A stretch of DNA of 64,000 nucleotides, taken from Candidatus Bathyarchaeota archaeon. GTDB taxonomy: Archaea; Thermoproteota; Bathyarchaeia; Bathyarchaeales; Bathycorpusculaceae. Location of the stretch: contig CAWGYA010000008.1 of the NCBI GenBank assembly GCA_963826715.1, forward strand, positions 704,001-768,000, read 5' to 3'. How positions within the stretch are numbered: the first letter of the stretch is position 1; every line of letters starts with the position of its first letter. Of the stretch, positions 1-64,000 are shown in pieces. A program made the position numbers and the translations under genes. The notes beneath the pieces were generated by a model, which ran no database searches, was not told where the DNA came from, and saw only the letters and a program-made list of their open reading frames with translations.

Positions 1-2
1 CG

Positions 3-107
3 CGTAGATGCACAACAACTTCACATGGTGCTCCTCCAGGACAAAAAGTCGGTTTAATTGCAGCCCGAGGTCCAGGTCAGAAGAAGAAACGTGCAATTCG
101 AGGATAA
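3..107 (+). CDS. rpl2: 50S ribosomal protein uL2, C-terminal fragment (runs off window start)
   Basis: Frame from nt 3 reads RRCTTTSHGAPPGQKVGLIAARGPGQKKKRAIRG*, matching the uL2 'APPG(R/Q)KVGLIAAR' motif; directly upstream of rps19. Confidence 0.9.
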   Translation, partial: RRCTTTSHGAPPGQKVGLIAARGPGQKKKRAIRG

Positions 108-147
108 AACTTTAAAGGTAAAAAAAATAGTTAGGTGTAGATGAAAA

Positions 148-552
148 ATGCCCAAAGAATTTAGCTATCGTGGACACAGCATAGAAACTCTCTCAGCTAT
201 GTCTATGGATGAATTCATAAATCTGCTTCCGTCACGTCAACGTAGGAGTTTGCAGCGCGGATTAACTGCTGAGCAACGTACACTGCTTGAGAAATTACGC
301 ACAGCCAAAGAATCACAAAGGCAAAGCAAAGAAGGCGGAATCAAAACACACGTGCGCGACCTTATTATTCTACCCGAAATGGTGGGCGTGAAGATTGGAG
401 TGCACAACGGCAAAGACTTCGTTGCCATGGAAATTCGGCCTGAAATGATAGGTCACTACCTCGGCGAATTCGCAATAACCAACAAACCAGTTCGCCATGG
501 GACTCCAGGTATCGGTGCTTCACGGTCATCAATGTATGTGCCTTTAAAATAA
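148..552 (+). CDS. rps19: 30S ribosomal protein uS19
   Basis: [49 protein letters not shown]; follows rpl2. Confidence 0.97.
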
Positions 553-600
553 GCCTTTACTTTCCTTTTCTTATTTGTCTTGATTATTTTTTGTTCCTTA
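553..600 (+). terminator. oligo-T/pyrimidine-rich archaeal terminator after rps19
   Basis: ctttactttccttttttcttatttgtcttgattattttttg immediately after the stop; next gene is convergent. Confidence 0.5.
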
Positions 601-735
601 AAAACTATTGATTTTTTGTAGGTCCATTCTAACAAACATTTGGAAGCGTTTGCCTAAAAATGAACGGAGTTTTGATGCTCGACAATCCGCTTCCTACTGG
701 GATGTCGAAAATGTCCTCTCCTGTGAAAATTGCTT

Positions 736-1230
736 CTATTGCTTGTCGTATTTTTCGAATTCATCTTTCATGATGGTTAATTCTATTCCAGCCTGCTTAA
801 ACATTTCAATTGTGTCGGCATCGGCGTGGTAGCGTTTCGCACAAACTACTCTTTTTATGCCTGCATTAATAATCATCATCGCACAGGTACGGCAAGGTGT
901 CATCTTGCAGAAGAGTGTTGAACCCTCTAATGGAATGCCAAACCTGGCAGCTTGGATAATGGCGTTTTGTTCTGCGTGAAGTGTACGGACGCAGTGCTGG
1001 GTCAATTCACCGTTACTATTGAAAACCTTACGCATATCATGCCCTGCTTCGTCGCAATGAGAGAGTCCTGCAGGTGCACCAACGTAGCCTGTAGTCATGA
1101 TCCGTTTGTCTTTAACGATAACACATCCACTTCTACCTCGGTCACATGTAGCCCTTCTTGCAACGGCTTCACAGAGGTCAAGAAAATACCTGTCCCAGTT
1201 AGGACGATAATTATTGCTGTTAGCTTCCAT
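736..1230 (-). CDS. dCMP deaminase (ComEB family, Zn-dependent)
   Basis: RPNWDRYF, RATC, TGYVGAP, HAEQNAI and PCxxC motifs. Confidence 0.9.
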   Translation of the reverse strand: MEANSNNYRPNWDRYFLDLCEAVARRATCDRGRSGCVIVKDKRIMTTGYVGAPAGLSHCDEAGHDMRKVFNSNGELTQHCVRTLHAEQNAIIQAARFGIPLEGSTLFCKMTPCRTCAMMIINAGIKRVVCAKRYHADADTIEMFKQAGIELTIMKDEFEKYDKQ

Positions 1231-1299
1231 AGAGATCCCTCAATATTTAAGAAACAAAAACCAAACAAATTAATAAATTGTATCTGCGCCTCTCCAAAG

Positions 1300-2592
1300 T
1301 TATTTTTGGAGAATGTGGATTTCTCTTCCAATTTTGTGGCGTTCATCAATTTCAATAAGCGAGGCAGAATTCAATAGTCGCCCAATATCCAATTCCTCAT
1401 TAAACATGTCTTTGGAGAATATAAAGACCCGTTTAAATCCAGATTGCTCTAACTGCTCGTCAATACGCATAGTTACTGCCTCTCCTGATCTAGCGACAAT
1501 GTAGGGTGTAACAAGCACCAGTCGCCCATTACGCCTCAGCGCTAAGTAGGCTTGCTCTATAAACTCGTGGAATAGAGGCTCAAGCTTCTCGATAATTTTT
1601 TCTGCATAGTTTATCGTTGGGAAATCTTTGAGCGCTGGACCTAAATCAGGCTCAGAGACAATACAGTCCATGCTATCTACGCCGACCTTCTGGGTCAGTT
1701 TACCCACATCGCTTTGTAAAACCCTGAAATCAGCGCCTGCTAACCCATACTCTCGGATTAGCCACTCCAAATTTTCCTCTGCAGCCTCAACGCACCAGGT
1801 GTTAATATCTAACCCTACAACTGATGCCCTCTCCAGAAGTGCCTCCTGTAGGATGGTGCCGACGCCGCAGAATGGGTCTAGCAAGACTTTGTCTTTTTTG
1901 CATGCGGAAAGATTAACCATCATCCGTGCGAGTCGCGGCGGCATCCCGAATATTTTTCGTTGATTGGGTTTGTAAATGTCTCTTTTCTGGAACTCAAAAG
2001 GATCATGAACCCCTACTGTAATACCAACCCATGTGGTTTTTTTACCAATGCAAAAAAGTATCTCCGCTTGATTCTCTACCAGTTGTTTTTTGATCACTTC
2101 TACATGGCTAAGTTGAACTTTACGATCCTGAGAGTAACCCATAAAATTTGCTTTTTTACCCAGCTCTGCCATTTTGTCTTTGACAGTACTTCCGATGAAC
2201 CTCTGGATTCGCCCAGCAAAAGGATGGAAGGAATTATCGGTGAAGTAGATGCTGACACCGAAAAGGATTTTCTTTTCCGTTTGCATCATGCCATTTAGTA
2301 AATCGCTGCATGTGAGGGTTTGAGCTATTTGTTTCAGAGCTGCCTTGTTTTTTTGAAGGAAGGCTTCTTTAACTGTTTCTGTGGATAGGGTATTTTTTGG
2401 CTCGCCAATTTTTATTGTTCCTCCTAAATCGTCAATGCTTTGGGTGTTGAAGTCTCGTGGAAGGATTATAGCAAAGAATTCTCGGGAGAAGTATTCGATT
2501 TTGAAGTTGATGTTTCTGCCGCTAAAGTAAGTAACTAATTCTGCTAGCGAGAGGACCCAATTTTTGCCCGAAACAAACAACATTGTAGACAT
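1300..2592 (-). CDS. tRNA m2G10 methyltransferase-like (Trm11/TrmG10-type) SAM-dependent methyltransferase
   Basis: PPRLARMMVNL..LDPFCGVGTILQEA motif I and 'SEPDLG' motif IV; N-terminal THUMP-like region. Confidence 0.7.
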   Translation of the reverse strand: MSTMLFVSGKNWVLSLAELVTYFSGRNINFKIEYFSREFFAIILPRDFNTQSIDDLGGTIKIGEPKNTLSTETVKEAFLQKNKAALKQIAQTLTCSDLLNGMMQTEKKILFGVSIYFTDNSFHPFAGRIQRFIGSTVKDKMAELGKKANFMGYSQDRKVQLSHVEVIKKQLVENQAEILFCIGKKTTWVGITVGVHDPFEFQKRDIYKPNQRKIFGMPPRLARMMVNLSACKKDKVLLDPFCGVGTILQEALLERASVVGLDINTWCVEAAEENLEWLIREYGLAGADFRVLQSDVGKLTQKVGVDSMDCIVSEPDLGPALKDFPTINYAEKIIEKLEPLFHEFIEQAYLALRRNGRLVLVTPYIVARSGEAVTMRIDEQLEQSGFKRVFIFSKDMFNEELDIGRLLNSASLIEIDERHKIGREIHILQK

Positions 2593-2764
2593 TTGGGGAA
2601 TGAAAAGTGAACTACCTATATATAAGTAGATGAATGAAGTCAGATTGATTAAGAATTTGTTTCAAAAATAGTTAGAACCCTAAAAAGCACGTGAGCATCA
2701 CCGAATTTTTACAAATCGTTTAAATACCGCTGAAGATGAAGGTATGCTACGAAAGTGACGTCGC

Positions 2765-3307
2765 ATGCACGCAAGAAATTACAGACACGTGAAAAACCGG
2801 GCTTACACAAGAAAAGAGTACGCTCGAGGTTTCCCACCACCAAAAATTGTCAAGTTCACAATGGGAGATACTAAAACTCAATTCGATATAGAAGCACAAC
2901 TTATCGCAACTCAGAGAGTGCAAATACGCCACTGCTCGCTGGAAGCAGCACGTGTCGCTACCAACCGTGTCTTGATTGAAAAACTAGTTAACGATTACCT
3001 GATGGTTGTTCATCCATACCCACACATAATTCTTAGGGAAAACAAAATGATTTTCGGCGCTCATGCTGACCGGCTTCAACAAGGTATGAGGCGATCCTTC
3101 GGAACAGCTGTTGGCACAGCAGCCAAAGTTGAAGTGGGGCAGCCAATAATAACTGTTCGCGTAAAAGCGGGTCAAGCTGAAGTAGCCAAAGAATCCCTAA
3201 AGCGAGGCAGCGCAAAACTTCCAATATCCTGCAAGATTGTTATCTCCAAGATTCAAGCTTCTCCAACCCCAGTTGAGAATGCCGCGCCGGAGACGGAGAC
3301 TGCTTGA
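2765..3307 (+). CDS. rpl10e: 50S ribosomal protein uL16 (L10e)
   Basis: QIRHCSLEAARV, HPYPHIILRENK, ADRLQQGMRRSFG. Confidence 0.97.
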   Translation: MHARNYRHVKNRAYTRKEYARGFPPPKIVKFTMGDTKTQFDIEAQLIATQRVQIRHCSLEAARVATNRVLIEKLVNDYLMVVHPYPHIILRENKMIFGAHADRLQQGMRRSFGTAVGTAAKVEVGQPIITVRVKAGQAEVAKESLKRGSAKLPISCKIVISKIQASPTPVENAAPETETA

Positions 3308-5730
3308 ACGCCAAAGACAAAGAGCTTGTTTTATGGTTTGACAATTTAAGAAACACTGACGTATCTATTGTTGGGGGCAAGAATGCCAGCCTCGGCGAAT
3401 TGATTCATGCCGCCCTCCCTGTTCCTTTTGGTTTTGCAGTAACAGCCTATTCTTACGAACGCTTCATTGTCGAGAAAAAAATTGCAGAGCAAATCTACAA
3501 AATTATCACAGAAACCGTAACAGACCTCAATGACCCAAAACAATACGATGTTGCATCCAAAAAAATCCGTGAACTCATCGAAAAAACCTCTATGCCAAAA
3601 GACATCGAGGCAGCCATAAGAAAGGCATATTTCGAACTAAACAAGCGTTTTGGGTTGAAAGACACCTTTGTGGCCGTGCGCTCAAGCGCAACGGCGGAGG
3701 ACCTGCCAGACGCATCCTTTGCGGGTCAGCAGGAAACTTATCTCAATGTTAAAGGCTCAGATGACTTAATCGAGAAAGTTGTCAAGTGTTGGAGCAGCCT
3801 TTTCACACCAAGAGCTATCTTTTATCGTAACGAAAAGGGCTTCCCCCATGAAAAAGTTTTCATCAGCGTTGGCGTGCAAAAGATGGTTAACAGTCGCGCA
3901 GCAGGTGTCATGTTTACAATTAATCCCGTTACGGGTAACCACGACGAAATCGTAATCGAAGGTAACTTCGGTTTAGGAGAAACCGTAGTTTCTGGGGCCG
4001 TGAACCCCGACGATTTCGTGGTGGATAAGGGTTCCATGAAAATTAAGTCGCGCCGCATTGCACGCAAAACTGTCAAGTATGTTCGTGACCTTAAAACCGG
4101 CAAAACAATCCACCTCGACATCCCCGAGGCAGAGCAGAGGCAGGTCTGCATAAGCGATACTGAAATAATGTTTCTTTCAGGTCTAGCTAAACATATAGAA
4201 GCCCACTACAACAAACCGATGGACATTGAGTGGGCAATCGACCAGGATCTCCCTTACCCTGAAAATATGATGCTTGTTCAAGCGCGTCCCGAAACGGTTT
4301 TCGGTAATAAATCACAGGAGACACTGAACATGGAAGAAAACAAAGCTCAAGAATCCCTAAAAGTTGTTGTTCAAGGAATATCCGCGGGTCGTAGAGGCTA
4401 CGGAATAGGTATGGCCAAAGTCGTGCTTAACGCTGACGACGCCACCCGTGACATGGAAAAAGGCGACATTCTAGTTACAGATATGACCGACCCAGACTTT
4501 GTTCCCTTTATGAAGATGGCTTCTGCAATAGTCACTGACAAAGGGGGCATCACGAGTCATGCCGCTATTGTAAGCCGAGAACTTAACATACCCTGTGTAG
4601 TTGGCACCGAAACAGCCACACAAGTAATGAAGACAGGGCAAGAATACACTGTTGACTCCCGAAACGGCGTAATATACGCGGGTATTCTTTCCCAAGCCAC
4701 ACAGCAGCAATCCAACGGCGCCGGAGCCATTGTTACACAGACCGAAGCTGCACCGGTGACAGCCACAAAAATCTACATGAATCTTGGCACCCCAGAAATG
4801 ATTGAAAAATACAAGAACCTGCCCTTTGAAGGCATAGGTTTGATGCGTACAGAATTCATCTTAGCCAGTGCAATCGGCAAGCATCCCATGGCGTTTGTTG
4901 AGGAAGGCAAAAGCCAAGAATTCGTGGATAAACTCGCAGACGGTATATCAACTGTTGCACGTGCAATACAGCCTCGACCTGTGGTAGTTCGCCTCAGTGA
5001 CTTCAAAACCAACGAATATCGCGGCTTAAAAGGCGGCGAAAAATACGAAATAATCGAGGAAAATCCGATGTTAGGCTGGAGAGGCTGCAGCCGATACATT
5101 AGTAAATGGTATGAGAAAGCATTCCGATTGGAATGCCAAGCTATCAAGAAATGTCGTAACGAGTGGAGTCTCAAAAACATTTATGTAATGTTACCCATGG
5201 TCCGGACGCTCTGGGAAGCTAAGGAAGTGCTGCTTATCCTTAAGGAAGAGGGCTTGGAACGTAGCAAGGACTTTAAAATCTGGTTCATGGCGGAAACTCC
5301 CGCCATTGGAATCATGGCAGACGAATTCAGCAAACTCGTTGACGGTTTCAGCATAGGCTCAAATGACATGACGCAGGGTGTCTTAATGATTGACCGCGAT
5401 AGCGAACGCCTAGGTCAAATGGGATACTTTGATGAGCGTGACCCCGCTGTCAAACGTATTATCGCACATCTTATTCGTGCTGCCCACGAAAACGGTTGTA
5501 CAGTTAGCATCTGTGGTGAGGGGCCGTCAAATTTGCCAGATTTCGCTGAGTTCCTGGTACGTGTAGGCATCGACAGCATATCGGTTAACAACGACGCTGT
5601 ATTTGCAACTCGCAAACACATTGCTAGCGTTGAACAAAAAATAATTCTTGAACGCCTCGCAGAGCAAGCTGCTATCGCAGCAGGACGCCCCCTCAAGAAA
5701 CCCGTCCAGGATTGGGAATGGACTCCCTAA
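3304..5730 (+). CDS. ppsA: phosphoenolpyruvate synthase (pyruvate, water dikinase)
   Basis: VGGKNASLGE, VAVRSSATAEDLPDASFAGQQETYLN, GGITSHAAIVSRELN (phospho-His), EENPMLGWRG, SIGSNDMTQ, SICG. Confidence 0.97.
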   Translation: MNAKDKELVLWFDNLRNTDVSIVGGKNASLGELIHAALPVPFGFAVTAYSYERFIVEKKIAEQIYKIITETVTDLNDPKQYDVASKKIRELIEKTSMPKDIEAAIRKAYFELNKRFGLKDTFVAVRSSATAEDLPDASFAGQQETYLNVKGSDDLIEKVVKCWSSLFTPRAIFYRNEKGFPHEKVFISVGVQKMVNSRAAGVMFTINPVTGNHDEIVIEGNFGLGETVVSGAVNPDDFVVDKGSMKIKSRRIARKTVKYVRDLKTGKTIHLDIPEAEQRQVCISDTEIMFLSGLAKHIEAHYNKPMDIEWAIDQDLPYPENMMLVQARPETVFGNKSQETLNMEENKAQESLKVVVQGISAGRRGYGIGMAKVVLNADDATRDMEKGDILVTDMTDPDFVPFMKMASAIVTDKGGITSHAAIVSRELNIPCVVGTETATQVMKTGQEYTVDSRNGVIYAGILSQATQQQSNGAGAIVTQTEAAPVTATKIYMNLGTPEMIEKYKNLPFEGIGLMRTEFILASAIGKHPMAFVEEGKSQEFVDKLADGISTVARAIQPRPVVVRLSDFKTNEYRGLKGGEKYEIIEENPMLGWRGCSRYISKWYEKAFRLECQAIKKCRNEWSLKNIYVMLPMVRTLWEAKEVLLILKEEGLERSKDFKIWFMAETPAIGIMADEFSKLVDGFSIGSNDMTQGVLMIDRDSERLGQMGYFDERDPAVKRIIAHLIRAAHENGCTVSICGEGPSNLPDFAEFLVRVGIDSISVNNDAVFATRKHIASVEQKIILERLAEQAAIAAGRPLKKPVQDWEWTP

Positions 5731-5780
5731 GCCCCAACTTTTAATCTAACTTTTCTTTTTTGATCGTTAGTGAACACAAG

Positions 5781-6785
5781 ATGCTGGGTTTCAATTTTGA
5801 GTTGGAGCGCATAAAAAGGGAAATTGTAAGGCTAAACGCCAAACTGGTGCTCTTACAGATGCCACAGGGACTAAAACCACAGGCTACCCAAATCGCACAG
5901 GCGGTGGAGGCTGCAGACTCAGTCGCCGTAGTTTCATCTGATCCCTGCTACGGAGCCTGCGACCTTGTTCAAAACGAAGCTGAATCGTTGGGCGTAGATT
6001 TGATTGTGCATTTCGGGCATTCTAAAATGATAATGGTAGAAGGCAAAATCCCCACTTTCTACGCGGAAACACACGTATTCGTTTCAGTGGAGCCAGCAAT
6101 TCTTCGAGCTCTCCCGCTGCTGTCAAAGTATTCCCGAATCGGTTTAGCAACATCCGTGCAGCACGTTGACGCGTTGAAGCGGGCAACGGAGGTTCTTGCT
6201 GAAGCAGGTAAAACTGTTTTGGTTGGTCACGAAGGACAGTTGGCATATGCAGGGCAGGTAATAGGCTGCAATTACAGCAACGTTGCCGCTATAGCCGACA
6301 AGGTGGAGGCTTTCCTCTTCATCGGAGGCGGCTTATTCCATGCTCTCGGAATAGCATTGGGTACCTCAAAGCCCACTATCATAGCTGACCCCTATGACAA
6401 CACTGCTTACGCAATTACTGAGCAGGCGCAGCGGCTTCTAAGACAACGGTTCGCAGCCATCCAAGAAGCCAAAGTCGCAAAAACCTTCGGTGTACTCGTG
6501 GGGCTTAAGCCAGGACAGAAACACCTCAAAAGTGCTCTCAAAGTGAAGGTTCAAGCAGAGAAGATTGGGCGGAGGGCATTTCTTTTGGCTGGTAGAGAAA
6601 TCACGCCTGAAGCCCTAATGGAGTTTCCCGATATTGATGCCTATGTAAACACAGCTTGCCCACGGATATCCCTGGATGCACCAAATAAATTTCGAAAGCC
6701 AATCCTTACAATTAACGAGTTTATGGTTGTTTCAGGTGAGGTCTCATGGACAGATATGCTCAAAAAAGGCTTATTCGAAAACTAG
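5781..6785 (+). CDS. dph2: diphthamide biosynthesis protein Dph2
   Basis: LQMPQGLK, PCYGACD, HFGHS, GQVIGC, NTACPRI (three Fe-S Cys); ATG at 5781 preferred over TTG 5760. Confidence 0.93.
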   Translation: MLGFNFELERIKREIVRLNAKLVLLQMPQGLKPQATQIAQAVEAADSVAVVSSDPCYGACDLVQNEAESLGVDLIVHFGHSKMIMVEGKIPTFYAETHVFVSVEPAILRALPLLSKYSRIGLATSVQHVDALKRATEVLAEAGKTVLVGHEGQLAYAGQVIGCNYSNVAAIADKVEAFLFIGGGLFHALGIALGTSKPTIIADPYDNTAYAITEQAQRLLRQRFAAIQEAKVAKTFGVLVGLKPGQKHLKSALKVKVQAEKIGRRAFLLAGREITPEALMEFPDIDAYVNTACPRISLDAPNKFRKPILTINEFMVVSGEVSWTDMLKKGLFEN

Positions 6786-7447
6786 ACTTAGAACTGTTCC
6801 TTGGAAGTTTGGAGGCTCAGCCAAACCCACAGGCGCAGCTAGAGCAATACACCAGCTCAGAGCAAATCGCCGCTAACATGCTTTATCTTGTCGCTTATAG
6901 CTACGGGGACATCGAAGGGAAGACAATTTTGGATTTAGGCTGCGGTACGGGCAGGTTGGCATTGGGTGCAGCTTACTTGGGTGCAAAAGAGGTTGTGGGT
7001 ATTGACATCGATCATAAAGCGATTAAAACGGCAATAGAAAATGAAATGATGGTAAATTTAGCTAAGAAAGTACAGTGGATTCAAGGCGACATCAGCGCTG
7101 TTTCGGCTAATTTCGATGTGGTGCTACAGAATCCACCTTTTGGGGTTCAAACCCGTACAGCTGACCGCGCCTTTCTTATCAAAGCACTTGAAGTTGGCAA
7201 ACGGATTTACTCACTTCATAGTCATCCTGAAGTTGACCAGCATCTAATTAAACTGCTCAAGTCGAGACAGGGCATTGTATCGGTGCAGCCCAACGCTTTT
7301 CTGGAACGATTCATTGTCAAACACGGCGGCTCTGTGGAAGCAGTTTACGCGTTACTTATGACGATACCCAAGATCTTTGAGTTTCATAGCAAGCCAAAAC
7401 ATGACTTCGTCATTGACCTTTATGCAATTAAAAAACAGCCAAACTAA
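6746..7447 (+). CDS. METTL5-family RNA methyltransferase
   Basis: LEQYT, DLGCGTG, NPPFG, YSLH motifs; usual neighbour of dph2/csl4. Confidence 0.88.
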   Translation: MDRYAQKRLIRKLDLELFLGSLEAQPNPQAQLEQYTSSEQIAANMLYLVAYSYGDIEGKTILDLGCGTGRLALGAAYLGAKEVVGIDIDHKAIKTAIENEMMVNLAKKVQWIQGDISAVSANFDVVLQNPPFGVQTRTADRAFLIKALEVGKRIYSLHSHPEVDQHLIKLLKSRQGIVSVQPNAFLERFIVKHGGSVEAVYALLMTIPKIFEFHSKPKHDFVIDLYAIKKQPN

Positions 7448-7545
7448 TCCATTATCTTATCAAAAGGTTTATTGCGCAGATTGGAAACTAAGCTTATGCA
7501 CTTATTAAATTAAACTTATAATTTACCTACTGAAGATGAAATAAC

Positions 7546-8127
7546 ATGGCAATGAAAGCTCCTGAAGAAAAAAGTGGTCACTTAGTGTTGCCCGGCGAAC
7601 GGCTCGGCGTTATTGAAGAATTCATTCCTGACTCAGGAACATATGTTAAAGACGGCGTCATCTTCTCCAAAATAGTTGGGCGTTCTCTTGTTGATTTGCA
7701 GAACCGTCGCGTCAGTGTTTATCCCGTAGCTAACACAGCTGTTTATCCAAAGGTTGGGCTGGTGATTATAGGCCAAATTGGCAACGCCCAATCTGACAAT
7801 GTTTTAGTTAAAATCTTTAAAGTAGGAAAAAAGAAAATTAGTGGGAATTTCGGGGGGATCCTTCATGTCTCAGATGTATCAGACAGATATGTCGAAGCCA
7901 TGAGTGATGTATGTAAACCCGGCGACATCATCCGAGCTAAAGTCATCAGCGAAAAAAACCAAATTTTTCACTTATCAACCAACGACAAAAACCTGGGGAT
8001 AATAGATGCGTTCTGTTCTCGAGACGCCGCCCTGCTTATACAGGACAGGTATGACCTGAAATGCCCCAAATGCGGAAATATTGAAAGTCGCAAAATAGCT
8101 CCAGATTACGGTAAAGAACCACTTTAG
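7546..8127 (+). CDS. csl4: exosome RNA-binding protein Csl4
   Basis: VLPGERLG, S1 domain, KPGDIIRAKVIS, C-terminal Zn ribbon CPKCG..ESRK. Confidence 0.93.
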   Translation: MAMKAPEEKSGHLVLPGERLGVIEEFIPDSGTYVKDGVIFSKIVGRSLVDLQNRRVSVYPVANTAVYPKVGLVIIGQIGNAQSDNVLVKIFKVGKKKISGNFGGILHVSDVSDRYVEAMSDVCKPGDIIRAKVISEKNQIFHLSTNDKNLGIIDAFCSRDAALLIQDRYDLKCPKCGNIESRKIAPDYGKEPL

Positions 8128-8140
8128 AGAGGGAAAATAA

Positions 8141-8422
8141 ATGAAAGTTAATGTCCTAAAAAAATCTGAAAATGAACTTAAAATCGAAATCGAAGGATCC
8201 AGCCATGGACTATGTAACCTGCTTCAGAAGCGCCTCTTAGAAGACCCTCGTGTGGATTTCGCAGGCTATGATTTGCCACATCCTTTGGCATCCAGTCCAA
8301 TTATATACCTTCGCATGAAAGGCGACAACAAGCCGGTTGATGCACTGGTGGAAGCTGTGACTAAGATAAGGGAATCAAACGAAGCGTTTGGGAAAGAGCT
8401 TGAACGCGTCCTAATTGTCTAA
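8141..8422 (+). CDS. rpoL: RNA polymerase subunit Rpo11 (RpoL)
   Basis: EGSSHGLCNLL..VDFAGYDLPHPL; canonical csl4-rpoL-DUF99-tfs order. Confidence 0.92.
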   Translation: MKVNVLKKSENELKIEIEGSSHGLCNLLQKRLLEDPRVDFAGYDLPHPLASSPIIYLRMKGDNKPVDALVEAVTKIRESNEAFGKELERVLIV

Positions 8423-8477
8423 TTATGCTTTTTTAATTATTTTAATTAAAACTTCTATTCTCTACTGGTACCTCTCT

Positions 8478-9059
8478 TTGAGCAACTCTAAAACCTTCCG
8501 TATAATTAAACCTGAAATCCGAGTGATAGGGGTAGACGATGGCAAATTCACTTCCCATACAAAAGGCGATGTCCTGGTGGTGGGTGTGGTTTTCCGTGGC
8601 GGTTACTCAATAGAGGGCGTTATGCATACCAAAATTGGTATCGATAAATTGGACGCAACCGAAAAAATAACTGAAATGATTAATTCTTCGCTTCATCGAC
8701 CTCAATTACGATTGATTATGCTTAGCGGAGTTACTTTTGCAGGTTTCAATATTGTTGATATCAAAAAACTTCATTTTGACTCTGGGTTGCCTGTTATGAC
8801 AGTAACCCACAATCAGCCCAATTTAGACGCAATCTACGAAGCTCTCAAGCATCTACCACAGACAGAGGCTCGTTGGCGGATTATTCAGGCTACCGGTCAA
8901 ATATATTCAATCAAAAACAAAGGTGTCAAATTATATTTAGGACTGGCAGGTTTGTCGCTGGCGGATGCTCAAGTTATTCTTGAGTTGACCTCAACTAGGG
9001 GTAGTTACCCTGAACCCCTGCGCGTTGCCCATCTCATTGCATCAGGAATTACTCCCTAA
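8478..9059 (+). CDS. DUF99 family, endonuclease V-like (endonuclease dU)
   Basis: RVIGVDDG, DAT, GVTFAGFNIVD, PEPLRVAHLIA; TTG start at 8478 preferred. Confidence 0.88.
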   Translation: MSNSKTFRIIKPEIRVIGVDDGKFTSHTKGDVLVVGVVFRGGYSIEGVMHTKIGIDKLDATEKITEMINSSLHRPQLRLIMLSGVTFAGFNIVDIKKLHFDSGLPVMTVTHNQPNLDAIYEALKHLPQTEARWRIIQATGQIYSIKNKGVKLYLGLAGLSLADAQVILELTSTRGSYPEPLRVAHLIASGITP

Positions 9060-9113
9060 CAATCAAAATTAGAAAAAGTATAAAAGCGTCTGTGCTAAGG
9101 AGATCCCCCAAGT

Positions 9114-9476
9114 GTGAGTGATATGGAATTTTGCCCAAACTGCGGTTCCCGTCTTGAACCAAAGAAATCCAAGAGTGGGAAAGAAGCAACCCTTGTTCTT
9201 GCATGTGCTAAATGCGGCTACAAAAAACCTGAAGAGGGTGACAAAATCGAGCCTAAAGTCGCTAAGGTCATTCAACATAGCCCTCAGCAGTTTGTAGCTG
9301 TAATCGGCAAAGAAGAACAGAAACTTACCACCCTGCCAACTGTAAGAATTGAATGTCCCAGATGCGGAAACAACACAGCATACGTCTGGCAAGTTCAAAC
9401 TCGAGGCGCTGACGAGTCATCCACACAATTTCTAAGGTGCACAAAATGCAATTATACTTATAGAGAATACAGCTAA
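9114..9476 (+). CDS. tfs: transcription factor S (TFS)
   Basis: FCPNCG and CPRCG Zn ribbons; QTRGADE acidic hairpin. Confidence 0.95.
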   Translation: MSDMEFCPNCGSRLEPKKSKSGKEATLVLACAKCGYKKPEEGDKIEPKVAKVIQHSPQQFVAVIGKEEQKLTTLPTVRIECPRCGNNTAYVWQVQTRGADESSTQFLRCTKCNYTYREYS

Positions 9477-9570
9477 ACCTTGACTCCTTATTCTCTTTTT
9501 TAACTCCAGAGATCCAGAAGTGGTGCTTAGGCAAATCCTATTTTAAATTGCTTTTACATGAGTTAACGTT

Positions 9571-10626
9571 GTGTTCGGAGTGGAAAATAACTCTGCCCGA
9601 CTCCAATTATCGCTGCAGAAGGATTTTCTTATTAAACTTCTGCCCATGTTTGCGTTCATTGCGCCTTTGTTGTTGTTGTACTTGTTTAATCCACCCGATT
9701 CATTTCTACACGTTTCAGCGCGGCAGTCCTTTGAGCTTATGTGGAAAGGTAGAACTTTCCAAGTATTCTTCATTTGGCTTATCGCTTTAGAGTTTATTTT
9801 TAGCTGGGAAACAATCAAAAATAAAATTAGCCATCAAAATAGAGGGACCTCAGTAGCTTACGCGTCGGTTCTACTGCTTCCAACAGTTTATGTGTTATTA
9901 GAATATTACTTGGGTTTGAACGAAATCATTGCAGCTTGGTCTCAACAAAGTGGTGTTGTCTTCGCTTATTCGATGCCGCTTTCCATTGAGTACCTTGTCT
10001 TCTCAGCGCTTTTTTTCTCGATAATGTTTGGGACCTACGGTAAAAAGGGGCTTTCAAGATTCGCCCTGCCCGGGCTCTTTGTGGCTTTGGTCGGTGTTCT
10101 CTATACTATCGACAACTTTTTTCCTTATAGCAAGTTCACTCCTTTTCAGTTGTTGGTTCCCACAACCGCCGCTCTAGCCGAAGGGGTGTTTGGCTTGATG
10201 GGATTCATAGTTGTTCCTGGTATTGAGTTAAGTAGCGGGATGCCCACTTTATCGGTTTCAGGTTCAACTGGGTCGGCTTTATTTGCGATTGCTTGGCCCT
10301 GTGCAGGGATAGAAATCCTATTAATATTTACCGCAGTGACTCTGCTGTTCCTCAAACGAATAAACATAAGCAGTAAAGCCAAAGTGGTCTTCTTTGCCGC
10401 GGGTGTCACAATAACCTACCTAATTAATGTGCTGAGAATCGTTAACATATTCATTTTGGGTATGCAATATGGGGTAAGCTCTCATGAGGTTGACATGTTC
10501 CACTTCTTCTATGGCCCCCTTTATGCTATGGCATGGATAGTTACATACCCATTAATCGTCTTATTTTCTACTGTTGCATGGCAGAGAATTAGGAGACCTC
10601 AACCAAAACTGCTAGCCCCTGCTTAA
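9571..10626 (+). CDS. exosortase/archaeosortase-family membrane transpeptidase (thaumarchaeosortase-like)
   Basis: Multi-TM protein with catalytic triad motifs WPCAG, NVLRI and FH; N-terminal 'WKGR' motif. Confidence 0.8.
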   Translation: MFGVENNSARLQLSLQKDFLIKLLPMFAFIAPLLLLYLFNPPDSFLHVSARQSFELMWKGRTFQVFFIWLIALEFIFSWETIKNKISHQNRGTSVAYASVLLLPTVYVLLEYYLGLNEIIAAWSQQSGVVFAYSMPLSIEYLVFSALFFSIMFGTYGKKGLSRFALPGLFVALVGVLYTIDNFFPYSKFTPFQLLVPTTAALAEGVFGLMGFIVVPGIELSSGMPTLSVSGSTGSALFAIAWPCAGIEILLIFTAVTLLFLKRINISSKAKVVFFAAGVTITYLINVLRIVNIFILGMQYGVSSHEVDMFHFFYGPLYAMAWIVTYPLIVLFSTVAWQRIRRPQPKLLAPA

Positions 10627-11206
10627 CTAGAATTTGAGCGTTCAGTGATGGTAACGATGCTACATCTTCCATGTGGAAGGGCCCGTAAGATTTCATGTCG
10701 GCACCCATTATAGCGGGGATATTTTTGGTGAATCGTAAGGTTAGCCTTTTATGGGTGACGTGGGTTTCGGGTTTCACGATAACTTTGATTGTTGGAATTT
10801 GGTCCTGCTGAATATGCTGTTTTATTTCAGGGGGTAATTGTCTCGGTTCTCCTTGTTTCAGATTTCTGGAAAAACAGCGATAGGCTTCTGAGAAACCAAC
10901 GAAAGCCTCGCACATTTTAGCTTCTTCAGCTGTCATTAACTCCACTGGTGCCTTATGCAGTTTGGTTATAGTTTTGAGAATTTTTCTGTAACGTAAATCC
11001 AGCAGGTCCCCGAGCATTCGCTCAACATTTTTTGTTTCATGATCAAGAAGGTTGGTTTTCACAGTTTTCTTTTCGACGGGTTTGTTCTGGTCTGCTTTTA
11101 TCTGCTCAAGGTACTCTGAGATTTTGACGTAAAAATCAGGCGTTAAACCTCCAAGTGTGGAGTCGTCAATTTCCCTTCGCCAAGCAGCATACAACTGATC
11201 ATACAT
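10589..11206 (-). CDS. GINS subunit Gins51 (Gins15)
   Basis: DFYVKI..RYRKI..MTAEE A-domain; C-terminal B-domain PAIMGADMKSYGPF..DVASLP; directly downstream of priS. Confidence 0.85.
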   Translation of the reverse strand: MYDQLYAAWRREIDDSTLGGLTPDFYVKISEYLEQIKADQNKPVEKKTVKTNLLDHETKNVERMLGDLLDLRYRKILKTITKLHKAPVELMTAEEAKMCEAFVGFSEAYRCFSRNLKQGEPRQLPPEIKQHIQQDQIPTIKVIVKPETHVTHKRLTLRFTKNIPAIMGADMKSYGPFHMEDVASLPSLNAQILVKQGLAVLVEVS

Positions 11207-11210
11207 CAGA

Positions 11211-12452
11211 TTATATAACCTCCGCTCGTTTTTTGCAGATAAGCATAACAGCCGCTGCAGTCGGCAACTCTATTTTCTGGTTTCTGTAAGGCCCCAACGT
11301 TTGTCCCCCTAACTTAAACTCTGGCGATTCCGACACCAACACTTGCACTTTGCCCTTTTTAAAAGCTACCGCTCCTACAAACGGATCAAAATACATTAAG
11401 TCTTTTGTTGGAAACTCGACTTTTTTTAGCCCGGTTTTGCAATGTAGGGTGCCGTTCATGCGGATCAACCGATGGATGTCGGTGGTGACGACGGTATCGA
11501 TTTTAGCAGTTTTTTCAACCTTAACGTAATTAGCGAGTCTCATCCATGTCCCGTCACTGATTCCCATAACACCGTCCCAATAACCGTCATCTAGACAGCG
11601 CTCTATCAGAGTATCCTTCTTTTCTCTAAGTAATTCCATTTTCCTTGGATCAAAGCCTATTTCTAATAAGTCTTCTGCGCTGGCGTTTGAGAGGAACTCT
11701 TTGATGCCCAATTTCAAACGTCGGTTCCAGCCGAAATCATGCAAAGCAAATCTCTTAGATTCGTTGGGCTTACCATATTTGCCTCTTTCCTTCTTAACTT
11801 TCTTTTCCAGAACAGCCACTCCCAACCCCGTCACGTAATCAACAATTTCCTTGCGCGCCATAGCATCTAAGCCTCGCACTATTTCGCTTTCTATATGCAC
11901 GTGGTATCCGCGATGCCCGGAAAAAAACACTCGGATCTCGTTCTCTGAGAACCCAAAATCATTCTCCAACATGTCTATGAGTTTGGCGGTTTCGTCCCGG
12001 GAGGATTGAATGCAGAATTCGCAAGGCCAGGTTCTGGTTTCGAATTTAGTACCCTCGCAGTTGGGGCAGACTTCGGGGGTGATACCTCTACCGCTAAAGT
12101 TGCATTTGACGCACCGGAATTTATCGTGGATTTTGTCGCATTTAGTGGGGATGTGGTCTGCGTCTATGTCAAAGACTATATCGGAACCAATCCAACCCTT
12201 TTTATCCATGTCATAGTCGGGGTTTTGGTAGTAGGCGCAACTATGATAGACGTCTGATGGCACTATATCAGCGAGGACAGCCCGTAAATTCTTAATGTTG
12301 TTAAATCTGCGATGCCGGATCATGAAGCGTTCTTTGAACATTAGGTAACCAAATTCTCGCTGTTCAGTAAACGGAGGTGAAGGAACAGCGTTTACAGGAT
12401 CTCTGTAAAACTCGCTGAACCTCTGAAAAACGAATTCTCTGGAAGCCTCCAT
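11211..12452 (-). CDS. priS: DNA primase small (catalytic) subunit
   Basis: QREFG, VFDIDAD, FSGHRGYHVH, IDTVVTTDIHRLIRM; Cys-rich insertion. Confidence 0.95.
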   Translation of the reverse strand: MEASREFVFQRFSEFYRDPVNAVPSPPFTEQREFGYLMFKERFMIRHRRFNNIKNLRAVLADIVPSDVYHSCAYYQNPDYDMDKKGWIGSDIVFDIDADHIPTKCDKIHDKFRCVKCNFSGRGITPEVCPNCEGTKFETRTWPCEFCIQSSRDETAKLIDMLENDFGFSENEIRVFFSGHRGYHVHIESEIVRGLDAMARKEIVDYVTGLGVAVLEKKVKKERGKYGKPNESKRFALHDFGWNRRLKLGIKEFLSNASAEDLLEIGFDPRKMELLREKKDTLIERCLDDGYWDGVMGISDGTWMRLANYVKVEKTAKIDTVVTTDIHRLIRMNGTLHCKTGLKKVEFPTKDLMYFDPFVGAVAFKKGKVQVLVSESPEFKLGGQTLGPYRNQKIELPTAAAVMLICKKRAEVI

Positions 12453-12530
12453 ATCTCCCTACCCAACTACTTTAGTAAATACTTGGGTTTCGTACATTTA
12501 ACTATTAACACCAAAAAGCGAACCTTCCAG

Positions 12531-14321
12531 CTAAAATCCAAAATTCTTTCTGAAAATATCTATTATGATGATTGGATTAAAGGCGGCACCGCCGAAGGAG
12601 ATCATTATGATCAGAAAAATCAACCATAATCCCGTGGCTGCTATCTCTTTTTTGTTCTCCGGAATTAGAACATAGATGAATATGAATGGCAAATACCAGT
12701 TTTGAAGGTAGGGCAAAGTGAAGCTTGGTATAAGCAGAAACAGTGCTGAAATGGAGAGCAAAATATTTCTATTTAACATGTAGATGGAATAGATGACGGT
12801 AGCTAACAGTGTAATGAGAACGGCGAATACTTGAATAGACCATGTTATCTGTGCATGCGGCGAAAATGCGTTTATTCCATTCATCACCAACTCAGGTCTT
12901 GTTTGCATGAGATAGGGTGCGCTTAAAAAGGCTGTTACTCCGCTTGTAGCAATAAAAGCAAAACCAATCAATATTTTCCAGTTACTGAGTAAGCCGTTAA
13001 ATCTGCTCTGCTGTAAAAGTTTCCCTAACCCATGATTATCAAGGGTAAGAGGAAAATGCCTATTTGATACTTAAAAAGAATCGATACCCCAACAAACAAC
13101 AGGAAAGCATCATAGCGCTTATTCATGAGCATGGTTAGGGCGAATAGTGCAAAAAGGAATGCAACAGAGTCAAACATACCGTTGGCAGCGAATATAACCA
13201 GAGTTATATAAATTACATAAACACCTAAAACTTTTAATAGCATCTGTAAATATTCGCCTATTAGCGGCTTCTTCTGTTTCCAATTGTTTTGAGTCAACAA
13301 CTGAATGTTTTTTTTCCAGTTTCCAAGTGTAAGTTCTGCAAAACTGGTTTTAGCCCAATAGCGGCTCAGAAATAAGTAGAGGCAGATATGAGCAAAAACC
13401 AAAAACAACGCAATTTCTAACTTATACACCAAAAGGGGGTCAACACCACTCTGTAGCAGAGCGCCAAAGGGCAGAAACAACAATATGCTCCCTATGGGGT
13501 AGAGATGTGGCATTTCAGGCCATGTTACAAAAATAAAACGTGAACTATCCTGGCTAGCGAGCATATCAAGTGGTTGATAAAAAACTGCAAAACCGTCCTT
13601 GAGGAATAAACTTGCCACATAGGGATGTCTAGCATGGTCAGTGTACCAGTTTTCGAAGGGGCCCAACGGATTAGGACTAAACGCAATAATCATGAGCCAC
13701 ACAGTCAGCGATATAACAACCAAAGATAGCAGCAATCGACGATTTGATCGGTTAATCAATGGCAGGGGTTTTTCTTGAGATTGGTGATGGTTATTGAAAG
13801 CGAGTTTTATCATGGCAACTGTGATAGCGGATAGGCTAAAAAGAAACAGGATTTTTGCGGGGGCATTTAACCAGCTATTTGAGTTAGAGGATTTGGGGTG
13901 AATCTATGGCTACTTCGAAATGGATGTCGCCAGCCTCATTGGAGTTGGATGTGAAAATGGCTTCGTAATAGTCGGCACCCGCGGGAAAAGTGTAATTTAT
14001 GTTTTGGTCACTTATGACCTGGTAGAATGAGGCGTTGTTATATGTAATGATTGAAAAGTTTTTTGTAAAACCTTGCGCGGATACAACTTTGATAGTAACT
14101 ATTTCGGGGTCTAAATAGGTGACGTTATCTTGACCGTGAAAATTTCCTATGCCTTGGCGGCGAACTTCGTTGGAGTTCAAATGGAAGGTGTTTTTGATAA
14201 TTAATTTAGACTGCTCCGTTCCATTCTCTTTAGGCACTATACTCGCGGCAGCGAGAACTATGCTTAATGCTAAAAGTGCGATTGCGATATAGAAAATAAC
14301 TTTGGTGTTGCCCAGCCTCAA
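12531..14321 (-). pseudogene. single multi-TM protein (probable GT-C fold glycosyltransferase) broken by two frameshifts into ORFs 13884-14321, 13025-13813 and 12531-12971
   Basis: Frames join: ...DSPQIL|NSNSWLNAPAKILFLFSLSAITVAMIKL (+1 near 13885) and ...LPLIIMG|LGKLLQQSRFNGLLSNWKILIGF (-1 at GGT TAG, ~13027). 'YTDH', 'YPIG..LLFLPFG', 'GMFD', 'KYQ' resemble GT-C/GT87 motifs; next to a Dol-P-Man synthase. Confidence 0.6.
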
Positions 14322-14401
14322 GCTTCAACCTGCCTGTTCTTTATTTTCTCTAAATATCTTTTAGCTGTATTTGATACTGATTAAAAACTATAATACATGT
14401 C

Positions 14402-15145
14402 TTATGAACGCCAAACCGCCTTTATTGTGTAAGAGAGGAAACTTTCAATTTCCGTCCAGGTCAGTTTGGATTTGCCCCGTTTTCGATTCACAAACAACAC
14501 AGGGGTCTCCCTAACAGTAAATTTTTTCTGCGATGCCTGCCGCACTGTTTCAATCTGGATTTCGTAGGTATGACTATGTAGGTCTCCGATGACTTCTTTA
14601 ATGAACGAAGTGGAGTAGCAGCGGAACCCACTTGTGCAGTCCTGTAGCTTTAAACCCAGCGAGGCGCGGGCTAAAGTATTAGCGGTTTTGCTAATGATTT
14701 TTCGCGACAATGGCCAACCTACGATTTGGCCGCCTTTGCTGTATCTGCTGCCGATTACCATAGCGCATTCGCATTCCTGCATTATGCTTAGTAACTTCGG
14801 TAAATCTTGGGGGTCATGGGAGTAATCGGCGTCCATCGTGAACACGTATTTAGGCGGTTGCTTATAAGAAAGAAAAATTTTGAAACCATCGGTTATGGCG
14901 GTGCCCAACCCCTTCTTTTTGGGTCTGCTGTAGAGCGTCACGTTAGTGTATTTGGTTTGTTTTTCTCTAATGATGTCAGCTGTTCCGTCAGGGCTTGAAT
15001 CGTCAATGACTAGAATCGATGCATCCAAGTTTAGGTGCTCTATATCCTCGATTAATCTAGCTATGTTGTCCGCTTCTCTATATGTTGGTAGAATCACGCC
15101 GATTTTGGAGTTACCGGGAGCGGCTCCAATTAATTCAAAGCCCAT
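14402..15145 (-). CDS. polyprenol-phosphate mannosyltransferase (GT2, DPM1-like)
   Basis: LPTYRE, IDDSSPDGT, GLGTA, MDADYSHDP, GSRY, DCTSGFRCY. Confidence 0.92.
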   Translation of the reverse strand: MGFELIGAAPGNSKIGVILPTYREADNIARLIEDIEHLNLDASILVIDDSSPDGTADIIREKQTKYTNVTLYSRPKKKGLGTAITDGFKIFLSYKQPPKYVFTMDADYSHDPQDLPKLLSIMQECECAMVIGSRYSKGGQIVGWPLSRKIISKTANTLARASLGLKLQDCTSGFRCYSTSFIKEVIGDLHSHTYEIQIETVRQASQKKFTVRETPVLFVNRKRGKSKLTWTEIESFLSYTIKAVWRS

Positions 15146-15193
15146 AAATTATTCAACTTATAGCAGTAAATGTGAATTAATAAACCTAAAGGG

Positions 15194-16225
15194 CTATTTT
15201 ATCTGATTTTGAATTTTTTGTTTCAGCAAATAATACTTGAGAGGATGGTAAATTCGTCGGCAGATTTCATCACGGTTTTTGCACACACCATGAGTTTGCA
15301 GAACAGAGCATTGTGGTGGCGTGTAATGTGTCCCGGACCCACGTTCACCAGCAATATGTTCGATTTGGTAGCGGGTTAAACGTTCGTTATAGTCAGAGAA
15401 AGTTTTAAACATATCATTGACAGCTTCCGGAGACATCCCGATGTTAACTAGAAACGATGTTAATGTGAAGCGCCCGATATGGCTGAGGTGGTGTGCATCT
15501 GCTGCGTCGGTGTATAACGCGTTTATGCAGGGTGGAAACGCTGATTGAGTAATCATTTTAGGCATCTCCTCCACTTCTTGTCCCATGATTTCCCCAGCCA
15601 ACTTTGAGAGGTGATTGACAATGAGGTTTATATCTTCGGGGAGGTTTTTGAGTTCGCCCCCGTCTAGGCGTTTTTCCACTCGATTCTTAATTTCTTCCTG
15701 AAGCAGTCGAGCGGCATTGTCCTTGCTTAAGTAAACCATTCCGTGGTCGATTATTTGGTTTGTTAGCTTCCAAGTGGCACCATGCATATGAGCTGAATTC
15801 TTTAGGTAAAAAGTGAAGCCCAAGCGGAAATCCATATAGGGGCTGCCGTCGCTAATGTCCCAACTGAAATCCTTCGCTATCGCAGCAATTTTGAGCTTCG
15901 GCTTTTTTTCTTGACGCATCTGAGCATATGCCGTTTTCGCAACAGCTAATGCATAGCGTTTCTTTATCCAGGTGTTCTTGGTGGCCATAACTAGAATTAA
16001 AGATGCTGCGTAAGAGGAAATCTCAGTTCGCATGTCTCTAGTCAAATCGCCTGTGTTGGTTTCTATTATGGCTTTTTCCACGCGGTTTTTTGCACGGTCA
16101 AGCACACATCGGTCTTCAACGATGCTCTGTATGGTGAGCTCTAGCTCTTGGATTTTACTTGAGGCATTTTTTAAGAATGGGTATTTGGCGTAATCCTCAA
16201 TCGATAATACTGGCGCCAAATCCAT
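15194..16225 (-). CDS. priL: DNA primase large subunit
   Basis: KYPF, FPPCI, HIGRF, RYQIEHIAG, YTPPQC..C..C..HPL Fe-S domain. Confidence 0.95.
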   Translation of the reverse strand: MDLAPVLSIEDYAKYPFLKNASSKIQELELTIQSIVEDRCVLDRAKNRVEKAIIETNTGDLTRDMRTEISSYAASLILVMATKNTWIKKRYALAVAKTAYAQMRQEKKPKLKIAAIAKDFSWDISDGSPYMDFRLGFTFYLKNSAHMHGATWKLTNQIIDHGMVYLSKDNAARLLQEEIKNRVEKRLDGGELKNLPEDINLIVNHLSKLAGEIMGQEVEEMPKMITQSAFPPCINALYTDAADAHHLSHIGRFTLTSFLVNIGMSPEAVNDMFKTFSDYNERLTRYQIEHIAGERGSGTHYTPPQCSVLQTHGVCKNRDEICRRIYHPLKYYLLKQKIQNQIK

Positions 16226-16237
16226 TTGGCGTCAGCA

Positions 16238-16993
16238 CTACTCTGTTTCGATTCTAGGTGCCAAGAAGAAAGTTAATTTGCCCTCTTTGGTTTGCTGAAA
16301 ATCAATCCTCACCGGCATGTCCGAGGAAAACTCTAGTGTTGCAATATCACTGGTTGCTGAGGCGGCTTTGATGATTTCTGAAAGGTAGCTGAGGCTGAAG
16401 GTTGCTTTAGCGTTTTCCTTTACTTCCAAGTCAAGGAGGGCATCGCTTCCTTTGGGTATGGTAATGGTTGCTCCCATTAGGTCGCCAGAAGCGGAAAGGG
16501 TCAATTTTTCAGGGTCGGCTTCAATGCGAACGTGATCACTAACAAGCTGGGCGTCTTCGATTGCTTGACTTAGTCCATGGGTAGTGGTTTTAGCTTTAAC
16601 GTTGAAACTAATTTTCGGAGTTGGTACCTCTTCCTCGGATGCTTCGAGTGTGGGCATTGTAAAGTTACGGCTGTATTTCCCTGTTATTTTTACGAGTAGT
16701 CGCCCTGTTTTTTCGTCGAGACTTAGTTCGACGGATTCGTCTTTTCCGGCACGCTTAAGAAGTTTGAGGAGTTCGCTGATATTGAGGCACATTTTTGAGG
16801 GTTCAGGGGCTTCATATTCTTGAAAGATGCTTTTGGGCCACTCAAAATCAATCATTGCGACACGAGATGGATCCATTGCGCGGAGCTTTAAGCCGTCAGG
16901 TTCAATTTTAAAGGTTGCCTCATCAACAAGAATTGAGATGGCGGTTGCCATGTCTCTTAGGAGCTTCGCGTCGGAAACTTTAAGCTTAAACAT
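16238..16993 (-). CDS. pcn: PCNA sliding clamp
   Basis: RAMDPSRVAMID, FSLSYL, DMPVRIDF, FFLAPRIE. Confidence 0.97.
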   Translation of the reverse strand: MFKLKVSDAKLLRDMATAISILVDEATFKIEPDGLKLRAMDPSRVAMIDFEWPKSIFQEYEAPEPSKMCLNISELLKLLKRAGKDESVELSLDEKTGRLLVKITGKYSRNFTMPTLEASEEEVPTPKISFNVKAKTTTHGLSQAIEDAQLVSDHVRIEADPEKLTLSASGDLMGATITIPKGSDALLDLEVKENAKATFSLSYLSEIIKAASATSDIATLEFSSDMPVRIDFQQTKEGKLTFFLAPRIETE

Positions 16994-17494
16994 GAATTTC
17001 TAACCTCTTTTCCTCGCCTAATGCTTACAGTACAGGATTATATTAGCTTATCATAACGCTCTTTATTTATAAATTTAGCCTGGCAAAAAGCTGAAAGCCT
17101 TGTTTGTAAGCTTCAACCCAGGTTTCATTTTTTATTTGTGGAATCGTGGTTGCCGCAACGCGCGGTAGCCAAGGTCGCTAATCTTTCTATCTTTTCTAAT
17201 CAATCAAAACCCTTAGGCGGGACCTTTATGCCAAATCTTTTTCGTTGCTGATTTAGATCTTGGTGGCGTAGTGGACCGAGTTTCCATTGCAGAATTTTAT
17301 TACCTTTCCATAGTGAATATTTGGAAGTATTGTTTTGCTAACTACCGCTTTTATTATTATAGGACTTCCGGTTTTAAGATGTAAATAACGGGGGCCTTTC
17401 TAATATTTAAGTAACGTTTAGCTCCAACACTTTTTTTGGCTATAAAAGTGAAAAAGTATAAGAACATGTGTGTTCCCTTATTGGGAAGCTGGTA

Positions 17495-17779
17495 GTGAAG
17501 AACGTGAACGTTCCTAAAGAAATCAATACATACTGTCCTAAATGTAAAGCTCACACAATTCATACTGTATCCCTCTATAAACCTGGCAAACGCCGCGCGC
17601 TCGCCCGTGGTGAACGCCACCACGCGCGTGAAAAAGAGGGGTACGGCGGACAGAAATATCCGTTGCAGCATGAATTCGCAAAAACCACCAAAAAGCAGAC
17701 TTTGCGCCTTAAATGCAAAACCTGTAGTTACATGTACCACAAAGACGGCATTCGCCTTAGAAAAATGGTTATACAATAA
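17495..17779 (+). CDS. rpl44e: 50S ribosomal protein eL42 (L44e)
   Basis: PKEINTYCPKCKAHTIH, GYGGQKYP, KTTKK..LKCKTC; exact GTG start uncertain. Confidence 0.95.
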   Translation: MKNVNVPKEINTYCPKCKAHTIHTVSLYKPGKRRALARGERHHAREKEGYGGQKYPLQHEFAKTTKKQTLRLKCKTCSYMYHKDGIRLRKMVIQ

Positions 17780-17799
17780 AATTAATGGAGAAGAATAAA

Positions 17800-17997
17800 A
17801 TGTCTGATTGGAACAAACTCATCCCCAAGCCACGTAGCGTTTTTCTGCGCGTGAAATGCCAGAAATGTGGCAACGAGCAGTTGCTCTTCAGCAACACAGT
17901 TAACAAAATTACTTGTAACGTCTGTGGCGAAGTCCTTGCAGAGCCAACTGGCGGAAGAGCAAACATTAACGGCGAAGTTCTATCCGTCCTCGAATAA
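17800..17997 (+). CDS. rps27e: 30S ribosomal protein eS27
   Basis: PKPRSVFLRVKCQKCGNEQ..CNVCG..LAEPTGGRA. Confidence 0.95.
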   Translation: MSDWNKLIPKPRSVFLRVKCQKCGNEQLLFSNTVNKITCNVCGEVLAEPTGGRANINGEVLSVLE

Positions 17998-18010
17998 GGG
18001 GATGTCCCCA

Positions 18011-18136
18011 ATAGCTGAGTGTAAGCCCATGTCTTCCCCAGTCGGTGGCACAGTAGAATCTATGCTAGAAAATGCCCCGGAATGTTGCAATCATGCTAAA
18101 CTTGGTGGTCAGGGCGCTCTTAGAAGGGATCAATAG
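18011..18136 (+). pseudogene. internally deleted remnant of translation initiation factor aIF2 alpha
   Basis: Occupies the aIF2-alpha slot between rps27e and nop10. Reads (I)AECKP..VG / ESMLENAPE..AKLGGQGALRRDQ*, resembling the N- and C-terminal ends of aIF2-alpha; SD-like GGGGATG precedes ATA; TAG overlaps the nop10 GTG. Confidence 0.7.
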
Positions 18137-18303
18137 TGGTTTGGCAACTTAGAAAATGCATAAAATGTCAAGCATATACACTAAACAAAAGCATTTGTCC
18201 TGTGTGCGCCGGTGGAGTTCGGATTCCGCATCCAGCTAAGTTTTCCCCTGACGATAAGTATTTTAAGTATCGTATGGCAGCAAAAAGGAGCCAAGAACAA
18301 TGA
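18136..18303 (+). CDS. nop10: H/ACA RNP protein Nop10 (missing from ORF track, 55 aa)
   Basis: GTG-started MVWQLRKCIKCQAYTLNKSICPVCAGGVRIPHPAKFSPDDKYFKYR...; TGA overlaps the PAC2 ATG. Confidence 0.93.
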   Translation: MVWQLRKCIKCQAYTLNKSICPVCAGGVRIPHPAKFSPDDKYFKYRMAAKRSQEQ

Positions 18304-19070
18304 AGGAAACTTATATCAAAGAATTCGCTGAAATACAACCCAACAATCCTGTGCTTATCGAAGGCTTGCCTGGATTAGGCTTAGTTGGTAAAATAGCATT
18401 GCGTTACCTAATCAAGCAGCTGAAAGCAAAAAAAATTGCCTACCTTTATAGTCCCCATTTCCCCTACTTCGTACTTGTCAACAAAAAAGGAAATGTGCGG
18501 TTGTTGCGTGGTTCATTCTACTACTATCAGAACCCCAAAGGTAATGATATTCTATTATTTACAGGAGACAGTCAAAGCCAGACCATCGAGGGACAATACG
18601 AAATCGCCGACCGCATGCTTGACTTCAGCGAGAAACATGGTGTCAAAACCATCGCAACAATTGGCGGCTATCGCATGGAACCTCAAGAGAAACCCAAAGT
18701 CTACATAGCTGCAACCAATCATACTATTCTAGAAAAAGCACTCGAAGGCGGAGCAATCCTGAGCGCGTCGGGGAGCCCCATAGTCGGAACTGCAGGACTC
18801 ATCTTGGGCTTGTCAAAATTCAAAAAAATAGAAGCTCTGTGTTTGCTCGGCGAAACACGAGGATATCTGCCTGATCCATTAGCTGCTAAGAGCGTGTTGG
18901 AAGTGCTTAAGGCAACCTTCAACTTCGATTTAGACCTTAAAAACTTAGATGATGAAATCGCTAAAGCAGAAACAATGGTTACCAAGCTACAGCAGATTGA
19001 AGAGAAACGTGCCCTCCAAGCTGAAGAAACCCGTAAGCAAGACGACAAAAAAACAACATATATTTCTTAA
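18300..19070 (+). CDS. proteasome assembly chaperone (PAC2 family)
   Basis: LIEGLPGLGLVGKIA, GDSQ, TIGG, CLLGETRGYLPDP; follows nop10. Confidence 0.9.
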   Translation: MKETYIKEFAEIQPNNPVLIEGLPGLGLVGKIALRYLIKQLKAKKIAYLYSPHFPYFVLVNKKGNVRLLRGSFYYYQNPKGNDILLFTGDSQSQTIEGQYEIADRMLDFSEKHGVKTIATIGGYRMEPQEKPKVYIAATNHTILEKALEGGAILSASGSPIVGTAGLILGLSKFKKIEALCLLGETRGYLPDPLAAKSVLEVLKATFNFDLDLKNLDDEIAKAETMVTKLQQIEEKRALQAEETRKQDDKKTTYIS

Positions 19071-20152
19071 CTAAAATTTTTCTTTATTACGTCAACTGTT
19101 TTTTTGGCTGCTGTTCCGTCTCCGAACGGAGAGACTGACGGCAAATCCCCTTCCCAGTTTGCTTCTTTCATGGCCGCCAAAATACAGTTTTTGTCGGTGC
19201 CCACCACCTTAGCAAAACCTGTGTCAACGGCTTCCGGGCGCTCGGTTGATAAGCGGATAACCAGCACGTGCTTTCTTATTTGTGGTGCCGTGGCTTCCTC
19301 TTGGATGCCGCCTGAATCGGTGATAATTATTGTACAGTTTTTCTCCAACATCAAAAAGTCGAGATATCCCAGTGGCGGCAAAATCAATACATGCTTCATT
19401 TTTTCAATTTTGCCAAGCATGTTATGTTCGGCTAGACGCTTACGCGTTCTAGGATGCATTGGATACACAACAGGTAGATGCGACATGGAGAAAACCTCCA
19501 TAAACGAAGAAAGCACATCGGTGTCATCGACGTTTTCTGCCCGGTGCGCCGTTGCCAGTACAAACTTGTCAAATGGTATCTGTTGCATTATGGTTGATTT
19601 TTTTTCTGCAATCGGCAAATGCTCATTTACAGCGTCAATAGCAGTGTTGCCTGTCAGGTAAATTTTTCCCCAAACATTTTCTTTAATCAGATTAGCTTTT
19701 GCTCGTTCAGTAGGTGAAAATAGGAATTCGGATATGTTGTCGGTTAAGCGGCGGTTATGTTCTTCTGGCATTCGCAAATCGTAACTTCTCAACCCTGCCT
19801 CCACATGGCCAATTGGCAAAAATCGTTTGTTCGCTGCCAACGCCGTTGACAGAACCGTATTTGTATCGCCTTCCACTAGCACAATGGATGGCTTAATTTC
19901 TCCAAGAAGCGCATCCATCTTCATCATTATCTCGGCAGTTTGTGCGCCTGGTGATGAAGACTCTATTTTGAGCCAGTTGTTGGGTGCTGACAATTCAAGA
20001 TTTTCAATGAATTGCTGTGCCATATTGTAATCGTAATGTTGCCCGCAGTGAACAAAAATATGAGGCATATCAGCTTTGTTTAGGGCGCGAATTATCGGCG
20101 CCATCTTAATTATTTCTGGCCTAGTTCCCGTTACTACAACAACTGGATCCAA
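19067..20152 (-). CDS. wecB: UDP-N-acetylglucosamine 2-epimerase (non-hydrolysing)
   Basis: GTRPEIIKMAP, GQHYD, GDTNT, HVEAGLRS, PEEHNR, HRAEN, TDSGGIQEE, TERPE, PFGDG. Confidence 0.95.
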   Translation of the reverse strand: MDPVVVVTGTRPEIIKMAPIIRALNKADMPHIFVHCGQHYDYNMAQQFIENLELSAPNNWLKIESSSPGAQTAEIMMKMDALLGEIKPSIVLVEGDTNTVLSTALAANKRFLPIGHVEAGLRSYDLRMPEEHNRRLTDNISEFLFSPTERAKANLIKENVWGKIYLTGNTAIDAVNEHLPIAEKKSTIMQQIPFDKFVLATAHRAENVDDTDVLSSFMEVFSMSHLPVVYPMHPRTRKRLAEHNMLGKIEKMKHVLILPPLGYLDFLMLEKNCTIIITDSGGIQEEATAPQIRKHVLVIRLSTERPEAVDTGFAKVVGTDKNCILAAMKEANWEGDLPSVSPFGDGTAAKKTVDVIKKNFS

Positions 20153-20173
20153 GGTAAAGACTTCCTTTTTTGT

Positions 20174-22204
20174 TTATGTCTTCTTTAAGGAACCTTCTCG
20201 TGGCTCATAAATTGTGCCCTCTCGTAACAGCTGCCCAATCATGCGTTCAATTTCTCCACGTGGAATCTTGTGTTTAGTTTCCAGTTCATTAACAAGTGAA
20301 TCGCGTTCCACGATTCCAGTAACTTTTTCCATTTCCATAATGGTGGATAGCACTATACCTAAGCGGTCACGGATGCTCTTGGGTCTGCCAGTCATAATAA
20401 GGTCTATATCAACTTTGTAGGAAGATAAGTCAATGCCTACTTCCTCAAGTGAACGCTTCATGATGGCTATTGCTGCTTCAGCATCTTCGGCACTGACAGT
20501 GTCTCGAAGGGCTACTCGTGCTCGGGCTTCTGCGATACGGACAAGGGACTCCAGTTGGCGCGCTGTAATGGCGACAGGTGAACCTTCTGATTCGCTGGCC
20601 GAACGCATGGCTAAGTAGAAGTCACTGAGTCGTTTGAGTGCTGCCTCGCTAAGCTCTGGCTTGACAGTTTTGGCGTAACTAACATATTTTCTAAGCAATT
20701 CAGCATCTACTTGGGCTTCCACTGGGCTTATTCCGCGTCTGTGGATTTCTAGAATGTGCCTTGACATTTTGCTATCAGATTCTTTGTTTGGGACATCTCG
20801 GAGTACGAAGATGAGATCAAAACGAGAGAGAATAGTGACTGGGAGTGAAATGTTTTCTGCAACTGTACGGTTTGGCTCATATCTGCCAAGGGATGGGTTG
20901 GCGGCTGCTAACACGGCTGTGCGTGCGTTTAGAGTGGCAACTATGCCTCCTTTCGCAACAGAGACCGTGTGCTGTTCCATAGCTTCGTGAATCGCAACTC
21001 GGTCTTCGGGACGCATTTTGTCCATTTCGTCGATACATGCAATGCCTTTATCGGCAAGCACCAATGCCCCTGCTTCAAGACTCATGCTTCCACCCTTCTC
21101 TCGAACAACTGCTGCGGTTAGACCTGCGGCCGTTGTACCTCTGCCAGAAGTATAGAGTCCTCGGGGGGCTATACGGGAAACATATTGGAGCAGTTGAGAT
21201 TTTGCTGTTCCGGGATCGCCAATTATAAGTGCGTTCATTTCCCCTCTAATGTTCATGTCGGGTAGGCTTCTGGATACTCCGCCAAAGAGCAGGTACATGA
21301 CCGCTTCTTTAAGGTGCTCGTTTCCGAAGATAGAAGGAGCGATAGAGGAAATGATTTTTTTGTGTACTAACGGGTCTCTTGAGAGCTCAAGGATTTTTGC
21401 CTCTTCCTCAGGGCTTGGTGGGGAGGTTTCAGGTTCTTTGCCCAGTACCTCGACTGAGTTGGCGTCGAGTTGAAGGATAAATGTGCGAAGTTTCCCCATA
21501 CCCATTAATGAAGGTGCAAAAGCTCTGACGACGCCGACAATGGAAACGTGGTCTCCAGGTCTGGCAACATCCACGATTTCGTCGCCGATGAGTTTACATG
21601 CTAAAACCCTTGGCAATTGCCCAGGTGGTAAATCCTCAGGTTTTTCCTGTAATCTTAAATCCTGTGAATCGATAAATGTAGATTCCTCTTGATTGAACTC
21701 AAATGGTCCATCTCTGCCGCAATCAGGCGCTTGGCAAATCGCCGGGGCTTTGAGGAACTGTCCTGTTTGTTCAACATGGTTTACTGTACCGCAACGCTTG
21801 CATTTGAAAGCTGCGATTTGTACCATGGGTCGTACAGGTGTTGCTCGGACAACGATGCCTTCCACCATGACGAGTTTACTCATTTGGCGTGAGCCGAGTT
21901 TGCGTAGTTGCTCTTTACCAAGTAGTTTTACAATGCGAACGATGATTTTCTCAATTTTCTCTGCGTATTCGGCGTCCTCAATACGTAGTTGCTCATATGC
22001 ACCTTTAGCTGCATGTTGAAGGTACTCTTCAGGTTTAGCTAAAATTTGCTCTGAGAGGGCTCGGTCAAAACCGTAAAGCTCCTCAAAGTCGATTGTTAAG
22101 CTGTTTTTGCCGCTAATCGAAAGCTGCGCGATTCGCTGACGATATTTTTCTTTTTTGAAAAAATCCTGGAAACGTTGTTGCGGGTCAATAGTTTCTAGTG
22201 TCAT
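20174..22204 (-). CDS. mcm: MCM replicative helicase (no intein)
   Basis: Zn finger CKRC..C..C, Walker A GDPGTAKS, IDEMDKM, SRFD, TARQLESLVR. Confidence 0.98.
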   Translation of the reverse strand: MTLETIDPQQRFQDFFKKEKYRQRIAQLSISGKNSLTIDFEELYGFDRALSEQILAKPEEYLQHAAKGAYEQLRIEDAEYAEKIEKIIVRIVKLLGKEQLRKLGSRQMSKLVMVEGIVVRATPVRPMVQIAAFKCKRCGTVNHVEQTGQFLKAPAICQAPDCGRDGPFEFNQEESTFIDSQDLRLQEKPEDLPPGQLPRVLACKLIGDEIVDVARPGDHVSIVGVVRAFAPSLMGMGKLRTFILQLDANSVEVLGKEPETSPPSPEEEAKILELSRDPLVHKKIISSIAPSIFGNEHLKEAVMYLLFGGVSRSLPDMNIRGEMNALIIGDPGTAKSQLLQYVSRIAPRGLYTSGRGTTAAGLTAAVVREKGGSMSLEAGALVLADKGIACIDEMDKMRPEDRVAIHEAMEQHTVSVAKGGIVATLNARTAVLAAANPSLGRYEPNRTVAENISLPVTILSRFDLIFVLRDVPNKESDSKMSRHILEIHRRGISPVEAQVDAELLRKYVSYAKTVKPELSEAALKRLSDFYLAMRSASESEGSPVAITARQLESLVRIAEARARVALRDTVSAEDAEAAIAIMKRSLEEVGIDLSSYKVDIDLIMTGRPKSIRDRLGIVLSTIMEMEKVTGIVERDSLVNELETKHKIPRGEIERMIGQLLREGTIYEPREGSLKKT

Positions 22205-22210
22205 AAATTA

Positions 22211-22807
22211 TTAAGCTCCGTTTTCCAGAATCTTGGCTTTCCACTCAGAGATAATTTTGACGAGCTGTTCATAGAGAAGTTTCTCTTCATCTGTAAGTTT
22301 TTTGAGCACCTGCTCACTTTGAGCTGGGGCAGATGAAAGAGCTACGATTTTTTTAAGTCGTGAATTCACGATATCGCGTGCAAGCTGTTTCGTGCGGTCA
22401 TACTCGTGAAATTTTTCTGATTGCTGAGTTCGGGTGGCTTGGTCTTTTTGGTCACCCAGAAACCTGCGTAGTTTAGGGTAGAAATCTTCAGGTAATTCAC
22501 CGATTTGCCCGGGGATTTGAACGCCTTCTTTCCACTGTGCTTTATAGAGTTTGGTTGTATCCAAGATGTCATCTTCGCGGAAATGAACAAGCCCAGCGGA
22601 CGCAAGTTCCTTTGCCACCCAAAAGTGAACTTCATAATCGTTGCCCTCATCAAAGGGACCTACAGTTAAGCCTGAAAGTTTGATTTCGGGGCAATTTCGG
22701 TTTGCTATTATTTTAACCATGGAATTCTCATAACAAAAATCCAAGGTACATATTCTGTTTGCTACCACTCTTTTGTCCCTCCCAAACATCTCCTTTTCAG
22801 GGTTCAA
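22211..22807 (-). CDS. GINS subunit Gins23
   Basis: B-domain first (GPF..EVHFWVAKEL), then LPEDFY, RLKKI, LTDEE; immediately upstream of mcm; start uncertain. Confidence 0.82.
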   Translation of the reverse strand: MNPEKEMFGRDKRVVANRICTLDFCYENSMVKIIANRNCPEIKLSGLTVGPFDEGNDYEVHFWVAKELASAGLVHFREDDILDTTKLYKAQWKEGVQIPGQIGELPEDFYPKLRRFLGDQKDQATRTQQSEKFHEYDRTKQLARDIVNSRLKKIVALSSAPAQSEQVLKKLTDEEKLLYEQLVKIISEWKAKILENGA

Positions 22808-23023
22808 AAGATATGGTAAATAGAGTTTTAAGGGTTTGCACTAGATGTTTTGGGCCTACCGGAGATGTTGGAACTGCAGTTTTAGGCATTATTTGTGTTT
22901 TTTTTATTTACTTTGAACAAACCTTCTAGCCAAATGGGCTAATACGCTCATTTATAGCACATTGTTAATACTCCGTAGCTTTAGGGTAAATCCAAAAAAT
23001 TTATTTTTTCTTCTGTTTCGATT

Positions 23024-24274
23024 TCAGGGCCAAAGTCCAAGTGTCTTTATTGCATTCGCCACGCGACCAACTCCTAGCATTAACGCGCCTGTTCGCATAT
23101 CGCTTTCTTGTCGTGCCACCACCGCCTCCACGTCGTTGAATGCCTTGGTCATTTTCTCCTCCAGCTTGCGATTTACCATCTCTAGAGGCCATTGCTCCCT
23201 TGTAAGGTTCTGTACCCATTCGAAATAACTGACTGTGACGCCCCCGCTATTGGCAAGTATGTCGGGGATGAGGCAGATTTCTTTTTCAAAGAGGATTTTG
23301 TCGGCTTCAGGGGTGGTTGGTCCGTTGGCGGCTTCGGCTACCATTTTTGCTTTGATGTGATCAGCGTTTTTCGCTGTGATTTGACTCTCCAATGCGGCGG
23401 GGATAAGTATATCGCATTCTAACTGCAGGAGTTCCTCGTTTGTAATATTTTTGCAGCCCCGATATCCCTGTAGACTGCCCGTTTTCTCTTTATGTACCAA
23501 AACATCTGCTGGAACCATTCCGTTAGGGTTAAAGATACCGCCAATTGAGTCGCTAACAGCCACCACAGTGTAACCTACCTCCCTTGCAGCCTCGGCAGCA
23601 TGATAGCCCACATTGCCAAAGCCCTGAATCGCAACGGTTACGTCCTTGAGCTTTAAGCAGTTGTTGGCGATTGCTTGTTTTACGCAATGGATAACACCTC
23701 TGCCTGTAGCTTCGGTTCTGCCCCAGGAACCGCCTATTTCAACGGGTTTGCCTGTGACGGCTTCGGGAATGCGATAGCCTTTGATTTGACTATAAGTGTC
23801 CATTATCCAAGCCATTGTCTGTTGGTCAGTGTACATGTCGGGTGCTATTATATCTCGATGTGGACCTAGATACTCGATGATAAGACTTACATACCTACGA
23901 GTTAGTCGCTCTAGTTCGAGTTGACTGAGTTTTTTGCTATCCACGCATATGCCACCTTTTGCACCTCCGAAGGGGATGTCAGCTATTGCACATTTCCACG
24001 TCATGAGCATTGCAAGTGCTGTTACATCGTTTAAGCTAGTGTTGGGTGAGTAACGGAGACCTCCTTTGAAGGGTCCACGAGCGTCCCAATGCTGCACTCG
24101 TATACCGTTGAAGACACCCACGGAGCCATCGTCCATATGCACGTCCATGCTGACAGTTATGCTACGTTTGGGATGGTTTAGCATGCGTTGCAATCCGGCG
24201 TCTAAGTCTAGTTTTTTGGATGCTAGATCAAGTTGAGATAGTGTTACTGATAGCGGTGTGTGATCTTCCGACAT
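23024..24274 (-). CDS. gdhA: glutamate dehydrogenase
   Basis: RGPFKGGLRY, MTWKCA, PFGGAKGG, VTGKP, ATGRG, QGFGNVG, EAANGP, PDILANSGGVTVSYFEW. Confidence 0.95.
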   Translation of the reverse strand: MSEDHTPLSVTLSQLDLASKKLDLDAGLQRMLNHPKRSITVSMDVHMDDGSVGVFNGIRVQHWDARGPFKGGLRYSPNTSLNDVTALAMLMTWKCAIADIPFGGAKGGICVDSKKLSQLELERLTRRYVSLIIEYLGPHRDIIAPDMYTDQQTMAWIMDTYSQIKGYRIPEAVTGKPVEIGGSWGRTEATGRGVIHCVKQAIANNCLKLKDVTVAIQGFGNVGYHAAEAAREVGYTVVAVSDSIGGIFNPNGMVPADVLVHKEKTGSLQGYRGCKNITNEELLQLECDILIPAALESQITAKNADHIKAKMVAEAANGPTTPEADKILFEKEICLIPDILANSGGVTVSYFEWVQNLTREQWPLEMVNRKLEEKMTKAFNDVEAVVARQESDMRTGALMLGVGRVANAIKTLGLWP

Positions 24275-24476
24275 AATGGGCCTTCTACGTCAAAACATTG
24301 TTTGGGGTCGTTAAATAAGACTTCTCTTGGTTTTTCTATGTTTGGTTGATGTTCTTATATACATAACAGTTTTTGCTATTTCAATTGCTGTTATTATATA
24401 ATTTCTATTGTTTATATGTATTAAATACAATTTATTAGGTTTAATAAACTTATTTTTTTTAAAATTACCCTTAACT

Positions 24477-24785
24477 TTACTTATCCCTTAGACACTGTGG
24501 GCATACGCAACCAAACGGTAAATTTTTAGTCGTGCATACTTCAATGTAGCTGCAGAGCTTACACGGAAAATCTTTACCACATTGAGTGCAATATTGAAGA
24601 AAAAGCACTTCATCACCCAGTATATCACTGATGGCTACTATTACTGTTTCAATGGTATTGTAGCTTTTAATCATGAATAGCCCTTTCTCGCGGCTATAAT
24701 CCAGGCCCAGGTGCATAAGGCTAACGAATTTTTCTTTATCCAGCCGCGGAAGCTTAAAGCCTTTGCCGTTCAAAACAATAACCAT
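24477..24785 (-). CDS. small hypothetical protein with C-terminal Cys cluster (putative Zn binding)
   Basis: CTQC..CKLC..C..CVCPQC; starts 4 nt after the rfcL stop. Confidence 0.6.
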   Translation of the reverse strand: MVIVLNGKGFKLPRLDKEKFVSLMHLGLDYSREKGLFMIKSYNTIETVIVAISDILGDEVLFLQYCTQCGKDFPCKLCSYIEVCTTKNLPFGCVCPQCLRDK

Positions 24786-24788
24786 CTG

Positions 24789-26030
24789 TTAGTACCTACC
24801 CATTTTTATTAGAAAATCCACTTCTTCGGGAGTAAACTTAAACCATGCTGCAAGGGGGTTGCTACGTTGTTTTTGCAGGATCAACTTGATGTAGGGGACA
24901 AAATCATGTTTGGCGGTTTCGATAGATACGTGGCATTGGGTGCCGATTTTTCTGCATATGCTATTGAGGTTAGTGCGTTTTCCTTTAGTCCAGAACAAGG
25001 TGATGATTCGGATGGGCGGGGTTATTAGGGTGAAAGATTTGTATGATTCTGGGTTCACCGATGCGGCTTGTGCCAATTCGTTGAAGAAATATTTGAGCAG
25101 ATGCCAATTTTCAGTGCCAATTCTGCCCCGGAACATGTCAGCCTGAGACACAAAATCAAAGGCTTTAGCTAGTTCCCCTGGTTCAGTGTAACGTTTGGGT
25201 AAGTTGTCGGCTACGGAGAGCAGAAAATCATCGTAATCAATGTTGGAGTAACTCAGTAGCCTCGAAACATCAGCTATGGCGGAGGATGAAAAGAAACCCC
25301 GCAACGTATCATCCATGCTTATGTCTTTGTTTCGACTGCTCAACATCACGGTATCTTGGAGAGTTAAGATATGGTTTTCTTCGCTGAGACTTTGCAAATC
25401 GTTGATGGCAGAACGAACGTCCCCCTTGCTGTTTTGGGCGATGCGTTCAAGCGCTTCAAACTCCGCCTGAACATGTTCTAAAAGACAAATTTTCTGGAGC
25501 AATGCGATGATGAGTGGGATGCGGACCTGTTGGAAACGCACCAGTAAACAGGTCCTCTTTAGGGGTCTAAGCTTGTCTATTTCGGGGTCGTTTGCCGCCA
25601 TTATTACGGGGACTAGTGATTGCTCGATGATTTTAATGATAGCGTTAACGCCGCCGCGGTCTTCGTTACCTGCGATGCCGTCGACCTCATCGAGGAACAG
25701 CACATTGCCAAGTGTATTATTTCGTTCTCCCGTAAAGCTGTCAAGTGACTTATAGGATGTTGCAGGTTTAGCGACAGCGTTTATGGCCTTCTCAGAGCGT
25801 GTGTCGCTTGCGTTCATTTCTACGGCGGTGAAGCCGAATTCTCTAGATGCGGCGAGGATCAACGCGGTTTTGCCTACACCTGCAGGGCCAGAGAGTAACA
25901 CAGCTTTCTTTGTGTGCCGCTTGTTTTTTAGCCACTCTAGAAACAGCGCCTTAGCTTCGTCGTTGCCAACTACATCCTCGATTTTTTTGGGGCGGTACTT
26001 CTCAACCCATAGCAGATCATTTCGTTGCAT
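24789..26030 (-). CDS. rfcL: replication factor C large subunit
   Basis: WVEKYRP, GPAGVGKT, EMNASDTR, DEVDG, GDVRSAINDLQ. Confidence 0.93.
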   Translation of the reverse strand: MQRNDLLWVEKYRPKKIEDVVGNDEAKALFLEWLKNKRHTKKAVLLSGPAGVGKTALILAASREFGFTAVEMNASDTRSEKAINAVAKPATSYKSLDSFTGERNNTLGNVLFLDEVDGIAGNEDRGGVNAIIKIIEQSLVPVIMAANDPEIDKLRPLKRTCLLVRFQQVRIPLIIALLQKICLLEHVQAEFEALERIAQNSKGDVRSAINDLQSLSEENHILTLQDTVMLSSRNKDISMDDTLRGFFSSSAIADVSRLLSYSNIDYDDFLLSVADNLPKRYTEPGELAKAFDFVSQADMFRGRIGTENWHLLKYFFNELAQAASVNPESYKSFTLITPPIRIITLFWTKGKRTNLNSICRKIGTQCHVSIETAKHDFVPYIKLILQKQRSNPLAAWFKFTPEEVDFLIKMGRY

Positions 26031-27027
26031 AGTTTTCCTCTATACCTTTCCCGAATTTGGCAAACTGCGCAAGTAGAGCGCTGAGTTGGATGTCACTGTT
26101 AGCTCCCTGTGTTAAGCGATAATCATATTCACCAATGACCTGTGAAATGTCGGCTTTCTGCTCTGCCGTTAAATCTGACATTTTGAAGATTTCCCGTTGC
26201 ACCTGACGAATAATTTCTGAGCCAGAGAAACCAAAGTTGCCCATTATGTCATACATGGTTTTCCTTGCTTCCAAAAAGTCACCGTAGAGAGCTTTACGTA
26301 TCATCTTCTGTACCAGCATTGGGCTGGCTTCGCCTATGACCAAAGATACTGTTTTCTCATCTACTTCGCCTTCTTTATAGGCAGATGCGGTTTGCAGCGC
26401 GTTGATGGCGTGACGTAAATCGCCCTCGGAGTAATCTACGATTCGCTCCGCCGCTTCAGGTAACAACGTCAAATGCTCCTTCTGCGCGATGCACATTAGG
26501 TGCTCTTTCATGGCTTGTCGGTCAAGGCGCGAGAAGCGGAATATGGCGCATCGACTTTGGATGGGTTCGATTATCTTGCTTGATTGATTGCAGATTAATA
26601 TGAAGCGGCTGGTGCGGCTACCGATTTCCATGATACGCCTAAGCGCGGTTTGTGCTGGACCCGTCATCTGGTCGCATTCATCGAGAATGATGAGTGCGAA
26701 GGGTATATTGCCACCGAAACCGGTGCGACTATATCGACTGAAATCTTTAATACGGTCGCGCACGGTGTCGATGCCGCGTTCGTCAGAAGCGTTGAGTTCC
26801 AATGTGAAGTTTCGCCAACTGTCGCCGTAAAGAGTGTGGGCGATGGCGAGTGCTATGGTGGTTTTTCCTGTGCCGGGGATGCCTGCCAGCATAAGATGGG
26901 GCATAGTTTTTGGGTTCTTCATAAAAGCCTTGAGGCTTTCTTTAATGTCTGTTAAGCCTACGATTTCATCGAGGTTTCGAGGTCGATACTTCTCAACCCA
27001 CATAAGTGAATCTTGGTTAACTGCCAT
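26017..27027 (-). CDS. rfcS: replication factor C small subunit
   Basis: WVEKYRP, GIPGTGKT, LELNASDERGID, DECD, IIEPIQSRC, GDLRHAIN. Confidence 0.95.
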   Translation of the reverse strand: MAVNQDSLMWVEKYRPRNLDEIVGLTDIKESLKAFMKNPKTMPHLMLAGIPGTGKTTIALAIAHTLYGDSWRNFTLELNASDERGIDTVRDRIKDFSRYSRTGFGGNIPFALIILDECDQMTGPAQTALRRIMEIGSRTSRFILICNQSSKIIEPIQSRCAIFRFSRLDRQAMKEHLMCIAQKEHLTLLPEAAERIVDYSEGDLRHAINALQTASAYKEGEVDEKTVSLVIGEASPMLVQKMIRKALYGDFLEARKTMYDIMGNFGFSGSEIIRQVQREIFKMSDLTAEQKADISQVIGEYDYRLTQGANSDIQLSALLAQFAKFGKGIEENYATK

Positions 27028-27169
27028 AAACGAGACCTTCCACAATAAATCAGTAAAATATCCTCTACCATAATTAATTTAACTTTTCCTATAACCGTAA
27101 GAATAAATTTAAACGACTTTCTTTTCTGAAAATTGCCGAGGCATAAAGTTTTTCATTAGCTGTCTTTTT

Positions 27170-27502
27170 TTAACAGATTTTACTGCCTTCGGCCAGGTCT
27201 TTTTCGGGTTGTAATATCGATACGTTCCCTGGTTCATCTTCAGCCGCTAGAATCATGCACTGTGACTCAAGTCCCGCTATTTTTCGTATTTGAAGGTTGA
27301 GGAGGAACACGCATTTTTTGCCCACCAACTCTTCTGGTTGGTAGTATTTAAGTAGCCCAGCGACGCATTGACGTTTTTCTTCTCCAAAATCCACCTGGAT
27401 TTGGATGAGTTTTTTGGATTCGGGGACCGGGATGGCATCAACTATTTTGCCAATGCGCAGATCAATTTTCTCAAAGTCAGTAAAACTTATTTCCTCTACC
27501 AT
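27170..27502 (-). CDS. tRNA-binding OB-fold protein (Trbp111/CsaA/MetRS C-terminal-like)
   Basis: DFEKIDLRIGKI, KLIQIQVDFGEEKRQ, NL..RKIAGLESQCMILAA. Confidence 0.9.
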   Translation of the reverse strand: MVEEISFTDFEKIDLRIGKIVDAIPVPESKKLIQIQVDFGEEKRQCVAGLLKYYQPEELVGKKCVFLLNLQIRKIAGLESQCMILAAEDEPGNVSILQPEKDLAEGSKIC

Positions 27503-27698
27503 CTGTTTACACGGAGCAAATGTTACCGCGAGTTGGAATATTTACTTTGCTTTCTTTGTCCGACCAGTCACGTCTATGATAGAAACTTGTAGCCTAAACA
27601 TTGGTTCGATGATGTCGGTTTTGGTCCCTGCACAGGTGGATACCACATCTTTAGGTGAAGAAAGCCAAAGAAATACAACATCTACCTTCGAGAAATTC

Positions 27699-28373
27699 TC
27701 AGATAGTTTGGGCTTTACTTTTTATTTTTTTCTTTCGCTTAGCCGTGGTTTTGGGTACTTCAAGATTTTTGAGGTAATCCTCAAGCGATTTGCGTCGAAC
27801 TTCCAAGGTTATATCACCTCGGGTTGATTCGATGATTCGCCTTCCGATGTCAGATTTGTGCCGTAGTCCTGGAACCAACATATATGCTTCATCGAGCGCG
27901 AGAAGTTGAATAAAGATTTGGTCCATTACTTCAAGGCACCCTACGCCCTTTTCTACTTTACCATCCCGAAGATAATCCAGAGCCAACCGCCTATATTCAC
28001 CAATAACATCTGCTAACCCAAGTACATAGTCAACTGAAGGCACGTTGATTTCGAGGGGGGTAACAAAACGATTCTCTCCAACCAAAGTCAAAAGAATAGA
28101 TGCTTCCGAGAATTCCTGCATCGCCGCGTTGAACATCCCGCCGTAGATAATTTCTGGGTACTTCTTGGATAAGACCTGCAGATTTTGGATTTTCTCTTTT
28201 GCCTCTGCCAGCATCTTTGAGGCGTCGCCTTGGCGTTTTTGGTGTAACAGCAGAATTGCCTGTTTTGAGAGACTGGTGGCCTTGCGCATGCTCTCATGGG
28301 TTTCTTCGCGAACCTGATTTTTCGTCATAAGCTCAGTTTTGATTTGATCAATGACTTTTTCAAGGGAAGACAA
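27699..28373 (-). CDS. translin/TRAX-family protein
   Basis: RE..R..SKQAI, QEFSEA, YVLGLADVIGEYRR, LRHKSD; TTG start at 28373 preferred. Confidence 0.85.
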   Translation of the reverse strand: MSSLEKVIDQIKTELMTKNQVREETHESMRKATSLSKQAILLLHQKRQGDASKMLAEAKEKIQNLQVLSKKYPEIIYGGMFNAAMQEFSEASILLTLVGENRFVTPLEINVPSVDYVLGLADVIGEYRRLALDYLRDGKVEKGVGCLEVMDQIFIQLLALDEAYMLVPGLRHKSDIGRRIIESTRGDITLEVRRKSLEDYLKNLEVPKTTAKRKKKIKSKAQTI

Positions 28374-28437
28374 AATTTGCCACCAAAATAGTAGAATGGT
28401 TGGGTTGTTTATTTCAATTTCTAAGTAGAAGTATGCT

Positions 28438-28620
28438 TTAGGGTTCCTGCCATTTCTCAACTAAAAGTTTACTGTCACCTAACTCGAAGTTTACTTTAAC
28501 GAAGATTGCGTCTGCACCTTTGATTGGGAACATACTGTCCTCAGCAAGGTTTTTGGGGAGATAAACTAGATATTTGCCGTCTTTTCTGCGGAATAGCCTT
28601 CCTTTCCCTTCGCTTACCAT
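28438..28620 (-). CDS. small AbrB-like (swapped-hairpin) hypothetical protein
   Basis: 60 aa, 'KYLVYLPKNLAEDSMFP..VKVNFE..KLLVEK' pattern; upstream TATA-like element. Confidence 0.55.
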   Translation of the reverse strand: MVSEGKGRLFRRKDGKYLVYLPKNLAEDSMFPIKGADAIFVKVNFELGDSKLLVEKWQEP

Positions 28621-29231
28621 GATTAGTTACCGTTTAGTTGTTAGAGCATTAGGGCAAAAAAATAGTATTTAAGTATATCCAACTTGGGCAATGTCTGTTT
28701 TAATTCATTCTATTCCTGCTTCAAGCATACACTCTCGTTTGGCTCTTCAGGCATCGTTTTATATGGCAAAAAGCCTCAGTCCAAAGAACTTCTGTGTCCT
28801 CGACAATTTTTTCTTCTGATTAGATATATGTTAATCCAACAAGGAATGCCTTATTATAGAGAATCGCTGATCTCTTTGCCCTATAGTTTTCTTAGCTTAG
28901 ATGGATTGGATTTCACCCATTTACGTCCCCGTTGAGGATATGTTCAAGATATACAAATTTTCCAGTTTCTTCATCAATAGCTAACTCCGTATACAACTCG
29001 TCACCTGATCTTCTTGAGAGGAACGGCTATATGTTTCTCAAATGTAATGTCCTAATGAAAGCTTTTAAAAATGGGTCATGCATTTGCAGTGGTACAGAAT
29101 TAGGGTTTTCCAGAGCGCTTAAAATTTATTTGCCTTCTTACCCTTTTATTTATTGGAGAGTGATACAGTTTTCTATTCCGTCTAAACTAACCGACCTCCT
29201 AAAACGCAAGGCACTGCAGGAAGAGGTATTT

Positions 29232-30026
29232 GTGCGGCAGTTTTTGAAGGGAACCAAAGACGCAGATTTAGGTGTCTTCTGCGATTTATTCTCAGCTAAA
29301 AGCTGTTTGACGGGGCAAGACGGTGGCGTAGTAACGGCGCTGCTCCAGAAAGGCTTGGGCGAGGGTCTTTTTGACGCTGCTATCATGGTGCGTCGAATGG
29401 AAGGGTACACTGCTGACGTTGTGGTTGCCGAAAACCCACACGATATCTCTGCCTCAAGCGGCACAAGCTACCTCAAAGTCAACGTCACAGCCAAACTCCG
29501 CGAACTTATCGCACGGGGTAAAAAACGTTTAGCCATTGTCTGCACGCCCTGTGAGATCCACACAGTAAGAAAAATTCAGCACTCCCTTCCAGGTGACTGC
29601 AAAATCACAATCATTGGCTTGTTCTGTTTTGAAGCTTTTAACCGCGATAAGCTGAAGCAACAGGTTAAAGAGCGCCTCGGTGTCGATTTAGATAACGTAA
29701 AGAAAACGAAGGTTCACAACGGAAAATTTACGGCAGACTTTGATGGTGGCGAAGTCAGTTGCAAGGTAAAGGACCTCGATTGCGCCGCGGAGAAGGTATG
29801 CACTTTCTGTGATGATTTTGTTTCGCGACTGGCGGATGTTTCGGTTGGTTCCGTGGGCAGCAGGCAAGGCTACTCCACGGTGATTGTGCGTTCAGATGTC
29901 GGCAAGACACTGGTGGCAAACCATGATTTTGCTTTGGAACCAGCAGATAAAGCTGAAGTTGCACGATTATGTGAGCTTAAGAGAATTCGGGCTAAAAAGA
30001 GCTTTTCTTGTTTAAATAGTCATTGA
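29232..30026 (+). CDS. coenzyme F420 hydrogenase/dehydrogenase beta-subunit family (FrhB/FdhB)
   Basis: GQDGGVVTALL, CTPCE, IGLFC, CxxCxD..LADVSVGSVGS..GYSTVIVRS; the upstream part of the tracked ORF (28932-29231) looks non-coding. Confidence 0.85.
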   Translation: MRQFLKGTKDADLGVFCDLFSAKSCLTGQDGGVVTALLQKGLGEGLFDAAIMVRRMEGYTADVVVAENPHDISASSGTSYLKVNVTAKLRELIARGKKRLAIVCTPCEIHTVRKIQHSLPGDCKITIIGLFCFEAFNRDKLKQQVKERLGVDLDNVKKTKVHNGKFTADFDGGEVSCKVKDLDCAAEKVCTFCDDFVSRLADVSVGSVGSRQGYSTVIVRSDVGKTLVANHDFALEPADKAEVARLCELKRIRAKKSFSCLNSH

Positions 30027-30141
30027 ACAGGCGGGTTTTGGAGTTGTTGCCTTTTTATGGTCTTAACCTTTGGATACCCCTGCGGATTGCAAAAGATTTT
30101 TTAACTCAAAAGCCTCCCCTCTATGACTGAGATGAATCTCG

Positions 30142-30870
30142 ATGAAAATACTAAACGAGTTTGTGCCAACACGTAAATTTTTTAAGCTTGCAGAAGAACT
30201 CAAAGATCTCGTTGACGGATGGAACGTAACCGACAGTGCAGCAGGTTTCCCAGCGCCAAGTGGTGTAGTCGTTAGTTGCTTACTCAAAAACAAGTACCCT
30301 GACAAATACGTTTGCCCAATCTTCATTTTACACTATAAAGGCCCAGTTGAAGTGGGAGGCTTAGCACTCGCATCCGACATCGTCGGCTTAGACGGATTAG
30401 CAGTAACCATGGGCGACAAGCCACATTATGGCGAAGCAATCAAGGCACCTCTTTCATCATCAGAGGTTGCACGTGACTTCATTCGCAACGACGTTAAAAC
30501 CAAAAACCTGAAACTCGGTTGTCTCCTAACTGCAAGACGCTCAATCGAAGAAACTCTCGAGCGTGTCCGTCAATCATGGGATTTCGTATACTTCATGCGC
30601 TTAAATGATGACTCATTCGACGCCCTCAAAGCAGTATCTGCAGAATGCAAGAAGCTCAACAAGCCACTTTTCGCATATTTCCTCGTTGGAACAGAAAAAA
30701 ACAAAGAAATTGTGAAGATAATCGGTTGGCCAGTAACAGCCACAATGGAAACTGTTGAAGAGAAAGCAGAAAAATGCGTCGGTCTAGTTGACGGTATCAT
30801 CGCAACATGTGCTGGTGACGCCGAAGGCGACAAATTGATGCTGCAGAAACTTCAGAAGTTCAGAAGTTAA
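30142..30870 (+). CDS. divergent methylenetetrahydrofolate reductase (MetF)-like flavoprotein
   Basis: N-terminal EFVP, NVTDS and TMGDKP correspond to MetF EFFPP, xVTD and LRGDxP; other MetF motifs are not recognisable. Confidence 0.55.
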   Translation: MKILNEFVPTRKFFKLAEELKDLVDGWNVTDSAAGFPAPSGVVVSCLLKNKYPDKYVCPIFILHYKGPVEVGGLALASDIVGLDGLAVTMGDKPHYGEAIKAPLSSSEVARDFIRNDVKTKNLKLGCLLTARRSIEETLERVRQSWDFVYFMRLNDDSFDALKAVSAECKKLNKPLFAYFLVGTEKNKEIVKIIGWPVTATMETVEEKAEKCVGLVDGIIATCAGDAEGDKLMLQKLQKFRS

Positions 30871-30883
30871 AACCGAATCAACC

Positions 30884-30930
30884 GAGACCTCCAAGGTCTC
30901 CTCCCAAAATTTCAATTTTGTCTTTTTTAT
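30884..30930 (+). terminator. hairpin plus T-tract after the MetF-like gene
   Basis: GAGACCT-CCA-AGGTCTC perfect 7-bp inverted repeat followed by ttttgtcttttttat. Confidence 0.55.
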
Positions 30931-31309
30931 CTATTAACCAATAAGCTTTTTTGATCAGAAAAAACTTAGATGTTGGATTTTTTTCATGAAAAACAAGTTT
31001 TTTCCTTAACTCTATTACTGCTGAACAAGTTTAAACGATAAAAGTAACAGAATTCACTATTTCCTAATCAAAAAAGAAAGTTTTTTGAACCAACAATAAA
31101 CCAGATAATCCATGGGTCATTGTAAACGGATTACGTCGGAATTTCTTAGAGAATTCCTTTTTCTCCTTTTAAAACTCTAAAACTATACCTCAACTAATCA
31201 TTCAAAAAATTTTGTTGCGGGGGGTTAACCAAATATTTAAACACTCTCAGCTTGTAAAAAAAGATAAAATTTAAGTTTAGGTGCTTGGGCTTTCTGGTAG
31301 GAGAGGCAT

Positions 31310-32071
31310 ATTACGAACATTATCAACGTACTTCCGGTTGAAGGTTTACCATTGATACATGAAGGCGACAATTTAGGAAAAATTATCGTAGAAGCCACAG
31401 AAAAACAGAGAATCCCCATCCAACCTCATGATGTTGTAGTGGTTACGCATGTAGTGGTCTCCAAAGCTGAGGGAAATATCGTCAACCTTGACCAAGTCAA
31501 GCCTTCACCTCGAGCACTTGAAATTGCGAAGCAAACCAACAAAGACCCCGCTCTAGTTGAAGTTATTCTTCAGGAGACCCGCGAAATAGTCCGAATCGGG
31601 CAAAACAGCATCATAACCGAAACCACTAACGGCGTAATCTGTGCTAATGCAGGCATTGATCGCTCCAACGTATTCGGAGAACGCAACGTTGTGCCTCTAC
31701 CTAAAAATCCTAATCTCTCTGCCGAAAATATTCGCCAAGAAATCAAGCGTCTCTCAGGCAAAGATGTGGCTGTGATTATTTCAGACACACACGGCAGACC
31801 GTTTCGAATGGGCGAAATCAACATCGCTGTTGGTGTCGCTGGCTTTAAGCCAATTCGGGATAGACGCGGTGAGAAGGACCTTTTTGGTTATGTATTACGA
31901 ATAAAACAAACGGCTGTGGCGGATGAGTTGGCTTCAGCTGCAGAGCTAGTGATTGGACAAGCCAATGAAGGGATTCCAGTCGCCATAGTTCGAGGTTATG
32001 CTTACCTTGCAACCGAAGATTCCTCTGAAATCGTTCTTACACGCCCAAAAGAGAAAGATCTTTTTCGATAG
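31310..32071 (+). CDS. cofE: coenzyme F420-0:L-glutamate ligase
   Basis: GLPLIHEGD, VVSKAEG, CANAGIDRSN, DTHGRPFRMG, DLFG, ADELASAAEL, DLFR; conserved N-terminus extends to an in-frame ATT at 31310. Confidence 0.93.
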   Translation: MTNIINVLPVEGLPLIHEGDNLGKIIVEATEKQRIPIQPHDVVVVTHVVVSKAEGNIVNLDQVKPSPRALEIAKQTNKDPALVEVILQETREIVRIGQNSIITETTNGVICANAGIDRSNVFGERNVVPLPKNPNLSAENIRQEIKRLSGKDVAVIISDTHGRPFRMGEINIAVGVAGFKPIRDRRGEKDLFGYVLRIKQTAVADELASAAELVIGQANEGIPVAIVRGYAYLATEDSSEIVLTRPKEKDLFR

Positions 32072-32129
32072 AATCAGAAAGTTCAAAAACCCCGAGTTAC
32101 ACATTGCAGAAAGCCACGGATTGAAAAAA

Positions 32130-32465
32130 ATGGAAGCTAAAGTACAAACTCCACAGGAATTTTTTGAAAAAGTCTTACCTACTAGATTTAACCCAGAAAA
32201 AGCCAAGGGCATCAATGTTGTGGCTCAGATTAAAATTTCTGGCCCCGAGGGTGGCAGCTGGGTAATTACCGTAAAGGATAAAAAAATCGCGGTTGTGGAG
32301 GGTGAGGCTGAATCCCCAAATTTAACATTGAAGATGAGCCTAACGGATTTTATGGATATGGTCAATGGAAAACTTAGTGCGGAGAAGGCTTTTTTCACGG
32401 GAAGAGTCCAATTCAATGGCAACCTTGCTGTTGCTTTGAAGCTTCGAGAAGCAGGCTTCCTCTAG
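32130..32465 (+). CDS. SCP2 sterol/lipid-binding domain protein
   Basis: FNPEKAKG..GPEGGSW..PNLTL..G.LS..AFFTGRVQFNGN; ATG at 32130. Confidence 0.85.
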   Translation: MEAKVQTPQEFFEKVLPTRFNPEKAKGINVVAQIKISGPEGGSWVITVKDKKIAVVEGEAESPNLTLKMSLTDFMDMVNGKLSAEKAFFTGRVQFNGNLAVALKLREAGFL

Positions 32466-33609
32466 CTACTTGAAGGAGAATTTGATTAAATATGGCGTTA
32501 TAAACGCAGTAATCATTGTAGCGACGCCGATTATAGGTAATACAAAATCGCTTATCGCGCCTATGTCCTGTCCAGTTTTGGCAACAATGAAAGCGAACTC
32601 GCCTATCTGCGCCATACCAAGCCCAACCCTCAGCGAAGTCTTTTTGTCGTAGCCGAATACCCGAGTTCCAAAGCCACAGCTAGCCAATTTGGTCAGTAGG
32701 ACAGCCAAAGTTATGAGAACAGCCGGTATCCAGTAGGTGGATATCTGGGTGATATCCATCAGGGCCCCATGGAAACGAAAAAGATGGCTCCGAAAACGAT
32801 TTTGAAAGGATCTATTTGACGGTTAATTTCTTCTCTGCGGCGTGATCGGGCGACGACAACTCCAATTATGAAGGCGCCGATGGCTGCGGAGAAGCCGATT
32901 TGTGTTGCCATTATGGCGAAAGCAAAACATACTCCTAGCATCAAAATGTAGAGTAACTCCTGCTTTTCCACTTGGGCGAAGCGGTCAATTAGCTTAGGTA
33001 TCAAAAAACCGCCGACAACCAGGGTGCCGCCTATGAAAACAACTAGTTTAGTTACAAGCCACACGGTGGAAGTTATGGAAAAGGCTTGGGCGATAGCGAG
33101 GTTCTGGAGCATAGCAAGCAAAATCACCACAAACACATCCTCAACTACCAGTATTCCAAGCATTATGGTGGAGGATATCTCTTTGAGTCTCCCTGTGTCT
33201 CCCAGAACCTTGGCTATTATGGTTGTGCTGCTGCTTGCAAGGGCCGCCCCCAAAAAGAGGGTATTATAGAATCCCCAATTCAAAAAAGAGCCTAATGCCC
33301 AGCTTATAATAAGCATCAAGGCAATTTCGATTGCTGAAACTCCTATGACAACACTCCCATTGATTTGAGTTTGCGAATGGGGAATTCAAGACCAATGGTG
33401 AAAAGGAGCAGCACAACGCCGATTTCTGCGAAAACATTTATGAAATCGACGTTTCTGACAAGATTGAGCATATAGGGACCGATAAGGACACTTGCGATTA
33501 AATAGCCTATTATCAGAGGCTGTCGTAGCTTATGGAATATGAAGGCCACTATTGACGCAATTACCATCAAGACAGCAAGGTCACTTATAACTTGAATCTC
33601 AAAGCTCAT
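32466..33609 (-). pseudogene. CPA2 (KefB/NapA-like) cation:proton antiporter split by two 1-nt frameshifts
   Basis: Fragments 33343-33609, 32759-33319 and 32466-32759 carry QPLIIGYL, LLFTIGLEF, SSTTII, GILVVED, IGAFIIG, FFVSMG, QIGEFAF; joins at ATG GGA (n)GT GTT and ATG GGG (G)CC CTG ATG. Confidence 0.8.
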
Positions 33610-34024
33610 CTCATCTTTGATAATCTTTTTGAGTAATAAGGTTAAGCTTTATCTATCAATATTGTAACAGTTTTCAGGCAAATCGGCACCTGTATCTTCT
33701 TGAGTATTTTGGCTTGGAACTTGTTCTAACATATCGCTAATTTTAAATACACCTCCATTATACGGGTTTCACATTACCTGGTGTCCTATGAGTGCTGGTT
33801 GCTCTAAACGTCCACCACTATGATTTGCTAGAGATGAGTTCTTCAGCAGTAATTGAATCATCCCTAAAAGGCAACACAAGCAATCAAAAACTCGTTTCTC
33901 AAGCTAATTTTCTAAACATAAATCCTCCCGATTTTAAGCTATCTAAGATAAGTTTTATCCAACATTTTGAAGGAATTTAGCTGAATCCCCTTAAATATCC
34001 AAACACCTTGACAAGGAATAATTT

Positions 34025-35149
34025 ATGGAAAAAAATGATGCCGCCCGACTTGAATATAATGATGAAATGAAAGCCCATGGGGCTCTTTCTCTCTTAGATT
34101 GTGCAACCCCACGTGTACCTTCCATAACGCCGGAGCTTTTTTTTGAAAGCAAAATTGCCCGCGATCGTAGCAAGCCCCTAGATGAGCGTCTGGAGTGCTT
34201 TGAGATTATTTTTGACTCGGAAGTAGGAGATACTAGTCTCACTCGTGCACGTAACATAGAGCGGGAAGTTGGGCTCCGCCAGATTTACCTCAAATTCGAA
34301 GGAGGCAATCCTACCGGAACCCAAAAAGATCGTATCGCCTTCACCCAAGCCCTTGACGCTCTTCGTCGAGGCTACAGCGAAATTACAGTTGCTTCTTGTG
34401 GTAACTACGGTTCAGCCATCGCACTTGCGGCTTATCTATCTGGTTTGCACTGTCTGATCTACATTCCAGAGGGTTATCATGTTAACCGGGTCAAGGAAAT
34501 TAAAGAGTTGGGCGCCGAGTTGATTAAGGTCCCAGGCGATTACGAGGAAGCCGTGACGGTTTCTCGCCAGAAAGCCGATGAAAACGGTTATTATGACGCT
34601 AACTCAGGTGGATCCAATACCAACCTACAGTTTAAAACGTACGGCGAGATAGCCTACGAAATATATGATGAACTCCGAGACGCACCTGCAGCTGTGGCAG
34701 TACCCGCCTCTAATGGCTCCACTCTAGCCGGTATCTATCGCGGCTTTGTCAGCCTTTACAATCGAGGGAAAACCTCGCGCATACCCCGCATCATCGCTGG
34801 TTCATCTTACGGCATGAACCCAATCATAAACGCCTTCGTCAAAAATATGACTAATTGCTGTGACTTGAATCCAGATAAAATACGCAATACCTCCATTAAT
34901 GAGCCACTGATAAATTGGCGCTCCATTGATGGCGACTATGCTTTAGCTGCAATAAGGCAAAGTCATGGGTGGGCAGCTTACGCCACTGATAAAAGTATGC
35001 TGGATTATTCCCGTTTAATTCGAGATAAAGAAGGCTTAAATGTGCTTCCCGCATCCACTGCAGGACTAATTGCCCTACTTGATAGGCATAAAAAGGAAGC
35101 GTACCCCAGTGACCGTTACGTCGTCATTTTGACAGGACGAAAAGCATGA
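34025..35149 (+). CDS. threonine-synthase-like PLP-dependent enzyme (fold type II), paralogue 1
   Basis: LKFEGGNPTGTQKDR (PLP Lys), ASCGNYG, PASNGST, VVILTGR. Confidence 0.8.
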   Translation: MEKNDAARLEYNDEMKAHGALSLLDCATPRVPSITPELFFESKIARDRSKPLDERLECFEIIFDSEVGDTSLTRARNIEREVGLRQIYLKFEGGNPTGTQKDRIAFTQALDALRRGYSEITVASCGNYGSAIALAAYLSGLHCLIYIPEGYHVNRVKEIKELGAELIKVPGDYEEAVTVSRQKADENGYYDANSGGSNTNLQFKTYGEIAYEIYDELRDAPAAVAVPASNGSTLAGIYRGFVSLYNRGKTSRIPRIIAGSSYGMNPIINAFVKNMTNCCDLNPDKIRNTSINEPLINWRSIDGDYALAAIRQSHGWAAYATDKSMLDYSRLIRDKEGLNVLPASTAGLIALLDRHKKEAYPSDRYVVILTGRKA

Positions 35150-36210
35150 GCAATTTACAAGAAAAAGAAAAAGCAGTCGTGTACTGTGACAGAGAATACC
35201 TTAACGCAAACGGCAAAACAGCCCATGGCTTAGTCCGCTATACCACACGCTACCAAATAGTTGGCGTCGTTGATTCCACTGTGTCTTCGGTTGGTGATGC
35301 AGGGGAAATTCTAGACGGCAAACCCCGTGGTATCCCTATGTTTCAAAGTTTAGAGGAAGCCTGCAAAAAAACAAAACCAGAAACATTCATCGTCGGAGCA
35401 GTCTCCGAAGGCGGTATCTTGCCTGACGGTTATGATGAAGCGGTGGTTTATGCTTTAGAAAATCGGTTAAATGTGGTTTCAGGTCTGCATCAGTTTATTT
35501 CAGATAACCCATACTTCACCTCAATAGCCCAAAAAAACAACTGCAAAATTGTGGATGTCCGCAAAATGTTCCGCGACCACAAACGCTTCTATACAGGCGA
35601 AATCAGCGAGGTTGGCTCAACTCGTATAGCGGTTTTAGGTACCGACTCCGCCATTGGCAAACGCACAACTGCAGTGATGATAGTTAATGAACTGCGCAGA
35701 CGAAATCGCAAAGCCGACATGATATACACTGGACAGACAGGTTGGATGCAGGGTTGGCCGCATGGAGCCATCATTGACGCGATGATTAACGATTTTGTTT
35801 CAGGCGGAATCGAAGGCGCTATTCTTGATTCATGGCGAGATGCGCAACCTGAATTTATGCTAATAGAAGGACAAGGCAGTTTGCTGCACCCGTTTTTTCC
35901 AGGCGGTTTTGAAATCATGGCGGCAGGACAAGTCCACGGCTTCACCATGCAAGACGCACCCGGACGCCCCAGCCTCGATGGATTTCCAGATTATCCGATG
36001 CCTGAAACGCGACGTGTTGTCCAATTAGCTAAGCTTTTGTCAGGAAAACCCCTCATCGGCATAAGCCTCAACCATGAACATATGACACAAGAAGCAGTTA
36101 AAATTGCCAAATCTGCAATGAACAAAAAGTATCATGTGCCCGTGGAAGACCCCGTGTTTGATGGCGTAGCAAAACTTACCGATGCAGTTGAGAAACTCCG
36201 AGATGGGTGA
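35146..36210 (+). CDS. DUF1611 family protein (DgcN-like, D-Glu N-acetyltransferase family)
   Basis: GKTAHGLVRY, VVSGLH, VLGTDSAIGKRTT, TGQTG, DFVSGGIE, IEGQGSL. Confidence 0.82.
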   Translation: MSNLQEKEKAVVYCDREYLNANGKTAHGLVRYTTRYQIVGVVDSTVSSVGDAGEILDGKPRGIPMFQSLEEACKKTKPETFIVGAVSEGGILPDGYDEAVVYALENRLNVVSGLHQFISDNPYFTSIAQKNNCKIVDVRKMFRDHKRFYTGEISEVGSTRIAVLGTDSAIGKRTTAVMIVNELRRRNRKADMIYTGQTGWMQGWPHGAIIDAMINDFVSGGIEGAILDSWRDAQPEFMLIEGQGSLLHPFFPGGFEIMAAGQVHGFTMQDAPGRPSLDGFPDYPMPETRRVVQLAKLLSGKPLIGISLNHEHMTQEAVKIAKSAMNKKYHVPVEDPVFDGVAKLTDAVEKLRDG

Positions 36211-37654
36211 TAAAACGAATCTTTTATGCTTCACTAACATTGCAATCTCCGAGCCCCAGATTAACGGCAACTCCGTTAGCTCTCAAGTGGTCTGCGAAGA
36301 TTTGAGTGGTGACCAATCCAGTTTTAATCTAAAAGCAACGTACCCCGCCGTTCTGTCTGTGGATGATTTGCCTTTTCTGCGATTAGCCTCAACTATGCCA
36401 CTGCTCAACTATGGGTTATTCACAGATGAAATCCGCCTAAACTTTCCTGTAAGCCAATCGGATTACTCTTTGCTAAAAGACCTCTTAGATATTTTCAGCC
36501 GCGATATTTTCATCAACAAGTTGGCGCGGAAAAAAAACCCCTACATCCTACCCCAGTATACTCTAACCGAACAGGATGTAACTGAAGAGAACGCTAAGCC
36601 ACGGGCAAAAATAACCCCAAAAAAACTCACCGCAGACTTACCGCTATTAGTTGGGGGTGACTCAAACTCTTGCGGAGTGCTCTCCAGTGGTGGCAAAGAA
36701 AGTCTCCTGACATATGCCCTGCTGAAGGAAATCGGGGCCAAAGTCTACCCTCTCTACATCAACGAAAGTGGCGGACACTGGCGCACGGCGCTTGCAGCCT
36801 ACCGACACCACGCCAAAACTGAACCTAACACAGGGCGTGTCTGGCTTAACGTGGACCGCTTCTACACCTTTATGCTTGACCATTTACGTATAATTCGCTC
36901 TGACCACCGAAAAGTGTGGCTTGACACTTACCCCCTCAGACTCTGCATATTTCCAGTTTACGTCTTCTATCTCATGCCCGTTTTTGCCGCCAAAAAAATT
37001 GGTAACCTGCTCATTGGGAGCGAATTCGACGACCCTCGCCCCTCTACCATCTATTGTGGAATAAAACACTACTACGGCGTCTATGACCAAACTCAAGACT
37101 ACGATTTGCGCATGGAGCAATGGTTTCAAAAAAGAATGCCAACAATGAGGCAGTGGAGTGTGGTTCGCCCAGTTTCAGGTTTAATTGTAGAGCGTATCTT
37201 AACTCGGCGTTACCCCAAACTTGCCAGTTGTCAACGTAGCTGTCACAGCTGCCGTCTTCAAAGCGGAGACATCCTGCCATGTGGCGAATGTAGCAAATGC
37301 TTGGCCATCCAACTGTTTCTGAAAGCCAACGGCGTTGACCCCGCCCTCATTAGCTACACCAAAAAAGACGCCGCGCTTTTTCCCGTGCGATTTGCCAAGT
37401 GTGGGTTGCGACTTGATCAAGACGAAAAAGAACATGCTGCATATTTGGCAGGCGAAAATGGTATAGCAATAACTGGCAGAGAACATCCTCATGTCGAGTC
37501 AATTCATCTCTACAAGGAAACTGGCGATTTGCAGCTTGTTCCCGCACAGTTTCGTCAGAGTCTGCTTAACATAATCAAGCAATACACTAGCGGCTACACC
37601 ATGTTATCGGGTTACGATTGGGTTTCAGCTACTGAACTCCATCTATCGCCTTAA
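36203..37654 (+). CDS. PP-loop (adenine nucleotide alpha-hydrolase-like) protein with C-terminal Cys cluster, MurL/QueC-like; function unknown
   Basis: SSGGKESLL PP-loop; WSVVRPVS; SCHSC..PCGECSKC; overlaps the DUF1611 stop. Confidence 0.6.
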   Translation: MGDKTNLLCFTNIAISEPQINGNSVSSQVVCEDLSGDQSSFNLKATYPAVLSVDDLPFLRLASTMPLLNYGLFTDEIRLNFPVSQSDYSLLKDLLDIFSRDIFINKLARKKNPYILPQYTLTEQDVTEENAKPRAKITPKKLTADLPLLVGGDSNSCGVLSSGGKESLLTYALLKEIGAKVYPLYINESGGHWRTALAAYRHHAKTEPNTGRVWLNVDRFYTFMLDHLRIIRSDHRKVWLDTYPLRLCIFPVYVFYLMPVFAAKKIGNLLIGSEFDDPRPSTIYCGIKHYYGVYDQTQDYDLRMEQWFQKRMPTMRQWSVVRPVSGLIVERILTRRYPKLASCQRSCHSCRLQSGDILPCGECSKCLAIQLFLKANGVDPALISYTKKDAALFPVRFAKCGLRLDQDEKEHAAYLAGENGIAITGREHPHVESIHLYKETGDLQLVPAQFRQSLLNIIKQYTSGYTMLSGYDWVSATELHLSP

Positions 37655-38123
37655 TCATGCGGACAGCGTTACAGGTGCCATGATGCTCAAATCTGTAGAA
37701 GACCCCCAGCCGCTTTTTCTGTTTGTACCCTGCTTTCTGGTAAAGCTCAATAGCAGCTTCATTACCCTCCGAGACCTCCAACTGCGAAAACTTTAGCCCG
37801 TGACTCTTTATGTCTTCTTCTGCTGCCAACAGAAGCTTGAGCCCTATTCCCTGACTCTGAAAAGCTGGGTCAACATCCAAGGTTTCCAAATATCCTATCT
37901 GTGTGCCTCTTCGATAAAGAACAATAATGAATCCTATTACGCCATCCGAATTGCTTTCTACGATGCTTGTGCTGTTTGCTTTCAAGATTAGGTATTCAAG
38001 TTGTCGTTTAGAATACGCAGTGGCTCCATGGAAGCATTTTTTCTCAATCTCTGCTATGCCATCAACATCGTTGGAATTCGCTTTGCGGGTGAATGAGGGT
38101 TTATTCTTTTCCACAGGTTTCAA
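37629..38123 (-). CDS. GNAT acetyltransferase (RimI-like)
   Basis: LDVDPAFQSQGIG, LEVSEGNEAAIELYQKAGY. Confidence 0.88.
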   Translation of the reverse strand: MKPVEKNKPSFTRKANSNDVDGIAEIEKKCFHGATAYSKRQLEYLILKANSTSIVESNSDGVIGFIIVLYRRGTQIGYLETLDVDPAFQSQGIGLKLLLAAEEDIKSHGLKFSQLEVSEGNEAAIELYQKAGYKQKKRLGVFYRFEHHGTCNAVRMIKAIDGVQ

Positions 38124-38249
38124 CTATGAATACAACATTCAAGTATTCAAAAGGAAAAACATTTCGACTTGCCCAGTAAGTGTTGATTAGACGAATCTTT
38201 TATTTATGCGTTAATGATTGGATGGTTGGGTTATCCAGAAGGGAAATTG

Positions 38250-39197
38250 GTGAAGAAAGCAGTTAAAGATTATGAATTTACGGAGAAAATGACTGTAAAT
38301 GAGCTTGTCGAGCAGATGGGTGAGGCATGGGGGTTCACCGCGGGCAAACTATCTGTGGGTGTTGGCATCCTTGAAGACATGATTAAGAGTAAGGGATGCG
38401 TCAAGTTTCTCTCGTTTACTGCCGACATAATCGCCACTGGCACCCGAGGTGTCATCCGCGAACTCGTTAAACGCAAACTCGTGGACATAATCATAACCAC
38501 CTGTGGCACCCTAGACCATGACCTTGCAAGATGCCACAGAGACTACTACCACGGAAGCTTCGTCATGAACGACACTAAACTGCATCAGCAAGGCCTCAAC
38601 CGTCTCGGCAACGTGCTGGTGCCCAACGATAGTTACGGTGTCATCATCGAAAAGAAAATTCAAGCCATGCTTACCGACCTCTACACTGAAGGTAAACGCG
38701 AACTATCTACAACAGAGCTTTCTCGCGAAATCGGGTTACGATGTTGCAATGAAACTTCCATCCTCTATTGGGCAGCCAAAAACAATATCCCCCTCCATGT
38801 ACCCGGAATAACAGACGGCGCGGTCGGGTACCAACTATGGATATTTAGCCAAGACCATAAGGACTTTCGCGTAAACCTGCTCAAAGACGAGGGGCAACTA
38901 AGCGATCTAATGTTTGACACAAAAATAACAGGTGCTCTCATAGTCGGTGGTGGCATCAGCAAACACCATACGATTTGGTGGAACCAATTCAAAGACGGTT
39001 TAGACTACGTCGTCTACATTAGCACAGCGGACGAATGGGATGGCAGCCTCAGCGGCGCTCGACCACGCGAAGCGGTATCGTGGGGTAAAATCAGCGAAAA
39101 AGCCAAGTGCATCATGATAGAAGGCGATGCTACAATGGTGCTCCCAGTGATGACTAGCGCGTTAATAGATAGACTTAGCTCTCACCCAAAATACTAA
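38250..39197 (+). CDS. dys: deoxyhypusine synthase (canonical aIF5A-modifying type)
   Basis: GFTAG, TTCGTLDHD, NRLGN, PGITDG, GGGISKHH, DGSLSGARPREAVSWGK, GDAT. Confidence 0.92.
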   Translation: MKKAVKDYEFTEKMTVNELVEQMGEAWGFTAGKLSVGVGILEDMIKSKGCVKFLSFTADIIATGTRGVIRELVKRKLVDIIITTCGTLDHDLARCHRDYYHGSFVMNDTKLHQQGLNRLGNVLVPNDSYGVIIEKKIQAMLTDLYTEGKRELSTTELSREIGLRCCNETSILYWAAKNNIPLHVPGITDGAVGYQLWIFSQDHKDFRVNLLKDEGQLSDLMFDTKITGALIVGGGISKHHTIWWNQFKDGLDYVVYISTADEWDGSLSGARPREAVSWGKISEKAKCIMIEGDATMVLPVMTSALIDRLSSHPKY

Positions 39198-39230
39198 TAA
39201 TCACGCTTTAATACGATAAAACAAGGAATA

Positions 39231-40376
39231 TTGATGGAAGAAAGAGACAAGGGCATTCAAAGTCACAGTCTCAATAAAACCCCCATTGAACAATCAATCA
39301 TTAACGGTTCCTTTTCTCTAATGGATGGGGCCAGCGCTCAGATACCTGTAATTACACCTGAAATATCTCAACTGAGCAAGATAGCATCTGATAAAAGTCG
39401 ATCGATAGAGGAGCGCTTAGAGAGTTTTGAGATAATTCTTGACTCAGAAGTTGGTGATACCAATCTCACTAGGGGGAAGAATATTGAAAGAGAAATCGGG
39501 CTTAGGCAGATATATTTGAAGTTTGAGGGTGGAAACCCCACTGGCACGCAAAAAGATCGAATCGCATTTGCCCAAGCTTTGGATGCACTTCGAAGAGGCT
39601 TTAACGAAATCACAGTAGCCTCATGCGGCAACTACGGCGCCGCTGTATCACTTGCAGCTTCCCTTTCTGGACTCCGCTGCTTGGTCTACATTCCCCAGAC
39701 CTATCACACGCGTAGAATTAAAGAGATGACTGATTTCGGTGCTGAAATTATTAGGGTCCCGGGAAGTTATGAAGACGCCGTAAATGCTTCTCGGCAAGAT
39801 GCAGAAAAAAAAGGTTACTACGATGCCAACCCAGGAGGTGCTAACACTAACATTCAATTGAAAGCGTACGGCGAAATAGCCTACGAAATTTACGATGAAC
39901 TTCGTGACGCTCCGGCTGTCGTAGCTGTTCCAGTTTCGAATGGATCTACTTTAGCTGGTATCCATAGGGGCTTCGTAAGTCTCTACAATCGCGGAAAGAC
40001 CTCGCGTATTCCACGCTTTGTTGCTGGATCTTCCTTGGGAATGAACCCAATAGTGCAAGCTTTTGTTAAAAACACGTCTTATTGTGCCGACTTAAAGCCT
40101 GAAAAAATCAGAAATACATCCGTCAATGAACCGTTGGTTAATTGGCGATCAATAGACGGTGAAATTGCTCTATCGACTATAAGGCAGACGCGTGGATGGG
40201 CCGCTTTCGCAACAGATAAGAGCATGCAAGACTATGCACGTTTGATTAGAGAGCAAGAAGGTTTAAGTGTGCTACCCGCTTCAACTGCTGGACTTATAGC
40301 ACTTCTGGATAGACATAAAAAGGAACCTTTCCTAGGCGATCGCTATGTCGTTATATTAACGGGAAGAAAAGCGTGA
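39231..40376 (+). CDS. threonine-synthase-like PLP-dependent enzyme, paralogue 2
   Basis: Same motifs as 34025-35149 with long identical blocks (GLRQIYLKFEGGNPTGTQKDRIAF; YGEIAYEIYDELRDAPA; DRYVVILTGRKA). Confidence 0.8.
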   Translation: MMEERDKGIQSHSLNKTPIEQSIINGSFSLMDGASAQIPVITPEISQLSKIASDKSRSIEERLESFEIILDSEVGDTNLTRGKNIEREIGLRQIYLKFEGGNPTGTQKDRIAFAQALDALRRGFNEITVASCGNYGAAVSLAASLSGLRCLVYIPQTYHTRRIKEMTDFGAEIIRVPGSYEDAVNASRQDAEKKGYYDANPGGANTNIQLKAYGEIAYEIYDELRDAPAVVAVPVSNGSTLAGIHRGFVSLYNRGKTSRIPRFVAGSSLGMNPIVQAFVKNTSYCADLKPEKIRNTSVNEPLVNWRSIDGEIALSTIRQTRGWAAFATDKSMQDYARLIREQEGLSVLPASTAGLIALLDRHKKEPFLGDRYVVILTGRKA

Positions 40377-40423
40377 TACCGACTTTTGGGTTGACAGTTG
40401 ATATGAATTGGAGTTATAATTAA

Positions 40424-41491
40424 ATGAAGATAATTCGGGCAGATGCAATACCAGTTGAGTTGGAGTTAAAGGAACCTTTTGCAATTGCTAACGAAACAAT
40501 TGAGGTTGCCGATAATATATTTATACGTTTGGAGACTGAACACGGCCTAATAGGCTGGGGCTGTTCAACCCCGGATATGGTGACCTCTGAAACAAAAGAA
40601 ACAGTGCTAAAGAGTTTTGAAATTGCAAAAAGATATGTTATCGGTTGTGACCCAACAAGAATTAATCTTGTGAATTACGCGTTGGAAAATGATCTTCATG
40701 GCAACCCGTCTCTGAAAGCGAGTGTAAATATGGCTTTGTACGATCTTATCGGAAAAATGGCGGGTATGCCTTTATTCAGGTTATTAGGTGCTTATAGAGA
40801 AAAAATAGAAACATCTGTAACAATAGGATTGAATCCCACAGATTTGATGGTAAAGAAAGCTAAACAGATAGTCTCTGATGGCTTTAAAATAATTAAAATA
40901 AAATGTGGAATTAACCTTGAGAAAGACATAGAGACTATCCTTGCCATTCGAGAAGCGGTTGGTTCAACAATAAAGTTGAGACTTGATGCCAATGAGGGCT
41001 ATTCAGTAGAAGAAGCGCTCAGAATGATAAAAGCTATAGAGGAAAAAGGTGCCGATATAGAGCTGTTGGAACAGCCAACTAAAGCAAGTCACCTTTATTC
41101 CCTGAAGGAAGTTACACACCAAAGCCCCGTTCCAATAATGGCTGATGAAACCGCATTGACTTTAAGAGACAGTGTGAAGCTCTTGAAGCATGAAATTGCA
41201 GACATGATTAACATAAAGTTGATGAAAATTGGTGGGCTAACAAATGCCATTAAAGCTAATGTGCTTGCTGATCTAGCAGGTGTTCCTATTATGGTGGGAT
41301 GCATGAACGAATCAATGGCTGCTATGTCGGCGGGCGTCCACTTTGCTTGCGCTTTTAGAAATGTGCAGTATGCAGATTTAGATTCAGCATTAGACTTTGT
41401 TAACGACGTCGCTAAAGGCGGTGCAAGATATGAAAAAGGCTTCGTGATTCCTTCAGAAAAACCGGGATTAGGCGTCGATGTCCAACTTTGA
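40424..41491 (+). CDS. dipeptide epimerase (L-Ala-D/L-Glu epimerase / DgcA-like, enolase superfamily)
   Basis: KIK, LDANEG, LEQP, MADE, NIKLMKIGG, GCMNES and the DLD motif of dipeptide epimerases. Confidence 0.9.
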   Translation: MKIIRADAIPVELELKEPFAIANETIEVADNIFIRLETEHGLIGWGCSTPDMVTSETKETVLKSFEIAKRYVIGCDPTRINLVNYALENDLHGNPSLKASVNMALYDLIGKMAGMPLFRLLGAYREKIETSVTIGLNPTDLMVKKAKQIVSDGFKIIKIKCGINLEKDIETILAIREAVGSTIKLRLDANEGYSVEEALRMIKAIEEKGADIELLEQPTKASHLYSLKEVTHQSPVPIMADETALTLRDSVKLLKHEIADMINIKLMKIGGLTNAIKANVLADLAGVPIMVGCMNESMAAMSAGVHFACAFRNVQYADLDSALDFVNDVAKGGARYEKGFVIPSEKPGLGVDVQL

Positions 41492-42840
41492 GCAACAACT
41501 ATTTCGCTAAAATATTAGAAGAAGTCCCAAATTATAGTGGATTCTTGAAGGTAAATGAGATTGAGGCTCTTGAGGACAGTTTAAAACAGTATTCATCAGT
41601 TAAGCAGATAACAATTGGTAAGACAGCTGAAAACAAACCGCTCAAAATGTTTACTATGGGTAAGGGAGAGAAAACCGGACTGATAATTGGGGTACCTCAC
41701 AGTGATGAACCTTTAGGTAGCCTAGTAACGACTTATTTTATTGATTGGATGGCAAAGCATTCAGAAGCAAATTTTTTTGGCTGGAGATGGTTAATAATTC
41801 CTATGCTTGAGCAACGTGGGATGCGAATGAATGAAGGATGGTTCAGCAATATCTCCTCGCTTGTTGACACTGCAAAATCCTATTTCCGAGAACCAACCGA
41901 AAACCAGTATGAATGGACATTTCCTTTTGAATATAAAAACTATAAGTGGGTGCAGTCAAGACCTGAATCAAGTGCGATAAAAGAAGTCATTAAAAAGGAA
42001 AAACCAGACCTCTTATACACTCTGCATCATTGCGGTTATTATGATACATACTTTTACCTTAGCAGGTCGCTTCCAAAAGCTTATCCGAGATTGAGGAAGT
42101 TATCCTGTGATTTGGGGTTGGCTCTTTCCACTTCTAGTCCGGATGTTCCTTTCGGTAAAACCTTGGAGCCTGGTTTCTATCAAATGTATGGTTTAAAAGA
42201 TTACATTGATTACTATTCTAAGCACGAACCGGACAACCTCTTAACTATGAGGCGAGGTGCAAACAGTGACGAATGGTACCAGAATATAGTTGGCGGTTTT
42301 AGTTTCAATTGTGAAGTTCCGCTTTTTTGTTCATCAATGAAAACAGACTCAAAATCTTCTGATCGCAAACTAAAACAGTTACTTCAAAATAGCAGAAAAA
42401 AAACAGCAAACACCATTGAATATTGCATAAACTTGTTAAATACGTTGGAACCTTTTTTTAGCCTTTCTGATCCTGTACTTTTGGGTTCAGTGCTTAAAAA
42501 TGTGGCGAACGCCAAATTAGAATTAGAAAATACAGCCTTAGAGATAGACGAGGAAAAAGATCCCAACGCTACTAACTACGAGGTTTTCGAAAACGACTTA
42601 ATGGTTGATATTGCTGATTTGCTCCTGATAGGTCAGGTCTGGCGTGTAACAGAAAATATTCACCGCAATATCAATGATGGCAAAAATGACTATATGCTTG
42701 AGAGAATCGACCAAAAAATAAAGGGCCTTGCCAAAAAGATAGATAAACGAGGCGAATTCAAGCCAATTCCTATTCAAAAATTAGTTAAAATGCAGTTAGG
42801 TAGTCTTCTGATTATTGCTGATGTTCTATCAAGTATTTAA
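41488..42840 (+). CDS. M14-family zinc carboxypeptidase/amidohydrolase
   Basis: IG.T.E..P, HSDE (HxxE), TLHH, CEVP; overlaps the epimerase stop. Confidence 0.78.
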   Translation: MSNNYFAKILEEVPNYSGFLKVNEIEALEDSLKQYSSVKQITIGKTAENKPLKMFTMGKGEKTGLIIGVPHSDEPLGSLVTTYFIDWMAKHSEANFFGWRWLIIPMLEQRGMRMNEGWFSNISSLVDTAKSYFREPTENQYEWTFPFEYKNYKWVQSRPESSAIKEVIKKEKPDLLYTLHHCGYYDTYFYLSRSLPKAYPRLRKLSCDLGLALSTSSPDVPFGKTLEPGFYQMYGLKDYIDYYSKHEPDNLLTMRRGANSDEWYQNIVGGFSFNCEVPLFCSSMKTDSKSSDRKLKQLLQNSRKKTANTIEYCINLLNTLEPFFSLSDPVLLGSVLKNVANAKLELENTALEIDEEKDPNATNYEVFENDLMVDIADLLLIGQVWRVTENIHRNINDGKNDYMLERIDQKIKGLAKKIDKRGEFKPIPIQKLVKMQLGSLLIIADVLSSI

Positions 42841-43057
42841 TTCGATTGATGACTGTTCCAAAAACTCATTTGTTTGGTACATGTTCGATTAAGGAGTATA
42901 TATTTAGCGTGTATTTTTCAAAGAATTTAAAAAGCTTAGTTTTTTGATAAACTGAACTTTTGTAGCATTGTTTTTCTTAAAAGTATGGTAAAACAAGCCG
43001 TATTTCGATGTTAAATAATTTGATGTGTTAAAAAGTATAAAAAGAAAAAATTGAGGT

Positions 43058-44128
43058 TTATTGTACGTCTTTGAATATCCAGTTCATATCTGGACCTTTC
43101 CGTTTGTCTGGAACGCGGTCAGCCAATGCATGGCAGATGAGTGGCAATGCAATGGTTGCGTCGCAGTAGCACACTGCGCGGGTTCCGGTTTGGCTGTTGA
43201 TTTTGCCCCAGCTAATAGCTTCTTCCAACGTGCAGCCAGATAAGCCTCCCCATTGCGGAGAGTCAGTTGTGATTTGGATGGCGTATTTGTGCGGGTAATA
43301 GTACTCTTGTAGGCTTTTGCGTAGTCCGCCTTTTCTGCCCTGTACCCCTTTGTCTTCAGTCATTGGGCTGACGGATATGGCGATGAGTTGTGTGAGGTCT
43401 TTGGGGACGCCTCCACCGAGGTAGACCACCCCAACTTCTTTGGTTTTGGTTCCGATGCTCACGAACTGGTCAAATTCTTTGACGCTGTCTATATGGACCA
43501 TGTGTCCCTGATTTTTTGCCAAAAGGAAAGTTTCGCCGTAGGCGCTGTCCACCATGGCTGGGCTGAAAATTGGAACTTCATTAGCTGCGGCGACTGCAGA
43601 TATAGCTGGGATGTTTTTTTTGCCCAAGTACTTGCCTAGAAGGTAAAGAAACTCGGCTGAGGTGTAGTTATAGTCAGTTTTGCATGTCATGACAAAGTCA
43701 GTGACGAGTTCTTCCATTTTGCGGTAGTCGGTTTCTTTCCCGAATACGTCGTAGTAGCGGTTAACATCGGCGTTGAGTAGTTCCTCGTCGTTGACCATGT
43801 GGCTGCCTTGATAGTAACCAAGTCCCATAGCGTCCACAATATCCTCAGACACGTTGGCGCCTGTAGAGACGAGGACGTCGATAAAGCGGTTTTCCATAAG
43901 CCAATTGATTATGGTCCACTGCCCCGCCGTGGACATGGAGCCTGCGAACCCCATTGCAATGACTGTATCTTTCTCTTTAATCATGTTCTCCCAGACATCA
44001 ACGGCTTCTCCTAGTTTGCGTCCTTGATAGGCTGTTTTGCCCATTTCTTTGAGAAGTTGTGAAATATTTTTTTGTTTGGTAACCTTGATTGGCTCAAGTT
44101 TCTTTTGGAAATATAAATCTTCACTCAT
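43058..44128 (-). CDS. second deoxyhypusine-synthase-like protein (possibly polyamine/homospermidine synthesis)
   Basis: YQGRKLG, AGSMSTAG, STGAN, RYYD, DSAYG, GGGVPKD, GGLSGCTLEEAISWGK, CDATIALP. Confidence 0.85.
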   Translation of the reverse strand: MSEDLYFQKKLEPIKVTKQKNISQLLKEMGKTAYQGRKLGEAVDVWENMIKEKDTVIAMGFAGSMSTAGQWTIINWLMENRFIDVLVSTGANVSEDIVDAMGLGYYQGSHMVNDEELLNADVNRYYDVFGKETDYRKMEELVTDFVMTCKTDYNYTSAEFLYLLGKYLGKKNIPAISAVAAANEVPIFSPAMVDSAYGETFLLAKNQGHMVHIDSVKEFDQFVSIGTKTKEVGVVYLGGGVPKDLTQLIAISVSPMTEDKGVQGRKGGLRKSLQEYYYPHKYAIQITTDSPQWGGLSGCTLEEAISWGKINSQTGTRAVCYCDATIALPLICHALADRVPDKRKGPDMNWIFKDVQ

Positions 44129-44344
44129 TGTTAATGTGCACCTGTCGTTTTATGTTATTAGGCTGGTATTTGAAATTTGTCATTGTCAAAAAACATCCAC
44201 TAATTACTGCTTTCTGTTAGTGCCTCTATAGGCTCTATGATGTGTTAGTCGATTGGATGTTTTCAACATCGTTTGCATGTTAAAACGCAAGTTTTTGTCT
44301 AAATAAAGAAGGGTATAAGTTGTAGATAAAAACAGAAATGTATT

Positions 44345-46303
44345 CTACATTTTTTCTGGCGCGACTACACCTATGAGATTTAGCGCGTTTTTCATAATGG
44401 TTTGGATGGCTCGGGTGAGCGCTAGACGTGCTTCGCATAACTGCTGTGAATCCGCTTTGAGTACGGGGTAGGCGTTGTAGAAGGTGTTGAATTTATCAGC
44501 TAATGCGTTGGCGTAGTCAGCTATCAGGTTGGGTTTCAAGTATTCGGTGGCTTCGATGAAAATGTCAGGGAACCCAGCTAGGTTCAGAATTAGTTCCTTT
44601 TCTAGCCGTTCCGATAGCAAACTGAACTCGGGGTCGTCGGGTTCTTTTGTCGCTTTTCGCAGTATGCTACAGGCGCGTGCATGAGTGTACTGTACGTATG
44701 GGGCGCTGTTGGTTTCAAAGTTAAGTACCCGTTCCCAAGTGAATACCACAGGCTTACCTGAATCAACATCCACCAATGCATAACGCACAGCGCCTAATCC
44801 GACGAAATCTGCAATTTTGCTTTTCTCTGCCTCAGAGAGCGTAGGTGAGCGCTTGGAAACTTCCTCGTATGCACGTCTCACTGCTTCATCTAGTACTTCG
44901 TCAAAGGTTATATAGTGTCCACGGCGACTGCTCATTTTGTAACCTGGTAACGTGACGAGGTTGTAGGCAAAATGCACTAGATTCTCTGCTTCTTTGCTAT
45001 AGCCCATGGCGTAGAGCGCCAATTTCAGCTGCAACTGCGCCAATGACTGCTCCATACCGATGACGTTGATTACTTTATTTGAATGCTTGAATTTCCAGAT
45101 GGTGTAGGCGATGTCGCGGGTGGTGTAGAGTGTTGTCCCATCGGCGCGTACCAGCGTAAGCGGCGGGACCTCATTGTTATCGCTTAAGCCCAATTTTTCT
45201 TTTAGGTCAAGAACTTGAGTCACCTGGTTAGCGTCAAATTGGAGGACCCCTTTTTCATTGAAAATAAATGGAGTTGTTTTTAAACGCGTCATAACCTCGT
45301 TAACCTGAGGTGTCCAGACAAAATCACTTTCCCAATCCCACGAGTCATATGTTACGCCAATACGCTTCATGGTCTGCCGGAAACCTTCTAAACAAAGATC
45401 GCTAACTTCACGTATAAGCTTCTTTGCTGCTGGGGCTCCGTCTTCGTAGGCGCGGTTGAGACGGTTGATTTCATCTTCTGGGTTTTGATCTTCGCTTATT
45501 TTTGTTAGTAGTTCTTCGAAGAGAATTGGATACTTTTCTTTGAGTTCCGCAGCGATTGCAACCCATTCATCAAGTTCCTTGTTTGCCTTGGCTAAGTCAT
45601 CGGAGTTTTGGGCTGTAGCTGTTTGTTCTCTGATTCTTTTGAGGCGGTTAATTTCAACGATGCATGAAGTGACAGTGTAGATTTTGCCTACAAACAAGTC
45701 AGCTTTTTCGGTGGGTTGAGGTCTGCCTAATTTGGCATAACCATATGCTACTACGCTAGATTGACGTCCCACGTCGTCAATGTAGTAGTGCCGAGAAACA
45801 TCATGCCCCCTATTCTGTAGGATGCGTGCCAGGGCGTCTCCGAGCATTGGGTTTCGGGCTTGACCAATGTGAATAGGATGCAATGGGTTAACGCTAGTGT
45901 GCTCAACAATGATTTTTTGTGGCTCAGTAGTCTTCACAAAGCCGTATTCATCTTTTAGATGCTTGATGGATTTTAGGGTAAGTGCGCCGAATTTGGCGAA
46001 GTTAAGATGGAAATTTATGTATCCTGCACCTGCGGCTTCGACTTTTTCTATGAGGTCAAAATCTGATTGATCAATATTGGCGACCATATCCTGTGCAAGA
46101 GCAAGAGGTTTCTTGGTGAGTTTTTTTGCCAGTTCAAAACATAGGGAAGTCGCAAGTTGCCCATAGTCAATATTGGGTGTTTTTTTGAGGGTGATTTTAA
46201 GCTGTTTGATTTCAGGTAGGGTCTTTTGTATGGCGTTTGCTAGTAGGTTTTGGCATTCTTGGCGAAAGAGTTCAAAGGGGTTTTGGGCAATCATTATTTC
46301 CAA
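44345..46303 (-). CDS. argS: arginyl-tRNA synthetase
   Basis: VEHTSVNP..HIGQARN (HIGH), RADGTTLYTTRD, KMSSRRG, YVQYTHARACSIL, PEKM. Confidence 0.97.
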   Translation of the reverse strand: MEIMIAQNPFELFRQECQNLLANAIQKTLPEIKQLKITLKKTPNIDYGQLATSLCFELAKKLTKKPLALAQDMVANIDQSDFDLIEKVEAAGAGYINFHLNFAKFGALTLKSIKHLKDEYGFVKTTEPQKIIVEHTSVNPLHPIHIGQARNPMLGDALARILQNRGHDVSRHYYIDDVGRQSSVVAYGYAKLGRPQPTEKADLFVGKIYTVTSCIVEINRLKRIREQTATAQNSDDLAKANKELDEWVAIAAELKEKYPILFEELLTKISEDQNPEDEINRLNRAYEDGAPAAKKLIREVSDLCLEGFRQTMKRIGVTYDSWDWESDFVWTPQVNEVMTRLKTTPFIFNEKGVLQFDANQVTQVLDLKEKLGLSDNNEVPPLTLVRADGTTLYTTRDIAYTIWKFKHSNKVINVIGMEQSLAQLQLKLALYAMGYSKEAENLVHFAYNLVTLPGYKMSSRRGHYITFDEVLDEAVRRAYEEVSKRSPTLSEAEKSKIADFVGLGAVRYALVDVDSGKPVVFTWERVLNFETNSAPYVQYTHARACSILRKATKEPDDPEFSLLSERLEKELILNLAGFPDIFIEATEYLKPNLIADYANALADKFNTFYNAYPVLKADSQQLCEARLALTRAIQTIMKNALNLIGVVAPEKM

Positions 46304-46385
46304 CCTTATTTGGGCAGTTAGACACTGTTAAACGTTATATTTTAAATGGGATGCTACATTTATGTGTCTGTTGGATGCAATCTCG

Positions 46386-47234
46386 ATGAAGACAAAGATA
46401 GTCTATTCTGAGAAGTGTTTAGGCTATGGAACGTGGCATATTGAGGGTCCGCAACGAGTAAAAATTGCTCATGATGTCTTAAAAGAAAAAGGCTACGAAT
46501 TCGTGGACCCCATAGCTGCAACTGAAGACGAAATCCTATCAGTTCATGATATGGAATATATCTGGAACCTGAAAAAGGGGCTTGTGGAAGACTCTGACAC
46601 ACCAGCTTATGATAATATCTTTGAAGTTGCCAGGTTATCAGTCGGCGGCGCTTTAATGGCGAGTAGGATCAACGGTTTCTCTATAACACGTCCACCAGGA
46701 CACCATGTAGGCAAATATGGTAGTGCCTTGGGTTCTTACACTCGGGGATTCTGCTACCTAAATAACATAGCTATAGCCGTCAAGCAACTGGGGAAAAAGA
46801 CTCTGATTTTAGATATTGATGGACACCATGGCAATGGTACGCAGGAAGTTTTTCTCGGCAAATCAAATGTAACGTATGTTTCGTTGCATCAATCCCCCAA
46901 TTACCCTGGTACAGGAAGCTTTTCTGAGAAAAACTGTATTAACTATGCCCTACCGCCGGATGTAGGGGGCAAAGTTTACTTGGAAACCTTATCTAAGGCT
47001 CTGGGGTTGGTTGATTTACGTAACTTTGAGGTTTTGGCAGTTTCTACGGGATTTGACACTCACAGTGGTGACTTAGCGACTCTGGGGTTGGTTGGACAAG
47101 ATTTCTTTGATATCGGCAAAAAAATTGCTTTGCTTGGGTTACCTGCTTTTTTTGTTTTGGAAGGCGGCTACAATGGACAAAATGTTGGGTTAGATATTGA
47201 TTTGTTGTTGAGGGGCTTTGAAGAAAACTTATAA
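46386..47234 (+). CDS. histone deacetylase family protein
   Basis: RPPGHH, GFCYLNN, DIDGHHGNGTQ, SLHQ..YPGTG, GFDTH..D, LEGGY. Confidence 0.92.
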   Translation: MKTKIVYSEKCLGYGTWHIEGPQRVKIAHDVLKEKGYEFVDPIAATEDEILSVHDMEYIWNLKKGLVEDSDTPAYDNIFEVARLSVGGALMASRINGFSITRPPGHHVGKYGSALGSYTRGFCYLNNIAIAVKQLGKKTLILDIDGHHGNGTQEVFLGKSNVTYVSLHQSPNYPGTGSFSEKNCINYALPPDVGGKVYLETLSKALGLVDLRNFEVLAVSTGFDTHSGDLATLGLVGQDFFDIGKKIALLGLPAFFVLEGGYNGQNVGLDIDLLLRGFEENL

Positions 47235-47257
47235 AACTATAGAAAAGTGAGAAGATT

Positions 47258-47881
47258 TTACTCTTCTTTTTGTTCTCTTTTCGCCATTGCCTTCTGGTTA
47301 AGGGCTTCAAGTTTTTCTGAGATTTTCTCTGATCGCTTCTCTGCGTTTGCAAGTAGGGGCTTCCAGTCTTTGCTTTTGACTGTTTGGCTGAGTTTCTCGC
47401 TCTGCAGAGGCAGCTTCTCTAGGGCATCGTTGAAGCGTTTTTCTGCTTCCTCGTCTGATGTCACCAGTTCTAAGGCTTCTTCTGGGCAGGATTCAATACA
47501 CTTGGGTTCGCCTTCGCAAAGGTTACATGCGATGGCTTTGCCTGTTTCTGCATGAAGCGTGATCCCCCCGTGTGGGCAAGCTTGAATACACCAATCGCAG
47601 CCTTTGCATTTCTTCTCATCGATAATAAGAAGGCTGTTAACTGCTGATTGGGTGATGGCTCCTTCAGGACATGCTTTAACGCAGCGTGCGTCAACGCATC
47701 CTCGACACGTCAGTGCAAAATTGAAGACAGGTGCCATGCGAACAACTCGGATTCTGCTACGAATAGGGTTCCAGATACCTTCGCCTTTTTCTACTGTGCA
47801 GGCGTACTCGCAGATGCCACAGCCGATGCATTTGCTGGGGTCAACTGAAACAAATTTTCTGGGAGGATTTTTAGCCGACAT
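47258..47881 (-). CDS. 4Fe-4S dicluster (DmsB/HycB-like) protein with C-terminal helical extension
   Basis: CxxCxxCxxxC, CxxC....C...CP, CxxCxxCxxxCP, CxxC....C...CP. Confidence 0.88.
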   Translation of the reverse strand: MSAKNPPRKFVSVDPSKCIGCGICEYACTVEKGEGIWNPIRSRIRVVRMAPVFNFALTCRGCVDARCVKACPEGAITQSAVNSLLIIDEKKCKGCDWCIQACPHGGITLHAETGKAIACNLCEGEPKCIESCPEEALELVTSDEEAEKRFNDALEKLPLQSEKLSQTVKSKDWKPLLANAEKRSEKISEKLEALNQKAMAKREQKEE

Positions 47882-48008
47882 TGTAACCAAACCTTTGGTG
47901 TAAAGTAACACTGTGCAACATTTGCTTTTATGCGTTACTTAAAAAAAGGAATGTTTTGATGGAAAATCCATAGATGAACAAGGGAAATTGGTATTTGAGA
48001 GCTGTTTA

Positions 48009-48212
48009 TTATTTTTGTTTATAGTCTGGAGATACTTGGGAGTGGAGTTTGCCTCCGCTTGCCCAGTTCTCCTTTGGAATTTCTACAATCATTATGGTGG
48101 TGGCTTGGTTTGGGATCCCCATGTCGGTGAAGACTTGGGTTATTCCTTCGACAATTTTTTGTTTATTTTGGGGCGTCATGCCTGCCCAGACATTAACCTG
48201 CACAAAAGGCAC
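48009..48212 (-). CDS. 4-oxalocrotonate tautomerase family protein
   Basis: GTG start gives (M)PFVQV with catalytic Pro1; KQKIVEGIT, EIPKENWASGG. Confidence 0.85.
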   Translation of the reverse strand: MPFVQVNVWAGMTPQNKQKIVEGITQVFTDMGIPNQATTIMIVEIPKENWASGGKLHSQVSPDYKQK

Positions 48213-48270
48213 ATAAATCACCAATAATGTCAAAGGTGGCAAGACAGATTAATTTTTCTAGTTCTATGCT

Positions 48271-48861
48271 TTAGCTTAGAGGTGGAGGATGCTGTTCTGG
48301 CGACTGCTTGCCGAAGTATTCATCGGTTATTTGTTTTAGGTGCTCTCTTTGGCTTTTCCGTTTTCTGCGACATCGGTAGTCGATGCCAAACATAAGTACG
48401 TATGGTATCGACAGGTAGAAGGTGGCAAAGATTAGGTTGGTGAACAGTTGAGTATATGGATTAGAGAGGAGGATTGCGGAGTTAGATAGGTCAAAACCAT
48501 ATGATGAATAAAAAAAGTCAATCAGCACGAACCCAGTCAACGTCAAAGATAGGCATACAATGAATTGTACAAATACACTGCGCTCTTTACCCAGAATCAA
48601 GCCAGGTATGATTGAGGATAAAACAAATACCCACGCAAACGCATAGACGAAAATAACTGTATCGATATGGGAATTAAGCCATAGCCCCAAAAGAGGTGTA
48701 TAGGTAACAAGGGAACCTACAACGGTTTCAACGGCTGTTTTCGTGAAGATTTGATAGCTAACCAATAAAGCCCAAGCTACCGATAGATACGCGGGAGTTA
48801 TCAAAGCAGTTTTGACCACGTAAGACACTCCTAAATTGATATGTTTATAGGGCAACGCCAA
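48271..48861 (-). CDS. hypothetical membrane protein (about 4 TM)
   Basis: Hydrophobic segments and basic C-terminal stop-transfer RCRRKRK; start uncertain. Confidence 0.6.
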   Translation of the reverse strand: MALPYKHINLGVSYVVKTALITPAYLSVAWALLVSYQIFTKTAVETVVGSLVTYTPLLGLWLNSHIDTVIFVYAFAWVFVLSSIIPGLILGKERSVFVQFIVCLSLTLTGFVLIDFFYSSYGFDLSNSAILLSNPYTQLFTNLIFATFYLSIPYVLMFGIDYRCRRKRKSQREHLKQITDEYFGKQSPEQHPPPLS

Positions 48862-49227
48862 TTATTAACTTATCTCTTAAGATATGGTAAACTGTCTCTG
48901 ATTATAGGTTTTGGCGAGAGTTATCCGCATTATAGTTTTCACATCTTCAAAACGGTTTCGTCAAGAACAAATGGCGACCGGAAAAATTATGGTATACAAG
49001 CACAGTTCAATCCCCAAGTCGCCTCACCTATGGCTAAACAACTTAAACCTTAGGCAACAACATAATATCTATCTACCACAAAAATCAACAACCCCGAAGA
49101 CTCTTCACTACATGAAAACTTAAGGTTGGCGTCAATACACTATATACATGTTAATCATTCTGATTGGCTGAATCAAAATGTCATCTTAACTAAAATGCGA
49201 AAAAGGAAACTTTGTTGGCATAACGGT

Positions 49228-49596
49228 TTAGGCGAATTTACTTGACTCTTCTTCTGCAATTTCCATGGCCTCTCGAATCAATTCGACTTCACGTACCGTT
49301 AATGGCTTATTTGTGGCCTTCAAAACCACTCGCTCCTGCCAACCACAATCAGGGCACTCGTAACTAGGCGGCAATATTCCCAAGTGTGACCACATATCCC
49401 CACTTTGACTCTTCGCTCTCCTGACTTTAGGGCTTTTGCATTTGGGGCAAACTTGAATTTCGAGGTGTTCACCCTGCTTTTCCAATGCTTCTGTGACTTT
49501 AATAGCATTCTGGATCGCTGTATCTTCCAGTGCAGGTTCGAGAACAAAGCATTTTGGTTTTCGCCGTTTTTTCTTTTGTACTTGTGTTTCAGGCAT
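49228..49596 (-). CDS. hypothetical Zn-ribbon protein
   Basis: CPKCKS...YECPDCGW. Confidence 0.65.
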   Translation of the reverse strand: MPETQVQKKKRRKPKCFVLEPALEDTAIQNAIKVTEALEKQGEHLEIQVCPKCKSPKVRRAKSQSGDMWSHLGILPPSYECPDCGWQERVVLKATNKPLTVREVELIREAMEIAEEESSKFA

Positions 49597-49670
49597 TTCC
49601 CCTCAAACCATAGGAAATTAATGCTTGCTTTAAGAAAAGTTTTCTGGTTATTTCAAGAATACCTGTGAAT

Positions 49671-49758
49671 TGGTGCGGAGGGTGGGATTTGAACCCACGA
49701 ACCCCTGCGGGATAGGAGCCTCAGTCCTACGCCTTTGGCCATGCTGGGCGACCTCCGC
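49671..49758 (-). tRNA. tRNA-Leu(GAG), intronless, CCA encoded
   Basis: Reverse complement GCGGAGG..TAGGA-CTGAGGC-TCCTA..long variable arm..GTTCAAATCCC..CCTCCGC-ACCA. Confidence 0.95.
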
Positions 49759-49861
49759 GAAACTGCATCAAATTGAGGCTTTGCGGAGATATAGAAACAT
49801 ATAGCCCATTTAAAGGCTTTACCGTGAAAACTGTACCGGAATTACCAAAACAAATCTCAAA

Positions 49862-50476
49862 TTAGGGTCTGCTGAGCAGAAAATAGCCGAATTCTGCAAA
49901 GAAATTGGGCAAAAACTTCACTGCACGATTACTTGATCTGAAAAATTCTTGTTCGATGGTTATGCATTTTTTTTGGCAATAATCCCGAAAGTCAGCTAAA
50001 CTGAGAAAATGTAGGTTCGGCGTGTTATACCACTCAAACGGTAAAGACTCTGTTACAGGTACCCTTCCTTTAAAGAAGATGCATGCTCGGGCAACATAGT
50101 GTGCAAAATTGGGAATACTAACGATCGCTTTTTTACCCACTCGCAGAGCCTCTGATAATGCAAAATCGGGCTTTTTAACTTGCTGAATTGTTTGATTTAA
50201 TATAACATAGTCAAATGTATTGTCAGAGTATTCTGAGAGGCCTGTGTCAATATCTTGCTGAAAAACGCTCAAGCCCTCGGTGACGCATCGGTGTATGGCT
50301 TGCTCATCTATTTCAATTCCTTGTGCATGTACCTTCCGCTCACGAGTTAGATACGCCAAAAGTTCGCCGTCGCCGCATCCTAAATCAAGCACTGAGGCAC
50401 CTTGAGTAATCCACTTGGCGAAAATTTGAAACTCAAAAATGTTCGGCACGTTATTTTTGCCCCTTTTCACTGCCAT
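49862..50476 (-). CDS. metW: methionine biosynthesis protein MetW
   Basis: [36 protein letters not shown]; downstream of metX. Confidence 0.93.
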
Positions 50477-51563
50477 TGTAGACGCCTTTGAGAAAACCTC
50501 TGATTAGATGCCCTTCCTGCTCTGTTTCTAACAGAAAAGAGTCGTGTCCGTATTTGGAGGTTATTTCACAGTAGCTTGCATCTACGTTAGCAAGCTTGCA
50601 GGCTTTTACGATTTCTTGCGATTGTGTCACAGGGTAGAGCCAATCCGACTTGAATGCAATCACCAGTACTTTTGCCTCCAAGTCACGGAAGATGTTTCCC
50701 AGGCTGTGGCCGTTTAAGAGGTTAAAGTAATCTATGGCTTTGGTTAGGTAGAGGTAGCTGTTAGCATCAAAGCGTCGAACAAAGCTATCCCCTTTGTTAT
50801 GCAAATAACCTTCCACTTCAAAGGCTGCACCAAACTTGAACGGCGTTTTATCTGCGCGGAATCTTCGCCCGAACTTTTCCCCCATAGAAATATCACTCAT
50901 GTAGGTTATGTGTCCAATCATCCGTGCTATCGCTAAGCCCTTGGCAGGTATTGTTTTGCCGTAATAGTTGCCGTTTAGCCAATCGGGATCTGCAATGATT
51001 GCTTGGCGCCCAACCTCGTTGAAGGCAATTTGTTGTGGCGTATGCTTGAGAGTAGTTGCGATTGGTATTGCTGATCTGATACGTTTGGGGTAGGCTCTCA
51101 TCCACTGGAGTGCTTGCATTCCACCCATTGACCCCCCGACGACAGCTAAAAGCTCCTCGATGCCTAAATAGTCGATTAGATATCGCTGAGTGTTAACCAT
51201 GTCACCGACCGTAACTATAGGAAAATCGACGCCGTAAGCCTCACCTGTTTTGGGGCTAATTGACGATGGTCCCGTGGAGCCACGACAGCCGCCTAAGACG
51301 TTGCTACAGATTACATAGTACTTGCTTGTATCTACGGCTTTGCCCTCACCAACCAGGTTGTTCCACCAACCCCCTTCATCACTTACATGGGAGTCGCCGC
51401 TGAGCGCATGCAAAATAAGGATTGCGTTGGATTTGTCCGAGTTGAGGGTGCCGTAGGTTTCATACGCAAGCGTAATAGGACCTATTTTTTCCCCTGATTC
51501 AAGCGTAAATTCGCTTGGTGTTGCCGCAAAAGTGAATGTTTTGGTTTGCTCGGTAGGGTTTAG
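50451..51563 (-). CDS. metX: homoserine O-acetyltransferase
   Basis: [53 protein letters not shown]; the frame is open to 51566 but has no canonical start upstream of the conserved N-terminus. Confidence 0.92.
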
Positions 51564-51587
51564 ATTTTATTCCTCCTAAAAAGGTTG

Positions 51588-52886
51588 TCAAAGCTCGGCT
51601 GAGGCTTTAAGTGCCTGGTCTAAGTCTTTAATGATGTCTTCGACGTCCTCAATACCTATTGATAGGCGGAGATAGTCTGCGGTAACGCCTGTAGTTGCTT
51701 GCTCCTCTACAGTTAACTGTTGATGTGTAGTGGAGGCGGGATGAATTATAAGACTTTTAGTGTCGCCGATGTTTGCCAAATGCGAAAATAACTTCACTGA
51801 TTGGATTACCCGCTTTCCTGCTTCCAATCCACCTTTGACGCCGAATCCCACGATGCCCCCGTATTTGCCTTCGAGATATTTCTCGGCGAGCTTATGGCTT
51901 GAGTGATTAGGCAGTCCGGGGTAGTTGACCCAGTTGACCAGAGGATTAGCCGAGAGGAACTCGGCGACTTTGAGAGCGTTCTCGCTGTGTTTGCGTTGCC
52001 TAAGAGGCAGAGTTTCCAATCCCTGTATGAATAAAAAGGCGTTAAAGGGACTCAGAGCTGGTCCAAGATCGCGAAGAAGTTGCACCCGAGCCTTGAAAGC
52101 AAAAGCGACGTTACCTAAGACTGGAAAGTTGCCGAATGCCTCCCAGTATCTAATACCGTGATAAGCGGGGTCTGGTTCGGTGAACTCTGGAAATTTACCA
52201 TTGTTCCAGCAGAATTTGCCGCCATCTATTATGATCCCCCCGATGCTTGTGCCGTGTCCGCAAATGTACTTGGTTGCTGAGAGAACAGTTATGTCTGCAC
52301 CGTACTCGATGGGTGCCACTAACCCTACGCCAACGGTGTTGTCAACAACAAATGGGACCCCAGCCTCATGGGCAATTGCGGCTATAGCTTGAAAATCAGG
52401 GACATCGAGTTTAGGGTTGCCTATGGTTTCGGCGTATACTGCCCGGGTTTTGTCTGTTATAGCTTTTTTGAATTCTTCAATTTTAGATGAATCTACGAAA
52501 ACCACCTTCCTGCCCAGTTTGGGAAAGGTATAGTGGAAAAGCTCGTAGGTGCCACCGTAAAGGTTGTTGGCGGAAACAATTTCGTCACCTACTCGCGTGG
52601 ATGTTAGAAGCGCCAACGTAATGGCTGCTTGACCCGACGCCACAGCTACCCCCGCGGAACCTCCTTCAATGGCTGCAACCCGCCTCTCAAAAACATCAAG
52701 GGTGGGATTGCCCAATCGTGTGTAAATATTGCCTAATTCTTTGAGTGCGAAGAGGTTTGCTGCGTGCTGAGGGCTTTTAAAAACGAAAGAGGATGTTTGG
52801 TAAATTGGGACAGCTCGAGCGCCTGTTGAGGGATCGGCTGTTTCTTGTCCCGCATGGACGGCGATGGTGTCTAATTTTTTTGGCAT
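51588..52886 (-). CDS. metY: O-acetylhomoserine/O-acetylserine sulfhydrylase
   Basis: [65 protein letters not shown]. Confidence 0.93.
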
Positions 52887-52918
52887 AGTTTAAAGCTCCT
52901 GTACTACAATGTCTATCG

Positions 52919-52931
52919 ATAACGGTGTTAT
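52919..52931. promoter_or_regulatory. palindromic operator candidate upstream of metY
   Basis: ATAAC-GGT-GTTAT perfect 5-bp arms, 33 nt upstream of the metY ATG. Confidence 0.6.
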
Positions 52932-52987
52932 ATCCATTTTTGCAAAAAATATTCCAAACAGAATAAAACAACGAAAAGATATGACCG

Positions 52988-53347
52988 TTAAATGTAGTAC
53001 TCAGGCTTAGGACTATTGACCTCAACACTTTTCCCACAGAAAGAAGAGCAAAGCCGACAAAAATCAACAGTAATCTCCTCCGCACTGATTTTCTCACTCG
53101 CCAGCCTCAGTGCAGTTTCATTCGCCAATGTCTGAATTTTCGGCAGAAACTCCTCCACCTGCTCCATCCCTTTAAGGGCACGTTTAGAACTAAGATACTG
53201 ACTGACGGCTGCTTGGGTAGTGCCTAGTTTCTTTGCAGCTTCCGTCTGGGAAAGATGATGTTTCTGAACTAACTCTTTGGCTATCATTGACCTGAAAACG
53301 GGGAGAACATATTTCCCTATTAATTCGCATTGGGGGTCCATTGGCAT
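52988..53347 (-). CDS. HTH transcriptional regulator (COG2522-like, Cys-containing)
   Basis: PQCE..VLPVFRSMIAKEL, QTEAAKKLGTTQAAVSQYL HTH, FCRLC; ATG at 53347 or 53341 more likely than 53365. Confidence 0.85.
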   Translation of the reverse strand: MPMDPQCELIGKYVLPVFRSMIAKELVQKHHLSQTEAAKKLGTTQAAVSQYLSSKRALKGMEQVEEFLPKIQTLANETALRLASEKISAEEITVDFCRLCSSFCGKSVEVNSPKPEYYI

Positions 53348-53355
53348 CGTTTGAT

Positions 53356-53368
53356 ATAACAGCATTAT
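53356..53368. promoter_or_regulatory. operator candidate just upstream of the HTH regulator (autoregulation)
   Basis: ATAAC-AGC-ATTAT, one mismatch to ATAAC-N3-GTTAT. Confidence 0.5.
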
Positions 53369-53479
53369 ACCTAATATTGCTTTTCCGAGTTCTATCTTTG
53401 GCTGAGTGAGGAAACTTTTTTGTTTTTTCAGCTTTTTATTCCAAAAATAATATTACTCTACATATCACATTCTAAACGT

Positions 53480-54034
53480 ATGTTCCCAACGCTCGAAGAT
53501 ATCGCTAAACGTCGCCGACTTCTCGGCCTAAAACAATCCGAACTCGCAAAAGCTGCAGGTGTAAGCCAATCTTTGATTGCCAAGCTTGAAGCAGGAACCA
53601 TTGACTCCTCCTATTCCAAAGTCAAAACCATCTTCGACGTGTTAGAGAGATTGGAATTCAAAACCAAAATCCAAGTCGAAAAACTTCTCCACCACGAAGT
53701 TATAAGCGTACAGAAAACCTCACCCATTTCAGAAGTTGTTAGTGTTATGAAAGAACATGGTATCTCACAGATGCCTGTTTTCGATGGCAAACAATCGGTT
53801 GGCAGCATTTCTGAGAAGGCGATTCTGCATCAGATTTTGGCTGGACAGGCTTTAGAGGAAATTTCGAGGCAACCGACTGAAAGAATCATGGAGGAGGCTT
53901 TTCCCCAGATTGATGAGGAGGCCCCGCTTTCGCTAATTTCTAGTTTGTTACAGACTTACCCGGCAGTTTTGGTTTCCAGAAAAGGCGAAATCATTGGCAT
54001 TATCACTAAAGCTGATTTGCTGCGGATGCTTTGA
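53480..54034 (+). CDS. XRE-type HTH plus tandem CBS-domain regulator (COG3620-like)
   Basis: LKQSELAKAAGVSQSLIAKLE HTH; ISQMPVFD..VGSISE and GIITKADLL CBS pair. Confidence 0.9.
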   Translation: MFPTLEDIAKRRRLLGLKQSELAKAAGVSQSLIAKLEAGTIDSSYSKVKTIFDVLERLEFKTKIQVEKLLHHEVISVQKTSPISEVVSVMKEHGISQMPVFDGKQSVGSISEKAILHQILAGQALEEISRQPTERIMEEAFPQIDEEAPLSLISSLLQTYPAVLVSRKGEIIGIITKADLLRML

Positions 54035-54160
54035 GGGCACTTTTTAAGTAGAGGTTTGACTTCTGGTTGATAGGATGCGCAGGCTTTGAGAGGTTAGGAG
54101 CTTTAGTTTCTAGCTTCTCATTGGTAAGTAAGAGGCTTTAAACTACGACACCCTTAAATT

Positions 54161-54173
54161 ATAACACTGTTAT
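54161..54173. promoter_or_regulatory. palindromic operator candidate upstream of cysK
   Basis: ATAACA-C-TGTTAT, about 18 nt downstream of the TATA-like TTTAAA (54137-54142), over the expected transcription start. Confidence 0.65.
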
Positions 54174-54190
54174 GAGAAGCGTGGATTAAA

Positions 54191-55114
54191 ATGAAAATAA
54201 ACAACAACGTGTTAGAAACCATTGGCAAATCACCACTCATACGCCTAAACAAACTAACCAAAGGGTTAGATGCCACCGTTATTGCCAAACAGGAATCTCG
54301 AAACCCAGGGGGAAGTGTCAAAGACCGAGTTTGCCTCAGCATGATAACTGAAGCAGAAAAACAGGGCATATTAAAACCCGGGGCAACACTTATCGAACCC
54401 ACCTCAGGCAACACAGGAATCGGCTTAGCAATGGTCGCCGCCGTTAAAGGTTACAAACTTATACTAACAATGCCCGAAACAATGAGTATTGAACGCCGGA
54501 CGCTCCTCAAAGCTTACGGCGCACAATTAATCCTAACACCCGGACCCGAAGGTATGGGCGGTGCTATCCAAAAAGCGGAAGAAATACACGCCAGAACAGC
54601 CAATAGCTATATGCCCCAGCAATTCAGAAACCTCGCTAACCCAAAAGTACACCGAGAAACAACTGGACCCGAAATTTGGGAAGGTACCGATGGTAAAGTT
54701 GACATTGTAGTGGCTGGTGTGGGCACAGGTGGAACCATAACCGGGGTAGCCCAATACATCAAACCGCTAAAGCCAGAGTTTAAGGCCGTGGCGGTAGAAC
54801 CAACAGGTTCGCCTGTGCTTAGTGGCGGCCAGAAAGGTCCTCACAAAATCCAAGGTATAGGCGCAGGCTTCAAACCAGATGTGCTGCAGATGAGCTTAGT
54901 TGATGAGGTTGTTAAGGTATCTGATGATGCTGCATTTGAAACGGCGAGACTGTTGGCGGAGAATGAAGGCTTGCTTGTGGGCATTTCGTCAGGCGCGGCA
55001 ACCTACGCAGCGATAGAAGTGGCTAAGCGACCTGAAAACAAAGGCAAACTAATTGTGGTTATCCTCCCCGATACAGGCGAACGTTATCTTAGCACACCAT
55101 TATTTCAGAAATAA
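54191..55114 (+). CDS. cysK: cysteine synthase A
   Basis: [55 protein letters not shown]. Confidence 0.96.
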
Positions 55115-55189
55115 TCTAAATTATCTTTTGGTCTTCAGGATACGCTCCTCTTATATTCCCCGCCTACAATATTGAGGGAAGATAGAAAC

Positions 55190-56257
55190 ATGAGTTCAAA
55201 CGCAAATCCGCCTAGCTCAAAAGACTGCAAAGAATGTAAAGAAAGACACTTGGAGGATGCAGACTGCTGGAACCCTGACCGAATGATAGACACCCTAATG
55301 CGCAACAACTCTGACGTTGAACAAGACTGGGTTATCAAAGGGCTGCCGAAGATAGTTGACGAAGTGATGGTTACTTATGAGAAATTCGGTGGTATGGACC
55401 ACCTGGAGGGACGCGATTTGCCTTCCAAAAAAGTTGTAATCGACGTGCTTGAAGACTTATTTATGATTCTTTTCCCTGGTTATTTGGGTGATTCAGAACT
55501 CACAAAAGCGAACATAAAATATCACTTAGGTACCAAATTAACCTCCGTCTATACCCGCCTCACCAATGAGGTTGAGAAAAGCCTCAAGTATATATGCAGA
55601 AAAATCAGCGAATGCCCCCAAGATATCTGCCAGAAACGGGCTCATGTTGTTGCACGTGAATTGCTTGAGAAGTTACCATCTATCCGCGCGGAACTAAGTG
55701 GTGACATCCAAGCTGCCTACAGTGGCGACCCTGCGGCTGTTAGCAACGAAGAAGTTATCTTAAGTTACCCCTGCGTAATGGCAATAACCACCTACCGCTT
55801 AGCCCATGAACTTTACCTGAACGGTGTGCCTATGATTCCAAGGATTATGAGCGAGCATGTGCATTCACTAACTGGCATCGATATTCATCCAGGTGCAAAA
55901 ATCGGCAAAAACTTCTTCATTGACCACGGTACAGGTGTCGTTATCGGTGAAACAGCTGAAATCGGAAACAACGTTAAACTCTACCAAGGCGTTACTTTAG
56001 GCGCGCTAAGTTTCCCCAAAGACGAGAAGGGAAATATAATCAAAGGACGTAAACGCCACCCAACAGTCGGCAACAATGTTGTCATCTACTCTGGTGCAAC
56101 ATTGCTGGGCGCAGAAACAGTTGTTGGCGACAACGTGATTATCGGCGGAAATGTTTGGTTGACGGGTCCTGTGGCTTCAGGAACAAAAATCACGATCGCA
56201 GCTCCTGAACAGAAATACAAGCTGGAGAACCATCAAATGAGCAAACCAAACGCTTAG
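55190..56257 (+). CDS. cysE: serine O-acetyltransferase
   Basis: GDPAA, YP, YRLAH, GIDIHPGAKIG..FIDHGTGVVIGET, YQGVTLG, KRHPT. Confidence 0.93.
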   Translation: MSSNANPPSSKDCKECKERHLEDADCWNPDRMIDTLMRNNSDVEQDWVIKGLPKIVDEVMVTYEKFGGMDHLEGRDLPSKKVVIDVLEDLFMILFPGYLGDSELTKANIKYHLGTKLTSVYTRLTNEVEKSLKYICRKISECPQDICQKRAHVVARELLEKLPSIRAELSGDIQAAYSGDPAAVSNEEVILSYPCVMAITTYRLAHELYLNGVPMIPRIMSEHVHSLTGIDIHPGAKIGKNFFIDHGTGVVIGETAEIGNNVKLYQGVTLGALSFPKDEKGNIIKGRKRHPTVGNNVVIYSGATLLGAETVVGDNVIIGGNVWLTGPVASGTKITIAAPEQKYKLENHQMSKPNA

Positions 56258-56554
56258 TCTTCACCTGTTGATTCTACAACTTTTCGGTTTATTTGAAAAT
56301 CGTGGATGCTGTGGTCTAACCTTCAACATGATTGTTTTAATAATCAAGTGAAAAATTACCGGTTTTATTTACGCCTACAAGGTGAAAGCTTTTTGGGTGA
56401 AGAGCTTTACTGAGGCTCTGGCAAATTATAGGAGAAAAGACAAATGCAAACTATGGCTATATGAACGATTGCCAGAACCTTCTCAGTGCAATCTTTTCAC
56501 CTATTCTTTTTGAATCAAACTAAAAAAGGGGAAAGATTTTTTTGATTGATGTTT

Positions 56555-59161
56555 TTATGGACGTTTCCTTAGAAGCAATAGAGCCAGAATTACACCGACT
56601 ATTGCTATAGTTGCTATGATACCTGCTACTGCTGGAATGAAGTATGCGTCAGTCATCGATTCTGTCGAAGCTTCAGTTGGTGCTGGCGTTGGTGATTCGT
56701 CAACAGCAAAAGCGGTTTCAGCGTGCGAAGGCCAATAACCTTCACTGCCTGCAAAGGTTGCCATAACGGTGTATTTTCCTGAAATATCTGGTTTCCAGTG
56801 GAAGCTGTATGCTCCATTTGCATCACTATTGGTTGTACCTATGTTTCTATAGTTGCCATTTGAGTCAATGACGTCGATTGATACTTCAACACCTGTTGCA
56901 TTAGTTGGTCTCAGTTTTTGCATGTATACGTACTCCATCCATGCTGCCATACTGTCCTCAGAGACACATGGAACACCATTTGGAAATCGCATAGCTTGTT
57001 CATGTTGACGTGTGCCGGCTGAAATATCCATGACAGTGCCTGTGATAACTAGGCTTTGATCAGTTGTAATAGCAGCTTTAGGGGCTTCAACCGTCATAGT
57101 GGTCGGTCCTTTTGCGACTGCATAAACTTGGTGGTCATAGTTGTTCCAGTAAATCAATGTACCATCAGCAACTGCAAATGTGTAGGGATGAGCCCAACCG
57201 TACATAGTCCAGACTTCTTCGCCTGTGGTAACGTTCAATGCACGAACTTTGTTTCCTTTGAATAGTGGCGTATCTGCAGAGTGCTCATGTGTACCAACAA
57301 AGATTTTTCCATCAGCGACAGTTCCCAGCATCAAAGTGAAGTATGGGAACACTGTTCTGCCCGTGTAATCTTCGTATCGCCATTGCAATTCACCCGTGGT
57401 TAGGTTATAGCAGTGTACTGCCCCAGTGTAGCCTCCAGTGAATAACTGACCGTTAGCGATAGCTGTTGATTCTGTGTGAATTAGGCTTGGGAAGCTGTAG
57501 TAGCCAAATGGGTTAAATTCTGCTTCAGGTGGATCGGTTTCCCAAAGTTTGTTGCCTGTCTTAGTATCGTATCCTATCCATTGTCGTTCAAAAAGTTTCA
57601 CAAAGACCGCTACTCCTTCGCCGACTCGTTCCATCATAATTTCCCCGCCGTCAGGGGGGCTTGGAATTGTATCGATGTTTTTCATGTACAGCAATTGACC
57701 TTCACTTCCAGGCTGTAGACTGCACGCCCAGATAGTGACGGGACTCGGATAGTCAAAGCGTGGACCGCCAGTTCCTATAGGGTGGCTGCCGTTTCTGCCA
57801 AACAGATATTCGCCAAGTACAACTTCTTGTACGCTTATGCTAGACATTCCTTCACTCCATGGAGTTGAAACGTTAAAGTTAAAGTCCGTGGGGTTATTTG
57901 CTGTTTGTATTCCACTTTCAGAGTCGTCAAAGACTTTGCTTGAGTTCCATTGATACATGTAGCCATTGCTGCCAACTTGGGTTCGGATATGTTCACCTTG
58001 TGGAGCGCGAACCTCAAAACCAGAGGGAACACCAGTCAAATTAAGTTGACCTACTGTTCCATAGCGTGGGTGAATTGATGTCGCGAAGTTATTTGAGAAT
58101 AGCCAGCCAGGAGTGACAACGCCGTGGTTATTCATATTATCTAAGTCATAGTAGTAGCCGAAAGCAGGTTCAATACTGTTGCCCACTAAGTTAGGATCTT
58201 CCCAGATTGTTTCACCTGTCTTTAAGTCGACGCAAATCCAACCGCCGTTACCGCCAGCCCATGTAACTGGGAGTTCGTAATAGAGTCTTCCCCACATGAT
58301 TATGGGGTTAGTGAAGCGGGTCTGATATTGGTGGCCAGCATTGAAAACTTCTCCGGGTACTGAGAAATCGTTACCTCCAACTAAACCGCCGTCTTCTGTA
58401 ATTTTTGTCCATAGGATGTGTGCGCTGTTAGGTGCGATGCCATCTCTTTGGAATTGGTTACCTGAACCGTAAAGGTCATTGTCGCCGGGACCGCTGAGAT
58501 AATTGCTAGCAATTTCGTACCATCCAGTGTTTGTTCCTTCAATCGGGCGTGCCCAGTATTCTGTCGGTAAAGGTTGATGTGTCCAGCCGGTTGGTAAGAC
58601 CTGCTCTTCTTGGACAACTAGGGTTTTTGTGTAAGAGGCGCTGTTATAAGTGACACCGTAATAATTGCGTTCAGTGCTTGTTCCATTCCATCTGTAGAGC
58701 AATTCAAGGAAATTCACTGTAATGGTATAATTTCCAATTTCTGACGGAGTGTATAGCGTGTATGCCGTGCCAGTGGAGTCAGATTCTATAGGTCCAATAG
58801 TCTTTTTTACACCATTGGGGTCAGTTACGTCAACTGTGTAATGATATCTGATGTCATTAGTAGCGGAGGCACCGTTAGGTTGCTGAGGCATAAACAACAC
58901 GAATGAAACTTGTTGTCCGACGCCGACTGGGTTAGGGGACATAACCATATACACTTGAGTGGGAATATGGTCTTGATACCGCTCCCAGAGCAAAAGTCTA
59001 AGGTTTGAGGCATCCTGAGCTAAATCATAATTCATGCCCGCATCGATAGCATCTTGAGTAGACTGGTTATATGCCGTAGTGAAAGGAATTGATGTGATGA
59101 TGCTCAATATTAGAAGCATAGATATCGTGGTAGCTATAGTTTTTGTTTTAGATATTTTCAA
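56555..59161 (-). CDS. large surface protein with PQQ-like beta-propeller repeats, Ig-like domains and C-terminal membrane anchor
   Basis: Signal peptide; repeats 'DLKTGETIW', 'DTKTGNKLW', 'NLTTGELQW', 'NVTTGEEVW'; P/T linker, TM helix, RKRP tail; TTG at 59161 preferred. Confidence 0.8.
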   Translation of the reverse strand: MKISKTKTIATTISMLLILSIITSIPFTTAYNQSTQDAIDAGMNYDLAQDASNLRLLLWERYQDHIPTQVYMVMSPNPVGVGQQVSFVLFMPQQPNGASATNDIRYHYTVDVTDPNGVKKTIGPIESDSTGTAYTLYTPSEIGNYTITVNFLELLYRWNGTSTERNYYGVTYNSASYTKTLVVQEEQVLPTGWTHQPLPTEYWARPIEGTNTGWYEIASNYLSGPGDNDLYGSGNQFQRDGIAPNSAHILWTKITEDGGLVGGNDFSVPGEVFNAGHQYQTRFTNPIIMWGRLYYELPVTWAGGNGGWICVDLKTGETIWEDPNLVGNSIEPAFGYYYDLDNMNNHGVVTPGWLFSNNFATSIHPRYGTVGQLNLTGVPSGFEVRAPQGEHIRTQVGSNGYMYQWNSSKVFDDSESGIQTANNPTDFNFNVSTPWSEGMSSISVQEVVLGEYLFGRNGSHPIGTGGPRFDYPSPVTIWACSLQPGSEGQLLYMKNIDTIPSPPDGGEIMMERVGEGVAVFVKLFERQWIGYDTKTGNKLWETDPPEAEFNPFGYYSFPSLIHTESTAIANGQLFTGGYTGAVHCYNLTTGELQWRYEDYTGRTVFPYFTLMLGTVADGKIFVGTHEHSADTPLFKGNKVRALNVTTGEEVWTMYGWAHPYTFAVADGTLIYWNNYDHQVYAVAKGPTTMTVEAPKAAITTDQSLVITGTVMDISAGTRQHEQAMRFPNGVPCVSEDSMAAWMEYVYMQKLRPTNATGVEVSIDVIDSNGNYRNIGTTNSDANGAYSFHWKPDISGKYTVMATFAGSEGYWPSHAETAFAVDESPTPAPTEASTESMTDAYFIPAVAGIIATIAIVGVILALLLLRKRP

Positions 59162-59516
59162 ATTTATCTCTCTTATTATTTTATTTTTTTGAACAATAAG
59201 GTCTATCTCATTGCTCAGCAAATACCACTTTTCTATGCTAGATGTATATATAATTTTGTAATATCCTATTAGCTTAATTTTTTAAATATTTTAATTTAAA
59301 AAGACTTATTATTATCGGCTCAAAAACATCTATATACTGTTTGAGTGTTCCTGAAATCTAATGATCTTTAAAAAAACGCATTTCTGACTAGACATACGTA
59401 TTTTTGCCCACTAATATTGGGAACGACTAACTCACCGAGTATTTTCAAATTAAAAAGAAAGTTGCTTTAGTGAGGTAGCGTTTTTGAAATGCTATTCGCA
59501 AAATTATTTTAGCTTC

Positions 59517-59960
59517 TTATAGGAGGCGGAATTTTTCTTTTACAGTTGTAAGTACGACATGTGTGTTAGTGCGTTCTATGTAGGGCAGTGCAAGCAAGCG
59601 TTTAGTAAAAATTCCGAGGTCTTCACGGCTCTTGAATTTCGCAATTATAACGGCGTCCGTTAACCCTGTAACATCGTAAACTGCGCATACGCTGGGGAAT
59701 TTAGCGATTTCACTCTCAGTTTCAACGAGTCTGCCCTTTGAAACCGAGATTTCTGTCACCACCGTAAGCTGGAAGCCGAGTTTTTCGTGGTCAAGTATAA
59801 CTGAGTAACCCTTGATTAGACCTTCGTCTTCCATTTTTTTTATCCTCGAAAGGACAGTGCCCACAGATACACCGACATTCTTGGCGATTTGGCGACTGGA
59901 GAACCTTGCGTCCTCTAGAAGTCCTTTGAGGATTTTGACGTCTGTATCATTTAATTCCAT
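59517..59960 (-). CDS. Lrp/AsnC family transcriptional regulator
   Basis: D.KIL..L.EDAR.S..IAK.VGVS.GTV..RIKKM..EG.IKGY; YDVTGLTD. Confidence 0.92.
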   Translation of the reverse strand: MELNDTDVKILKGLLEDARFSSRQIAKNVGVSVGTVLSRIKKMEDEGLIKGYSVILDHEKLGFQLTVVTEISVSKGRLVETESEIAKFPSVCAVYDVTGLTDAVIIAKFKSREDLGIFTKRLLALPYIERTNTHVVLTTVKEKFRLL

Positions 59961-60169
59961 AACAATTCTCTCTGCACATTTTTTCAGTTAAACCTTATTT
60001 TTTGAGACGTACTTCTAGTAATCAAACAGTTAAGTTTATAAAAGTTTACTTTTTTCAGATGAGTCCTCATGAAGATTGGAACACTATATATTGTGACAAG
60101 TTTGCTTTTTACACAAAACTGACAGGAATCTTAAATTACACCATAAACCCAGATAGTTCTGAGCCTAAA

Positions 60170-61720
60170 ATGCCAACTAAATACGACACCATTCTTGTCC
60201 TGGACTTCGGTGGGCAATACTGCCACCTCATTGGAAGAAGAATTCGTGAGCATGGCGTTTACTCTGAAATCGTGCCCCATGACATCTCGCCTGAAGAAGT
60301 GGCGGCACTAAACGAGAAGTTAAACGTTAAAGGCTTAATCTTCTCCGGTGGTCCGTCAAGTGTGTATGAACCAAATGCGCCTAAACTTCATCCACGCATC
60401 TTAGACGTCAACTTGCCAATTCTTGGATTATGTTATGGTCATCAGTTACTAGCACAGATAGTCAGAGGCAAAGTGGAACCTGCCTCCTGCAAAGAATATG
60501 GTATCGCACAAGTTACAATTGACAAGCCAGTCGGTATCCTTGAGGGCTTAGGCGAGAATGAGCAGGTTTGGATGAGCCATGGTGATACTGTAATGGCTCC
60601 GCCGCCAGACTTTGAAGCCCTTGCACACACCGATAACTGTCCCGTAGCAGCCTTCCGTCACAAAACCCGCCCCATCTACGGTTTGCAGTGGCACCCTGAA
60701 GTTATCCACACTGAGCATGGTATGCGAATGTTGGAGAACTTTGTTTTCCAAGTTTGTAGAGCAGAGGCGAATTGGCAGATGGAAGACCTAATTGGAAAGA
60801 TGATCAAGGAACTCCAGACTGAAACCGACGGTGCCTGTGCCATAATAGGATTAAGCGGTGGTATAGACTCCAGTGTCGCTACTGCCATAGGGGCGAAGGC
60901 TCTGGGTGAAAAATTAACAGCGGTCTACGTTGATCATGGTTTTATGCGAGAAGGCGAAACTGAAGCCATACGGCAGGCATTTGGAAAATTTGAAATAAAC
61001 TTCATAGTTGCTGACGCACAGGAACGCTTCATGAACAGGCTTCGAGGTGTCACTGAACCTGAGACTAAACGCAAAATCATGGGTGAAGAATTCATACGTG
61101 TCTTTGAGGAAATCGCAGCCCAATCCGGTGCTGAATACCTTATTCAGGGGACCATCTACCCTGACCGAATTGAATCGGGTTTCCGAAAAAACTCAGATAA
61201 AATCAAGTCTCATCATAATGTGGCTGGGTTGCCTGAGAAAATCAAGTTCAAAAAAATCCTTGAGCCACTACGTGATCTCTACAAAGATGAAGTCCGCAAA
61301 CTCGGACGCATGCTGGATTTGCCCAAAGAAATCGTCAACCGTCAACCCTTCCCTGGACCCGGTTTAGCAGTGCGCATTATTGGTCCATTGACAGATGAGA
61401 AGGTTTGGATTGCTAAAAAATCCGATAAAATTGTTCGCGAAGAAATCGAGCATTGTGACCTCGCAGAGAATCTCTGGCAGTACTTCTCCGTAGTTACCGA
61501 TACCAAAGCTACAGGTGTGAAGGGGGATGCGAGGGCTTATGGCTACGTGGTTGCTGTGCGCGTGATGGAAAGCCGAGAAGCCATGACTGCAAGCTTTGCC
61601 AAATTGCCTTATGGACTTCTGGAGAGGATGTCCACGCGAATAACTAACGAGATTCCGCAGGTAACCCGCGTGGTGTATGATGTCACGCACAAGCCACCCG
61701 CGACAATAGAATGGGAATAA
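60170..61720 (+). CDS. guaA: GMP synthase (fused glutaminase + synthase)
   Basis: LDFGGQY, GLCYGHQ, QWHPEV, SGGIDSSV, QGTIYPD, IKSHHNV, PFPGPGLAVR, KPPATIEWE; ATG at 60170. Confidence 0.97.
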   Translation: MPTKYDTILVLDFGGQYCHLIGRRIREHGVYSEIVPHDISPEEVAALNEKLNVKGLIFSGGPSSVYEPNAPKLHPRILDVNLPILGLCYGHQLLAQIVRGKVEPASCKEYGIAQVTIDKPVGILEGLGENEQVWMSHGDTVMAPPPDFEALAHTDNCPVAAFRHKTRPIYGLQWHPEVIHTEHGMRMLENFVFQVCRAEANWQMEDLIGKMIKELQTETDGACAIIGLSGGIDSSVATAIGAKALGEKLTAVYVDHGFMREGETEAIRQAFGKFEINFIVADAQERFMNRLRGVTEPETKRKIMGEEFIRVFEEIAAQSGAEYLIQGTIYPDRIESGFRKNSDKIKSHHNVAGLPEKIKFKKILEPLRDLYKDEVRKLGRMLDLPKEIVNRQPFPGPGLAVRIIGPLTDEKVWIAKKSDKIVREEIEHCDLAENLWQYFSVVTDTKATGVKGDARAYGYVVAVRVMESREAMTASFAKLPYGLLERMSTRITNEIPQVTRVVYDVTHKPPATIEWE

Positions 61721-61950
61721 GCAATTTAACACGCTGCTGCCCAGACACAATTCCCCTCAAATTATCGATAGGTGAGCTGTTTTTGTTTTGGTGGTCCTCC
61801 TCCTTTTCAGTCTTATTTTGGGTTTGAACTTTCTGGAAACTCGAGAAATCCTTGTAATCGCCTAATCTGAAGCAAAGGATAGGGAGTAGTTACCGCTAAC
61901 TGTTTATATAAAAATGAGTTAATACTGTAATTATTACCTAAGGTGACATT

Positions 61951-63045
61951 GTGAAGGCGTTGATTTTAGCAGGTGGTTTCGCGACTCGTCTTCGACCACT
62001 AAGCTGTGTAAGACCCAAAACACTTTTTCCAATTGTTAACAAACCCCTTTTACAGTGGATTTTTGAGCGACTATCTCAGGGCGGAGTAGACCAAGCCATT
62101 TTGGCTGTTAACGCACTCACTCAGTTCTATATTCGCCAGTACAAACCTCCAAAATGTGGGTTAAAAATCCACTTCTCAATAGACCCGCCCAAGAAGCCGC
62201 TGGGAACCGCTGGTCCAATAAAGAAAGCCGAGCACCTTATTGGGCATGATGAGCCCTTCATAGTGATTAATGGAGACATATTTGCAGACATAAATTATCA
62301 GCAACTTGTTAAGTGTCACAAAAACTCAAACGCACTCGCCACTATTGCCCTTTGTACGGTGGAAGATCCTTCAGCTTTTGGTGTTGCGGAACTCTGCGAG
62401 GGTAACTGTATAAAACGCTTCATTGAAAAACCCCCTCGAGGAACAGCACCCAGCAATCGTATCAATGCAGGTGCCTATGTGCTGAGCCCTGAAGTTTTTC
62501 GGTACATTCCAGAAGGCAGATCAGTTTCGATTGAGCGGGAAGTCTTTCCCAAGTTGGCTGCAGAAGGCAAATTAGCGGGTTTTTGCATGGAAGGTTTATG
62601 GATGGATATTGGTAAACCGCAGGATTACCTTGAAGCAAACAGAACAGTCCTTGATACGATCGCAGGCACCCTGCAGAAACCCAAGGGAGACCTCTATTCT
62701 TTGAAATTTCCCGTAGCCATAGACAGAGGCGTACACGTTGGCGACAAGTCCATCATTGGACCATACGCAATTTTGGGCAAGAACGTAAAAGTTGGCAAAA
62801 ACGTACAAATCGCCAATTCTGTGGTTTTCCCAGATGTAGAAGTAGGTGAAGGCGTCACATTGAATGGCGTAATAGTCGGCGAAGGCGCAAAAATCGGTAG
62901 TCACGTTACTCTAGGCAAGGGCTGTATTGTGGGTGATCAAGCCAGAATTAAAGATACCCTACACCTTTGTGATGGCTCTGCAGTATGTCCGGCTAAAGAA
63001 ATCTCTGAAAACATTTTAAAACATAACTTAACTGTTAAACTGTAG
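61951..63045 (+). CDS. NDP-sugar pyrophosphorylase (mannose-1-phosphate guanylyltransferase-like) with hexapeptide repeats
   Basis: LAGGFATRLRPL..PK, PLGTAG, NGDI, FIEKP, INAGAY, WMDIG. Confidence 0.9.
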   Translation: MKALILAGGFATRLRPLSCVRPKTLFPIVNKPLLQWIFERLSQGGVDQAILAVNALTQFYIRQYKPPKCGLKIHFSIDPPKKPLGTAGPIKKAEHLIGHDEPFIVINGDIFADINYQQLVKCHKNSNALATIALCTVEDPSAFGVAELCEGNCIKRFIEKPPRGTAPSNRINAGAYVLSPEVFRYIPEGRSVSIEREVFPKLAAEGKLAGFCMEGLWMDIGKPQDYLEANRTVLDTIAGTLQKPKGDLYSLKFPVAIDRGVHVGDKSIIGPYAILGKNVKVGKNVQIANSVVFPDVEVGEGVTLNGVIVGEGAKIGSHVTLGKGCIVGDQARIKDTLHLCDGSAVCPAKEISENILKHNLTVKL

Positions 63046-63058
63046 AGTTGAGGTTTAC

Positions 63059-64000
63059 ATGAGTACAAGAAAGCTTTTTGGAACGAACGGAATTAGGGGA
63101 TTTGTTAATATCGAGTTGACCCCTGAAATGGCAATTAAAGTTGGAGCATCCATCGGAACATTTTTCGGCAAAGGCAAAAGGCTGCTACTGGGGTATGATG
63201 CACGAACTAGCGGTCCAATGTTCTCTAAAGCCGTCATTTCGGGTCTTATGGCGACGGGCATAGAGGTTTATTTTGCTGGTATGGCCTCTACTCCTGCCTT
63301 GCAGTTTGCAGTGAAGAACCACCAGATGGACGGGGGAGTAATCATCACAGCTTCTCATAACCCGCCAGAATATAACGGCATAAAAGTCATATGGAGCGAC
63401 GGTATCGAAACCAGCCATGAACAGGAATTAGAAATCGAAAACATATACTTTGATAACAAAATTCAGTACGTCTCTTGGGATCACTTGGGTGTCAAGCATG
63501 AGCTGCCTGAAATAAATGACGAATACAAAGAAGCCATAAAAAAACATGTTAACACTAAAAAAATCGCTTCTAAACATTACCATGTTGTTATCGACGCTGC
63601 TAATAGCGTAGGAGGAATCGCTGCCCCGATGCTTATGCGAGAGCTTGGTTGCAAAATCACAACCATAAATGCCAATATCGATGGCACTTTCCCAGGGCGC
63701 CTCCCAGAACCCCGCCCTGAAAGCCTCGGCGACTTGGCAGCAACCATAAAGGCAGTGGGCGGTGATTTAGGCGTTGCATTTGACGGAGACGCTGACCGCT
63801 CTATTTTTGTGGGCAAAGACGGCAGTATATTTTGGGGTGACAAAACCTTCGCAGTCGTAATCAAACAATACCTTCTTAAGAACCCTGGAGCAAAAATCGT
63901 TACACCCGTGAGCTCCTCAACATTAATCAAAGACACCGTGGAAGCCTATAAGGGTCAGCTTATCTGGACTAAAGTGGGCAGTGTAACAGTTTCGCAGACT
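63059..64000 (+). CDS. phosphoglucosamine/phosphomannomutase (partial, runs off window end)
   Basis: MSTRKLFGTNGIRG, ITASHNPPEYNGIK (phospho-Ser), FDGDADR. Confidence 0.92.
   Translation, partial: MSTRKLFGTNGIRGFVNIELTPEMAIKVGASIGTFFGKGKRLLLGYDARTSGPMFSKAVISGLMATGIEVYFAGMASTPALQFAVKNHQMDGGVIITASHNPPEYNGIKVIWSDGIETSHEQELEIENIYFDNKIQYVSWDHLGVKHELPEINDEYKEAIKKHVNTKKIASKHYHVVIDAANSVGGIAAPMLMRELGCKITTINANIDGTFPGRLPEPRPESLGDLAATIKAVGGDLGVAFDGDADRSIFVGKDGSIFWGDKTFAVVIKQYLLKNPGAKIVTPVSSSTLIKDTVEAYKGQLIWTKVGSVTVSQT

Follow-up and report, generated by a model that had tools for sequence, protein, structure and literature searches.

Probable replacement of the operon copy of aIF2-alpha by a second copy in a Bathyarchaeota genome, with an in-frame deletion scar left between rps27e and nop10

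The genes for ribosomal proteins L44e and S27e, a short spacer, nop10 and a gene of the PAC2 family follow one another on the forward strand of a 64,000-nucleotide stretch of a Candidatus Bathyarchaeota genome (the window; its genome is G000 in our survey). The arrangement recalls the LSIN cluster (L44E-S27E-aIF-2alpha-Nop10) of archaea, which has been described in association with replication genes (Berthon et al. 2008, PMC2643942), and the window agrees with that description in gene order, in the common direction of L44e, S27e, Nop10 and the PAC2/COG2047-type gene, and in the presence of PCNA, the primase large subunit and MCM near the cluster. It differs from the cluster as set out in that account in the third slot, where the window has only a scar of 138 nt in place of aIF2-alpha, so that the order L44e-S27e-aIF2-alpha-Nop10 is interrupted, and this state is repeated in 43 of 81 genomes of the genus. 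The coordinates of the features are collected in the table.

Table. Features at the interrupted LSIN cluster of the window, with the putative parts of the scar.
Feature	Position	Strand	Description	Evidence
rpl44e	17468..17779	+	first gene of the L44e-S27e-aIF2alpha-Nop10 cluster	Pfam Ribosomal_L44, E=7e-26
rps27e	17785..17997	+		Pfam Ribosomal_S27e, E=1.4e-20
probable deletion scar of the aIF2-alpha operon copy (paralogue A)	17998..18135	+	138-nt spacer	DNA profiles, relatives' scars, bridging contigs
open frame through the scar	18002..18136	+	44 codons; new in-frame ATG at 18002	
N-terminus-derived part	18011..18103	+	~31 codons colinear with A residues 1-31	nhmmer alignment, A consensus
junction zone	18094..18105	+	CTAAA microhomology	aligns to both 5' and 3' profiles
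C-terminus-derived part	18104..18136	+	last 10 codons and stop; conserved AGAAGGGA just upstream of nop10	
nop10	18136..18303	+	GTG start overlaps the stop of the scar frame	Pfam Nop10p, E=7.8e-22
PAC2-family gene	18300..19070	+	overlaps the nop10 stop	Pfam PAC2, E=5e-45

A first-pass annotation, made from the letters of the window, had reported that only 138 nt separate the two flanking genes, and this spacing is correct, with rps27e ending at 17997 and nop10 starting at 18136. The spacer opens with GGGG-ATG(18002)-TCC-CCA-ATA(18011)-GCT-GAG-TGT-AAG-CCC, and the genus consensus at the same place, in scars and full genes together, is ATG-GCT-GAG-CGT-AAG-CC; the ancestral aIF2-alpha start corresponds to 18011-18013 and is now ATA. 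Comparison with this consensus confirms the two substitutions that the annotation had proposed, ATG to ATA and CGT to TGT. The overlap that it described between the end of the scar frame and nop10 is likewise present, with the TAG at 18134-18136 contributing its G as the first base of the nop10 GTG (18136-18138).

Descent of the spacer from aIF2-alpha was examined with two nhmmer profiles built from 20 full-length operon aIF2-alpha genes of the same genus, with the flanking genes left out; the 5' profile takes in the 130 nt that follow the S27e stop and the 3' profile the 70 nt that precede nop10. Over both strands of the whole window, the top match of the 5' profile falls at 18006-18105 (E=4.1e-4, profile positions 9-108) and that of the 3' profile at 18094-18135 (E=8.4e-6), with the runner-up matches at E=0.22 and E=0.1, respectively. 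The two alignments overlap at 18094-18105, where the sequence includes CTAAA, which is carried by both ends of the gene, and the profile alignments place the junction of the deletion within this interval, at the common CTAAA. The N-terminal remnant extends over about 31 codons, through ..AKL, and is colinear with residues 1-31 of the consensus of the operon copy (hereafter A), with 11 of the 31 codons identical by hand count; the C-terminal remnant consists of the final 10 codons, GGQGALRRDQ; and about 660 nt, roughly 220 codons, of the A gene are missing between them. The first-pass annotation had read the spacer as a scar of fused termini, and its C-terminal end is indeed that of aIF2-alpha, but the junction that it placed after six codons lies after some 31, and the segment VESMLENAPE, which it took for the part beyond the junction, belongs to the N-terminal remnant by its colinearity with A. 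Consistent with this layout, the DNA match to relatives with a full A gene passes the S27e stop to about query position 243 and restarts at about 312-320.

The product of the scar is not recognizable in the same way. BLASTP of the 44-aa product against the intact genome copy returned no alignment at E<=100, and a protein HMM of 20 A copies, searched against the 2526 stop-to-stop peptides of the window, left the scar unmatched at E<=10, its best match being an S1-like stretch of the exosome RRP4-type gene at 7540-8124 (E=0.12). Pfam assigned no family to the frame through the scar, and neither the S1 nor the EIF_2_alpha domain could be recognized in its product. At the protein level the scar is a remnant of aIF2-alpha and not a member of the family; its membership is one of descent, seen in the colinear similarity to both ends of the gene at the orthologous site and in the graded series of scars among relatives.

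An artefact or gap of assembly at the spacer was considered and is ruled out by contigs that bridge it and by the occurrence of the same type of scar in 43 genomes, as the first-pass annotation had argued from the decay within it. Two further samples of the study provided Logan contigs that span S27e, the scar and nop10 without gaps (X2 record 3, 17556-18321; X3 record 8, 17540-18230); X1 may be the source sample. Over 766 nt, these contigs differ from the window only at 18039 (C>A, P>Q) and 18059 (T>A, S>T), both of which lie inside the scar and change an amino acid, and the covered parts of S27e and nop10 are identical.

The first-pass annotation had supposed that, in the absence of a copy elsewhere in the genome, the organism naturally initiates translation with an aIF2 of beta and gamma subunits alone. 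The search of the whole genome overturns this supposition, as an intact aIF2-alpha (hereafter B) is present as a 262-aa ORF on contig C2 (G000:C2:389038-389823; also L001:1396-2184 (-)), the one gene that PF07541 finds in the G000 assembly (98.8 bits). B is a full-length member of the family, with scores of 47.7 bits for S1 (cut-off 22) and 97.2 bits for EIF_2_alpha (cut-off 22.8), and it matches the solved aIF2-alpha chains 3aev_A and 1yz6_A with E~2.5e-60 over residues 5-260, sharing with these and with 2aho_B their three-part layout. The gamma and beta subunits are encoded in the same genome, by a 431-aa frame on C8 and a 158-aa frame on C1, respectively, and from these sequences we infer that B supplies the alpha function and that the organism makes a normal alpha-beta-gamma aIF2. 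Because an intact second copy exists, the case reduces to the replacement of the operon copy, and we hold it very probable that the 138-nt spacer is an in-frame deletion scar of an aIF2-alpha gene replaced by its second copy.

The extent of this replacement was surveyed in 81 genomes of the genus including G000, the relatives being Bathyarchaeia MAGs from soil and peat, and all 43 of the short spacers were read. A spacer of about 795-810 nt with a full aIF2-alpha lies between S27e and nop10 in 37 of the 81 genomes, and one of about 800 nt in G069 holds an aIF2-alpha gene with 7 stops; in the remaining 43 the spacer is a scar of 59-300 nt. Together with the profile matches at the window's own spacer, these scars bear out the view of the first-pass annotation that aIF2-alpha has been deleted internally from its operon. 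Most of the short spacers share ATGGCTGAGCGTAAGCC as their first bases and TTTAGAAGGGA-AAATAA, beside the nop10 start, as their last, and the longer ones keep clear pieces of aIF2-alpha, as in G019, which retains residues 1-62 and 238-262. The scar of the window belongs to a 41-codon class together with those of G076 and G021.

Both A and B are found in 21 genomes, A only in 16, a scar with an intact B in 37, a stop-ridden A with B in 1, and a scar without an intact B in 6. Of these last six, three are only 52-65% complete, one has B split over two contig ends, and two have frameshifts or stops in B; a scar without any sign of a second copy is not seen in any genome of the genus with a completeness of 80% or more. 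A tree built from the proteins of the four operon genes that flank the site (54 rows, 483 columns) requires 7 changes of the scar state, at least 3 of them forced by well-supported branches, and by this reconstruction A is lost at least 3 times. G084, a relative of G000, has a scar of 250 nt; on the flank tree the two fall among genomes that retain a full A, so that their loss was independent of the others.

We note that essential genes (PAC2, S27e, L44e, nop10 and B) are split into 2-3 frames in several assemblies of the genus, at loci L078 (G069), L109 (G016), L107 (G067), L108 (G081), L081 (G084), L079 (G088) and L080 (G086); among them, PAC2 is split in G069, G084 and G081, S27e in G016, and L44e in G067. 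Indel errors in assembly are the most likely cause of these splits. The A gene of G069 with its 7 stops and the broken B genes of G086 and G088 were not counted as firm pseudogenes, given that the same or similar assemblies split essential genes.

A and B form two distinct lineages, with supports (UFboot/SH-aLRT) of 97/87 for the A clade and 100/99 for the B clade, and with sequences that are on average 80.5% identical within A, 78.7% within B and 64% between the two. Fixed differences separate the lineages at ten positions, each residue being present in at least 90% of its own clade; the S1 domain holds six of these positions (23, 30, 39, 42, 48 and 49), and, with the outgroup as reference, B has the derived state at six of the ten. 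At position 49, B has Arg where A, the family, the outgroup and the solved archaeal chains shown have Trp, and at position 48 it has Ala in place of the Ser of A, the outgroup and solved archaeal aIF2-alpha (the region corresponds to B residues 43-51), so that B shares its layout with the solved proteins but departs from them at these two residues. Arg49 of B aligns with the third Arg of SELSRRRIR in yeast-type eIF2-alpha, and Ala46 of the G000 B occupies the position aligned with the phospho-serine of eukaryotic eIF2-alpha. In eukaryotes, this loop of eIF2-alpha is the target of kinases and lies near the mRNA.

The surroundings of B are various. In G000, B stands between an SMC_N/AAA ATPase gene and an L30e-NusA(KH) pair that comes with an 82-aa ORF without a family; this L30e-NusA(KH)-orf82-B-SMC context (L001/L032) is common only to G084 and partly to G093, and synteny provided no clean empty-site comparison for B. 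In 18 of 44 B loci, and in G123, a genome of another genus, the last 9 nt or so of B are overlapped by the start of a same-strand ORF of 110-132 aa that matches no Pfam family (for example L044:2277-2672 (+) and L216:1250-1579 (-)); this ORF appears to travel with B, and G000 does not have it downstream of its B. One subclade of two-copy genomes has an aIF1A gene (Pfam eIF-1a, E=1e-22) some 1 kb upstream of B, at L071:1421-1726 (+) and six further loci (genomes G022, G015, G007, G046, G054, G066 and G090), and a treble-clef zinc-finger ORF (PF23477) is found about 250 nt downstream of B in 9 loci.

Outside the genus, a single copy of aIF2-alpha is present in all 102 genomes of the order with a match, a set in which 15 genomes represent 10 other genera of the family (the copy of G172 is split over two contigs). 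The LSIN order is kept, with the copy in the operon, in 14 of these 15 genomes, and among 12 loci from other families it is kept in all 9 that span the whole cluster; two others are cut inside aIF2-alpha, and one, that of G040, does not have it. In G040 (g16, another family), nop10-PAC2 at L031 (G040:C1:72162-75314) lacks S27e and aIF2-alpha within 1.5 kb upstream, and the single aIF2-alpha lies on the opposite strand (G040:C1:85199-85537). As that gene stands about 11 kb away, the cluster of G040 is broken in a different way.

The origin of B is a separate question from the nature of the scar. In a first tree, made without the other genera of the family, A and B grouped together as sister clades, in keeping with a simple duplication within the genus, but the tree no longer settles this once the other genera are added. 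When 15 copies from 10 other family genera are included (LG+C20), A, B and the operon copies of g18, g21, g22 and g23 form one clade (100/97) whose inside is unresolved, and a quick tree places B beside g23 (SH-aLRT 91). It is quite conceivable, at somewhat less than even chances, that B arose by transfer out of another, related genus in the family or by an older duplication, and that it spreads horizontally and displaces operon copies. The varied neighborhood of B between subclades fits such spread, as does G123 of genus g21, which has a B-type copy nested within the B clade of the present genus (99/88) and its own scar of 159 nt between S27e and nop10 in a g21-like operon, whereas two other g21 genomes have the operon copy only. 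On the other side, an AU test does not reject A and B as one clade (p=0.118, lnL difference 8.3), and the long stem of B (0.33, compared with 0.05 for A) makes its placement prone to long-branch effects. The two G123 loci (L216, G123:C69; L227, G123:C125) suggest that B passed between genera and that the resident copy was lost afterwards; the B contig may have been mis-binned, and G123, with a scar in its own operon, would seem to need another copy.

Several features of the scar bear on whether it still has a role. Among the 43 scars, 34 can be read without interruption from the place of the ancestral start to a stop at the nop10 start; the other nine (G063, G060, G093, G081, G083, G019, G004, G047 and G064) are out of frame or without a canonical start. 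Counted from the nop10 start, the readable frames among these nine end at -13, -12 or +28, and nop10 evidently tolerates such scars. Some 15 of 18 deletion classes are in frame where one third would be expected (binomial probability 1.9e-5), these approximately 18 classes being defined by hand and possibly not independent. The upstream stop adjoins, overlaps or lies within a few nucleotides of the nop10 start at 46 of 46 loci of the genus (25 scars and 21 full-length genes), and the same juxtaposition is seen at 7 of 8 outgroup loci; the junction takes the forms TAA|TTG, TAG|TTG, TAGTG and TAATG, with TTG, GTG or ATG as the nop10 start. In G000, G078 and G060 the old ATG has become ATA, and each of these scars has an in-frame ATG 3-4 codons upstream. 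In-frame stops number 0 in frame 0 of the scars, compared with 24 and 36 in the other frames, although this count is weak as evidence because the frame of the scar descends from a coding frame. Values of dN/dS among scars range from 0.19 to 2.8 or are undefined (20 pairs of 19-72 codons, which offer too few sites).

The succession of events that best accounts for these observations can be sketched as follows. With a second, diverged aIF2-alpha (B) at another locus, the operon copy A would have become dispensable, and an in-frame deletion inside it, between short CTAAA repeats, would have taken out about 660 nt, with point decay then following in the remnant. What remained would be the start region of A and its last codons, whose stop adjoins the weak (GTG/TTG) start of nop10, and this remnant would be translated as a 44-codon leader that hands terminating ribosomes to nop10 by termination-reinitiation. 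Coupling of this kind at overlaps or very short distances has been described for archaea (PMC6728339, PMC10666635), and the overlap of TAG and GTG in the window, like TAA|TTG, TAG|TTG and TAATG in relatives, places an upstream stop upon or beside the nop10 start in the manner of the coupled pairs in those descriptions; the difference is that the upstream partner is here a pseudogene remnant, putatively a leader only, and not a gene. We give close to even chances to the scar being a candidate translational-coupling leader for nop10, in which the peptide would be unimportant and what matters would be translation up to the nop10 start. The frame would then have stayed open while its codons drift because the remnant is translated as such a leader.

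The main rival to a coupling leader is that selection acts only on the ribosome-binding site of nop10 and the rest is leftover. The scar would then have no function, its open frame would be inherited from a coding ancestor and still unhit, and its ends would be constant simply because deletions cannot take the last ~20 nt, which hold the nop10 ribosome-binding site, or the bases beside the S27e stop. This is a serious contender, to which we assign a substantial but minority probability. It is favored by the rapid evolution of the interior, where 11 of 31 N-terminal codons match the A consensus, by the position and amino-acid-changing nature of both differences in the bridging contigs (18039 and 18059), by dN/dS values that are often near or above 1, albeit in tiny samples, by the nine of 43 scars that are out of frame or lack a canonical start, and by the existence of scars as short as 59 nt, while the conserved 3' end may persist solely as a ribosome-binding site. 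It does not readily explain why the frame is kept in about 15 of 18 deletion classes instead of in a third, why the region of the start codon is kept even where the interior is unrecognizable, why in 3 genomes the lost ATG is accompanied by an in-frame ATG upstream, or why the length of the ORF is constant within a class whereas the untranslated bases before it vary.

Two further explanations fare much worse. An open frame of 14-94 codons in most of the scars might be taken to encode a small protein with an independent function, but length and interior differ freely between classes with only the ends in common, Pfam finds no matches, and dN/dS is not clearly below 1, all of which makes such a protein very improbable. 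That aIF2-alpha is truly absent and that aIF2 consists of beta and gamma only could draw on Haloferax volcanii, from which aIF2-alpha can be deleted at the price of a severe growth defect (Gabel et al. 2013, PMC3828320), but the same assembly holds an intact B, and B-type copies occur in 37 of the 43 scar genomes, with the other 6 incomplete or carrying a broken or split B; we regard this explanation as refuted. If the scar is indeed a coupling leader, a bolder proposal would be that B is a functionally distinct and mobile aIF2-alpha that makes the operon copy expendable wherever it arrives, with the stump selected as the nop10 leader. This proposal appeals to the fixed changes, which lie mostly in the mRNA-side S1 domain, and to the eukaryote-like Arg in the loop equivalent to the Ser51 loop of eIF2-alpha, while the B-type copy of G123, found together with a scar in another genus, suggests the mobility; at present we consider it rather unlikely; if true, it would mean that a core subunit of an initiation factor is repeatedly replaced in nature wherever B settles.

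The closest precedent known to us from the literature is that of H. volcanii, where loss of aIF2-alpha is survivable but costly (PMC3828320). The two cases are alike in that initiation-factor subunits exist as two mutually replacing genes and that loss of an aIF2-alpha can be survived; they differ in that the duplicates described in H. volcanii are of aIF1A and aIF2-beta and not of alpha, which here itself occurs in two lineages, and in that the alpha deletion reported there is made in the laboratory and costly, whereas the loss of one copy here is natural. A brief keyword search found no published description of aIF2-alpha paralogues, which is thin evidence of novelty.

The breakage of the LSIN cluster reported here is unusual, and the process behind it is ordinary: a second copy, redundancy, loss of one of the two, and a pseudogene stump. 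The genus offers a natural series in which a near-universal cluster comes apart, from the appearance of a second copy through coexistence (21 of 81 genomes) to the loss of either one, with the operon copy eroding by in-frame deletions to as little as 59 nt. For the annotation of metagenome-assembled genomes, the lesson is that an aIF2-alpha missing from the L44e-S27e-Nop10 operon need not mean that a genome is incomplete. For the study of archaeal translation, these genomes provide two natural variants of the alpha subunit to compare, together with a candidate case of a pseudogene stump that may be kept as a coupling leader for the gene that follows it.

Follow-up and report, generated by a model that had tools for sequence, protein, structure and literature searches.

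We found that the genes for ThrC-like PLP enzymes, a DUF1611 protein, a PP-loop enzyme (X490), a GNAT acetyltransferase, a dipeptide epimerase and an M14 peptidase in an archaeal genome belong to one conserved and widespread enzyme system. The system is a self-contained, horizontally mobile cassette whose obligate core consists of the DgcN-like DUF1611 protein and X490. The gene arrangement was found again in all 80 related loci examined, in both archaea and bacteria, a recurrence far beyond chance. The sequence-only reading of this DNA had put the system forward as a candidate undescribed one, and we found no description of it in the literature searched.

A complete cassette beside the remnant of a second one

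The window, that is the whole 64,000-nucleotide stretch analysed, contains a complete four-gene cassette (PLP1-DUF1611-X490-GNAT) beside PLP2-epimerase-M14, which is what is left of a second cassette, of the six-gene type (Table 1). All nine genes lie where the sequence-only reading had placed them. Packing is tight: PLP1 and DUF1611 share 4 bp, DUF1611 and X490 29 bp, the convergent X490 and GNAT 26 bp, and the epimerase and M14 4 bp.

Table 1. Genes and motifs of the cassette region, in window coordinates.
Feature	Position	Strand	Assignment
PLP1	34025-35149	+	PALP 3.4e-55
DUF1611 protein	35146-36210	+	DUF1611_C 1.7e-52, DUF1611_N 4.2e-23
X490 (P0001), 490 aa	36182-37654	+	no Pfam family
PP-loop motif SSGGKES, X490 residues 168-174	36683-36703	+	
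X490 Cys cluster C354...C367-x2-C370-x2-C373	37241-37300	+	QueC-type metal site
GNAT acetyltransferase	37629-38123	-	Acetyltransf_1 3.3e-16
DHS1, deoxyhypusine synthase	38214-39197	+	Pfam 1.5e-103
PLP2	39231-40376	+	PALP 2.2e-53
Enolase-superfamily dipeptide epimerase	40424-41491	+	MR_MLE_C 8.7e-51, MR_MLE_N 3.6e-15
M14 zinc carboxypeptidase, divergent	41488-42840	+	Peptidase_M14 2.6e-6, 27.7 bits vs cut-off 21.6
DHS2, divergent DHS paralogue	43058-44128	-	DS 2.4e-87

PLP1, the head of the resident four-gene cassette, is a ThrC-like fold-type-II PLP enzyme of the "(S/T)CGNYG" subfamily. It scores 430 bits on the NCBIfam model PRK06381 and 94.6 bits on thrC TIGR00260 against a cut-off of 167.1, and in the tree it clusters with PLP enzymes of four-gene cassettes from the same chromosomal slot. 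PLP2 (75% identity to PLP1, 357 aa) joins instead the one PLP enzyme present in the L072/G022 six-gene cassette (SH-aLRT 100), and has a dN/dS of 0.08; it is a relic head, its six-gene-type cassette having lost DUF1611-X490-GNAT. The two PLP-headed mini-operons of the sequence-only reading are a derived state, seen in three genomes, the usual form having a single PLP gene. The PLP genes are distinct from the housekeeping thrC, in line with the sequence-only reading: a true thrC, elsewhere in the genome, scores 360 bits vs 95 bits for PLP1 and PLP2.

The DHS paralogues interleaved with these genes are chromosomal backbone and no members of the system. In four of four cassette-less genomes of the genus, DHS1 and DHS2 are adjacent, and DHS2 is syntenic with ArgRS and an HDAC-like gene whether the cassette is present or absent. 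DHS1, although it precedes PLP2 by just 33 bp in the same orientation, scores 439.7 bits on PRK01221 (cut-off 350) and was seen in only eight of the 80 related loci (best 80 of 593).

Co-occurrence in archaea and bacteria

Of 593 confirmed species-level loci, the best 80 supply the counts that follow, the loci with room serving as denominators. Among these best 80, DUF1611 adjoins X490 in 73 of 74 loci, a PLP enzyme accompanies the core in 52/63, and in 54/73 archaeal loci the GNAT is immediately 3′ of X490. The epimerase and M14 pair is present in 25 of 64, the core occurring without both in the majority (39/64), and neither gene was found without the other in any of the 80. Furthermore, across 41 related genomes X490 and DUF1611 are positive in the identical five genomes; M14 is found in three of these five and in none of the other 36, with no M14 match in G003 and G013 (97% and 100% complete). 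Within the genus, where the cassette is patchy (5 of 25 genomes), the epimerase-M14 pair is restricted to genomes with the DUF1611/X490 core. All members are under purifying selection (dN/dS 0.03-0.14). The hosts of the confirmed loci are metagenome-assembled Bathyarchaeia and Thermoplasmatota genomes, and the window DNA was matched in sequencing runs labelled soil metagenome.

The bacterial gene order is PLP-DUF1611-X490::creatininase-epimerase; a creatininase in this order indicates that the M14 slot is filled by a non-homologous hydrolase. In 14 bacterial metagenome loci, PLP and DUF1611 are upstream in 11 and the epimerase downstream in 9, the contig ending within 0.8 kb in four of the five without a downstream epimerase. 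The same order was found in seven of eight bacterial genome loci, and no GNAT was detected in the 22 bacterial loci examined.

Gene fusions connect the same functions. DUF1611::X490 fusions form 27 clusters (843-871 aa), of which two were verified, and DUF1611 is fused to X490 in P0142 and P0293; P0309 is an epimerase::DUF1611 fusion, and a single 1762-aa protein in the order PALP-DUF1611-X490-creatininase-MR_MLE unites all five functions. Collectively, the families co-occur widely as one system in archaeal loci, bacterial loci and fusions, in support of the sequence-only reading.

X490 and the other cassette enzymes

X490 is an unannotated protein whose modelled structure predicts an enzyme: a PP-loop adenylating core of QueC fold spans residues ~160-390, and the N- and C-terminal domains flanking it are specific to the family. 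The description of the third gene as a PP-loop/Cys protein held in its SSGGKES motif, its Cys cluster and its QueC-like fold. Its start is probably Met8, at 36203, because homologues align only from residue 8-13 onward. All of 23 homologues carry G171 of the PP-loop motif, and at least 90% carry S168, S169, G170, K172 and S174. The Cys cluster lies inside the region superposing on QueC and Cap9; its C354, C367 and C370 show no variation in these homologues, and at least 90% of them have C373. Over residues 161-386, the AF2 model built with an alignment (pLDDT 90.9) matches Cap9 with Z 13.1 and QueC with Z 12.9; Foldseek and VIA rank QatC (9y02_B) and Cap9 (9nto_B) highest. No Pfam family was found for X490, and QueC was matched by only two of the 23 homologues (E 0.2).

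X490 is also, by profile comparison, a distant relative of MurL. Hhalign to MurL-HMM-positive relatives gave a probability of 99.95% (E 1.5e-38); 13 of the 15 relatives in this alignment match the MurL NCBIfam model (E 7e-4 to 6e-12), and MurL clusters are among the nearest to X490 in the Atlas. X490 itself scores 14.4 bits on the MurL model vs a cut-off of 700.

The DUF1611 protein has a Rossmann-like N-domain followed by a P-loop domain with a GxDxxxGKRT motif, invariant in 22 sequences. It matches DgcN NF041892 at 2.1e-48, yet at 165 bits vs a cut-off of 480.

The epimerase, whose closest solved structure is YkfB (1jpm, 2.1e-73), retains both catalytic Lys residues, the metal ligands and DxD: at least 95% of 26 sequences have K160, D188, E216, D241, K265, D318 and D320. 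We take the DxD motif to bind a dipeptide through its free N-terminal ammonium group, and Arg24 of B. subtilis YkfB to bind the Glu side chain. The Arg24 position is Glu (E24) in 26/26 archaeal sequences; bacterial epimerases have DxD in 8/8 and E24 in 7/8. Scores fall below the cut-offs for DgcA (159 vs 400) and for Ala-Glu epimerases (245.5 vs 500 and 106.9 vs 343).

The M14 protein, translationally coupled to the epimerase, has a catalytic domain of ~280 aa and then a helical C-terminal domain. H71-x-x-E74, H180/H181 and E276 are invariant in 15 sequences, and its motifs align to HGDE, PET-AV and NLHGG of carboxypeptidase M. The best PDB match has an E value of only 0.046, and 29 of its 30 top Atlas clusters are M14.

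Proposed function and known systems

The chemistries of the cassette enzymes all meet at the alpha-amino and alpha-carboxyl groups of a single amino-acid residue. We tentatively propose, at somewhat short of an even chance, that the cassette uses ATP to acylate an amino acid, epimerise it and deacylate it again. Gene content, fold, homology, co-occurrence and fusions are observed, whereas the order of the steps, the nature of the substrate, whether conversion runs from D to L or from L to D, and what the PLP enzyme and GNAT contribute are inferred. DUF1611 would add an acyl or aminoacyl group to the amine, and X490 would adenylate a carboxylate, turning ATP to AMP and either forming that amide bond or, MurL-like, driving inversion of the C-terminal residue. 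The enolase-type epimerase would equilibrate the C-terminal stereocentre of the dipeptide-like intermediate so formed, and a hydrolase (M14 here, a creatininase-family enzyme in bacteria) would free the inverted amino acid, for a net, effectively irreversible stereoinversion. Glu is probably not the substrate, which could be a basic or polar amino acid; it would be either supplied or consumed by the PLP enzyme. The dipeptide epimerase with the amide hydrolase is an add-on to the core.

Known systems offer partial parallels. The DgcN/DgcA D-glutamate route, which Yu et al. reportedly described in ISME J in 2023, likewise has a DUF1611 protein, an enolase-superfamily racemase and a hydrolase that acylate, invert and deacylate, and the fusion P0309 echoes this pairing. 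Unlike that route, the cassette scores below the DgcN and DgcA cut-offs, its epimerase is dipeptide-type with DxD and Glu24, and it adds the obligatory ATP-using X490, a PLP enzyme and a GNAT. The NSAR pathway, said to have been described by Sakai et al. in 2006 in Biochemistry 45:4455 as an irreversible D-to-L amino-acid conversion, is similarly reported to combine an acyltransferase, an enolase-superfamily racemase and a deacylase for net irreversible inversion; however, the proposed drive of the cassette is ATP to AMP and not succinyl-CoA, its racemase is a dipeptide epimerase, and its hydrolase is M14/creatininase-type and not M20. The MurD2/MurL alternative peptidoglycan route, reportedly found by Feng et al. 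in 2017, is related through X490, a distant MurL homologue via intermediate sequences that is also paired with an amide-forming or acylating enzyme. Here, the alignment is limited to the core (residues 152-466), with 150 family-specific residues at the N-terminus, the partner is DUF1611 and not a Mur ligase, and the hosts are archaea without murein. E. coli YcjG-MpaA and B. subtilis YkfA/B/C, which recycle murein peptides, also pair a dipeptide epimerase with a translationally coupled metallopeptidase, whereas the cassette epimerase has Glu24 for the presumed Glu-binding Arg24 of YkfB, its M14 partner is very divergent, and the pair occurs in the genus only with the core. X490 shares with QueC, Cap9, QatC and YcfA the fold (Z 12.9-13.1), the PP-loop SGGxxS and the metal site C-x(n)-C-x2-C-x2-C, but has extra N- and C-terminal domains and no Pfam QueC match, and 7-deazaguanine or defence genes are absent near it (flanks examined, PADLOC).

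DgcN and DgcA form an "irreversible racemization pathway" (PMC12363236), and MurL, which needs ATP and Mg, adenylates the C-terminal residue, a Glu, inverts that same residue only from L to D and yields AMP (PMC5808125, PMC8788868).

Alternative readings

Stereoinversion leaves some features unaccommodated. Were X490 a MurL-like epimerase, the six-gene and bacterial forms would have two epimerases; were it a ligase, the four-gene archaeal form would be without an obvious epimerase or hydrolase. X490 itself scores low on the MurL model. Because DgcN-type chemistry uses acetyl-CoA, there is no obvious call for X490 to activate with ATP. Neither the highly conserved PLP enzyme nor the GNAT is given an account, and no conserved uptake transporter or regulator was found in the cassette flanks examined, which is unusual for a catabolic route. 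The lack of uptake genes would fit biosynthesis of a small metabolite (an osmolyte, signal or antimetabolite), which we consider possible but rather unlikely. The PLP enzyme would then make a non-standard amino acid, and DUF1611 with X490, the latter acting as a QueC/Cap9-like amide synthetase, would ligate it to give an N-acyl amino acid or a dipeptide. The epimerase would set a D-residue, the GNAT acetylate the product or protect the host against it, and the peptidase mature or recycle the product. The PLP enzyme is indeed nearest to synthase-type ThrC and CysK enzymes and not to dehydratases, the four-gene form has no hydrolase, an EamA-type transporter adjoins some distant versions, and the patchiness within the genus is that of an accessory trait. 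QueC and Cap9, the nearest folds to X490, make amide or nitrile bonds by way of an adenylated carboxylate. However, a carboxypeptidase- or creatininase-type hydrolase, tightly coupled or fused, would undo a peptide product, and exporter, regulator and immunity genes are absent from most loci. The sole characterised DUF1611 member is catabolic (PMC12363236).

Extended D-Glu/murein-peptide scavenging, joining Dgc-type N-acetylation and racemisation to YcjG/MpaA-type L-Ala-gamma-D-Glu recycling, was the focus of the sequence-only reading and now seems improbable. The homology to DgcN and YkfB stands, the epimerase-M14 pairing resembles that of ycjG-mpaA, and the metagenomic hosts and soil matches would suit such a habit; but the DgcN, DgcA and Ala-Glu epimerase cut-offs were all missed, the conserved Glu24 would repel a Glu side chain, most loci carry the core without epimerase and M14, and neither known route has a role for X490 or the PLP enzyme. 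It is very improbable that X490 attaches a small molecule to a protein terminus in protein or nucleobase conjugation, possibly defensive, on the model of Cap9 in type IV CBASS or QatC in QatABCD. QatC and Cap9 are its top structural matches and the cassette is patchy and mobile, whereas a PADLOC search with the six cassette proteins gave no model match at E <= 0.01, the flanks examined are free of QatA/B/D, CD-NTase and Cap10-like genes, the fixed partners are small-molecule amino-acid enzymes, and the epimerase has the DxD motif, taken to bind a dipeptide's free ammonium group. Chance neighbourhood of unrelated genes in one genome, for which the interleaved backbone DHS genes might speak, is refuted by the co-occurrence and fusion data, with the same order in archaea and bacteria and all five functions connected.

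If the cassette does perform ATP-driven stereoinversion of an amino acid, it would represent a novel variation on the logic of Dgc, NSAR and MurL.

Conservation of the cassette in archaea

The sequence-only reading had proposed that the genes around X490, an unannotated 490-aa protein, form one system, and our neighbourhood analysis found these families together again in both archaea and bacteria. The open reading frames it had drawn have the right coordinates, and Pfam and NCBIfam agree on their families (see table). By the names of its homologues, the window belongs to Bathyarchaeia. A scan with a peptide pattern, taking one genome per species, matched at least 598 stretches, of which at least 593 were confirmed. 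We compared the best 80 of these loci, which come from Bathyarchaeia, Thermoplasmatota, Thermococci and one contig labelled bacterial; the proteins of the window served as tblastn queries for neighbours (E ≤ 1e-8, coverage of 50% or more), and only loci with contig room were counted. Among these closest relatives, whose fractions are not representative of the whole family, the DgcN-like DUF1611 gene adjoins X490 in 73 of the 74 loci with room, a ThrC-like PLP enzyme lies upstream in 52 of 63, a GNAT gene lies downstream in 54 of 73, and a dipeptide-type epimerase paired with an M14 peptidase is found in 25 of 64. An epimerase without M14, or M14 without an epimerase, was seen in 0 of the best 80 loci. 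We refer to PLP-DUF1611-X490-GNAT as the four-gene cassette, to its extension by epimerase-M14 as the six-gene cassette, and to DUF1611-X490 as the core.

More distant loci carry DUF1611-X490 only, followed by an EamA transporter (three annotated loci) or a GNAT (Thermococcus). Of 41 related genomes, five contain X490, and the same five contain DUF1611; M14 is present in 3 of these 5 core-bearing genomes versus 0 of the 36 others (Fisher's exact p = 0.0009, the genomes being kin and not independent). The flanks inspected, those of 19 archaeal loci and of 10 bacterial ones, vary by locus, and no conserved transporter or regulator was found in them.

Several individual loci show further features. 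A CxxCxxCC protein (PF03692) follows the epimerase in 3 of 8 annotated Thermoplasmatota six-gene loci. One Bathyarchaeia locus (L021) has its PLP gene split into ORFs of 182 and 129 aa, with DUF1611-X490-GNAT intact. In one bin (L012 / L031; G015, contig C26) there is a second, decaying four-gene cassette, in which PLP and DUF1611 are seemingly frameshifted (matches in pieces) and X490 contains one TGA and two TAA stops; this copy could equally well belong to another strain in the bin (5% contamination).

Coordinates of the features discussed, in the window and in the compared loci
Feature	Locus	Position	Strand
Na+/H+ exchanger, three ORFs	window	32466-33609	-
PLP1, ThrC-like PALP enzyme	window	34025..35149	+
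DUF1611, DgcN-like protein	window	35146..36210	+
X490 (P0001)	window	36182..37654	+
GNAT	window	37629..38123	-
DHS1	window	38214..39197	+
PLP2, ThrC-like PALP enzyme	window	39231..40376	+
Epimerase, enolase superfamily	window	40424..41491	+
M14 peptidase	window	41488..42840	+
DHS2	window	43058..44128	-
Stretch with uneven dS	window	34025-37654	
DHS1 to PLP2 gap	window	39197-39231	
DHS2 region	window	43058-47234	
CxxCxxCC protein (PF03692) after epimerase	L045	15166-15561	
CxxCxxCC protein (PF03692) after epimerase	L057	14646-15074	
CxxCxxCC protein (PF03692) after epimerase	L039	15017-15430	
Split PLP gene	L021	7818-8922	
DHS-like gene beside cassette, Thermoplasmatales	L057	5505-6482	
DHS-like gene beside cassette, bacterial	L104	11419-12387	
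Slot upstream of DHS1, other amide-bond enzymes	L093	5637-10360	
Slot upstream of DHS1, other amide-bond enzymes	L094	6176-9601	
Six-gene cassette beside sigma-70 gene	L063	7822-17075	

Origin of the gene content of the window

Membership of the two deoxyhypusine-synthase (DHS) paralogues in the system was considered, and we reject it. DHS1 and DHS2 adjoin in four same-genus genomes that lack X490, where the order is FrhB-orf242-CofE-(Na/H exchanger)-DHS1-DHS2-ArgRS-HDAC, and because this synteny holds in cassette-less genomes we assign both genes to the backbone. DHS-like genes are found near the cassette in 8 of 80 archaeal loci (the best 80 of at least 593) and 1 of 14 bacterial loci, an association too weak to call; one Thermoplasmatales and one bacterial locus have such a gene beside the cassette.

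Relative to this backbone, the window carries PLP1-DUF1611-X490-GNAT inserted upstream of DHS1 and PLP2-epimerase-M14 inserted between DHS1 and DHS2, a layout shared by two of the compared loci (L013 and L014). PLP1 and PLP2 are 75% identical over 357 aa. In a quick maximum-likelihood tree of 62 PLP sequences, with SH-aLRT as its only support measure, PLP1 clusters with the PLP enzymes of four-gene cassettes at the same slot and PLP2 with the single PLP enzyme of a six-gene cassette (L072/G022; SH-aLRT 100), the order of which is PLP-DUF1611-X490-GNAT-epimerase-M14. Given this grouping of PLP2, we therefore regard PLP2-epimerase-M14 as a six-gene cassette that has lost its middle; the gap from PLP2 to the epimerase is 47 bp. 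The two mini-operons proposed earlier, each headed by a PLP gene, are on our reading one system and not two. Judged from the sequences, the remnant is kept by selection (dN/dS 0.08 for PLP2, 0.05 for the epimerase and 0.14 for M14).

The same region offers a number of side observations. Measured against L013, dS is uneven between PLP1 (1.7) and X490 (0.50), with PLP2 likewise at 0.50, which hints at recombination inside the cassette. DHS1 and PLP2 lie on the same strand 33 bp apart and may be co-transcribed. DHS2 scores 434.5 bits, barely at the threshold of its model (434), and also matches the 1,9-bis(guanidino)-5-aza-nonane synthase model (2.3e-64, under its cut-off); it adjoins ArgRS and a histone-deacetylase-family gene, and the three may form a polyamine-related backbone cluster. 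The Na+/H+ exchanger of the window is broken into ORFs of 97, 186 and 88 aa, corresponding to profile positions 279-370, 82-272 and 2-71, its orthologue in L093 being a single ORF of 399 aa, and is probably a pseudogene. In X490-less genomes of the genus (L093 and L094) the slot upstream of DHS1 carries other amide-bond enzymes. These are a CxxCxxCC protein, of the family that also follows the epimerase in Thermoplasmatota loci, a GCS2 carboxylate-amine ligase and, 48-66 bp before DHS1, an RLAN protein with a RimK-like ATP-grasp ligase. Within the genus, 1 of 5 X490-positive genomes has the RLAN gene, as against 15 of 20 X490-negative ones (Fisher p 0.04, the genomes being kin and not independent).

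X490, a PP-loop protein with a predicted QueC-type fold

The third gene had been labelled a PP-loop protein with a cysteine cluster, and this label holds: both elements are kept in the homologues, and the fold is modelled as QueC-type. The motif SSGGKES (residues 168-174) is conserved in 23 homologues; in the same 23 sequences C354, C367 and C370 are invariant and C373 is present in at least 90%, an arrangement matching the cysteine site of QueC, where we take zinc to be bound. The AF2 model built on the alignment of these homologues (A1) reached a pLDDT of 90.9; a single-sequence AF2 model (pLDDT 32) was discarded. Foldseek placed QatC, Cap9 and QueC at the top ranks. A Foldseek-independent comparison (VIA) of residues 161-386 returned Cap9 (9nto_B; Z 13.1, rmsd 2.6, 178 residues) and QueC (3bl5_A; Z 12.9, rmsd 3.2, 190 residues), the remaining PP-loop enzymes staying below Z 9.1. 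With regard to defence, the six cassette proteins have no PADLOC match at E ≤ 0.01 (2023 release), and no QatABCD or type IV CBASS partner genes were present in the flanks inspected.

At the sequence level, X490 matches no Pfam family, PF06508 (QueC) included. Among the 23 homologues, QueC is matched by 2 (best E 0.2) and DUF6395 by 11 (best E 8.8e-4). Searches of PDB sequences with phmmer and with a profile returned noise only (TPR designs; TtuA at E 0.12). An exhaustive representative search gave 241 clusters. The link to MurL runs through distant relatives about 450 aa long: 14 of the 16 scanned match the MurL model NF041275 (E 7e-4 to 6e-12), as do 13 of the 15 among them that make up a second alignment (A2). 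Comparison of A1 with A2 by hhalign gave 99.95% (E 1.5e-38, 300 columns, X490 residues 152-466), and in the Atlas the MurL_N / MurL_epimerase_C clusters are among the nearest to X490 (score 0.96). X490 itself scores 14.4 bits on the MurL model (E 0.0099) against a cut-off of 700, and three full-length homologues have no match to it. On these profile comparisons, we take X490 and the MurL-type proteins to share common ancestry at the superfamily level. MurL is described, in passages of PMC5808125, as an ATP- and Mg-dependent, AMP-forming enzyme that epimerises the C-terminal residue in one direction. The predicted complex of DUF1611 and X490 scored 0.00, which gives no verdict and counts neither for nor against an interaction.

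Partner enzymes

The DUF1611 protein has the DgcN architecture (DUF1611_N 4.2e-23, DUF1611_C 1.7e-52) and scores 165 bits on NF041892, the model of the N-acetyltransferase DgcN, under the equivalog cut-off of 480. The epimerase likewise scores under the cut-offs of DgcA, the N-acetyl-D-Glu racemase (NF042940; 159.1 against 400 bits), and of the L-Ala-D/L-Glu models (NF041118, 245.5 against 500; NF011708, 106.9 against 343). Among solved structures it is closest to YkfB of B. subtilis (2.1e-73), with which K160, K265, D188, E216, D241, D318 and D320 align; at least 95% of the 26 sequences compared keep each of them. This set comprises the catalytic Lys pair of the enolase superfamily, its three metal ligands and DxD, a motif that presumably holds the N-terminal ammonium group of the dipeptide. 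At the position of YkfB Arg24, which we take to bind the Glu side chain, all 26 archaeal epimerases and 7 of 8 bacterial ones have Glu.

The M14 protein is a weak match to Peptidase_M14 (27.7 bits, above the gathering cut-off of 21.6), with the HxxE...H zinc ligands and the catalytic Glu (H71, E74, H180/H181 and E276) invariant and aligned to the motifs of carboxypeptidase M, also its best PDB sequence match (E 0.046).

Automatic annotation will name both PLP genes threonine synthase because they pass the cut-off of NCBIfam PRK06381 (430 and 426.7 bits for PLP1 and PLP2, against 266), a model for whose name we know of no experimental evidence; the name that NCBI models would give these genes is probably wrong. 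On the thrC model TIGR00260 they score 94.6 and 94.7 bits, under 167.1, and a genuine thrC (360 bits) is found elsewhere in the genome. The Schiff-base Lys is kept. The S-T-G-N-T stretch of T. thermophilus ThrC, which we assume to be the substrate loop, reads (S/T)-C-G-N-Y here: all 61 sequences have Cys for T85 and Tyr for T88. Around N154, S155 and R160, the presumed phosphate ligands of that enzyme, the alignment is gapped, and 55 of 62 sequences have a Lys or Arg two positions further on.

The bacterial version and natural fusions

Some X490 homologues carry a fused partner, which is a creatininase-family amidohydrolase, DUF1611 or a methyltransferase. At 14 metagenome loci with the creatininase fusion the order is PLP-DUF1611-X490::creatininase-epimerase; of the 14, 11 have PLP and DUF1611, and 9 have the epimerase. 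Where the epimerase is missing, the contig ends within 0.8 kb in 4 of 5 cases, and the fifth (L107) has room and no epimerase. We consider these loci bacterial because of the sigma-54 activator, OEP/AcrB and GroEL/ES genes in their flanks. An X490-type match was also found in 19 of 151 genomes of the bacterial class of L063, the locus on a contig labelled Eubacteriales. Of eight loci from this class, seven share the same order, six of them with creatininase. L063 itself has a six-gene cassette beside a sigma-70 gene; its PLP enzyme and epimerase are 65% and 67% identical to those of the window, and its placement nearest Thermoplasmatota cassettes in the PLP tree suggests a transfer between archaea and bacteria.

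Longer DUF1611 proteins form 27 clusters of 843-871 aa, and both members examined (P0142 and P0293) are full DUF1611::X490 fusions. Another protein, P0309, joins the epimerase to DUF1611. The longest, P0320, predicted in a eukaryote protein set, has 1762 aa and carries PALP, DUF1611, X490, creatininase and MR_MLE in this order, its X490 part being 35% identical (E 4e-77). A non-homologous hydrolase in the place of M14 and the fusions connecting the five functions with one another together point to a single pathway.

A possible ATP-driven stereoinversion

We tentatively propose, as a possibility well short of probable, that DUF1611 and X490 constitute an unrecognised two-component, often fused, ATP-dependent enzyme, which would either N-aminoacylate an amino acid or activate one already N-acylated. 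With the dipeptide epimerase and the hydrolase it would perform an ATP-driven stereoinversion in which a dipeptide is formed transiently. The amino acid inverted would be basic, or a non-standard one derived from the PLP enzyme. Gene transfer would have carried the system through archaea and bacteria, and in one lineage it would have become a single five-domain protein. Our more general reading of the mechanism, which we hold more firmly though at somewhat less than even odds, is acylate, invert, deacylate, with ATP as the driver. DUF1611 would acylate the amino group as DgcN-like enzymes do, X490 would adenylate the carboxylate and the epimerase would act at the C-terminal stereocentre of the dipeptide, these three and the hydrolase all working around one residue. 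The cassette would be analogous to the N-succinylamino-acid racemase (NSAR) route, which reportedly achieves irreversible D-to-L conversion. It would also be analogous to the Dgc route, named an “irreversible racemization pathway” in PMC12363236.

A biosynthetic reading of the cassette stays credible, because the long forms contain two candidate epimerases, the four-gene form has no hydrolase and a conserved transporter is absent from the flanks inspected.

No published description of the cassette was found in the literature searched. With one peptide pattern it is detected in at least 593 species-level genomes, and no Pfam family covers its key enzyme. The natural fusions make in vitro tests direct. 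If true, ATP-driven stereoinversion would be a third, mechanistically distinct, MurL-like answer to irreversible amino-acid inversion, and would provide a function for a large DUF1611 branch and a new QueC/MurL-type family. The cassette bears on how its metagenome-assembled hosts among Bathyarchaeia and Thermoplasmatota deal with D-amino acids or make metabolites with D-residues.
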